Of a stretch of 38,499 nt of DNA, positions 1 to 38,499 are shown in pieces (position 1 is the first letter of the stretch; each line of letters starts with the position of its first letter). A model generated the notes under the pieces. The model searched no databases. It was not told where the DNA came from and saw only the letters and a program-made list of their open reading frames with translations. The stretch lies in the sequence record DRR723986_19984, one strand, 5' to 3'. The position numbers and the translations under genes were made by a program.

Positions 1-2634
1 CTGATCGATCAGTGCATTGATGGAATGCAGAAGTTTTTTGATGTCGTGGAAGTGTAGTCCAGTCGTCGGTTCATCAAAGATAAATAGGATATGATCACCC
101 TGTTTAGTTCCGCCCTTGCCTAGGAAGGAAGCCAGCTTTACCCGCTGAGCTTCACCACCTGAAAGCGTGTTGGAGCTTTGTCCCATACCAATATAGCCAA
201 GCCCGACTTCCTGTAGTGGTTGCAGTTTATTGATAATCTGAGTCTTTCCCTTAAAGAAATCTAAGGCTTCATCGATGGTCATATTCAATACGTCAGAGAT
301 GTCCTTCTCCTTGTACTTTACGTCCAATATCTCGTTCTTAAATCGCTTGCCTTTGCAGGACTCGCAAGTGAGATGTATATCTGCCATAAACTGCATTTCA
401 ACAGTGGTGATTCCTTCTCCGGCGCAATTTTCACAGCGACCACCATCCACGTTGAAAGAGAAAAAAGCAGGTTTATAGCCTCGCTGCTTGGAAATAGGCT
501 GCTCGGAGAAAAGCATACGAATTGCGTCATAGGCTTTCACATAAGTCACAGGATTAGATCGGGACGACTTTCCTATAGGGTTTTGATCCACAAATTCCAC
601 TTGAGAAATGGATTTGTAGTCTCCCTCGATCTTGTCGTACTTTCCACTTTCGTCGATGACAGTTCCCAGCATTTTTCCCAAAGCAGGATAAAGCACTTTT
701 TTGATCAGAGTAGACTTGCCTGAACCGGAAACTCCAGTTACACAGGTGAGCATGTTCAGCGGGAATTTTACAGAAATGTTCTTAAGGTTATTTTCCCTAG
801 CGCCTTTTACTGTAATTGAATCCTTCCACTTGCGATTGCCATCTTTCTGGAAAATCAACTCTTCCCCACGCAAATATTTGGCAGTGTGCGTCTGAGCGGA
901 GGTCATCAGTTCAGCTATTGTCCCTTGGAAAAGCAACTCTCCTCCATGTACACCAGCATCTGGGCCAATATCAATGATCTGATCAGCCGCTTTCATTACC
1001 TTTTCTTCGTGTTCAACTACGATCACGGTGTTGCCCAGATCTCGAAGTGACTTCAACACTTCGACCAAACGATCGGTGTCTCTTGGATGCAAACCGATGC
1101 TTGGTTCATCTAAGATATACATGGAACCTACCAGCGCAGAACCCAAGGAAGTCGCCAATTTGATACGCTGAAATTCCCCGCCAGAAAGAGTAGAGGTCAA
1201 TCGATGTAAGGTCAGGTAGCCTAATCCAACCTGATCCATATACTCCAATCGACTCTGGATTTCTTTCAGCAATCTGTTCGCGATTTTTGCCTGATGGGGT
1301 GGAAGATCAAGGCTATTGAAAAATGGCAATGCTTCGTCAATCGGCATCAGCACGATATCCTGAATGGATTTATCTTCGATTTTTACATAAGAAGCATCTT
1401 TGCGCAAGCGCGTTCCCTTACAGTCAGGGCAAGTCGTACGACCGCGGAAACGTGAAAGCATTACGCGATATTGAATCTTATGAGTTTTGGTTTCCAGGTC
1501 TTTGAAAAATGCGTCCAGACCTTTGAAATACTTGTTCCCCGTCCAAAGCAAGGCTTTTTCCTTGTCATTCAGATCCTCATAAGCTCTATGAATAGGGAAG
1601 TCAAACTCGATTCCTTTTTTCAAAAGCGGTTCCACCCAAGCTCGTGAGGATTCCCCTCGCCAAGGAGCAATTGCGCCTTCGTAAACAGACATACTTTTGT
1701 CTGGAATTACCAAATCAGGATCTATTCCCAGCACATTTCCAAATCCTTCGCAGGTACGGCAGGCACCGAATGGATTGTTGAAAGAGAAGAAGTTGACCGA
1801 AGGGATCTCGAACTGCATGCCGTCGAGTTCAAAGCGATCTGAGAAACTCTTTGTCTCTTGACCAGGAATAGTGATTTTGCAGTCACCATGGCCTTCGAAA
1901 AGCGCAGTTTGCACCGAATCAGCAATACGGAATTGATTATCTTCATCCTCCTTGTGAACAGCCACACGGTCGATTAAGATCTCATAATTCCCCTTTTGAA
2001 TCTTTTTTTCCTGAAGCAAATCTTCGACAAAATAGGCTTCATCGTCAATTAAAATCCGTGTATATCCTTTTTGCAAGAGCAATTCCAACTCTTGGTTGAT
2101 CTTCCTTCCACGCTCAATTTGAAGCGGGCAGGAAATCATGACTTTCGATCCCTCTTCAAAAGATTGAATGTAATCCACGATGTCTGTGACGGTGTGATGC
2201 TTTACTTCTTTCCCAGAAATCGGCGAGATTGTTTTCCCTATTCTGGAGAAAAGTAGCTTGAGGTAATCGTAAATTTCTGTTGTTGTCCCTACGGTGGAGC
2301 GAGGATTTTTTGTATTGACTTTTTGCTGAATAGCGATGGCCGGAGCTACACCCTTGATGTATTCCACATCGGGTTTTTCCATCCTGCCGAGAAACTGGCG
2401 GGCATAAGAACTTAAGCTTTCCACATACATGCGTTGGCCTTCGGCAAACAGCGTATCGAAAGCCAAAGAAGACTTTCCAGAGCCCGAGAGCCCGGTTACA
2501 ACAACAAATTTATTTCTTGGAATTGCGACGCTCAGGCTTTTCAGGTTGTTCACCCGGGCGTTTTTGATGATAATGAATTCCTTGGGATCGAGGGAATCGA
2601 TGGATGTATTGGCTGTTAATGTACTCAAAGTCAT
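1..2634 (-). CDS. uvrA: Excinuclease ABC subunit A, 3' end outside the window
   Basis: Manual translation from ATG at 2634 gives [82 protein letters not shown] second Walker A ([10 protein letters not shown]), [12 protein letters not shown] and [11 protein letters not shown] lie near the left edge in the same frame (878 codons in window). The ORF track omits it because the stop codon is outside the window. Confidence 0.97.
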
Positions 2635-2640
2635 AGGGGA

Positions 2641-2648
2641 CAAAGTTA
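2641..2648 (-). promoter_or_regulatory. Bacteroidetes -7 promoter element for uvrA
   Basis: Minus strand reads TAACTTTG, an exact TAnnTTTG match, ending 6 nt before the uvrA ATG. No clear -33 TTTG element. Confidence 0.55.
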
Positions 2649-2912
2649 CGAAAGGAACAGAGGAACTCCTTGGAAAGTTTGAAGCTTGCAGCAAATTGTC
2701 GGATATGGATGGCAATCCTTAATTCGCGATATGTTAAGATATACTAGTTCGTTTAGGCGAATGGCTTGGGGGGAAGTAGACAAATTTGCTGTAGCGTTTG
2801 TAATGAAGGAACCGTCATTTACATGTGAATGATGTTTCAAGGTTCTTTGAATTATCTAGGCGTGTCGCTTTATCCATATTTTGTAGCAGTTTTTTTACAT
2901 TAAAATGAAATT

Positions 2913-3431
2913 ATGAAAATTTTCAGCAAACGTTTTTGGGTTCTAATCCCGGTAGTTTTAGTACTGTTTTCTTGTGAGGAAGCAGAAAAGCCTTGCGGAT
3001 ATACCAACCTTGACGTGGCCTTCCTTTTCAATGTAGTCAATCAAGAGAATGTTGATTTATTGGACCCAAGCGAGCCAAAACACCTTGAAGCGAGCGATTT
3101 GTCAGTTTCTTTTCTCCTCGATGGAGAGAAAGTTGAGGTTTATGACTCTAAGATTAACCACTTGAAAAGCTTTCCTAGGATAGTAGAACCAGAGCCTTTG
3201 GCGGGTGTGTATAAGTACGTACTAAATGTGATTTTAAATTCATCAGAGGATGAAGCTATACCAACCACCTATTTGGAGTGGAAAGATGGATCAATAGATG
3301 AATTGCAAGCTGAATTTAGTTATAGTGGCAATTCTGTAATCGTTAAGAAGCTTTGGCTGAATGGAGATCTAATTTGGGATATGCAAAGGGATGGAGAAAA
3401 GCCTATTTACCCACTTGTTAAGGACTTCTAA
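2913..3431 (+). CDS. Hypothetical lipoprotein
   Basis: 172 aa ORF with a basic N-terminus, hydrophobic stretch and lipobox LFSC followed by acidic residues. No recognised domain. Confidence 0.8.
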   Translation: MKIFSKRFWVLIPVVLVLFSCEEAEKPCGYTNLDVAFLFNVVNQENVDLLDPSEPKHLEASDLSVSFLLDGEKVEVYDSKINHLKSFPRIVEPEPLAGVYKYVLNVILNSSEDEAIPTTYLEWKDGSIDELQAEFSYSGNSVIVKKLWLNGDLIWDMQRDGEKPIYPLVKDF

Positions 3432-3461
3432 GAACAGCGATTATCAAAGTTGCTTTCCATT

Positions 3462-3493
3462 AAAGATGCTTCCCATGGTTGGGAGGCATTTTT
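3462..3493 (+). terminator. Rho-independent terminator after the lipoprotein gene
   Basis: AAAGATGCTTCCCA-TGGT-TGGGAGGCATTTTT stem-loop ending in a T tract. Confidence 0.75.
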
Positions 3494-3597
3494 ATTGGCT
3501 GGATATTTCCGCTTTTGGTTAAGTATTTTCCTGCCAGGCAATTTCCAATCCGCCACTGCAGACAAGTACTTACAATTTTATTCCTTTTCTTCGCATA

Positions 3598-4221
3598 ATG
3601 GAATTCCAATTTTTATACGATGGAATAAGGGAAGGCCTTGCTGCGATGACTTGGCTGGAAGCTATTGCTGTGTTTTTCGGAATTGCTTCTGTGGTTTATT
3701 CGATGCGGGAGCACATTTGGGTATATCCCACGGGCATTATTTCTACGCTCATCTACGTTTGGATTTGTTTGCAATACAAGCTCTACGCCGATATGGGTAT
3801 CAATGCTTATTACTTCAGTATGTCTATTTTCGGCTGGTATGTGTGGACTCATCCGAAGGAGGGAAAAGCGGAGCTGCCTGTGACTTGGCTCAAACCTTCG
3901 GGTTGGGTGGCTTCATTAGGAATATTTGTGTTGTCTTATGTTGTTCTCGTATATGTCTTGGTCAATTTCACCGACAGCGATGTGCCGTATTGGGATTCCT
4001 TCACTACTGCTTCAGCTTTTGTAGGGATGTGGTTGATGGCAAAAAAGAAGGTTGAAAACTGGATTTTCTGGATTTTGACTGATTTGGTGGCTGTTCCGCT
4101 TTATTTTTACAAAGGCCTAATCTTGACCTCATTTCAGTATCTTTTCTTCACAGTATTGGCGATTATGGGCCTAATTGCTTGGATCAAATCAGCGAGAAGA
4201 CATGAGATTTATGCTTTATAA
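3598..4221 (+). CDS. pnuC: PnuC-family nicotinamide riboside transporter
   Basis: 207 aa polytopic membrane protein with GWYVW, DSFTT, WLMAKKKVENWIFW and LYFYKGL motifs, next to a NadR-like kinase. Confidence 0.9.
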   Translation: MEFQFLYDGIREGLAAMTWLEAIAVFFGIASVVYSMREHIWVYPTGIISTLIYVWICLQYKLYADMGINAYYFSMSIFGWYVWTHPKEGKAELPVTWLKPSGWVASLGIFVLSYVVLVYVLVNFTDSDVPYWDSFTTASAFVGMWLMAKKKVENWIFWILTDLVAVPLYFYKGLILTSFQYLFFTVLAIMGLIAWIKSARRHEIYAL

Positions 4222-4235
4222 TTAGATATTACTTC

Positions 4236-4315
4236 GCTCTTTCAGAGCTAAGGGAAACTAAATAATTGCTAATCCAGCCCGTTAGGCTGGGCTTTAGTAT
4301 CTTGGGCTTTCAGCC
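4236..4315. repeat. Degenerate three-hairpin REP-like element
   Basis: GCTCT-TTC-AGAGC (4236-4248), CCAGCC-CGTTA-GGCTGG (4274-4290) and GGCT-TTC-AGCC (4305-4315). Confidence 0.55.
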
Positions 4316-4339
4316 TTATTCATACCACTTAAAATTCTG

Positions 4340-4385
4340 CTTTGCGCCCCTCCGTATTGACCTCTGTGGCCTCTGCGGTAAAAAA
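4340..4385 (+). repeat. Degenerate CTYTGYG-unit intergenic repeat ending in GCGGTAAA
   Basis: CTTTGCG...CTCTGTG-GC-CTCTGCGGTAAAAAA, with related copies at 7642-7660 (reverse), 7831-7849 and 26420-26462. Confidence 0.55.
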
Positions 4386-4393
4386 CCTTATCA

Positions 4394-4906
4394 ATGCCCA
4401 ATCCACAACGAATCTTAATTCTCGGTCCAGAATCAACAGGCAAAAGCACACTGGCAGAAGATCTGGCTAATCACTTTGCAGAGCCTTGGGTGCCAGAATA
4501 TGCACGTGAATACTTAGATCAGTTAGGTAGAGAATATCGGTATGAGGATTTGTTGGAAATAGGGAAAGGGCAGGTTGCCTTGGAAGATGAGATAGCTAAA
4601 GGAGCGGGAAAGTATCTTTTTTGTGATACAGATTTGCGAGTTATCCACATTTGGTCGGAGCATAGATTTGGGAAGACTGATCCTTGGGTATTAGAGCAAA
4701 TAACTGCCAGAAAGTATGCTAAAATCTTACTTACCGATACCGATTTACCCTGGACACCAGACCCTTTGCGGGAATATCCAGAATTGGAGATGCGAAATTA
4801 CTTTCTTGATTTATACACCAAATTGGCGAAGGAAAGCGGTTTTCCTTTTTATCTAATTTCTGGAAATAGGGATGAGCGGCTTACAAAAGCCCTCGAATTG
4901 CTTTAG
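4394..4906 (+). CDS. NadR-type P-loop kinase (AAA_28, ribosylnicotinamide kinase-like), stand-alone domain
   Basis: Walker A GPESTGKST, VPEYAREY, LFCDTD and PWTPDPLR motifs; located downstream of pnuC. Confidence 0.88.
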   Translation: MPNPQRILILGPESTGKSTLAEDLANHFAEPWVPEYAREYLDQLGREYRYEDLLEIGKGQVALEDEIAKGAGKYLFCDTDLRVIHIWSEHRFGKTDPWVLEQITARKYAKILLTDTDLPWTPDPLREYPELEMRNYFLDLYTKLAKESGFPFYLISGNRDERLTKALELL

Positions 4907-4930
4907 TTTCGAATTTGAAAACACATTGCT

Positions 4931-6457
4931 ATGACACGAAATATTCTCTCTCTAATTCTAGTACTCTCATTTTTTTCATGCCAAGAAGCTGAAGAACAGA
5001 AGCCCACTAAGCCCAATATAATTTTTATTTTGGCCGATGATTTAGGTTTTGGTGAGGTAGGTTATCAAGGTCAGAAGAAAATCAAAACGCCGAATATTGA
5101 TGCCTTGTCAGAGACAGGAATGATTTTTACGAATCATTATTCCGGTGCACCAGTTTGCGCTCCTGCGAGATCCGTTTTGCTTACAGGAATGCATATGGGG
5201 CATTCTTATATACGCGGAAATGATGCTATGAAAGAGCGTGGAGATGTATGGGATTATGCCAAAGCTTCTGCAGATCCAAACCTTGAGGGGCAGAGAAATC
5301 TCCCTGCAGAAACAGAGACCATGAGCAAGATGCTTCAAAGAGCTGGTTATAAAACAGGTATTGTAGGTAAGTGGGGTTTGGGTGCGCCATTGACGGAAGG
5401 AATTCCAAATAACTTGGGTTTTGACTATTTCTACGGATACAATTGCCAGCGTCAAGCTCACAATCTCTACCCAACTCACCTTTGGGAAAACAAAGAAAAA
5501 GTGATGTTGGATAATGACTTGGTCGTTCCGGCTACCAAACTGGGGGAAGGTGATGATCCAAATGATCCGGCGAGTTATGCCAAATATGAGCAGAATGATT
5601 ATGCGCCGGATTTGATGCATGAAAAGGCGATGAATTTCATCCAGGAAAATAAGGATGAGCCATTTTTCCTATACTATGCTTCTCCTCTTCCGCATGTTCC
5701 TTTGCAGATTCCGAATGAAGAGCGACAGGAATATATTTCCGAATTTGGATCTGAAGAACCTTATAATGGAAACAAAGGCTATTTTCCTAATCAATATCCA
5801 AATGCTACTTATGCGGCGATGATCACCAAGCTTGATCAGCAAATCGGCGAGATCCGAGCAAAAATTAAGGAATTGGGTTTGGAGGAAAACACCATGATTA
5901 TCGTGACTAGTGACAACGGGCCAACTTATGTAGGTGGAGTGGATTATGATTACTTCGAAAGCTCTGCTCCATTCACGAATGGATTTGGAAGAACAAAAGG
6001 CTTCCTATACGAAGGAGGTATTCGAGTTCCAATGTTGGTAAGCTGGCCAGGAAAGATTGAGAAGAGTACCTCGGATCACATTTCAGTTTTTTACGATATT
6101 TTCCCTACTCTGGCCGAGTTAGTAGGCGCATCTGTTCCTGAAAATTTGGATGGAAAAAGCTTCCTTCCGGAATTGATGGGGAAAGAACAAGATAAGCATG
6201 ACTATCTCTATTGGGAATTTCCCGAAACTGGCGGTCAGCAAGCCGTAAGAATGGGAAACTGGAAAGCCGTACGTCAGAATATAGTTAAGGAAAATAACTT
6301 GGAAATCGAGTTGTATGATCTTTCAAAGGACATTCTGGAGCAGAACAATATTGCTGCTGATCACCCGGATTTGATTAAGAAATTTGAAGAAATCATGGCA
6401 AAAGAGCATGAAACTCCTGTGGTGAGTACTTTTAGAATGCCTGCTTTGGGCGATTGA
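4931..6457 (+). CDS. Formylglycine-dependent (S1) sulfatase, lipoprotein
   Basis: Lipobox FFSC, PNIIFILADDLG, catalytic CAPAR (CxPxR), GKWGLG, SDNG and YEGGIRVP. Confidence 0.95.
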   Translation: MTRNILSLILVLSFFSCQEAEEQKPTKPNIIFILADDLGFGEVGYQGQKKIKTPNIDALSETGMIFTNHYSGAPVCAPARSVLLTGMHMGHSYIRGNDAMKERGDVWDYAKASADPNLEGQRNLPAETETMSKMLQRAGYKTGIVGKWGLGAPLTEGIPNNLGFDYFYGYNCQRQAHNLYPTHLWENKEKVMLDNDLVVPATKLGEGDDPNDPASYAKYEQNDYAPDLMHEKAMNFIQENKDEPFFLYYASPLPHVPLQIPNEERQEYISEFGSEEPYNGNKGYFPNQYPNATYAAMITKLDQQIGEIRAKIKELGLEENTMIIVTSDNGPTYVGGVDYDYFESSAPFTNGFGRTKGFLYEGGIRVPMLVSWPGKIEKSTSDHISVFYDIFPTLAELVGASVPENLDGKSFLPELMGKEQDKHDYLYWEFPETGGQQAVRMGNWKAVRQNIVKENNLEIELYDLSKDILEQNNIAADHPDLIKKFEEIMAKEHETPVVSTFRMPALGD

Positions 6458-6472
6458 TTTTGTAGGAAGCAG

Positions 6473-7558
6473 TTACCATTTCCCCAAAGAAAGCGTAGCT
6501 GCTTCCACTAGTCTCATCATATCTGGGTGAGCATTATTGTTTAGGATGATGATGGTTTTATTTTCTTCCAAATAGCGAACGATGATCGTTGAGTATCCAG
6601 GGTTTCCACCAGTATGCATGACCATTTTCCCAAATGGACTTTGAGGCTTTATCTCCCAGCCAAATCCGTAATAGCTGCGTGTTCCATCGTTTAGCTTGAA
6701 TGCACTATAAGCCTCTTCCATGGTCTTTTTGGAAACTAGCTTTTCGGTATAAAGCGCCTGATCCCATTTCAGCAAATCTTCTGCATTGCTGCTGACTCTT
6801 CCCGGGCCTTTTCTGTTGCCCAGCCAAATTGTGTAATCGGAGGATTGGAATGTATTTGCATTTACATAATTGCCGTTCCCATCTTTGATGTGTCCTGCGG
6901 CAAAATTCTTAACCTTCGCTTTTTCCTCCAAAGATCGGATGTCCGTGTTTTTCATGGCAAGAGGCTTAAAAATCCACTCCCGCATAAGTTCTACGAAATC
7001 CTCTCCAGTTGCTTTTTCCACAATACTAGCAAGAAGAACATAGCCCGTATTACTGTATTCGTATTTGTCGCCAGGTTCAAATGACTTCGCTGGTTTGTAT
7101 TTGCGCAGGTATTCAAGAATCTCAGGGTTTCCGGCTACTTTGCTTTTGTCCCAATGCTGATTCATTACGGCCTGATAATCCGGTAATCCGCTGGTATGTG
7201 TGAGAAGATTACGAATGGTAATTCCCGGGTATGGAGTTTCGATGTACTTCGAAAGCTGATCATCAAAACTCAGAAGTCCATTTTCCTTGCAAATCATAAC
7301 CATCATTGCAGTGAATTGCTTAGATAGGGAAGCTAATTCGAAAATATCGCTTTCGTGTAGGAGTGCACGATTTTCATAGGTTCGCATTCCCATCGCATCT
7401 TCGAGAAGTATTTTGCCATCTTCTGCTACGAGTACTACTCCAGAAAACCCTTCTGTCTGAGCTCTATCAATTGCTTCTTTTAGGATTTTTTGCTGCGCAA
7501 AAACACTAGGTTGTATAAGGATAAAAGCCAGAAGAAAGAGTGTAAGAAATCTATTCAT
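6473..7558 (-). CDS. Secreted serine hydrolase, beta-lactamase/AmpC-like family
   Basis: Signal peptide, SxxK (SLSK), LLTHTSGL, YSN and HTG motifs. Confidence 0.92.
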   Translation of the reverse strand: MNRFLTLFLLAFILIQPSVFAQQKILKEAIDRAQTEGFSGVVLVAEDGKILLEDAMGMRTYENRALLHESDIFELASLSKQFTAMMVMICKENGLLSFDDQLSKYIETPYPGITIRNLLTHTSGLPDYQAVMNQHWDKSKVAGNPEILEYLRKYKPAKSFEPGDKYEYSNTGYVLLASIVEKATGEDFVELMREWIFKPLAMKNTDIRSLEEKAKVKNFAAGHIKDGNGNYVNANTFQSSDYTIWLGNRKGPGRVSSNAEDLLKWDQALYTEKLVSKKTMEEAYSAFKLNDGTRSYYGFGWEIKPQSPFGKMVMHTGGNPGYSTIIVRYLEENKTIIILNNNAHPDMMRLVEAATLSLGKW

Positions 7559-7641
7559 GACAAGGGGATTTATCAGGAATTTACAAAAGGTTTTGCTGTT
7601 GCGCTAATATGGGGTGGAAATGAGGATATTGAAAAATAATA

Positions 7642-7849
7642 TTAACCGCAAAGCCCATAAAGTCCCGCACTGTTGGCAGAGCTTAATTTCGAGAGTGCGG
7701 CATTTATATATGATTGCTTTTGCCGTGAATTCTGTACGGCAGGTTTTTATGATTTTGTTTTAGAGTATTCTTTACTTAAGCAAAGGAATTTGGGCTATAA
7801 CCTAATTCTCTATGTGGGAGAGAGGGTTGCTGGTGCCATCTGCGGTAAA
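7642..7849. repeat. MITE/REPIN-like intergenic segment with imperfect inverted ends
   Basis: TTAACCGCAAAG at 7642 and ATCTGCGGTAAA ending at 7849 face each other. Internal inverted pairs CCGCACT/AGTGCGG (7665-7700) and TGCCGT/ACGGCA (7721-7741). Confidence 0.4.
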
Positions 7850-7850
7850 T

Positions 7851-7884
7851 AAAAACAAAAAAGCCACAGTTTCCCGTGGCTTTT
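7851..7884 (-). terminator. Rho-independent terminator after the M28 peptidase gene
   Basis: AAAAGCCAC-N8-GTGGCTTTT with a long T-rich tract on the minus strand, about 25 nt past the stop codon. Confidence 0.8.
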
Positions 7885-7907
7885 AATATATAGATAAGAG
7901 GTTAATA

Positions 7908-9449
7908 CTATTCTACTCCACCTTTTCTAGTAGGAGATCTTACTGCTGGCCATTCTGCCGGCTCACCACCTCTTCCGAGTGGTACACGTACTTCTCTGGA
8001 TACCATGTCGTCCTCTTCGCTCGCCATATAAACCATGATAGCTGCCATGATCACGTTATTCTGAACGTCATCAAACACAATTTTATCATAAGTATCTAAA
8101 TTGGTGTGCCAAGTATAGTTGAAATAAGACCAGTTCAAAGAGCTCAATGAAAATGCCGGAACACCAGCTGCCACGAAGGAAGCGTAGTCAGATCCGCCAC
8201 CTCCTGGATTGCCAGGAAAAGTAGTTTCAACATCTCTGGTGATCTCGCGAGGTACTTTGGACATCCATCTACCCAAATACTCATAGCTATGAATGAAGCC
8301 TTGTCCAGATACGTTGGCCACACGACCAGTTCCGTTATCCTGGTTGAAAAGCGCCTGGATTTTAGGCATCATCTCAGGGTGGTCTTCTACGAAAGCTCTA
8401 GAACCGTTCAGTCCCTGCTCTTCAGAACCCCAGTGACCTACCAAGATTGTACGCTTAGGGTTAGGATAGACTTCTTTCAATACTCGCATCACTTCCATCA
8501 TCATGATTGTACCAGTTCCGTTATCCGTAGCACCAGTACCGCCATCCCATGAGTCAAAGTGTGCAGAAAGCATCACATATTCGTCAGGCTTCTCAGTTCC
8601 TTTGATTTCAGCAATTGTGTTGAAAGTCGGAACCATGCCGTTTTCTTTAGATTGCGCATTAAGGTTGATCATTGGTTTTTCGCCACCTTCAGCCAATCTG
8701 AAAAGCAAGCCATAATCCTCCAAAGAAAGATCAACAGTTGGTACTTTTTTAGTTGATGCAGAGAAGATTTTGTTTGCTCCGAAACCTTGGGACCAGTAAG
8801 AAGTAATGATACCTAGTGCTCCTGCATCTTCAAGTGCGATAGGTAGCTCTCTTCTGCCTTGACCTGTTTTTTGAAGTCTCTGGTTCCAAGCTGTATTAGA
8901 TTCAGTACGTTCTTCTTTCATTTTCTCGAAAGATTCTTCAGTAGCGAATTCCTCCCAGTTGTAATCAGGACGGCCTGTCACCTGCGGAGCGGAGATCATT
9001 ACATATTTGCCTTTTACAGAAGGAAGCCATGCTTTGAAAGCCGCTTCATCTGCTAGTTCAGGGATTACCACTACTTCACCTTGAGCCCCACCTTTTGGAG
9101 AAGATGGACTCCAAGCCAATTGCTGGCCTGCCAAGGATTTTGTCCAAGGAGCCACCATATCGATGTGGGTAATTCCTCTTTCCCAGCCTCTCCATTCGCC
9201 CCACTGCTCATTGCGAGCTTCTATGCCCCAGCCTTTGTATTTTGCTACTGCCCAATCGTGCGCTTTTTGCATTTGAGGGGAACCTACCAATCTTGGGCCG
9301 ATACCGTCCATCAATTCGTGTCCGATCTGCTTGAGTTGGGAGTTTTCAGTTTCCTCTTTGATGATCTTTTCGATCACTTCATCTTGTGCTTGGACATTGC
9401 TGCCGAGAAGCAGCATCAGGCCCACGCCTAATAAGTATCTCTTTTTCAT
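7908..9449 (-). CDS. M28 family metallopeptidase (carboxypeptidase Q-like), secreted
   Basis: Signal peptide and metal-binding motifs SAHFDSWD, DNGTG, GSEEQGL and WHT. Confidence 0.92.
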   Translation of the reverse strand: MKKRYLLGVGLMLLLGSNVQAQDEVIEKIIKEETENSQLKQIGHELMDGIGPRLVGSPQMQKAHDWAVAKYKGWGIEARNEQWGEWRGWERGITHIDMVAPWTKSLAGQQLAWSPSSPKGGAQGEVVVIPELADEAAFKAWLPSVKGKYVMISAPQVTGRPDYNWEEFATEESFEKMKEERTESNTAWNQRLQKTGQGRRELPIALEDAGALGIITSYWSQGFGANKIFSASTKKVPTVDLSLEDYGLLFRLAEGGEKPMINLNAQSKENGMVPTFNTIAEIKGTEKPDEYVMLSAHFDSWDGGTGATDNGTGTIMMMEVMRVLKEVYPNPKRTILVGHWGSEEQGLNGSRAFVEDHPEMMPKIQALFNQDNGTGRVANVSGQGFIHSYEYLGRWMSKVPREITRDVETTFPGNPGGGGSDYASFVAAGVPAFSLSSLNWSYFNYTWHTNLDTYDKIVFDDVQNNVIMAAIMVYMASEEDDMVSREVRVPLGRGGEPAEWPAVRSPTRKGGVE

Positions 9450-9693
9450 ATGTTTATATTTGGTTTTCTTTGGTCGAATAGAATTTTATATGATCTAAAC
9501 ATCCCAATCTGAGTAGGATTGAACATGCTCAATTCCATATATGAGTATTTTATTTTTAAAATTATCGCTTAGTAACGTGATTTCCGCACCGTTGGTGGAT
9601 TTGTGGGCGTACAGAGATGTGCTTGTCCTAATGATTGAGCCCTTAGCTTCTGACTGTTTTTCTGTATAAAGGGGGAAATGTTTGGGATGACCC

Positions 9694-10593
9694 CTAAGCA
9701 AATAAGTTAATCAGATTCTTCTTAAAATAGGTAGCACTTTCTTTTACGCTTTGAATAGGGTTTTGCGCGAAATTCCCTCCTTGCTCAATGTAGTAGTATT
9801 CCATTCCGGAGAGGCTAGCAGCTGGGAGAATTTTGGTGTAATCAATTGATCCATTCCCCATTTCGGTATAGTCTCTCGAAACTTTATCCATGTCTTTGAT
9901 ATGCCACATGACAAATCTTCCTGGCGCTTTCATGAAAAGTTCATGGGCAGTTAGTGGAGAGCTGTGTGCGACCCAATACAGGTCGATCTGAAGTTTGACT
10001 AGCTCTGGATCTGTATTTTGCAAAATGATGTCATACCCTATTTCACCGTTATGGTCAATAAACTCAAAATCATGATTATGATAGGCAAAGCCAAGTCCGG
10101 CTTTGTTCACTCTTTCTCCAATCAAATTCAGCTTATCAGCTAAGATCTTGAATTTTTCAATGGAGCGGGACTCTGGATCTAGCCATGGCCAGGTAATATA
10201 CTTTTGATTTAGCGCATGAGCTCCTTCTATGCTTTGATCTGTATATTTCATTAAGTCCTCGGATGACCCGTTGAAATACTTGATAAAATCGTAGTGACCA
10301 GAGGTGCTTACCAGAGAATTATCTTCCAAAACCTTCTTGAAATCAGTAGCCGGCATTCCATAGAATTCCTGTTTTTCACCATCATAACCATAAGTTTCGG
10401 TATCCTGATAGCCAAATCCAGCAATTGTTTTTAAAGCTAGTTTTGGATCTTCTGCCATGGGAGCTCTGATCGTAAAAAGCTGAAGTCCCATTTTGTAATC
10501 TTTAGCCTTCGGGGAATTGAATCCAGCTAGTCCAAAACTTGCAGCAGATACGGCAAGTCCGGTTTGCTTTATGAAATCACGGCGGTTAATCAT
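9694..10593 (-). CDS. Tat-exported sugar phosphate isomerase/epimerase (xylose isomerase-like TIM barrel)
   Basis: Twin-arginine NRRDFIK, GLQLFTIR, YHNHDFEF, DLYW, HIKD, G.GSIDY and IEQ motifs. Confidence 0.9.
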   Translation of the reverse strand: MINRRDFIKQTGLAVSAASFGLAGFNSPKAKDYKMGLQLFTIRAPMAEDPKLALKTIAGFGYQDTETYGYDGEKQEFYGMPATDFKKVLEDNSLVSTSGHYDFIKYFNGSSEDLMKYTDQSIEGAHALNQKYITWPWLDPESRSIEKFKILADKLNLIGERVNKAGLGFAYHNHDFEFIDHNGEIGYDIILQNTDPELVKLQIDLYWVAHSSPLTAHELFMKAPGRFVMWHIKDMDKVSRDYTEMGNGSIDYTKILPAASLSGMEYYYIEQGGNFAQNPIQSVKESATYFKKNLINLFA

Positions 10594-10642
10594 TGAATGA
10601 GAATATTAGGTTTATTGGTGAAAAACTAAGTAGGAAGATAGG

Positions 10643-11467
10643 CTATTTTGCTTGCTCAAAATAGTTATGAAAAAATAGCAATTGGTATTGCACTGCATCC
10701 GCCCAATATTCCCAGGTATGGCCTCCAGGACCTGTGGTAAATGTATGGGGGATATTATTATAGGCTAGTTTTTCGTGGAGCTTTACATTGACATCGTAAA
10801 AGAAATCTTCTGTACCACAGCTGATGATTAATTTTAATTTGTTTGGAATCAGACGATTGCTTTGGTACATCACAGAATATTCTTCCCAGCGCTCAGGGTT
10901 TTCTGCTTTGGTTCCTAGGTATTTTTTCATTTCCCAGTTTTCTGGAAATGGGCTAATATCTACTCCTCCACTTAAGCTTCCGGCTGTTCCATAAGTGTCT
11001 TGATGACGAAAAGAAAGGTAAAGTGCACCATGACCTCCCATACTTAAACCCGTGATGGCCCGTCCTTCACGACTTGGAATTGTGCTATACTTTTGGTCAA
11101 TAAACTCAACTAATTCCTCGCTCACGTAAGTCTCATATTTTGAGTCTTCCACTTCTGGACTGTCCCAGTACCAGCTTCCAAAATTACCATCGGGCGTGAC
11201 GATAATCAGATCGTATAAATCTGCAAGGCTTTCTATTTGAGGGACTTTTTCGATCCAATTCTTATAGTTTCCTGAATAGCCATGAAGCAGGTAGACGACT
11301 GGATAATCTTTGGATTCGTTGTAATCTTTTGGCGTGATCACTACAGCTTTGATTTCTTTTTGCATGGAAGCACTGTAAGTCGCGACGGTGTCTACACTTG
11401 CCAGCGTAGTGAAGGAAAATAGAAAGAAAAAGGAAAAGACTAAATAGGGGGAATACTTAAATTTCAT
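10643..11467 (-). CDS. Secreted alpha/beta-hydrolase esterase (CE1-like)
   Basis: YPVVYLLHG, nucleophile elbow GLSMGG and GGHTWEYW. Start moved to ATG 11467 (MKFKYS...), which begins a signal peptide. Confidence 0.9.
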   Translation of the reverse strand: MKFKYSPYLVFSFFFLFSFTTLASVDTVATYSASMQKEIKAVVITPKDYNESKDYPVVYLLHGYSGNYKNWIEKVPQIESLADLYDLIIVTPDGNFGSWYWDSPEVEDSKYETYVSEELVEFIDQKYSTIPSREGRAITGLSMGGHGALYLSFRHQDTYGTAGSLSGGVDISPFPENWEMKKYLGTKAENPERWEEYSVMYQSNRLIPNKLKLIISCGTEDFFYDVNVKLHEKLAYNNIPHTFTTGPGGHTWEYWADAVQYQLLFFHNYFEQAK

Positions 11468-11594
11468 TAGGCAGTTAGGTTTACTATGTTTAGAGTAAAA
11501 ATGGTAAAGAATACTTGGAATTCTTTTATGCCTAGGTAAAAAACGCTTTTGAATCAAAATTCTGAGGCATCAGTACAGGTGTTTATTTTATGAT

Positions 11595-14500
11595 CTATTC
11601 TTCTATTGGCAAAAAGATCGCCATCTCGGTTCCTTCGCCTACCGTGCTTAGGACTCGAATTTCCCCTGCATGTGCCTTGACGATATCATAACTCAGAGAC
11701 AAGCCCAATCCTGTTCCTGATCCCGTCGGCTTGGTGGTAAAGAATGGTTGGAAGATTTTATCTTTCACGGAGTCTGGGATTCCATTACCATTGTCTTTTA
11801 CAGAAAGTTCTACCCCGTTTAGAGATCTTTTGGTAGAGACTAATACCTCAGGGCGAAAATCATTATCTGCACCTCGGCTTCGCTCAGCACAGGCATAGAA
11901 AGCGTTGTTTACCAAATTCAGAATGACTCTGCCAATATCCTTCCCAATGATATTTACCTTTGGGAGCTGAGGATCTAGTTCCAGCTTAAAGTCTGAATTA
12001 AAACTTTTGTCTTTGGCTCGGATACCATGGTAGGAAAGCCTTAGGAATTCATCTGCAAGGGCATTGATATCGGTCAGGGTCTTTTCTCCTGAACTTGATC
12101 GACTATGCTCCAGCATGCCTTTGACGATGGAGTCAGCTCGCTTGCCATGATGCTTGATTTTGATCAGATTTTCTTTGATATCAGCAGAGAGCGCTTTCAC
12201 TTCTTCCATATCCCCCTTTTCTATTTCTTCTATCAGCTCGTCAAACATTTCACTGCTGACTTCCGAGAAGTTATTCACAAAATTCAATGGGTTCTGAATC
12301 TCGTGGGCGATGCCGGCTGTAAGTTCACCCAGCGAAGCCATCTTTTCGGATTGGATCAGCTGAGCTTGGGTGGCCTGAAGGTCCTTCAGGGTACGCTCCA
12401 GCCTTAGCTTTTCTTCGACAAGTTTTTTGCCTTGTTCTTCTTTTTGCTGCAAGTCAAGAAAACGGGTGTAGGTCAAGTCAAATACTTGTGCAAAGCGCTT
12501 GAAGATTTCTTCCTCTGCACAAGGCACTGCGGTAATGATGACCAAATACCCTGTTTTAAAATAGGCTGCATGCAACTTTTGCCAAGTTGGTCGCTCGATG
12601 CCTTTTTCGTCCATCTCATCAAAGACCTTCTTCGCGATCGGCAAACTTACCAGCCAATTGTAATGCTCAGAGAGTGCATCTCCTTCCAAAACAACAGAGC
12701 GTAAAGCTTCACCTTTTTGCCATCCTTCATATAAGGAAGCATGTGCAAAATCACCTACGTTTGGTAGGAAAAAACCTCGAGTGAAACCGGTATCCATACT
12801 TAGCCACCACTCGTCTTCCTTGCGATTTTCTTCACATAGGACAAAACCGCAGGTCCAGAGATTGGACACTAATCCATTCATCTCGTTGAATAAGATAGTT
12901 GCCACATCTCCAAGCTCCTCGGATTGCTGCATACCCATAGTTCTGGATCGCACGCGTTCTAATGCTGTTTCGATTTGAGATTCTTTGGCTCTCGCTTCTG
13001 CTTTTTTTAGATCTAGAAAACGAGTATAGGTTTGGTTGAAAACCTTGGTAAACCTTTGGAAAATAGCATGTGCTCCTGGTACCCGCTCGTAGGTAATAAA
13101 CAATAGAAATCCTTGGTCGAATTTGGCCAAGTGATTAACCTGGAAAGTAGGAAGTGAAATACCGGCCGCATCAAATTGGGCAAAAACGGATTTCAAATCT
13201 GGCAATTCCCCCAAGTAACGATAATGCTCCACTAAGTCTTCACCACCCTGCTCATATACAAATAAGTCTTCACCTTTAATGATGGCCTCATACCACGGCT
13301 GTAAACTAATATGTTCTGTCAGTGGAAGTCTAAATGATGGTTGTACTTCATTTTCACTGCTCATCCAGCACAAAGAGGATTTTTTGTCATCAGAGAGAAT
13401 ATTGTATCCGCAGCTCCATGCTGGAATTCCCAATTTTCTAACTTCATTGAAAAGCACATGAGCGGCATCAGGCAATTCATTACTATGCTGCATTCCCATG
13501 GTTCTACTTCGTATTTTTTCTAAGGCTGCTTCAATTTGCGCTTCTCTTGCTTGTCTTTCTGCTTTTTGAAGATCCAAAAATCGCGTGTAGGTTTGCTCGA
13601 ACACGTTTGCGAAGCGTTGTAGAATCTTCTTGTCGGGATAAGGCTCTAAAGTGATAATCAACAGATAACCCTTGGAAAAATAAGCAGCATTCCATTCCTG
13701 GTTTTCAGGGAAAGAAAGGCCTTCATCAATGATTTTCTGGAAGAATGGTCGTACTTCTGAAAGGGATAGCATGTAATCGTAATGATCACTTAACGCCTTG
13801 CCGGATTTTTCGATAGACAGAAGTTCGAACTTCTCTTGCCAGCCTTGACGCATCTGCTTGTGCGCGGCATCTGTGGTGTTGGGAATAGCAACTGGGGGCA
13901 AGACTCCATTTTCATTTGCAAACCAAAACTCATCCTTTTCACTGTTTTCTTCACAAAGTCCAAAGCCGGTTCCCCAAAGGGTACCACCCAAGCTTCTAAG
14001 TTGCTCGAAGAGGATAAATGCCACATCTGCAAGTTCTTCGGATTTTTGCATTGCCATGGTTCGGGCACGCACCCGCTCCAGTGCCAGTTGGATCTCCGAT
14101 TCCCTGGCTTGGGCTTCGGCATTCTGGAGGTCTAGAAAGCGGGTGTAGGTTTGTTCAAAAACCTTGGAAAAGCGTTGGAAAATCTCATAGGCTTCTGGAA
14201 CTGGCTCATATGTAATAAAAAGAACATAGCCATACTTAAAGAAGGCAATATGATCGATTTGGTAATCCGGTAAAGCAATCCCCGATTCCTCCAAGGCTAT
14301 CAGTGAATCGCCAGCTATGGGAATGGTTTTTAAATAATCATAATGAGATCTACATTCTTCTCCTTCAAACTCCTTTACATAGAATTTTTCTCCACGCCTC
14401 CCCCTTTCATAAAAATCTAAAAAGAATTTCTCTCTTGGTGTTTTATAGAAAGGCAAGCCACCATTGGCACTGCTGAACCATTCGTAATCGCCGGCTTCAT

Positions 14501-15299
14501 CTTCTGCATAGACATGAAATGCACATCCCCATGTTTGAATGCCGAGGCTTCGCACCTGCTGATCTAATAAAATAGAAGCTTCTGCTAATTCCGAACTACT
14601 ATGCATTGCCATCGTCTTGGCCCTAATTCGCTCCAAGGCTAATTCAATCTCTGCTTTTCTGGCCTGGGTTTCCGCTTTTTGTATATCGCGGAATCGCTGA
14701 TATGCTAAGGTAAATACCTGATGGAATCGTTTGAAGAGGGCTATGCTTTCCTCCTCCAAAGATCCATAAAGGGTGATGCCAAGACCGCCTTCTCCAATTG
14801 ATAGAAAACAATATCCGAGCTCCACTGACTTTTCCAAAAGTGGATCGTCCAAATGTTTTTCCCGTTTGCGATGTGCGCGAAAATCAGCCAGGTCTTCACC
14901 TGACAAAGCTCCCAAAAAATGACTATCCCGTGTGGCAAGCATCTGATTGACCATTTGTTGCTCTACGGGGTTTTTGGGATATTCGGTACGTTCTATTACA
15001 TCCCGATTATAGCTAGGGAAATATTGGTAGCAGAGGTAAATCTCCTCTTCGGATTCTATTATCGCAGTTTGTAAGTTTCGAATTTGTCTGACACCCAGGA
15101 TAGTTAACTGAGTTGCAATAATCCTACATACCTGAAGCATGTCATCTGGGGTTTTCATACCCATAGCTACTATTCTGACTCTTTCTAATGAAGCCTCAAT
15201 CTGCAGCTCCTGATTTTTTCTCCGAAGCTCCGAGGTCCTTTGTTCCAATGCCTCTTGGAGTTGCTTGTTTTCTGCTTTTAGCGCTTCAGTGCTTTTCAT
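11595..15299 (-). CDS. Cytoplasmic sensor histidine kinase with five tandem ~185 aa putative GAF-like repeats
   Basis: C-terminal H-box AGIAHEIQNPLNF, N-box NLVNNA, DNGNG, FQPFFTTK and GTGLGL. No signal peptide or transmembrane helix visible. Repeated I..ALE.(V/I)R...TYTRFLDL units. Confidence 0.92.
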   Translation of the reverse strand: MKSTEALKAENKQLQEALEQRTSELRRKNQELQIEASLERVRIVAMGMKTPDDMLQVCRIIATQLTILGVRQIRNLQTAIIESEEEIYLCYQYFPSYNRDVIERTEYPKNPVEQQMVNQMLATRDSHFLGALSGEDLADFRAHRKREKHLDDPLLEKSVELGYCFLSIGEGGLGITLYGSLEEESIALFKRFHQVFTLAYQRFRDIQKAETQARKAEIELALERIRAKTMAMHSSSELAEASILLDQQVRSLGIQTWGCAFHVYAEDEAGDYEWFSSANGGLPFYKTPREKFFLDFYERGRRGEKFYVKEFEGEECRSHYDYLKTIPIAGDSLIALEESGIALPDYQIDHIAFFKYGYVLFITYEPVPEAYEIFQRFSKVFEQTYTRFLDLQNAEAQARESEIQLALERVRARTMAMQKSEELADVAFILFEQLRSLGGTLWGTGFGLCEENSEKDEFWFANENGVLPPVAIPNTTDAAHKQMRQGWQEKFELLSIEKSGKALSDHYDYMLSLSEVRPFFQKIIDEGLSFPENQEWNAAYFSKGYLLIITLEPYPDKKILQRFANVFEQTYTRFLDLQKAERQAREAQIEAALEKIRSRTMGMQHSNELPDAAHVLFNEVRKLGIPAWSCGYNILSDDKKSSLCWMSSENEVQPSFRLPLTEHISLQPWYEAIIKGEDLFVYEQGGEDLVEHYRYLGELPDLKSVFAQFDAAGISLPTFQVNHLAKFDQGFLLFITYERVPGAHAIFQRFTKVFNQTYTRFLDLKKAEARAKESQIETALERVRSRTMGMQQSEELGDVATILFNEMNGLVSNLWTCGFVLCEENRKEDEWWLSMDTGFTRGFFLPNVGDFAHASLYEGWQKGEALRSVVLEGDALSEHYNWLVSLPIAKKVFDEMDEKGIERPTWQKLHAAYFKTGYLVIITAVPCAEEEIFKRFAQVFDLTYTRFLDLQQKEEQGKKLVEEKLRLERTLKDLQATQAQLIQSEKMASLGELTAGIAHEIQNPLNFVNNFSEVSSEMFDELIEEIEKGDMEEVKALSADIKENLIKIKHHGKRADSIVKGMLEHSRSSSGEKTLTDINALADEFLRLSYHGIRAKDKSFNSDFKLELDPQLPKVNIIGKDIGRVILNLVNNAFYACAERSRGADNDFRPEVLVSTKRSLNGVELSVKDNGNGIPDSVKDKIFQPFFTTKPTGSGTGLGLSLSYDIVKAHAGEIRVLSTVGEGTEMAIFLPIEE
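11872..11894 (-). repeat. REP-like element in frame within the kinase CDS
   Basis: Minus strand GCCTGTGCTGAGCGAAGCCGAGG encodes ACAERSR(G). It resembles the GCTGAGCGAAGTCGAAG repeat I recall from Bacteroidetes genomes and has no counterpart in the adjacent paralogue. Confidence 0.6.
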
Positions 15300-15414
15300 G
15301 GGTTATACTTGACTTTCAAAGGACAAATGCCAGCTCGGCTAAGGTTTGCCGGAATGTAATCATATCCTTGTTTATCGGTTTTGAGATGCCTCTTTGCTAC
15401 AAGCAGACTCGATT

Positions 15415-18400
15415 TCATACTAATTGCTCTTTGATCGGTAAAAAGATGATCATCTCGGTACCTTCTCCTTCCTTACTTTTCACTCTTAGATCTCCGCCAT
15501 GAGCCTTGATGATATCGTAACTCATTGATAATCCAAGTCCAGTTCCACTTCCAGTAGGTTTGGTGGTAAAGAATGGTTGAAAAATCTTGTCTTTGATAGC
15601 TTTGGGGATTCCTTCTCCATTATCTTCCACAGCTATTTCTACTCCGCCTGTATTACCTGCGAGATCTACTAATCTGGACTTTACAATTACTTTTGGTTTG
15701 TACTCTCCCAGATCATTGTCCATGCTTTTCAGATTTTTTGACTTACTATCTACAGCATAGAAGGCGTTGTTTATCAGGTTCAGAATTACTCTTCCTATAT
15801 CCTGACTGACCACATCTACCTTAGGTAGGTCAGGGGCTAATTCTGTAGAGAAGTCAGCATTAAAGCTTTTATCTTTTGCCCTTAATCCGTGGTAGCTCAA
15901 CCTTAAAAATTCATCTGCAAGTGCATTGAGATTGGTAGGCTGTACATCACGTGCATTTGTTCGGCTGTGTTCTAACATTCCCTTCACTATGGAATCGGCT
16001 CGCTTTCCATGGTGGTTGATTTTACTCAGATTTTCCTTCAGATCATTGGATATCTCTATAGCCACCTGAGTGTTTCCTTGTGCAAATTCTTCTTGCATCT
16101 CATCGATCAATTCTACGCTGAGTTCGGAGAAGTTATTTACAAAATTGAGTGGATTCTGAATTTCATGAGCGATCCCAGCAGTAAGCTCACCCAGTGAAGC
16201 CATTTTTTCGGATTGGATCAATTGGGACTGAGTAGCCTTCAATTTGGTGTAGGCTTTCTCAATTTCTTTGGATTGGGCCACTTCCCGTTCCAAACTTTGA
16301 GATCGCTCTTTGACCCGAATTCTTCTTTTCAATTCTGAATACGCTACGAAGATCATTAGTCCAAGTCCGGCGAAATAAAGGGTATATGCCCACCAAGTTT
16401 TCCACCAAGGAGGGAGAATGGTAACCAGAAGCGAGGCCCCCTCTTCATTCCAGACACCATAGGCATTTGAAGCAATCACTTTAAAGGTATAAGTACCCGG
16501 TTCAAGATTGGTATACGAAGCAAAGTTTCTATTGTCATACACCCAATCCCCATCCAGTCCTTCCATCATGTGAGCATATTGATTTTTGGAAGGGTTTGCA
16601 TAATGGAGCGCTGCGAATTCAAAGCTTAAATCATTCTGATCATAGCTGAGGGTTATCGATTTTGTAGCGAGAAGATCATCATCCAGTGGCGATTCTTCCC
16701 CCAGATCGTATATAGATCGGTTAGAAATAGAAAGGTTTGAGATGATTACCGATGGCGGTACTTTATTAGATGCGATGGTAGAAAATGTGGTAAGGCCATG
16801 GTCTCCACCAAAATAAAAATTGCCGTTTGGTGTTTTTTCGGCAGCTAATGATATAAATACATCCCCGCCGATTCCATCATCTTCATTGTAATTTATAAAG
16901 GTTACTTTATTCAACGATTCATTTCGGATCATTTGGATCAGACCATTTCTGGAAGAAAGCCACATTTCACCGTTTTCTCCTGGAAGTATGGTTTCCAGAA
17001 AGTTTGTTGGCAACCCATCTTCTTCTGTGTATTTAGTGATTTCACCTGTGCCGGGATCCAAGATATTGATGCCTCCATAAGTTGCCATCCAGACTAATCC
17101 ATTTTCATCTTCAAATACATCATTGACTTGAATACTGCTTAAAGTAGTAGGGTCGAGTGGGTCACTACTGTAGTATTTTACTGCATTTGTTTCTGGATCT
17201 ATTTGCGTCAAGCCTGCATTTAGGCTCGCTACCCAAATGTATTTTTCTCCTATTTCTATGTCGGAGATATTTGGGTCTTGGATAATTACCTCGGCATTCT
17301 GCTCATTGATATTCACTACTTTTGCCTGGCTTTCTGCTTGGTTTTCTTGTTTAAAAAGAGCTACTCCATATAATGGAAGAAACTCTGGTTCAGGTGCATT
17401 CCAGCTATTATAGTGGTGGCTATCGTCGGAAGAATACCTCAATGAATAGGTGCCGGGTGAAAGTTCAAGTTGAGTAATTAGCATTCTGTTTTTCGGTGCA
17501 CCTCCCGCGAAATAACTGTCTCCAAACGATTCCATTCCAGCAATAGTCTCACCGGATGGATTCCTCAGCCAACCAAAATCAGCCATACTGGCCAAATCTC
17601 CTTCTCCGACAGTCACTAAGAAATAGGTGGCTTTTTCTGTGATTTCTACTTCTTGGGTGAGCTCTTTATTGTCAGTGACCTTATCTATGATGGCCAAGGC
17701 CATGTCGTTTTCCAACCAACCTTTCACTTTTGTGATGATCTCTTCAGAATAGGATTTGGCATACTGACTTACCATTTCCTTATAGGTTTCTGTTTTTGGA
17801 TCAAAAACGTCCAACCCTCCATTCGTCCCTATCCATAGTTTACCAGTTCTGTCTTCTCTGATAACACGTACTTGATTGTTGATAAGGCTATTTTTATCAT
17901 TTGGATCATTTTTGAAACGCTTGATTTCATTGTAATTTTTATCCATTTTAATCAGGCCATCACCCCAAGTTCCTACCCAAATGGTTCCATCTTTTTGCTC
18001 GTAAATAGAGCGAGCAGAACCTCCAAACATGTCCCGCTCTGATGAAAAGTCTACCTTTGTGATTGATTTATCTGAACTGTCAAAAATGTTAATTCCGTGA
18101 CCCCGAGTTCCAATAAATACTTTTCCAGGATTGATGGTGGAAGCATACAGTCCATAAACGCCTCCTGGGCTAATTGATTTTGGGTCATCTGCTTGGTTGC
18201 TATAAAACTTGAAAGGTTTGTTAATGGGATCGTATTTGAAAAGCCCATTGCTCAGAGAGCCAAACCAAATAATCCCACTAGAATCAATTAGCATTTTAGT
18301 AAAGCGATGAGTCCATCCGCCTGAATTGATTTTTCTATTGCCAGGAATAAGGACCTCCTGAAAAGAATCTGTATTCCCTTCAAACTTCAATACCCCTCTG

Positions 18401-19302
18401 AAATTATTTAAAACCCAAATATTACCATCCCGATCTTCATTGATAGAATTCAATGAGCTGTATACATCTTCGAGCGAATAGTCGTATTCGGTGATCATTT
18501 TCAGCTCTTCAGTAGCAAGGTTATACTTATGAATCTCGAGTCTACTTGTAATCCAAAGTATGCCGTCTTTGTCAAAATAGAGTGATGTAATCCCATTGAT
18601 GATAGAAGCAAAATCCACAAACTGGCCTAAATCAATGGGTTTAAATCCTCCGCCACCTTTCTGAAAATGCATTAATCCATAAGTAGTCGAGCCTGACCAA
18701 ATTCCGCCTTCCTTATCTTCAATTAGGGGAAAACTGAGACCAGATCTCTCCTGTTTAGTCCCTTCCAAATGCAGGTAAGGGGCCAAAACCCAAGTGTCAT
18801 TCTCAGGTGAAAACAACACAATTTCTTTAGCCGCTGTGGTAGCCCAAATTCTTCCTTGAGAATCAGCAAGTATATTGAATGCCCTCCCGGACCCTAGAGC
18901 TAAGTCAAAAATTTGCTCAAAATCATAATTGGTAAAAGTGTTATTGGACCTATCATATTTAGTAACTCCTTTGTCGCTTGCGATCCACAAATCATGATTT
19001 TTATCCTCTTCGATATCAAAAGTCACATTGTTTTGCAGCGTGTTAGGATTTCCAATCGTATTCCGAAAAGTCTTCCAAGTATAGCCATCGTAGCGCTGTA
19101 TCCCATTTCCCGTTGCCAACCATATCAAGCCATAGCTGTCTTGCATCACATCCATGACTTGTGGGGACGCAAGTCCATTGGAAATAGAGATTGTTTCTAA
19201 CTGAATTTCCTGAGCTTTTAACGGCAAAGCCAATAAGACAAAAAAGGAAAGTGTAAAAATCGTTATCGTTCTAACTATTGAACTTATCATGAAATTCTTC
19301 AT
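15415..19302 (-). CDS. Membrane sensor histidine kinase with beta-propeller (Reg_prop) and Y_Y_Y extracytoplasmic region; no receiver or AraC domain
   Basis: Signal peptide, repeated D..G.(I/L)W.GT..G(L/I) blades, YTNLEPGTYTFKV, PPWWKTWW plus a transmembrane helix, then HisKA and HATPase motifs. Confidence 0.93.
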   Translation of the reverse strand: MKNFMISSIVRTITIFTLSFFVLLALPLKAQEIQLETISISNGLASPQVMDVMQDSYGLIWLATGNGIQRYDGYTWKTFRNTIGNPNTLQNNVTFDIEEDKNHDLWIASDKGVTKYDRSNNTFTNYDFEQIFDLALGSGRAFNILADSQGRIWATTAAKEIVLFSPENDTWVLAPYLHLEGTKQERSGLSFPLIEDKEGGIWSGSTTYGLMHFQKGGGGFKPIDLGQFVDFASIINGITSLYFDKDGILWITSRLEIHKYNLATEELKMITEYDYSLEDVYSSLNSINEDRDGNIWVLNNFRGVLKFEGNTDSFQEVLIPGNRKINSGGWTHRFTKMLIDSSGIIWFGSLSNGLFKYDPINKPFKFYSNQADDPKSISPGGVYGLYASTINPGKVFIGTRGHGINIFDSSDKSITKVDFSSERDMFGGSARSIYEQKDGTIWVGTWGDGLIKMDKNYNEIKRFKNDPNDKNSLINNQVRVIREDRTGKLWIGTNGGLDVFDPKTETYKEMVSQYAKSYSEEIITKVKGWLENDMALAIIDKVTDNKELTQEVEITEKATYFLVTVGEGDLASMADFGWLRNPSGETIAGMESFGDSYFAGGAPKNRMLITQLELSPGTYSLRYSSDDSHHYNSWNAPEPEFLPLYGVALFKQENQAESQAKVVNINEQNAEVIIQDPNISDIEIGEKYIWVASLNAGLTQIDPETNAVKYYSSDPLDPTTLSSIQVNDVFEDENGLVWMATYGGINILDPGTGEITKYTEEDGLPTNFLETILPGENGEMWLSSRNGLIQMIRNESLNKVTFINYNEDDGIGGDVFISLAAEKTPNGNFYFGGDHGLTTFSTIASNKVPPSVIISNLSISNRSIYDLGEESPLDDDLLATKSITLSYDQNDLSFEFAALHYANPSKNQYAHMMEGLDGDWVYDNRNFASYTNLEPGTYTFKVIASNAYGVWNEEGASLLVTILPPWWKTWWAYTLYFAGLGLMIFVAYSELKRRIRVKERSQSLEREVAQSKEIEKAYTKLKATQSQLIQSEKMASLGELTAGIAHEIQNPLNFVNNFSELSVELIDEMQEEFAQGNTQVAIEISNDLKENLSKINHHGKRADSIVKGMLEHSRTNARDVQPTNLNALADEFLRLSYHGLRAKDKSFNADFSTELAPDLPKVDVVSQDIGRVILNLINNAFYAVDSKSKNLKSMDNDLGEYKPKVIVKSRLVDLAGNTGGVEIAVEDNGEGIPKAIKDKIFQPFFTTKPTGSGTGLGLSMSYDIIKAHGGDLRVKSKEGEGTEMIIFLPIKEQLV

Positions 19303-19496
19303 CTAATTAAAAATTTATGGGAGAGACACTAGACCTAGATCTTTAAGATTTTGCCTCAAGTTGGATTTTGAATAGAAATGAAAAACTTCTCGTGACATCT
19401 TAAATTAAAAGGTGAGGACCTTGTCTGATAAGTATAATTTGAGAAAAATCGATCTGCCAAAACTTTCATGCTTACTAAAAATATTACTATTCGAGT

Positions 19497-19528
19497 TAAT
19501 CACTTATTTATCTGAAAATAAGTGATTA
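19497..19528. promoter_or_regulatory. Perfect 13 bp inverted repeat with 6 bp spacer, candidate protein-binding site
   Basis: TAATCACTTATTT-ATCTGA-AAATAAGTGATTA in the divergent intergenic region. Confidence 0.45.
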
Positions 19529-19842
19529 CGAAGAGAATTCAATTCAAAATAGTATAATAAATTGGATTTTTTGAATCTTAAACTTAGAAAAACGAAGGTT
19601 AAAATAAATGGTCTGCTCTTTAGAGAAGCGAGCTATTATTTAATTAGACAGGGTGGGTTTGTCAGATTTGATAGGTTCTCCTAGTAGCCAGATTTGGAAA
19701 AAGCGAGCTTTCTTATCTAAACCTCCTTATAACCTCTCTTCCTGCACCCCTGAAATTGAGGCAGAGCCGAAAATTTTACCAAAGGCATTGGGATTTCTTT
19801 TAGATGAATTAGATTGAATACTTTCTACTAATTCTAGAAGCT

Positions 19843-22800
19843 ATGTCAAAATTCTTTCTTCCTCTTTTTCTCCTCATTTGCAACTTTTCTTTCTCACAAT
19901 CTACTAGGGGTTATTTTATGCATCCCGACCTAAACGGAGATCAATTGGTCTTCGTCGCTGAAGGTGATATTTGGAGAGTAACGGTGGCTGGTGGAAATGC
20001 CACTCGACTTACATCGCATCCAGGAGATGAATCTGATCCAAAGATTTCCCCTGATGGCAAATGGGTTGCATATGCTGCCAGTTACGAAGGTCCTACAGAG
20101 GTCTATGTGATGCCGATTTCAGGAGGACTTCCTAAGCGTCTGACTTACGAACCGTCTTCTTCGATTCCTACGGCTTGGAAATCTGCTTCTGAAATAGCCT
20201 ACGTCACAAATCAATATTCTACCCTACCAAAACTCAATACGGTTACGGTCAATGTAGAAAGCGGCGCGAAACAACTGCTCCCTTTGGAAATGGCGGCTGA
20301 AGGAAGCTTCTCCGCCGATGGCTCCACTTACTTTTTTGTTAGGCCGACTTTCCACAATAATGTCACTAAACGCTACGAAGGTGGCACAGCTCGCCAGCTT
20401 TGGAAGTATAAAGAAGGAGCTGCAGAAGCTGTAAAATTGACCAAAGACTATAATGGAGAGGATCATCATCCGGTGCCACATCAAGGAAAGGTATATTTTC
20501 TTTCCTCCCGAGACGGCATTGTGAATGTCTGGAGCATGGATGAGGATGGAGGTGCACTTGCCCAACTTACCAAAGAACCAAGCTTCGATGTTCGGGAGTT
20601 TTCAATTTCCGGAAATCAACTCGTCTATAGGGTCGGTGCAGATCTTAAATTAATGGATTTAGGAGGAGCCACTGCAAAGACCTTAGCCATTCAGCTTATT
20701 TCAGATTTTGATCAGCTACGGGAAAAATGGGTAGATGATCCCATGTCATACTTAAGTAATATGGCCGTTTCCAATGATGGGGAACGTGTCGTAATGACCA
20801 CCCGCGGCCGTGTATTTTCTGTTCCGGTGAAAGATGGCAGAACTGTTCGTCTCAGTCGAAAAGAAGGTGTGCGCTATCGGGATGCAATATTCTCTCCAGA
20901 TGGAAAGTCGATTTTCACCTTCTCTGACGAAAGCTCAGAATTTGAAATTCACGAATACAATAGCTTGGGAATGGATGAGGGAAAGCAAGTTTCTAAAAAT
21001 GGAACTACCCTTAAATTCGATATGCTTCCTTCGCCAGACGGATCAAAAATCGCCTACAGAGATTTAAATAGTGTAATCTGGGTTATGGATAAAGCCAGCG
21101 GAGCTCAGATCAAGGTGACTACTTCAGATGAAGATATTACATCCAATATGGCTTGGTCTCCTGACGGAAAATGGCTAGCCTATGTCCAAGCTGCAAGCAA
21201 TACTTTTTCCCAAATCCATGCTTTCAACATTGACAGTAAAAAGAGAATTGCAATGACCTCTGATCGGGCAAATAGCCTTAGCCCGCAGTGGAGTGCAGAT
21301 GGCAATTGGTTGTATTTCCTTTCTGATCGTAATTTTCAGTCTGCAATTGGAAGTCCTTGGGGTACACGTCAGCCAGAGCCTTTCTGGGAAAAGCAGATGA
21401 AAATCTATCAAATTGGGCTTAAGTCTGGTCTGGTTTCTCCTTTCTTTTTCAACAATGAACTGCAAAAAGAAGCAGAGAAAGCGCCTGAAAAAGTATCGGT
21501 AACTATCGAAGAAGAAGGCATCCAAACTAGACTTCGGGAAGTACCAGTGCCAGCGGGAAATTATACCAACCTTATTGTGACTGATAAAGCTATTTATTAC
21601 CATGAAATAGGTCCAGGCATGGGTGTGTTTTATGGAGGAGGCGGCGGAGGTTCTGAAAAGGCTCCATTGATGATGGTCCAGATTTCAAACAAGCCAGAGC
21701 CAAAAGCCTTTATCGATAATGTCAGAAACTTTACGGTTTCGCTTAATAAGAAATACATCTTAGTTCGGAGTGGAAGCATGATTTCTGTGGTTGAGCTAGG
21801 TACATCTCCGGTATCTGACCTTTCCAAGAGCAAAGTGGACATCAGTGGTGTAAAATACTCCATCGATCCTAGCGAAGATTGGAAGCAGATCTATACCGAT
21901 GCCTGGAGGATGGAGCGGGATTATTTTTATGATACTGGAATGCATGGAGTCGATTGGGATGCAATGCATGAAAAATACCTTCCTTTGGTTGACCGTGTTA
22001 CTACTCGCGCTGAGTTATCTGACGTGATAGGTGAAATGGTAGGCGAACTGTCTGTACTACACACTTCGGTACGAGGTGGTGACTTGAGAGATGGTGAGGA
22101 TAATGTCAATTTCGGGATGCTAGGGGCTAAACTTAGTCGAAATGAAAAGTTAAGAGGCTATTCCATCGATCATATCTACCTGTCTGACCCAGACTATCCT
22201 GATGAAATGTCGCCACTTTCTCATCCAGATCTGAGTATTTCGGAGGGTGATATTATTACACACATTGATGGAGTAGGGGTGATGGAAGTGCCAGATCTCT
22301 ATTATTTATTGAGAGACAAAGCGGGCAAGCAGGTTCGTATCTCTTTACTTTCTGCTGATGGCAAAGCTAAAACCGATCAGATCCTTAAGCCCATGTCCCC
22401 GCAAGCTGAATCCAATCTCCGCTACAACGAATGGGAGTATACACGAAGACTAGAGACAGAGGCTAAATCTGCCGGGTCCTTGGGCTATGTACACCTTCGT
22501 GCGATGACCTCAGGAGATATTGGGCAGTGGTACCGTGATTTTTACCCTCAGTTTAAAAAAGAAGGCTTGGTCATCGACATGCGCCAAAATCGTGGAGGAA
22601 ACATAGATTCCTTTATTCTGGAGAAATTGATGCGGGAAGTTTTCTTCTACTGGAAAAGCAGAACCGGCGAACCATATTGGAATATGCCTTATGCGTTCCG
22701 AGGTCATTTGGTCTTGTTGGTGGATGAGTTTACGGCTTCTGATGGAGAAGCTTTTGCGGAAGGCTTCCGAAGATTGGGTATGGGCAAAGCTATCGGTGCG

Positions 22801-23094
22801 CGGACTTGGGGAGGAGAAGTTTGGCTATCCGGATCAAATACACTTTCCGATAATGGTATTGCAAGAGCACCGATGAATGGTGTGTATGGCGAAGAAGGCG
22901 AATGGCTCATCGAAGGAGTAGGTTTTATTCCCGATATCGAAGTGATCAATATGCCTAAGGCGACTTTTGAAGGAAAAGATGCGCAGTTAGATGCTGCAAT
23001 AGAACATTTGAAAGAACTGATCAAAGCTGATCCTCGACCTATTCCTCAGGCTCCTGCCTATCCTGATAAGAGTTTTAAGAATGGAAAGAATTAA
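19843..23094 (+). CDS. Tricorn protease (S41 family)
   Basis: Signal peptide, PD40/TolB-like propeller repeats (SPDGKW), WRMERDYFYD..MHGVDW, PDZ-like region, GYVHL, DMRQNRGG, catalytic TASDGE and RTWGG. Confidence 0.95.
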   Translation: MSKFFLPLFLLICNFSFSQSTRGYFMHPDLNGDQLVFVAEGDIWRVTVAGGNATRLTSHPGDESDPKISPDGKWVAYAASYEGPTEVYVMPISGGLPKRLTYEPSSSIPTAWKSASEIAYVTNQYSTLPKLNTVTVNVESGAKQLLPLEMAAEGSFSADGSTYFFVRPTFHNNVTKRYEGGTARQLWKYKEGAAEAVKLTKDYNGEDHHPVPHQGKVYFLSSRDGIVNVWSMDEDGGALAQLTKEPSFDVREFSISGNQLVYRVGADLKLMDLGGATAKTLAIQLISDFDQLREKWVDDPMSYLSNMAVSNDGERVVMTTRGRVFSVPVKDGRTVRLSRKEGVRYRDAIFSPDGKSIFTFSDESSEFEIHEYNSLGMDEGKQVSKNGTTLKFDMLPSPDGSKIAYRDLNSVIWVMDKASGAQIKVTTSDEDITSNMAWSPDGKWLAYVQAASNTFSQIHAFNIDSKKRIAMTSDRANSLSPQWSADGNWLYFLSDRNFQSAIGSPWGTRQPEPFWEKQMKIYQIGLKSGLVSPFFFNNELQKEAEKAPEKVSVTIEEEGIQTRLREVPVPAGNYTNLIVTDKAIYYHEIGPGMGVFYGGGGGGSEKAPLMMVQISNKPEPKAFIDNVRNFTVSLNKKYILVRSGSMISVVELGTSPVSDLSKSKVDISGVKYSIDPSEDWKQIYTDAWRMERDYFYDTGMHGVDWDAMHEKYLPLVDRVTTRAELSDVIGEMVGELSVLHTSVRGGDLRDGEDNVNFGMLGAKLSRNEKLRGYSIDHIYLSDPDYPDEMSPLSHPDLSISEGDIITHIDGVGVMEVPDLYYLLRDKAGKQVRISLLSADGKAKTDQILKPMSPQAESNLRYNEWEYTRRLETEAKSAGSLGYVHLRAMTSGDIGQWYRDFYPQFKKEGLVIDMRQNRGGNIDSFILEKLMREVFFYWKSRTGEPYWNMPYAFRGHLVLLVDEFTASDGEAFAEGFRRLGMGKAIGARTWGGEVWLSGSNTLSDNGIARAPMNGVYGEEGEWLIEGVGFIPDIEVINMPKATFEGKDAQLDAAIEHLKELIKADPRPIPQAPAYPDKSFKNGKN

Positions 23095-23133
23095 GTTCTA
23101 GTGGGCAAAAGCATCAAGCTAAAAAAGCTTTAT

Positions 23134-23176
23134 ACCAAAGAAGGGCGATCTATTTGATTGCCTTCTTTGGTTTTTT
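23134..23176 (+). terminator. Rho-independent terminator between convergent genes
   Basis: ACCAAAGAAGGGCGATC-TATTT-GATTGCCTTCTTTGGT followed by a T tract. Confidence 0.85.
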
Positions 23177-23254
23177 CAATTACCACTTACTGCCGAGTTT
23201 CCGGTTTTTTTCTCTGAAGGGCGTGAAAATGATTGGATGAAATCATCTGTCTGA

Positions 23255-23791
23255 TTAAAGCGAAAAAAGCAAATACCCCTTATTCATCAAATCTGTAGTC
23301 GCAGTAAACCTAGACACAGCCATTTCAACCCCTGGATAGATCATGTCCGGCACTAAATTTTGCTTCATCATCGACTGTCCACAGACAATGACCCGTATTC
23401 CATTTTTCTTAAGCTCTTCCAAGAGCCCGGCATTTGGATTGTCAACTTCAAAGCGCTTTTTGTATTCTTCATTGGAAATTGTAATCGGGGTGGATCCTGC
23501 ATAAACCACAAACACCAAGTCAATATTTTCCTTTGGTACTCCCGAATAGATATGAACATTGTACATTTTTGCCGCATAGTCCAGATAGCCGGAAAGCTCC
23601 TTTTTATCTTCAATTCTATTATTTATTTCAACTACAAATTTATAGTGCTGCGTAGGATCAGGTTTGATGGTTTCGAAAGGAACTTCATTCACTCCGCCAT
23701 ATCCTTGAATCGCTGGATAAACAATTTCTTGGGCATTTGAAAAGCTCGCGCCAACGCAAATCATTATGAATGTTAAAAAGTACTTCTTCAT
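23255..23791 (-). CDS. Secreted DsrE/DsrF-like family protein
   Basis: Start moved to ATG 23791 (MKKYFL..., signal peptide). NPNAGLLEEL..GIRVIVCGQSM and the C-terminal GY are typical of DsrE-like proteins. Confidence 0.78.
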   Translation of the reverse strand: MKKYFLTFIMICVGASFSNAQEIVYPAIQGYGGVNEVPFETIKPDPTQHYKFVVEINNRIEDKKELSGYLDYAAKMYNVHIYSGVPKENIDLVFVVYAGSTPITISNEEYKKRFEVDNPNAGLLEELKKNGIRVIVCGQSMMKQNLVPDMIYPGVEMAVSRFTATTDLMNKGYLLFSL

Positions 23792-24115
23792 AACTTTAGT
23801 ATTTAAGTTGAAATAATTATTGTCTTTGCACAGGTCAGAACAAGTTGGAATACCTTCCAAAACGTCGAGGATTAACTTGGACTAATCGGAAACTTGGAGA
23901 AGCCGAGTACATTTACTTCAGCTTGAATGAAAACAGTTTGGCTGTTTTTCTTTCTAAGTTATTCAAATCTTTGTTTATCTATTGCGCTGTGCTTCAGATT
24001 ATTATTCTGTTTTTGAGCCAAGTATTCCAACTTAGTGGTGATGAAGTTGATTTAATCCCCTTCTCTGGTATTTAGCATAAGCTTTTTTACTTTTAAGATA
24101 ACTCAAGAGACCATC

Positions 24116-25435
24116 ATGAAAATCAGCTCATTTCTACGGATCAGTTTAGTCACTTTTTGTTTTTGCTTTCAGGCAAATGCGCAACGTTCTCCAAATATCA
24201 TCCTGATCATGGCTGATGACTTGGGTTTTGAAACATTGGGAGTTAATGGGTCTGATGATTATAACACGCCCAATCTCGACAAACTTGCGCAGGAAGGAAT
24301 GAACTTCACGCAGACCTATTCCATGCCGCTATGTACTCCATCCCGAGTGCAAATCATGACAGGCAAATACAATTTCAGAAATTACATAGGCTTTGGATTG
24401 CTGGATCCTTACGAACTTACATTCGCTGATTATTTGAAAGAAGCTGGATATAAAACCTTCATTGCTGGCAAATGGCAGCTTTATGGAAATGAAAATCAGC
24501 AAGAGTTGGCAGGCGGAAAAATAGGGTCGCTTCCTGAAGAAGCCGGATTTGACGAGTATTTTTTGTGGCAAATCAAAGAGCTTGGCAGCAGATACAAAGA
24601 TCCTCTGATTAGCTCAAATTCAGGCACCCAAACCTATACCGGTAAATATGGACCGGATCTTTTTACCGAGCAGGTTAACCTTTTCATGGAGAAAAATAAG
24701 GAAGAGCCATTCTTCATCTATTATCCGATGGCCATCACTCATGACCCATTTGTACCAACTCCATCAAATCCAGGTTTTGAAGACTTTGATTCCAAATCCA
24801 AAATCAATGACCCGATTTACTTCGGAGAAATGGTGAACTACATGGACAAGTTGGTTGGTTCAATCGTAGCGAAAACCGAAGAGCTCGGCATCCGAGAAAA
24901 TACTTTGATACTCTTCGTGGGAGATAATGGTACAGATAGAAAAGTAACTAGCTCTCAACTTGGTACTTCCATCAAAGGAGACAAAGGTTATACTACTACT
25001 GCTGGCACCCATGTTCCTTTCATTGCAAACTGGAAAGGGAAAATCAAGCCGGAAAGTATAAATGACAACCTGATTGACTTCTCTGACTTTTTGCCTACAC
25101 TTTTGGAAACCGTTAATTATCAGAACTCAGGTGCTATTCAAACTGATGGATTGAGCTTTTATTCGCAGCTCATGGGAGATAACACTAAGAAACGGGATTG
25201 GATTTATTGTTACTATGCTCCCAATTGGGGGAAATTTGAAAATGCTACCTACGTGCAAAATACCGAATGGAAGCTCTATGGAGACGGTAGAATATACTCC
25301 ATGACAAGTGATCCATTAGAACAAACGCCACTTCAGAAATCGAGCTTGCCGAAGGAAGTGAGAAAGAAGATCTCAACATTCGAAAAGGTAATGGAAGGAT
25401 ATGAAGTGACGAAATTAACCAATTCGAACCCTTAA
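24116..25435 (+). CDS. Formylglycine-dependent (S1) sulfatase, secreted
   Basis: PNIILIMADDLG, CTPSR, GKWQL, HDP, GDNG and GTHVPF motifs. Confidence 0.94.
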   Translation: MKISSFLRISLVTFCFCFQANAQRSPNIILIMADDLGFETLGVNGSDDYNTPNLDKLAQEGMNFTQTYSMPLCTPSRVQIMTGKYNFRNYIGFGLLDPYELTFADYLKEAGYKTFIAGKWQLYGNENQQELAGGKIGSLPEEAGFDEYFLWQIKELGSRYKDPLISSNSGTQTYTGKYGPDLFTEQVNLFMEKNKEEPFFIYYPMAITHDPFVPTPSNPGFEDFDSKSKINDPIYFGEMVNYMDKLVGSIVAKTEELGIRENTLILFVGDNGTDRKVTSSQLGTSIKGDKGYTTTAGTHVPFIANWKGKIKPESINDNLIDFSDFLPTLLETVNYQNSGAIQTDGLSFYSQLMGDNTKKRDWIYCYYAPNWGKFENATYVQNTEWKLYGDGRIYSMTSDPLEQTPLQKSSLPKEVRKKISTFEKVMEGYEVTKLTNSNP

Positions 25436-25457
25436 CTTGAGGTTTATTTTAATATCT

Positions 25458-26378
25458 ATGAATCTGAAAACCACCATGCGGATAACTCTTACCTTCTTTC
25501 TAGCCTTTTGTTTTCTTATTTCCTGTAAAGAGAAAGTATCCAAAAAGGAAGGTCTGAAAACTACCATTCAGGCTCAGCTTGACTCCATTCAAGGCGATGT
25601 CGCAGTAGCGTTTTACAATTTGTCAGATCCATCAGATAGTTTGTTGATCAATGCCAGTGAAGAATTTCACGCTGCCAGCACGATGAAAGTACCCGTGATG
25701 ATTGAGCTCTTTAAACAGCAGCATGCAGGTAAAATCGATTTGAGTGATTCGATTTTGCTTAAGAATGAATTCAGAAGTATAGTTGATAGCAGCTTATACA
25801 GTATGGATATCGGAGTAGATAGTGATGATGTGATTTATAGTAAGATCGGAACGACCGTAGCTCTCACAGATTTGATGTATCCCATGATCACCGTAAGCAG
25901 TAATTTGGCCACTAATGTCCTGATAGAATTGGTTGGTGCAAAAAATGTAACTGCCACGATGCGTGACTTGGGAGCGGATAAAATCGAGGTGCTAAGAGGA
26001 GTGGAGGATACCAAAGCTTACGAGTTAGGATTGAGTAATTCCACTACTGCGAATGATTTGATGCAGATCATGAAAGCAATCGCTCAACATACTGCTGGGA
26101 CTAAGGAGGATTGTGAAAAGATGATCGCGATAATGAAAGATCAGCAATTCAACGAAATCATTCCGTTTTACTTACCGAAAACAGTGAGCGTTGCTCATAA
26201 AACAGGATCAATAACTGGCGTTCATCATGATGCCGGAATTGTCTATTTACCAGATGGAAGATCGTATGTGCTTGTGCTTCTTTCGAAAAATTTACAGGAT
26301 TTTAATGCCGGAACTGAGCAGTTGGCGGGGATTTCTAAAACTGTATTTGAATATGTGGTTAAAAATGGAAATAATTAG
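25458..26378 (+). CDS. Class A beta-lactamase-like serine hydrolase (Beta-lactamase2), lipoprotein
   Basis: SxxK (STMK), SxN (SSN) and KTG motifs, lipobox LISC. Start is ATG 25458 or 25476. Confidence 0.88.
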   Translation: MNLKTTMRITLTFFLAFCFLISCKEKVSKKEGLKTTIQAQLDSIQGDVAVAFYNLSDPSDSLLINASEEFHAASTMKVPVMIELFKQQHAGKIDLSDSILLKNEFRSIVDSSLYSMDIGVDSDDVIYSKIGTTVALTDLMYPMITVSSNLATNVLIELVGAKNVTATMRDLGADKIEVLRGVEDTKAYELGLSNSTTANDLMQIMKAIAQHTAGTKEDCEKMIAIMKDQQFNEIIPFYLPKTVSVAHKTGSITGVHHDAGIVYLPDGRSYVLVLLSKNLQDFNAGTEQLAGISKTVFEYVVKNGNN

Positions 26379-26419
26379 CTTTGTCTGCATAAGTCAGGAT
26401 TAGGCCTACGATATTTCAG

Positions 26420-26462
26420 CTGTGCGCTTTGTGCTTTCTTTGTGTCCTTAGCGGTTTAAAAA
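26420..26462 (+). repeat. Degenerate CTTTGTG-unit intergenic repeat
   Basis: CTGTGCG-CTTTGTG-CTTT-CTTTGTG-TC-CTTAGCGGTTTAAA, same architecture as 4340-4385. Confidence 0.55.
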
Positions 26463-26467
26463 AAACT

Positions 26468-26500
26468 AAAAAAGCCATCCCGATTTCTGAGGATGGCTTT
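26468..26500. terminator. Probably bidirectional Rho-independent terminator
   Basis: AAAGCCATCC-N10-GGATGGCTTT between convergent genes. Confidence 0.82.
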
Positions 26501-26506
26501 CTGCTT

Positions 26507-27655
26507 TTATTTCGTTCCAAACTTATAGATACAAGTTTGTTCATATTTTTCTCCCGGTTTCAAGATCGTTGACGGGAAATTCGGTTGGTTTGGAGAATCA
26601 GGATAATGCTGGGTTTCCAAGCAGAATGCAGATCTCAGTTCATAGACTTTTCCTCCTTTTCCTGTGACTGAGCCATCTAGGAAATTACCGCTGTAGAATT
26701 GGATCGCTGGCTCGGTAGTCCAAACTTCCATTTCTATACCTGTTTGAGGCGAAGAAATCACTGCCGCTTGAGACAAGTCATTTCCAGTTTTGTCCAGCAC
26801 CCAGTTGTGGTCATATCCACCGCCAAATTTCAGTTGCTGATTTTCTTGGTTTATTCTTTCGCCAATTGTGGTTGGATCAGTAAAATCAAAAGGTGTTTCT
26901 TTCACGGATGCCACTTCACCAGTTGGAATTAGCACCTCATTCACCGGTGTGTATTCACTCGCATTCAGTTGAAGTGTATGATCCAGCACATTTCCATTTC
27001 CTGCTCCATTAAGGTTGAAAAAGGAGTGGTGAGTCAAATTCACAGGAGTAGCTTTATCAGTTTCCGCTTCATAAGTGACTTTGAATTCATTGTCATCTGT
27101 CAGCGTGTAGATCATTTTTACTTTCAGCTCTCCAGGGAAGCCTTCTTCTCCATCTGGTGAAGTGTAGCTGAAGATTAAGCCATTTTCTCCGGATTTCTCC
27201 ACATCCCAAATGACATAATCCATTCCGCCTGGACCGCCGTGAAGGGTTTGTCCATTATTATTCTGAGGCAAAGTGTACTCTTCTCCGTCCAGCGTGAATT
27301 TTCCATTTGCAATTCTATTGCCGTAGCGACCAATCGCAGCACCGAAGTATTTCTCACCACTCTCCAGATATTCATCCAACGTCTCAAATCCTAGAACTAC
27401 GTCTACCATATTTCCATCCTTATCACGAACCCAAAGATTGGTAACCCGTGCACCAAAGTTGGTGACTTTCATTTTCATGCCATTGGCATTCTTGATCTCG
27501 TATGTTTCCACTTTTTTATTTTGAAAAGTTGTGCCGAAAACCTGTTCTTCTACGGTGTCCTCGACTTTAATTTCTTCTTTTGGTTTGCTATCGCAGCTGT
27601 AAAGTAAAATACCCAGTGCGGTAGCGCCAAGAACTTTATTGAAATGAATTTTCAT
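26507..27655 (-). CDS. galM: Aldose 1-epimerase (galactose mutarotase), lipoprotein
   Basis: GRYGNRI, LHGG, EEGFPG, NLTHHSFFNL, GYDHN and CLETQHYPD motifs, lipobox LYSC. Start is ATG 27655 (alternative GTG 27664). Confidence 0.94.
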   Translation of the reverse strand: MKIHFNKVLGATALGILLYSCDSKPKEEIKVEDTVEEQVFGTTFQNKKVETYEIKNANGMKMKVTNFGARVTNLWVRDKDGNMVDVVLGFETLDEYLESGEKYFGAAIGRYGNRIANGKFTLDGEEYTLPQNNNGQTLHGGPGGMDYVIWDVEKSGENGLIFSYTSPDGEEGFPGELKVKMIYTLTDDNEFKVTYEAETDKATPVNLTHHSFFNLNGAGNGNVLDHTLQLNASEYTPVNEVLIPTGEVASVKETPFDFTDPTTIGERINQENQQLKFGGGYDHNWVLDKTGNDLSQAAVISSPQTGIEMEVWTTEPAIQFYSGNFLDGSVTGKGGKVYELRSAFCLETQHYPDSPNQPNFPSTILKPGEKYEQTCIYKFGTK

Positions 27656-27660
27656 TTTGC

Positions 27661-29505
27661 TCACTTTTTATATAAAGGTGAATGTATGCTTTTCATCTTT
27701 GAAACATCAAATTTGATGACTTTTCTATCGTATGTCATCAATCCATTAGTCTCCACTTCCACATCGGTAGTCTGGGTATACACTGCTGCCGAAAGACCTG
27801 CTTCTATCAATTCCCCTAATCTAGTCATCAGTCCGGCATATCGATCGTAAAGCTCATCTTGATTTTTAAAACTCTGATAGCCCCAATTGTCTTTCTGCTG
27901 CCAAACGTGCCCATCCACTGGGAGTCCCAATCCACCAAACTCTCCAAGGACCAGAATATTATCTTTTCCATAAATCCCCGGCGCTGGCATTTTTGCATCT
28001 GGATAATTGTGCAAATCGATGATGTCTCCGGCTATCTTTGTTCCTTCCATTTCGAAGTTTCCACCACTTGCACTATTCACCAACCGTGAAGGATCATGGT
28101 TTTTTGTCCACTCAGAGATTTCTTTGGTTTTGAACTGACCCCAAGCTTCATTGAAAGGTACCCAAACCACAATCGAAGGGAAATTATAGAAATCATCCAT
28201 GATCTCTTTCCACTCTTCTCTGTAAATCGCCTCGGACTCTGGCGTTCTATCACGGTCTGTTCCGCTTCCCAACACGGCAAGCTTCATCTCCCAACCATTT
28301 CCCATGTCTCCGCTAGGCATGTCTTGCCACACCAGCATTCCCATTTTGTCACAGGCATGATACCAAGTTGCAGGCTCCACTTTCACGTGCTTTCTGATCA
28401 TGTTGAAGCCCATATCCTGAGTCTTTTGAATGTCAAAAACCATTGCTTCATGACTTGGCGCTGTGTACAATCCGTCAGGAAACCAGCCTTGATCAAGCGG
28501 TCCATATTGGAATAAAAACTCACCATTCAGCATCATTCGCTGAATTCCGTTTTCATCGGGAGCCATGCTGATTTCTCTCAAAGCCGCATAGCTTCCAACT
28601 GCATCAATTACTTTTTTCCCATCTACTAGTTCTACTTTCAAATCATAGAGAACTGGATTTCCAGGTGCCCAAAGCTGCGCATCTTTGATTGCCAACTTAG
28701 CTGTTTGGGTAGGAGAAATGGTTTGCTCGGCGAGCATTGTTCCATCTTTCCAGGCAGATACTTTTACTTGCTGGCCAGCGGCTGCTCCTGAAATTTCCGG
28801 AGTTACCATTATCTGACTGCTTTTAATATCTGATGCATTTCTCAAGCCAGATATATAGGCTGCAGGTACAGTTTCTAACCATACAGTTTGCCAGATGCCA
28901 GTCACAGGAGTGTACCAGATACCATGAGGATTATTGATCTGCTTACCGCGGGGCTGAGGTCCGTCATCACTTGGATCCCATACGCGAACCTGCAAATTCT
29001 GTGTTTTTCCAGACTTCAAATGCTTCGTGATATCAAAGTCAAAAGGATCATATCCACCTTTATGTATTCCTACACTTTTACCGTTTACGAAAACTTCCGT
29101 CTCCCAATCCGATGCTCCGAAATGCAATAGCACTTTGTCTTTGCTTGATTTTTTTGGAGTGGTAAAAGTGGTGTTGTACCAAAGTTCATTGTCCTTTCCT
29201 ACAGTTTTCCCAACTCCAGAAAGGGCTGATTCCACAGCGAATGGCACGAGGATTTCCCCGTCGAAACTTGTAGGAGCTGACTGACCTTTTGGTTTGATAG
29301 CATAGTCCCAAAGTCCATTTAGATTCACCCAATTTTCACGGGTCATCTGTGGGCGTGGGTATTCCTGATGGACATTTTCTGGGGTGACCTCAGATGCCCA
29401 CTCAGTCATTATTTTTCCTTCTACAGGCTTGTATTGACTAGTTTGTGCTGTCGCAATTTGCAGGGCAAAAAGCAGGAAAGCGCCAATTATGAGGGTATTT
29501 TTCAT
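27661..29505 (-). CDS. Glycoside hydrolase family 2, secreted
   Basis: YPRPQM, NLNGLW, LHFGASDW, GIWQTVWLE, PLDQGWFPDGLYTAP, RKHVK, acid/base FNE and nucleophile GEFGG. Confidence 0.92.
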   Translation of the reverse strand: MKNTLIIGAFLLFALQIATAQTSQYKPVEGKIMTEWASEVTPENVHQEYPRPQMTRENWVNLNGLWDYAIKPKGQSAPTSFDGEILVPFAVESALSGVGKTVGKDNELWYNTTFTTPKKSSKDKVLLHFGASDWETEVFVNGKSVGIHKGGYDPFDFDITKHLKSGKTQNLQVRVWDPSDDGPQPRGKQINNPHGIWYTPVTGIWQTVWLETVPAAYISGLRNASDIKSSQIMVTPEISGAAAGQQVKVSAWKDGTMLAEQTISPTQTAKLAIKDAQLWAPGNPVLYDLKVELVDGKKVIDAVGSYAALREISMAPDENGIQRMMLNGEFLFQYGPLDQGWFPDGLYTAPSHEAMVFDIQKTQDMGFNMIRKHVKVEPATWYHACDKMGMLVWQDMPSGDMGNGWEMKLAVLGSGTDRDRTPESEAIYREEWKEIMDDFYNFPSIVVWVPFNEAWGQFKTKEISEWTKNHDPSRLVNSASGGNFEMEGTKIAGDIIDLHNYPDAKMPAPGIYGKDNILVLGEFGGLGLPVDGHVWQQKDNWGYQSFKNQDELYDRYAGLMTRLGELIEAGLSAAVYTQTTDVEVETNGLMTYDRKVIKFDVSKMKSIHSPLYKK

Positions 29506-29562
29506 ATATATAGGTTTATCAGTTTCTAATTATGGGGTAAAATCTATTCGTTTAGTTTATGG

Positions 29563-29597
29563 TACTTTGTACTTTGTACATGATACTTTTTACAACT
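29563..29597. repeat. Degenerate heptamer tandem repeat, five units
   Basis: TACTTTG-TACTTTG-TACATGA-TACTTTT-TACAACT immediately after the GH43 stop codon. Confidence 0.6.
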
Positions 29598-29600
29598 ATT

Positions 29601-31145
29601 TCAATAAATCTTCACTTCCTTGAAATGGGCATAAGAATCTGTTGGTCCTTTGGCTACTAATCCAAGGCGGAATCCCATGCCCCAAGGCACAAGATGCTTC
29701 ACGTCTTGTGTCTCGCCAATTTGAATTGCTTTTCCATCCACAAGGGCCGAAGTAGTCATTTTGTAGCCGTCTTCCATGCTTAAAACTAATTTGACTTCTT
29801 TGCTGTCTGGAATCGCCAGTTTGGCAATTTCTCTAGTCTTCTGGTTGATCGTTTCCCAAAGGATCAGCTGGTTTCCCTTTACAGAAATGCCCATTCCTGC
29901 AGGAGGAGCACCGAAGCCATTATTAGCACCACCAATTACCGCTAATCCGGCTGCAGCATTCCCGTCAGGAATCACTGTTGCTTCGTATTGATAATCCAGA
30001 GATTTTGTGCCTTGAACCAATAGAGTTCCCAGCGTTTCATTTTCCTCAGAAGCCTGTAGTCTCAGACCTTTTTTACCGGTTTCATACTGAATATCCTGAG
30101 TAACACGCCATTGCCAAACTGGATCCAGTCGCTTTTTAAAATCGTCATTAAATTCCAAGGAAGCTTTGCTACGCTCGTATTTTTCATCGTTTGCGAAAAC
30201 TGGCCATTCATCAGCTGTCCATTCTACTTTTTGCAAAACACCTTGCCGACCTACGTAAACAGATCCCTCCTGATTATAAGCATGGTTTAACAGCCAAAGC
30301 TCTCCATCTTTCTCGACTACGGTTCCGTGTCCAGGGCATTTCCAGTTCTCATTATCCTTGATGACTGGATTCATATCGTATTTTTCCCATGGTCCCAGAA
30401 GTGTTTTACTTCGTGCTACGCCAGTTACATAGTCACAGGAGATTTCGCAGCAACCACGAGCAGAATAAGTCGCATAGAAATAGCCGTTCTTTCTGAAAAT
30501 GGCAATGCCTTCTACCAAACCACCTTCCCAATCCTGATCATTGTGGAAAAGCTCATGCTTCTCACCGATCAGTTTGGTGCGTTCCCCGTTCACTTCCTGA
30601 GCCCATATTGGAGTTTTTTGGCCTTTGCTATTTCCATCTTCCTTCCAAAGGACATAGAGTTTGCCATTTTCATCACGGGTTTCAAAAGCATCGATCGATC
30701 CATATTCCTGAGCGACAAGTGGGCCATGATCTTTAAAACTTCCTTCGGGAGAATCTGCGCTAGCTACTGCGACGGAAAGCCTATTACTTTCTTTATCTCG
30801 GGCAGTATAGTAAGCGTAAATTTTATTTTGCTCCGCATCATACGAAAGCTCAGGAGCCCAGAAATTATTCTTTGCCCAATCTGGAGCTCCATCTGGAAAA
30901 ACATAGTTTACCAGCTCCCAATTCACCAAATCATCGGATTTGAAGATTGGAAAAAGTGGTGCCCACTCGTTAGAGGTGGCCGAAGCGTAATAGTATTTGC
31001 CAACCTTCACCACCGTTGGATCTGGGCGATCACCTGCCAAAACTGGATTTGCAAAAGTCAGGCTTTGTGCTAGTCCTGAGCTAGAAACTACAATTATTAT
31101 ACAGAGTGTAGCAAGAATTCTATGATAATAAAAAAGCCTACTCAT
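29601..31145 (-). CDS. Glycoside hydrolase family 43 with C-terminal beta-sandwich domain
   Basis: NPVLAGDRPDP, WAPE, IDAF, VEG and GHG motifs, followed by F.DDF...WQWR at the start of the C-terminal domain. Confidence 0.92.
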   Translation of the reverse strand: MSRLFYYHRILATLCIIIVVSSSGLAQSLTFANPVLAGDRPDPTVVKVGKYYYASATSNEWAPLFPIFKSDDLVNWELVNYVFPDGAPDWAKNNFWAPELSYDAEQNKIYAYYTARDKESNRLSVAVASADSPEGSFKDHGPLVAQEYGSIDAFETRDENGKLYVLWKEDGNSKGQKTPIWAQEVNGERTKLIGEKHELFHNDQDWEGGLVEGIAIFRKNGYFYATYSARGCCEISCDYVTGVARSKTLLGPWEKYDMNPVIKDNENWKCPGHGTVVEKDGELWLLNHAYNQEGSVYVGRQGVLQKVEWTADEWPVFANDEKYERSKASLEFNDDFKKRLDPVWQWRVTQDIQYETGKKGLRLQASEENETLGTLLVQGTKSLDYQYEATVIPDGNAAAGLAVIGGANNGFGAPPAGMGISVKGNQLILWETINQKTREIAKLAIPDSKEVKLVLSMEDGYKMTTSALVDGKAIQIGETQDVKHLVPWGMGFRLGLVAKGPTDSYAHFKEVKIY

Positions 31146-33288
31146 TGATTTTTGGGTTATTTTCTAACTGGGGAAATGCGGTAATTCTTAATCTCGCTGC
31201 ACCCATTGGAACGAGTGTTACATCCACTATGGGCTGATCGGAAATCTTTGGAAGGTCCTTCAATTCTCCCACCAAACCATATTGATCCAGTTTCCACTCG
31301 GGAATTTGACGGGCTTTTGCCACGATTTTAATTGGAACTTCCTCTAGGGAGAATGGGAAATCAGATTTTGGCCAATGTCCTTCCATTACTTCGAAAGAGG
31401 ATGCAGGATCATTTTCGTCCACTACCAAACTGTAGTTCCAATCCGTTACGGGATGAATTTCCCAAGAAGGCCATTTTTTTGTATCTGCACCTTTCTGCCA
31501 TTTGGAATCCCATTGGGCCGTTTCCTCACTGTCTTTTTTGAAATATTTTTCCCTGATTTTTAATGAATAGGTCAAAGGACCTCTACTTACGCTTAGACTA
31601 TTGCTGTTTTTCTCCCAAGTTTTGGTTTCGATTTCCATTGGAAGCGAAAGCGAAATTTGATCACCGTTAGTCCAAGTTCGGCTGATTTTAGCATAGCCGA
31701 TTCCGGAAATATTTTCTTTCACTACTTCTCCATTGATGGAAATGGAAGCTTCTTTTGCCCATGCGGGAATACGTAAATAAAGAGGGAAGTCTACTGCTTT
31801 TGCTGTGCTCAGCGCAAACTTGATTTCCTCTTCGAATGGGTAATGCGTTGTTTCTTCGATGTTTACAATTGCCCCATCACCAACTTTTACTTCCACTTTG
31901 CTAGCTCCATATATTGCCGCTACGACACCATTATCAGGAGTGGCCATCCATAGATTTTCTATAAAATAGGGCCAGCCTTGCGCATGATTATGCTGGCAGC
32001 AACGAGAACTGAAAGGATTCATCATCAGGAATGGGCCAGAGTTAGCAATTCCTGGTGAATGATTCTCAGCATCCAGCAAAACCATATTTGGTGAAGTGAT
32101 GTAATGCAAGGCCTTGAAGTCAGGCATCACAGCTGCTGGATATGTGTTAAACGCAACTTCTTCTGCATGATCTGCCCAGAAGGGATCTCCAGTTATTCTT
32201 AGTAAATGCTCATCGGAATTCATCTGCTCCACCATTCCACAGGTTTCTACACCTTGGCGTGGATCCGCATATCCCGGCCTTGCATTTTCATCAGAGCCAA
32301 ACATGCCGCCAGGAACCTGACCGAAGTGCTCACGGATGATGTTAAAGTTTTCATAAGTGGCCTGAAGGTCTTTCTCGTTTTTGGTCAGTAGATAATACTG
32401 AGCTGGTTCGCGGAATGCCTGGGCATGGTTTACATTGTGCCAATCGACTTGATCGCGATACCAATCCGGGACTTCGCCTCCATCACGTACTTCATAATAA
32501 TTTTTCACCTGTTCGATAGGCAGATCTCTCCCTCCCCAATCGGAAGTATTCTGGTGGATTTTTTCAGCTAGTTCTAATAAAAAATCGTCTCCTGTGCGGT
32601 TGTAAAGCCAAATCACACTATGAAGATTATCTCCCCCACGTAATCTTTGCCAGTATCCTTCGAGGAATTCATCATCTGGGACCGTTAGTTCATATTTGAA
32701 ATAATTGGTCATTAGGGTGATCACACGCTCATCCTGAGAATACTCGTAATACGATTGTAGACAGTAAAGCATGATCATTTTTGCCCAGAAATCTGGATGA
32801 TCTCCATCCATAAGTTTGGGCCCAAAATCACCATTTTCCCGCTGACTGGTAAGCACAGATTCCAGCCAGATCATGGATTCATCGATCATGGCTTGGTCCT
32901 CCATGATGTAGCCGATGTTGGCGTATCCTTTCAGCCAATAGGGCACTTCTTCCCAGCCCCATTCTCCAGTGCCATCTTTAGAGAGCCAGGCGTTATTTTC
33001 TTTTTGAAGCCAAGCGGAAATTTCTCCTAGGTTACCAGTAAGGCCATTTTTCTGACGAATGAGGTATTCTTTTAAAAATCCCTCAGGCTTCACAGCACCT
33101 ACGGGAAGCTTAATCAGCGCACTGGGCGCCAAAGGCGCCCGGTTGCTGATGTAAAATGGATTTGTGTTTTCTGTGGGGATTCGGTCGACGATTGTGACCG
33201 AGTTATTGGATTTTATTCCAGAGGTACAAGAAATCAGTGCTGCACAGAAAATAAGTGCAAGCGTTGATTTAAAGCGGTTTTTTAACAT
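31138..33288 (-). CDS. GH127/GH146-type beta-L-arabinofuranosidase-like protein, lipoprotein
   Basis: HNVN, ETC and RCC (Glu/Cys3 zinc-site pattern), YPFEE, LRIPAW and RGPLTY motifs, lipobox LISC. Start moved to ATG 33288. Confidence 0.88.
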   Translation of the reverse strand: MLKNRFKSTLALIFCAALISCTSGIKSNNSVTIVDRIPTENTNPFYISNRAPLAPSALIKLPVGAVKPEGFLKEYLIRQKNGLTGNLGEISAWLQKENNAWLSKDGTGEWGWEEVPYWLKGYANIGYIMEDQAMIDESMIWLESVLTSQRENGDFGPKLMDGDHPDFWAKMIMLYCLQSYYEYSQDERVITLMTNYFKYELTVPDDEFLEGYWQRLRGGDNLHSVIWLYNRTGDDFLLELAEKIHQNTSDWGGRDLPIEQVKNYYEVRDGGEVPDWYRDQVDWHNVNHAQAFREPAQYYLLTKNEKDLQATYENFNIIREHFGQVPGGMFGSDENARPGYADPRQGVETCGMVEQMNSDEHLLRITGDPFWADHAEEVAFNTYPAAVMPDFKALHYITSPNMVLLDAENHSPGIANSGPFLMMNPFSSRCCQHNHAQGWPYFIENLWMATPDNGVVAAIYGASKVEVKVGDGAIVNIEETTHYPFEEEIKFALSTAKAVDFPLYLRIPAWAKEASISINGEVVKENISGIGYAKISRTWTNGDQISLSLPMEIETKTWEKNSNSLSVSRGPLTYSLKIREKYFKKDSEETAQWDSKWQKGADTKKWPSWEIHPVTDWNYSLVVDENDPASSFEVMEGHWPKSDFPFSLEEVPIKIVAKARQIPEWKLDQYGLVGELKDLPKISDQPIVDVTLVPMGAARLRITAFPQLENNPKINE

Positions 33289-33547
33289 TTTTAGCAGGTT
33301 TTGGGACAATAAATGTTCCCGAAAGTGCAACGCCTTGCTTCAAACTAGGTTTGATCTTAGTTGTGTTTCTAGTGTAGGTCTTTTTCATAATAGGTTTGGG
33401 TTTTTGTTATTAAAAATAGATTTGACTCTAGCTAGCAAGGTAGTAATCAAAATCTAAAAAGCACTTTATTTTTGAGGGCAATATCTAAAAGTCTATAATT
33501 CCTATAGGAAATTATACTCCCTCATACCTAGGAGACTATAAAAAACT

Positions 33548-34591
33548 CTACTTCCAAACTGGTGCTTTTTGTGAGGTGATGCTTGGTTCAAAATTTTCAA
33601 TAGTGGGCCATTCTTCTTTCCAGCTAATCTTGTCCAATAGCAACGTTCTTCTGTTAGTCCCATTTTTGAGTTTAGGTTTTTGCTTGGCCAATCCATGATA
33701 CAGTAGCCAATCCTGACCTTCGGAATCTGTGATGATTTCTGCATTGTGTCCAGGGCCGGCATAGCCATTTCCGCTTGCATTTGGACCTACCACCAAAGTC
33801 CCAGAGTCAGCATCTAGCATACTTTTACCCTGCTGATCAAAATAAGGTCCTTCCAGATTCTCCGACCTTCCGACTAGAACTTTGTACGTGCTATTTGCTC
33901 CTTCACAGCAAGTTCCAGCAGAACCAAAAAGATAGTAAAATCCATTTTTCTCATAGATATAGGCTGCTTCCAGATGATTACCTGCAAGTTGGATTTTTTG
34001 TCCTTGAGGCTTTTTGCCATCAGCAGTCAATTCAGTCATGTACAAACCATGGAAACTTCCCCAGGCTAGGTATTTCTTCCCGCCTTGTTCTATATAAAAA
34101 GGGTCAATTGAATTACTGACACCAATTTCCTTTGAGTCAAAAACTTTCCCTTGATCTACAAATGGTCCTTCCGGCCTTTCAGCAATCGCCAATCCTACTC
34201 CAGGATTTGGATCTCCCCAAGTGGAAAAGGAATAGTACATGTAAAACTGCTCCCCGACTTGTGTGACGTCCGGTGCCCAGATGCCTCCTCTTTCTTTCCA
34301 TTCAGGCTTTTTGTCCATAGAGTTGCCTAGCAATTCCCAGTTTATCAGGTCTTTCGACTTGATCACAGGAACCAAGTGATAGCCGCCTTCTCCACCCCAA
34401 TTATCCTCTGTGCCATACGCATAGAATTCCGCGCCAACCTGAACGACTGTTGGGTCTGCAAGCACCGGTTCAAAGACAGGATTGGCATACCTGAGCGTGT
34501 CATTAGTCTGCGATGAATACTCAGCCGCCACAATTTTAGAAGGATTCTGATATACTGTGAATAGGATGATTAGCAGAGGGACAATGGGCAT
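33548..34591 (-). CDS. Glycoside hydrolase family 43, single catalytic domain
   Basis: NPV...ADP, IWAPD, SIDP, EAAY, GTCCEG and GPGHN motifs. Confidence 0.92.
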   Translation of the reverse strand: MPIVPLLIILFTVYQNPSKIVAAEYSSQTNDTLRYANPVFEPVLADPTVVQVGAEFYAYGTEDNWGGEGGYHLVPVIKSKDLINWELLGNSMDKKPEWKERGGIWAPDVTQVGEQFYMYYSFSTWGDPNPGVGLAIAERPEGPFVDQGKVFDSKEIGVSNSIDPFYIEQGGKKYLAWGSFHGLYMTELTADGKKPQGQKIQLAGNHLEAAYIYEKNGFYYLFGSAGTCCEGANSTYKVLVGRSENLEGPYFDQQGKSMLDADSGTLVVGPNASGNGYAGPGHNAEIITDSEGQDWLLYHGLAKQKPKLKNGTNRRTLLLDKISWKEEWPTIENFEPSITSQKAPVWK

Positions 34592-34764
34592 GACGATTAA
34601 ATTTGGCTCTCTAAGTTATACGAAAATGTTTTCTAGTGAGAAATTCGAAAGGAGAGTTTGGAGATGAAAATCGTCACAGGATTTTTACTTTTAACTCCGT
34701 TTAATATGGAGAGAATTCACCTTTAGAAATTCTATCCCCATTTTTACTGTCTATACCTTTCCAC

Positions 34765-34772
34765 TATATTTG
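34765..34772 (+). promoter_or_regulatory. Bacteroidetes -7 promoter element for the ABC-F gene
   Basis: TATATTTG, an exact TAnnTTTG match, about 110 nt upstream of ATG 34881. Confidence 0.65.
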
Positions 34773-34795
34773 CACCTCATTCCCGCACAATCACT

Positions 34796-34881
34796 ATGTG
34801 AAATCTAATTTCTTTCTGACTATAAATACGGCAATCCAGCCTCTTGGTAACGCTGTTTGTTTAATCTTCAAAAAGAAATTA
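34796..34881 (+). promoter_or_regulatory. Structured leader: start-stop uORF plus hairpin covering the ABC-F initiation region
   Basis: ATG-TGA at 34796-34801. TAATTTCTTTCTGA (34806-34819) is complementary at 13 of 14 positions to TCAAAAAGAAATTA (34868-34881). Confidence 0.6.
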
Positions 34882-36467
34882 TGCTCATTTTACAGAACAT
34901 CACCTATATACATCCCAATAAGGATTTGTTGTTTGAAAACATCAACCTTACCCTTAATCAACACCAAAAAGTTGCCTTAATTGGAAATAACGGTGTGGGA
35001 AAATCCACCCTTTTGCGAATCATCGCTCAGGAAATCTCATCCTCAGACGGGCAGTTGATAATAGAATCCCAACCTTATTATATCCCTCAGATTTTCGGGC
35101 AGTTCAATCATCTCACCATAGCTCAGGCTCTGGGAATTTCCGAAAAACTCACGGCCTTTCATGAAATTCTCGATGGAAAAGCGACTGAAAGCAATTTGCT
35201 TTTGCTTGACGACGATTGGACTGTAGAAGAGCGATGTAAAGAAGCGCTGGCGTATTGGCAAATTTCAGAATTTGATCTTTCAGAAAAACTTGAAAATCTC
35301 AGCGGGGGGCAAAAAACTAAGGTTTTTCTGGCTGGGATTGCGATTCATAAGCCTGATCTGGTGCTGCTTGATGAGCCGAGCAATCATCTTGACACGGAAT
35401 CCAGAAATCTGCTCTACAATTATATTTCCTCCACTTCCAATGCCTTATTGCTAGTGAGTCATGATCGGAAACTGCTGAACCTACTGGATACTGTATGCGA
35501 ACTCACCCGAAGAGGTATCCACACCTATGGAGGGAATTATGATTTCTACGCTGCACAAAAACAGCAGGAACTTGCTGCCCTCGACCATGATGTAAAAAGC
35601 AAGGAAAAGGCGTTGCGAAAGGCCAAAGAGAAAGAGCTGGAAACAGTAGAAAGACAGCAAAAGTTGGATGCCCGAGGCAAGAAAAAGCAGGAGAAAGCTG
35701 GAATTGCGACGATCATGATGAATACGCTTCGAAACAATGCAGAAAAGAGTACTTCTAAAATCAAAAATGTCCATACTGAGAAAATTGGAGGGATTTCTCA
35801 GGAATTGCAGGAATTGAGAAAAGAGTTGCCGGACATCGATAAAATGAAGTTTGGCTTTGACAATGCTAAGTTGCACAGAGGCAAAGTGCTCATTACTTCA
35901 GATTACATGAATTTCTCATACCATGGGCAGAACCTGTGGAAAACTAACTTGGATTTTCAGATTACAAGTGGTGAGAGAATTGCCCTGAAGGGACAAAATG
36001 GCTCTGGAAAAACTACGTTGATCAAGCTTATATTGGGAGATTTAAATCCTCAGATCGGTAAACTTTTCCGAGCTGAAATAAATGCTGTTTACATCGATCA
36101 GGATTATTCCTTGATAGACAATAGCCTAAGTGTTTACGAGCAAGCAGAGCGATATAATTCCTCCGAACTGAAAGAACATGAAGTCAAAATCAGGCTAAAT
36201 CGGTTTCTTTTCACTAAAGAAGATTGGAGTAAATCCTGTAGCGTGCTTAGTGGAGGAGAACGCATGCGACTCATGCTCTGCTGCCTTACGATCAGCAGTC
36301 ATGCACCGGATATGATCATTTTGGATGAACCGACCAATAACCTGGACATCCAAAACATCGAAATACTCACCGCTGCCATCAACGAATATCAGGGTACATT
36401 GCTCGTGGTTTCCCACGATGAGCCTTTTCTAGAGCAGGTGATGATAGAGTCCTTCATCCAACTTTGA
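34881..36467 (+). CDS. ABC-F family ATPase (ribosome-associated, ribosomal-protection-like)
   Basis: Two nucleotide-binding domains (GNNGVGKS/LSGGQ/LDEPSNHLD and GQNGSGKT/LSGGE/LDEPTNNLD), YGGNY followed by a long charged linker, no transmembrane domain. Start taken as ATG 34881. Confidence 0.93.
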   Translation: MLILQNITYIHPNKDLLFENINLTLNQHQKVALIGNNGVGKSTLLRIIAQEISSSDGQLIIESQPYYIPQIFGQFNHLTIAQALGISEKLTAFHEILDGKATESNLLLLDDDWTVEERCKEALAYWQISEFDLSEKLENLSGGQKTKVFLAGIAIHKPDLVLLDEPSNHLDTESRNLLYNYISSTSNALLLVSHDRKLLNLLDTVCELTRRGIHTYGGNYDFYAAQKQQELAALDHDVKSKEKALRKAKEKELETVERQQKLDARGKKKQEKAGIATIMMNTLRNNAEKSTSKIKNVHTEKIGGISQELQELRKELPDIDKMKFGFDNAKLHRGKVLITSDYMNFSYHGQNLWKTNLDFQITSGERIALKGQNGSGKTTLIKLILGDLNPQIGKLFRAEINAVYIDQDYSLIDNSLSVYEQAERYNSSELKEHEVKIRLNRFLFTKEDWSKSCSVLSGGERMRLMLCCLTISSHAPDMIILDEPTNNLDIQNIEILTAAINEYQGTLLVVSHDEPFLEQVMIESFIQL

Positions 36468-36582
36468 GAGATCTAGCGAAAACTGAGGCTATGCTTTGAA
36501 GTTACTTCGGTCATCTCTACTCGATCAGTTCCGCTTTGAATCATAGGAAATTTGGTCGCAACCAGCTAGACAGAAATACTGA

Positions 36583-37974
36583 CTACTTATTAAACCGATC
36601 AGGGTGTAGTTCTGAGTATTTTTTGTCTTCTGACAAACCCATGAAAATTGGATCCATCAAGGACTTTTCCCATGTTTTGATCATATTTTCCAATGCTTTG
36701 ACCCGCTCTGCCTGAGTAGCAGCTAAATTTATTTTTTCAGCGATATCCTTTTGGATATCAAAAAGATAAGTTTCATCCTTCTTTAGGATTTGCTTGCTGT
36801 CTATTGTCCGGATCGCAAATTTCTGTGTGTCGTAATTTCTCCAATAAAGCTCTTGATGCGGAATTCCATTGTTTTCACCAGTCAGGTAAGGAATCAGATT
36901 CACTCCATCCAGTTCGTTTTTAGGAGTCACTTTAGCCAGAGCAACAGCGGTGGAGAATATGTCCAGAGAGATCACAGGATTGTCATACCTGATGCCCTCA
37001 GGAATGACACCTTTCCACTGTACCGCAAAAGGAACGCGTACTCCACCTTCAAAGAAATCACCCTTGAAACCGCGTAGAGGAGCATTGTCAGCAGCGTTAT
37101 GTGCGGTAGGTCCGCCATTATCAGATAAAAAGAAAACCAAGGTATTGTCATCTAGCTCCAATTCTTCCAGTTTATCCAACAAAGCACCAACCCCGTCATC
37201 CACCGCACTTACCATGGCAGCATAGGTTCTACGCTTGATGTCTTTGATGTGCAAAAACCGGTTGAGATACTTCTCTGTAGCCTCCATAGGTGCATGTGGT
37301 GCATTGTAAGCTAGATACATGAAGAACGGTTCTTTCTGGTGTCTTTGGACGAAATCAACAGCTTCTCGGGACAAGGCATCCGTGAGGTATTCTGTCTCTT
37401 CTACCCGCTCGGTATTTCTGAGCAATTTGGTATTATAGGCATCGTATTGGGATTTGGATTGCTCTATATCCTGCAAGGTAAAGTCCTCAGGAAAGTACCT
37501 ATGTCCACCGCTGAGAAATCCATAAAATTCATCAAACCCTCTTTTATTTGGCCTTAAAGTCGGGTGAACCCCCATATGCCATTTTCCAAAAGCAACCGTG
37601 GCATATCCTGCTTTTTTCATGGCGGCGCCTAGGGTCTCCTCGCTGAGAGGAAGCCCCATCAGTGAATCCTTCGGAGCCATCAACGGGTTTTTTGCGAAGC
37701 CAAATTTGTCCTGATATCTGCCAGTAAGCAAGCCCGCTCTGCTAGGCCCACAAACTGCATAAGAAACGTAGCCGGAAGTAAATACTACCCCATTTTTTGC
37801 AATTCGATCAATTCCCGGGGTTGGGATTTCTGTGCTGCCGTTGAAGCCCACATCTGCATATCCCTGATCGTCGGTAAGGATGATGATTACATTGGGCTTG
37901 TCTGCAGCAGTTCTATCCTGAGCAAATAAATTGGATGAAAAGACAAAAAATAGACTGAGGGCAAAATATCTCAT
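36583..37974 (-). CDS. Formylglycine-dependent (S1) sulfatase, secreted
   Basis: PNVIIILTDDQG, CGPSR, GKWHMG, SDNGG and FEGGVRVP motifs. Start moved to ATG 37974 (signal peptide). Confidence 0.94.
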   Translation of the reverse strand: MRYFALSLFFVFSSNLFAQDRTAADKPNVIIILTDDQGYADVGFNGSTEIPTPGIDRIAKNGVVFTSGYVSYAVCGPSRAGLLTGRYQDKFGFAKNPLMAPKDSLMGLPLSEETLGAAMKKAGYATVAFGKWHMGVHPTLRPNKRGFDEFYGFLSGGHRYFPEDFTLQDIEQSKSQYDAYNTKLLRNTERVEETEYLTDALSREAVDFVQRHQKEPFFMYLAYNAPHAPMEATEKYLNRFLHIKDIKRRTYAAMVSAVDDGVGALLDKLEELELDDNTLVFFLSDNGGPTAHNAADNAPLRGFKGDFFEGGVRVPFAVQWKGVIPEGIRYDNPVISLDIFSTAVALAKVTPKNELDGVNLIPYLTGENNGIPHQELYWRNYDTQKFAIRTIDSKQILKKDETYLFDIQKDIAEKINLAATQAERVKALENMIKTWEKSLMDPIFMGLSEDKKYSELHPDRFNK

Positions 37975-38144
37975 AGGGGTAGATTCAAGCGTTATTTTGA
38001 AAATTAGACTAGGGGCGAATTTATTGATTAATGGCAAGTTTGGTGGTTCTATTTGACCAATACGCGATCTTCAGTGATAATTGGGCAAAAGGACTAGAGT
38101 CTAATTTTTCTAGTTTAAGATTATGCTGATCTTGGATGTACAGA

Positions 38145-38499
38145 GAGATAGCGTGGAGGGGCTGGATAAACAATTATCGACTGGCCAGTATCACAGCCAA
38201 ACTGAAATCACTCGATGAGTGGTTAAGAAACCGTCTCCGATATTGCATCTGGTCCGCCGCGGTGGAGAAAAAGCCTGAGCGAAAACTTATAAACCTAATC
38301 AGATTGGGAGTGGATCAAAACCATGCGTATGCATTGAAGGGTTGAGCGTTAAGAAAATGTCCCTTAGGACATTTTTAGCGAAAGAGCCAGAATGTGGGGA
38401 GGCAGAAAAGGAGGATGGGCTGTGGCTCAAAGTCCTATCCTGGGAACAACAATTACACTTTCCAGACTAAGAAGAAAAGGCTATCTAAGTATGCTGGAC
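38145..38499 (+). pseudogene. 5'-truncated, interrupted group II intron reverse transcriptase/maturase (maturase/X domain fragment)
   Basis: WRGWINNYRLASI..KLKSLDEWLRNRLRYCIW...KKPERK..NLIRLGV, then after a ~60 nt interruption and frame change GRKGGWAVAQSPILGTTITLSRLRRKGYLSMLD (38401-38499). No RT domains upstream. Confidence 0.85.
38347..38390. repeat. Palindromic REP-like insertion inside the maturase relic
   Basis: AAAATGTCC-CTTA-GGACATTTT (38354-38375) followed by TAGCGAAAGAGCCAG. Confidence 0.6.

Follow-up and report, generated by a model that had tools for sequence, protein, structure and literature searches.

Can a leader frame that consists of a start codon followed directly by a stop codon, with nothing to elongate in between, control the gene that lies behind it? 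The question is raised by a stretch of DNA of 38,499 nt (record DRR723986_19984, one strand), hereafter the window, to which all coordinates refer and in which an ATG-TGA stands between a promoter-like box and the start of an ABC-F gene. The reading that we prefer, at a probability of roughly 60%, is that positions 34765–34883 comprise the promoter and 5′ leader of a gene resembling antibiotic-resistance (ARE) ABC-Fs, and that this leader is a purely translational attenuator whose upstream open reading frame (uORF) has been reduced to zero elongation, with drugs as the presumed inducers. A sequence-only reading of the same DNA had placed the box, the mini-frame, and the two arms of a hairpin, and all of these positions proved right (Table 1).

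Table 1. Features of the leader and of the ABC-F gene in the window
Feature	Position	Strand	Basis
Bacteroidota −7 promoter box TATATTTG (TAnnTTTG), presumed	34765..34772	+	Sequence
Start-stop mini-frame ATG-TGA (start codon plus stop, zero sense codons)	34796..34801	+	Sequence, conservation
Possible outermost helix P0, UGUGAAAU of the start-stop with AUUUUACA (34887–34894, ABC-F codons 3–5)	34797..34804	+	Minimum-energy fold; uncertain
5′ arm of the sequestering helix, TAATTTCTTTCTGA; P1 UAAUUUCUUU, one mismatch, UGA	34806..34819	+	Sequence, RNAfold
Inner sequence-variable hairpin P2/P3, UAAAUACGGC..CCAG/UUGG..GCUGU..GUUUA	34823..34863	+	RNAfold, covariation
3′ arm, A-rich initiation region TCAAAAAGAAATTA, also written UCAAAAAGAAAUUA	34868..34881	+	Sequence, RNAfold
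ABC-F ATPase gene, 528 aa	34881..36467	+	Translation, motifs, family scores

The translated gene product carries two ABC_tran domains with the Walker A motifs GNNGVGKST and GQNGSGKTT, the signatures LSGGQ and LSGGE, and the Walker B motifs LLDEPSNHLD and ILDEPTNNLD; it has no membrane domain, and a K/E/R-rich linker of ~90–100 residues occupies positions ~225–320. Against the NCBIfam model NF000355 the window protein scored 377.5 bits, 2.5 below the cut-off of 380, with Uup as the runner-up family at 248 bits and NF000355 ahead of Uup and EttA by ~130 bits or more. Forty of the 79 available orthologues were scanned and gave 328.7 to 398.8 bits, with 28 of the 40 passing; because these scores straddle the cut-off, the family is best called ARE-like. 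None of the curated named ARE families (Lsa, Vga, Msr, Sal, OptrA, and CplR) was reached. The best solved relative was ExpZ (8buu_9, E = 3.6e-69), followed by the housekeeping ABC-Fs YheS, Uup, EttA, and YbiT. The supplementary tables of Murina et al. (PMC6723617) reportedly list members of the ABC-F subfamilies BdAF1, BAF2, and BAF3. Judged by its sequence, the gene appears to be ARE-like and to resemble ribosome-protection ABC-Fs, with resistance as a candidate function.

Transcription of the leader would start a few nucleotides 3′ of the box, at ~34777–34780, if the TAnnTTTG consensus and its distance from the start site are, as we assume, those of the Bacteroidota −7 promoter. From this predicted start to the ABC-F ATG (34881–34883) the start-stop contains the sole ATG, and the 5′ arm begins 11 nt past the A of this ATG, within the stretch that is covered by a ribosome with the start-stop AUG in its P site. 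Thirteen of the 14 positions of the two arms are complementary, the remaining one being a C.A mismatch, and the 3′ arm terminates on the A of the ABC-F ATG, which reproduces base for base the pairing first noticed in the letters. RNAfold of 34778–34900 gave one long stem-loop (−22.6 kcal/mol, z = −3.2), and none of 200 dinucleotide shuffles folded as well. In this structure the inner hairpin P2/P3 prolongs P1 through the pairs UAAAU/GUUUA and ACGGC/GCUGU, so that the extension of the arms into a single stem-loop, also part of the sequence-only reading, was recovered.

A lone ATG-stop in a leader of 100 nt is unremarkable, and the significance of the start-stop therefore rests on its conservation at the same place. 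Among 93 distinct orthologue loci across the Bacteroidota, at 46–98% protein identity, a start codon is followed directly by a stop in 89, where the background rate of such hexamers gives a chance expectation of ~1.3 in 93. The start codon is ATG in 85 and GTG in 4 of these, and all three stops are used (TAA 37, TGA 33, TAG 19), while TGG occurs as second codon in none of the 93 loci. The remaining four loci have mini-frames of 2–6 sense codons (MK*, MKI*, MKI*, and MKIISF*). Mapped onto the protein tree, these states imply at least 25 stop-to-stop changes, three stop-to-sense changes, and three changes between ATG and GTG. The start-stop is thus conserved far beyond chance, as the sequence-only reading had asked of orthologue leaders.

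The geometry is conserved as well. Among the best 80 of 512 relatives, 78 loci had usable upstream sequence, and in 75 of their 76 start-stop leaders the element lies at −79 to −91; the exception is the short leader of L063, where it lies at −48. In 67 of 77 distinct leaders, 7 nt separate the stop from the TTTC core of the 5′ arm, which confirms a fixed spacing between ATG-stop and hairpin. A TAnnTTTG box stands 20–30 nt 5′ of the start-stop ATG in 73 of the 77 (71 exact, two with one mismatch) and 51–56 nt 5′ of it in three more, and is absent in one, L006. The −3 position of the start-stop is U in 35 of 79 cases versus the favourable A in 22 of 79, and initiation there may accordingly be weak. 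An ORF of 60 aa that would begin at an overlapping GTG at 34798 (34798–34980) was rejected, since ATGTAA or ATGTAG in 56 of the 93 leaders leaves no such GTG.

Is the hairpin under the same constraint? RNAalifold on a plain MAFFT alignment predicted no pairs because MAFFT misaligned the variable inner hairpin, and this alignment was replaced by one made with a covariance model whose structure had been drawn by hand and which was used to re-align 82 distinct sequences. Such an alignment is fitted to the model and leans towards the structure, so that slid and shuffled controls matter: in this model-fitted alignment 81.5% of the cells are paired versus 42–58% in slid controls, 242 cells are changed on both sides versus 68–86, and the covariation score is 0.275 versus 0.056–0.090, with none of 500 shuffles reaching the observed values. 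P1 pairs in 94.5% of the cells and is mostly conserved in sequence, as 8 of its 11 pairs vary on one side only, whereas the bulk of the covariation lies in the inner helices 2–6, where both-side changes are found in 17 of 17 pairs. In nine loci (L092, L100, L102, L104, L057, L077, L101, L046, and L082) the arm and its partner have been rewritten together, with compensatory arms in the distant orthologues L092 (UAUCUUUUC/GAAAAGAUA), L100 (AAAUUCUUUC/GAAAGAAUUU), and L104 (GUAGUUUCC/GGAAACUAU). The stem covariation that had been proposed as a check is therefore present, together with compensatory rewriting of both arms.

RNAduplex places the end of the 3′ arm between −1 and +4 relative to the ABC-F AUG in every one of 17 leaders examined. 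In 71 of the 77 leaders, nine or more of the 15 nt spanning −12 to +3 find partners among the 36 nt that follow the start-stop when the leader is folded to minimum energy; folding energies have a median of −23.6 kcal/mol and z-scores one of −3.3, with z < −2 in 70 of 77. The short leader of L063 has no inner hairpin, which may thus be dispensable. The covariance model had a single match in the window; of 151 phylum genomes, five had a match, one each, and these are the same five that have an orthologue of at least 58% identity. Had the ATG-stop or the stem varied freely among the orthologues, the sequence-only reading would have given up its case; both are conserved.

Conservation of this kind could also belong to an untranslated structured RNA that binds a protein, a small RNA, or a ligand, with ATG-T-R-R retained as part of a structure or binding site. 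The 5′ arm and the U-rich stretch past the inner hairpin are indeed strongly conserved in sequence, and the bases of the start-stop can pair with ABC-F codons 3–5 (P0) in 83.5% of the alignment cells versus 35–65% in slid controls. P0 is a possible helix in this model, but it shows no covariation beyond column composition, the observed value being equalled or exceeded in 250 of 500 shuffles. Moreover, the A of the ATG lies outside any helix and is yet only ever A or G, and the second codon switches among the stops, with sense codons only where an in-frame stop follows within 2–6 codons. TGG is absent from this position although G-U pairing would allow it, which points to a constraint on stop function and not on pairing. 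A cmscan search of 34300–35200 against Rfam at E up to 10 gave no family match, only five chance-level eukaryotic matches far below gathering scores. We regard a purely structural role of the element as very improbable.

The U-rich stretch bears on another reading, in which it would form, with the inner hairpin, an intrinsic terminator whose formation responds to a ribosome at the start-stop, as for vmlR, cplR, and msrD. The conserved UUUCAUCUUU-like stretch 3′ of the inner hairpin would suit it, and the known ARE ABC-F leaders, as far as the accounts drawn on here describe them, pair a terminator with sequestration of the ribosome-binding site (PMC9226507, PMC10201436). However, terminator-like sites number zero in 34300–35100, and at least five U in the 8 nt past an inner hairpin of −8 kcal/mol or better are found in only 15 of 77 leaders (at least six U in 1 of 77), on which grounds an intrinsic terminator in the leader was rejected. 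The inner hairpin also begins ~27 nt past the start-stop AUG, outside the footprint of a ribosome held there, is missing altogether in L063, and has no alternative antiterminator pairing that we could see. Transcription attenuation deserves hardly any credence here.

The translational attenuator that we favour would operate as follows. Transcription would begin a few nucleotides past TATATTTG, and the leader of ~105 nt would collapse into one long hairpin whose outer helix, UAAUUUCUUUC with GAAAGAAAUUA, reaches the ABC-F AUG. Bacteroidota ribosomes do not use Shine-Dalgarno pairing and need an open, A-rich start region, so that closure of this region would leave the ABC-F gene off by default. 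The AUG-UGA, ~18–20 nt from the 5′ end, would act as the sensor: an initiating ribosome has nothing to elongate there and would normally be released at once, leaving the hairpin shut. Peptidyl-transferase-centre drugs arrest ribosomes on start codons and block release of fMet. Lincosamides, pleuromutilins, streptogramin A, or phenicols, as well as slow termination or recycling, could therefore hold the 70S ribosome on the start-stop, where half of the 5′ arm, the half nearer the start-stop, would be under its footprint (to ~+15). This would leave the ABC-F AUG and the A-tract upstream of it single-stranded, and other ribosomes could start on the ABC-F frame, whose product probably clears the held start-stop complexes and would so close a feedback loop.

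That a held ribosome would free the ABC-F start had been suggested from the sequence, and a thermodynamic model agrees. When positions −12 to +15 of the start-stop are forced to be unpaired, the mean unpaired probability of the ABC-F region from −12 to +12 is predicted to rise from 0.34 to 0.57, which is short of fully open, and from 0.26 to 0.64 in the window alone. An equal-sized block at the hairpin apex leaves the start region at 0.35. In the same calculation the start-stop AUG is itself partly paired (mean unpaired probability 0.30). In the model, then, a hairpin that hides the main start is opened by a uORF ribosome in the manner of the vmlR/cplR/msrD/lmo0919 type.

A more general formulation, which we put forward tentatively and hold to be less probable than the attenuator itself, is that start-stop and hairpin make up a portable sensor that needs no peptide, is general across drug classes, and detects a 70S ribosome unable to leave the start codon. 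Since neither a nascent chain nor a codon context is needed, such a sensor would respond to any peptidyl-transferase-centre inhibitor and to any failure of release or recycling, and it would limit itself because the induced ABC-F protein clears the inducing complex. Independence of Shine-Dalgarno pairing and of host factors would further allow the element to travel with its own promoter in an integron-type cassette.

The same layout could, alternatively, serve a constitutive purpose, with the start-stop recruiting ribosomes close to the 5′ end and, once they are released, a subunit passing across the hairpin base, by a shunt or by coupling, to re-initiate at the ABC-F AUG, at a fixed level and with no switch. 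The hairpin does place the start-stop next to the ABC-F AUG, with P0 and P1 reducing their distance to a few nucleotides, and the spacing from stop to helix is fixed. A short ORF that ends just 5′ of a stable hairpin is also the layout of shunting in plant pararetroviruses. We know of no such hand-over in bacteria, however, and the ABC-F AUG lies inside the helix and not past it, so that melting would still be needed. Loading of this kind explains neither the immediate stop nor the tolerance of variants with 2–3 codons, and relatives in the gene family use stalling attenuators in the systems so far as they are covered by PMC9226507 and PMC10201436. A fixed loading device is, in our judgement, improbable.

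A switch that senses a held ribosome has precedents with longer frames. To our knowledge, inducible ribosome-protection genes have been described mainly in Gram-positive bacteria, with uORFs of at least three codons that are usually coupled to terminators, and every stalling uORF described for an ARE ABC-F comprises three or more sense codons. In the vmlR-type leaders, as presented in the portions of the literature cited here, the uORFs have 3–4 codons and the trigger is arrest at initiation (PMC9226507, PMC10201436), so that the likeness to the vmlR, vga, and lsa leaders drawn by the sequence-only reading was apt. The leaders of Bacillus subtilis vmlR (uORF MIN), cplR (MRI), vmlR2, and lsaA share with ours a tiny uORF, here a putative one, near the 5′ end and, as predicted here, a hairpin that hides the ribosome-binding region of the main gene until a ribosome is present on the uORF. 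In these systems it is an initiating ribosome arrested by lincosamides or pleuromutilins that acts as the trigger, which we suppose to be the case here as well. The uORFs of CplR, VmlR2, and LsaA are given as MR[I/M], MK[L/Q], and MAGN (PMC10201436), and the MK[L/Q] of vmlR2 bears a resemblance to the less common MK* and MKI* frames of our set; for vmlR, variant uORF peptides of other Bacillus species also supported induction, according to the sources available to us (PMC9226507, PMC10201436).

Unlike these leaders, those of the Bacteroidota family have zero sense codons in 89 of 93 loci and a single hairpin with no conserved intrinsic terminator, so that control would be translational only. 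They also have no Shine-Dalgarno sequence, the hairpin instead sequestering the AUG together with the A-rich start region, and they come from Bacteroidota and not from Bacillota. Neither sequence similarity nor an Rfam model was found to link the leader to those of the vmlR type. On the best reading, the element is a peptide-free relative of the vmlR/cplR-type attenuators that is new in lacking any sense codon. The erm-type leaders (ermC) offer a looser parallel in that a stalled leader ribosome covers a hairpin arm and frees a start, as is proposed here, but induction there needs a macrolide and, in the exit tunnel, a nascent chain several residues long (see also PMC11264731), and no such peptide is possible at a start-stop.

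Start-stops as such have been seen before. In Escherichia coli, ribosomes bind sites where AUG is followed directly by a stop, as here, and both the initiation inhibitor retapamulin and the termination inhibitor Api137 give toeprints at them in vitro, going by the sections of bioRxiv 10.1101/520783 used here; these sites lie inside genes and out of frame, and a subtle or unknown role has been proposed for them. The out-of-frame internal starts of E. coli, start-stops included, are mostly without significant evolutionary conservation in the same account, and putative start-stops have been noted for Campylobacter jejuni in the available part of PMC11955535. The Bacteroidota element differs from the E. 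coli sites in its place within a 5′ leader, behind a conserved promoter box and presumably behind the transcript start, in its phylum-wide occurrence, and in its coupling to a hairpin and a defined target gene. Eukaryotic AUG-stops (plant NIP5;1, 10.1101/520783; human, PMC13338717, 10.1101/2021.07.26.453809) are elongation-free leader frames at which ribosomes are held and through which a downstream frame is regulated, as is proposed here, but their targets are scanning 40S subunits and their usual outcome is repression or mRNA decay, and hairpin opening or a link to antibiotics does not feature in the descriptions consulted. No description of a start-stop or of an ABC-F leader in Bacteroidota was found in the literature searched.

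If the sensor reading is true, this start-stop would be the first in bacteria to be assigned a defined regulatory target, and it would stand as the minimal end-point of a series of uORF attenuators that runs from MAGN over MIN/MRI and MK to M. It would demonstrate that no more than a start codon and a stop is needed for sensing, which fits the idea that drugs of the lincosamide and pleuromutilin type are sensed as arrest at initiation. Bacterial start-stops, known from profiling and lacking a clear role, would gain a concrete, phylum-wide function, and it would become apparent how a phylum that initiates without Shine-Dalgarno pairing can build a translational switch. The leader also provides a simple, searchable signature of the ABC-F family and could serve as a compact part for drug-responsive reporters in Bacteroidota.

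What physiological signal the leader answers to depends on what the ABC-F protein does, and here a housekeeping role has to be weighed. The protein could act in translation by resolving 70S complexes that are slow to initiate or to terminate, with the start-stop mimicking its substrate: scarcity of the factor would let complexes persist there and keep the hairpin open, a plentiful factor would clear them and let it close, and antibiotics would be one input among many. This mechanism overlaps with the attenuator, only the physiological signal differing. Most carriers are environmental chromosomal copies, the window included, where GH43/GH127 genes and sulfatase genes flank it, and such copies in free-living Bacteroidota could have a housekeeping role in translation. 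The use of all three stops, which implies that no single release factor is sensed, the score of the window protein just under the ARE model cut-off, and the housekeeping proteins among its next-best solved relatives are all in keeping with such autoregulation. The lead of NF000355 over Uup and EttA argues against it, as does the patchy distribution of the gene, which in genome samples drawn around the nearest genome (G001) was present in 3 of 25 genomes of the genus sample and 12 of 401 of the class sample. A further objection is a clade of 80–95% identity that spans classes and occurs next to mobile and resistance genes. Taken together, we consider housekeeping autoregulation unlikely, albeit with more in its favour than the readings dismissed above.

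The antibiotic-responsive attenuator thus remains our preferred reading, and with it the leader marks a widespread, partly mobile candidate resistance family in Bacteroidota at the edge of current annotation models. Within the cross-class clade, a cfr-like methyltransferase gene follows 9 nt downstream in L008, and aadS (L034), a gene for a tyrosine recombinase (L015), and IS1595 (L028) are found as further neighbours. The mobility of this clade, its cfr-like and aadS neighbours, and the patchy occurrence of the gene are circumstantial evidence for a role in resistance. If the sensor reading holds, the cassette moves among the Bacteroidota of digesters and wastewater and drives an operon of the ABC-F and cfr-like genes in at least one case. 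The mobile variant L015 occurs in 23 listed runs from 16 studies, eight of them RNA libraries and all of them as assembled contigs, and in four runs the L015-type cassette is bordered by different flanks.

The ABC-F gene in the window is preceded by a conserved module of promoter, start-stop (an ATG directly followed by a stop codon), spacer, hairpin and start codon, which is specific to one ABC-F orthologue group. The start-stop is under codon-level selection and the stem under base-pair-level selection, and the geometry is such that a ribosome at the start-stop would overlap the arm that hides the ABC-F start. We judge it highly probable that the module functions as a cis-regulatory leader and that the start-stop at its center is translated. 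The bases and coordinates from which the sequence-only reading had set out, i.e., those of the promoter box, the ATG-TGA and the two pairing arms, were borne out when the window sequence was read.

Elements of the ABC-F leader in the window
Element	Position	Remark
Promoter box TATATTTG	34765-34772	Read from sequence
Start-stop ATG-TGA	34796-34801	Read from sequence
5' arm of helix P1, TAATTTCTTTCTGA	34806-34819	Complementary to the 3' arm at 13/14 positions
3' arm of helix P1, TCAAAAAGAAATTA	34868-34881	Final base is the A of the ABC-F ATG (34881)
ABC-F frame	34881-36467	528 codons, opened by the ATG at 34881

One genome per species was scanned by pattern, which gave 512 relatives in Bacteroidota; the best 80 of these 512 (66-98% identity) represent all major classes of the phylum. 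Two loci with too little upstream DNA (L012 with 10 nt and L038 with 45 nt) were excluded, and the remaining 78 together with the window make up a set of 79 leaders, 77 of them distinct. The mini-frame, i.e., the start-stop or a short upstream open reading frame (uORF) at its place, reads ATG-TAA in 31, ATG-TGA in 28, ATG-TAG in 16, GTG-TAA in two and ATGAAA in two of the 79. The start-stop lies at -79 to -91 nt from the ABC-F start in all start-stop leaders except the short one of locus L063 (-48), and the gap from the stop to the TTTC core of the 5' arm is 7 nt in 67 of the 77. More distant orthologues came from additional genome samples: those with 58-69% identity all carry a start-stop, two of them with a GTG start (L099 and L101), and its place is taken by MKI-stop at 52% identity (L094) and by MK-stop at 46% (L104). 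The leader of L103 (49% identity, five-codon frame MKISK) is built differently and was excluded from the counts.

Among 93 distinct proteins, 37 have TAA as the second codon, 33 TGA and 19 TAG, four have a sense codon there, and TGG was found in none of the 93 orthologues; the ATG-stop, whose conservation in orthologue leaders the sequence-only reading had proposed as a check, is retained as a start-stop in 89/93, with mostly fixed spacing. On a protein tree from a quick maximum-likelihood search (LG+G4), the second codon requires a minimum of 28 changes, of which at least 25 are stop-to-stop and three between stop and sense, compared with 42-46 in the five label shuffles listed, and the start codon requires three ATG/GTG changes. 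With a background of 0.00107 start-plus-stop hexamers per position across all loci examined, a 13-nt window would be expected to hold ~1.3 start-stops in 93 leaders against 88 observed, counts that are not independent trials as the orthologues share kinship. As read from the sequences, these codon patterns agree with selection on the start and stop codon and disagree with selection on pairing alone. A 60-codon frame (34798-34980), which is opened by a GTG overlapping ATGTGA, crosses the hairpin and enters the ABC-F gene out of frame, is not conserved and was rejected because 56 of the 93 leaders read ATGTAA or ATGTAG and lack that GTG.

The TAnnTTTG box, which we take to be the Bacteroidota -7 element with transcription beginning a few nucleotides downstream, lies 20-30 nt upstream of the start-stop ATG in 73 of the 77 distinct regions (71 exact, two with one mismatch) and 51-56 nt upstream in three. 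If the identity of the box and the inferred start site hold, the start-stop would be roughly 18-22 nt from the mRNA 5' end. In the window, no other ATG occurs between promoter box and ABC-F gene. Initiation in Bacteroidota is reported to be tuned by mRNA structure and an A at -3, with AUG triplets near start codons being avoided (Baez et al., PMC6847099), and a conserved stray AUG in the leader is therefore notable. The one region from which the box is absent, L006:1409-1521 of Algoriphagus sp. 4150, has no start-stop either, and its upstream part is rearranged, with a hairpin-like CCCCGACTATTCGGGG upstream and a six-codon frame MKIISF, encoded by ATGAAAATAATTTCTTTCTGA, that ends within the 5' arm; it may be a deregulated variant.

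For 34778-34900 of the window, RNAfold gives a structure of -22.6 kcal/mol (z -3.2), which none of 200 shuffles equaled in stability and in which P1 and the inner pairs named by the sequence-only reading are present, joined in a single long stem-loop. The minimum-energy fold extends the stem outward, with UGUGAAAU of the start-stop pairing with AUUUUACA in ABC-F codons 3-5. Folded singly, the 77 distinct leaders have median values of -23.6 kcal/mol for energy and -3.3 for z, with 70 of them below -2 in z, and in 71 of the folds 9 or more of the 15 nt at ABC-F -12 to +3 are paired with the first 36 nt past the start-stop. The 3' arm ends at -1 to +4 of the ABC-F AUG in all 17 leaders examined. 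In L007 and L052, the ABC-F start codon is GTG instead of ATG (AAATTGTGCTT), and its G still terminates the 3' arm.

RNAalifold predicted no structure on a plain MAFFT alignment, and a covariance model was therefore built from the hand-drawn structure and used to re-align 84 matches. In this alignment, which is model-fitted and thus biased towards the structure, 81.5% of cells are paired (42-58% with the 3' partners slid), 242 cells are changed on both sides (68-86 when slid) and the covariation score is 0.275 (0.056-0.090 when slid); none of 500 shuffles attained the observed pairing and covariation values. P1 is 94.5% paired and largely conserved in sequence with G-U variation, and the inner hairpin carries most of the covariation. 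A possible outermost helix (P0) has 83.5% complementarity across the alignment and no covariation, 250 of 500 shuffles doing equally well. Distant orthologues rewrite both P1 arms jointly (UAUCUUUUC/GAAAAGAUA in L092, AAAUUCUUUC/GAAAGAAUUU in L100, GUAGUUUCC/GGAAACUAU in L104), as do L102, L057, L077, L101, L046 and L082, which argues for P1 independently of the model-fitted alignment. Stem covariation, a further check that had been proposed, was found in the form of compensatory arms and of values above those of the slid and shuffled controls in an alignment fitted to the model.

To imitate a bound ribosome, bases -12 to +15 relative to the start-stop AUG were barred from pairing. With this footprint, the mean predicted unpaired probability of ABC-F -12 to +12 rises from 0.34 to 0.57 across the 77 leaders (in the window, 0.26 becomes 0.64), compared with 0.35 at the ABC-F start when a control block of equal size is placed at the hairpin apex. 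A modeled ribosome on the start-stop would thus free the ABC-F start, as had been proposed, in the right direction and partially in size; the partial effect counts as a weakness of the model, as does the start-stop AUG being predicted just 0.30 unpaired.

Peptidyl-transferase inhibitors also prevent the release-factor-driven release of fMet. Ribosomes held at the start-stop would turn ABC-F translation on, the natural signal would be drugs of the peptidyl-transferase center, and the ABC-F would reset the switch; to this whole reading we assign a probability of roughly 60%. In E. coli, 14 intragenic start-stops were revealed with retapamulin, and retapamulin and the termination inhibitor Api137 are each reported to hold the ribosome at a start-stop in toeprints, the proposed role of these start-stops being subtle only (bioRxiv 10.1101/520783). 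The vmlR leader is described as requiring a Met-Ile-Asn uORF, with a terminator, NusG pausing and an SD-sequestering hairpin as further layers (PMC9226507), and the uORFs given for CplR, VmlR2 and LsaA are MR[I/M], MK[L/Q] and MAGN, respectively (PMC10201436). The proposed working of the start-stop leader is like that of the vmlR/cplR attenuators, but it is not a strict member of that group because it has no sense codon, terminator, SD or homology. No terminator-like site was found in the window leader, a weak terminator signature follows the inner hairpin in just 15 of the 77 leaders, and no Rfam family matches the window leader. The sequence-only reading knew of no such leader for Bacteroidetes ABC-F genes, and a full-text literature search likewise found no description of this ABC-F start-stop leader.

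In the ABC-F protein, a long charged linker connects two ABC ATPase domains, and the Walker A, Walker B and signature motifs are all intact. NF000355 ("ribosomal protection-like ABC-F family protein") is its top NCBIfam model, ~130 bits ahead of the next and, at 377.5 bits, just under the cut-off of 380, and 28 of the 40 orthologues scanned (of 79 available) pass this cut-off. Among solved relatives, chain 8buu_9 (E 3.6e-69), deposited under the name ExpZ, ranks first, above YheS, Uup, PoxtA and EttA; the nearest relative among the best 80 of 512 is that of Algoriphagus winogradskyi (L005, 98% protein identity). Murina et al. (PMC6723617) describe BdAF1 as an ABC-F subfamily restricted to Bacteroidetes and predict BAF1-3 to be new antibiotic-resistance ABC-F proteins (AREs). 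There is a fair, circumstantial case for the ABC-F as a putative resistance gene.

The gene is patchily distributed, occurring in 4/41 relatives, 3/25 genus genomes and 12/401 class genomes, and 6 of 151 phylum genomes have an orthologue with 52% identity or more. It is the lone + strand gene between minus-strand GH127/GH43 genes (31138-34591) and a minus-strand sulfatase gene (36583-38037), and this setting together with its absence from most genus genomes fits an inserted accessory gene. The 5 of 151 genomes with a match to the covariance model, one match in each, are precisely those that hold an orthologue with 58% identity or more. In genome G076, this match is L088 (contig 9, minus strand, 1501-1612), an intact leader with ATG-TAA in front of an ABC-F truncated to 24 codons followed by stops; a second contig holds L092, an intact, more diverged ABC-F whose start-stop leader with the rewritten arms UAUCUUUUC/GAAAAGAUA was missed by the model.

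One clade is 80-95% identical across Flavobacteriia, Chitinophagia, Bacteroidia and Sphingobacteriia, and its members include loci with aadS (aminoglycoside 6-adenylyltransferase; L034:3187-4119, 518 bits vs cut-off 450) or an IS1595-family transposase gene (L028:3982-4584, minus strand) downstream. On a Bergeyella sp. contig with a member of this clade, a cfr-like gene for a radical-SAM 23S rRNA A2503 methyltransferase (L008:3099-4193; NF011024, 402.5 bits, below the cut-off of 468) begins 9 nt past the ABC-F stop, and the start-stop leader may control both genes as an operon. Operons of ARE-ABCF plus Cfr on mobile elements are a known theme (Obana et al., PMC10201436).

At L015, which also belongs to this clade, the upstream gene (2-1228) matches a tyrosine recombinase/integron integrase model (NF040815, 221.4 bits vs cut-off 220). 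The block from 1336 to 3227, comprising promoter, leader, ABC-F and 143 nt downstream, is matched exactly by assembled contigs of four RNA libraries, each from a different study, which are no proof of transcription, and its flanks differ on both sides among these contigs. Its left end starts with GTTAGCGGC, and its right end holds the inverse GCCGCTAAC and a long imperfect inverted repeat ending in ...CCGTT, so that the block looks like an integron-type cassette with its own promoter and leader in Bacteroidota. This variant occurs in runs of 16 studies, mostly of digesters, sludge and wastewater. A Capnocytophaga MAG contig carries a second leader copy (L010:1-77, minus strand, 58.4 bits), truncated at the contig edge; it lies ~800 nt from the first copy, faces outward on the other strand and suggests a second, divergently oriented cassette.
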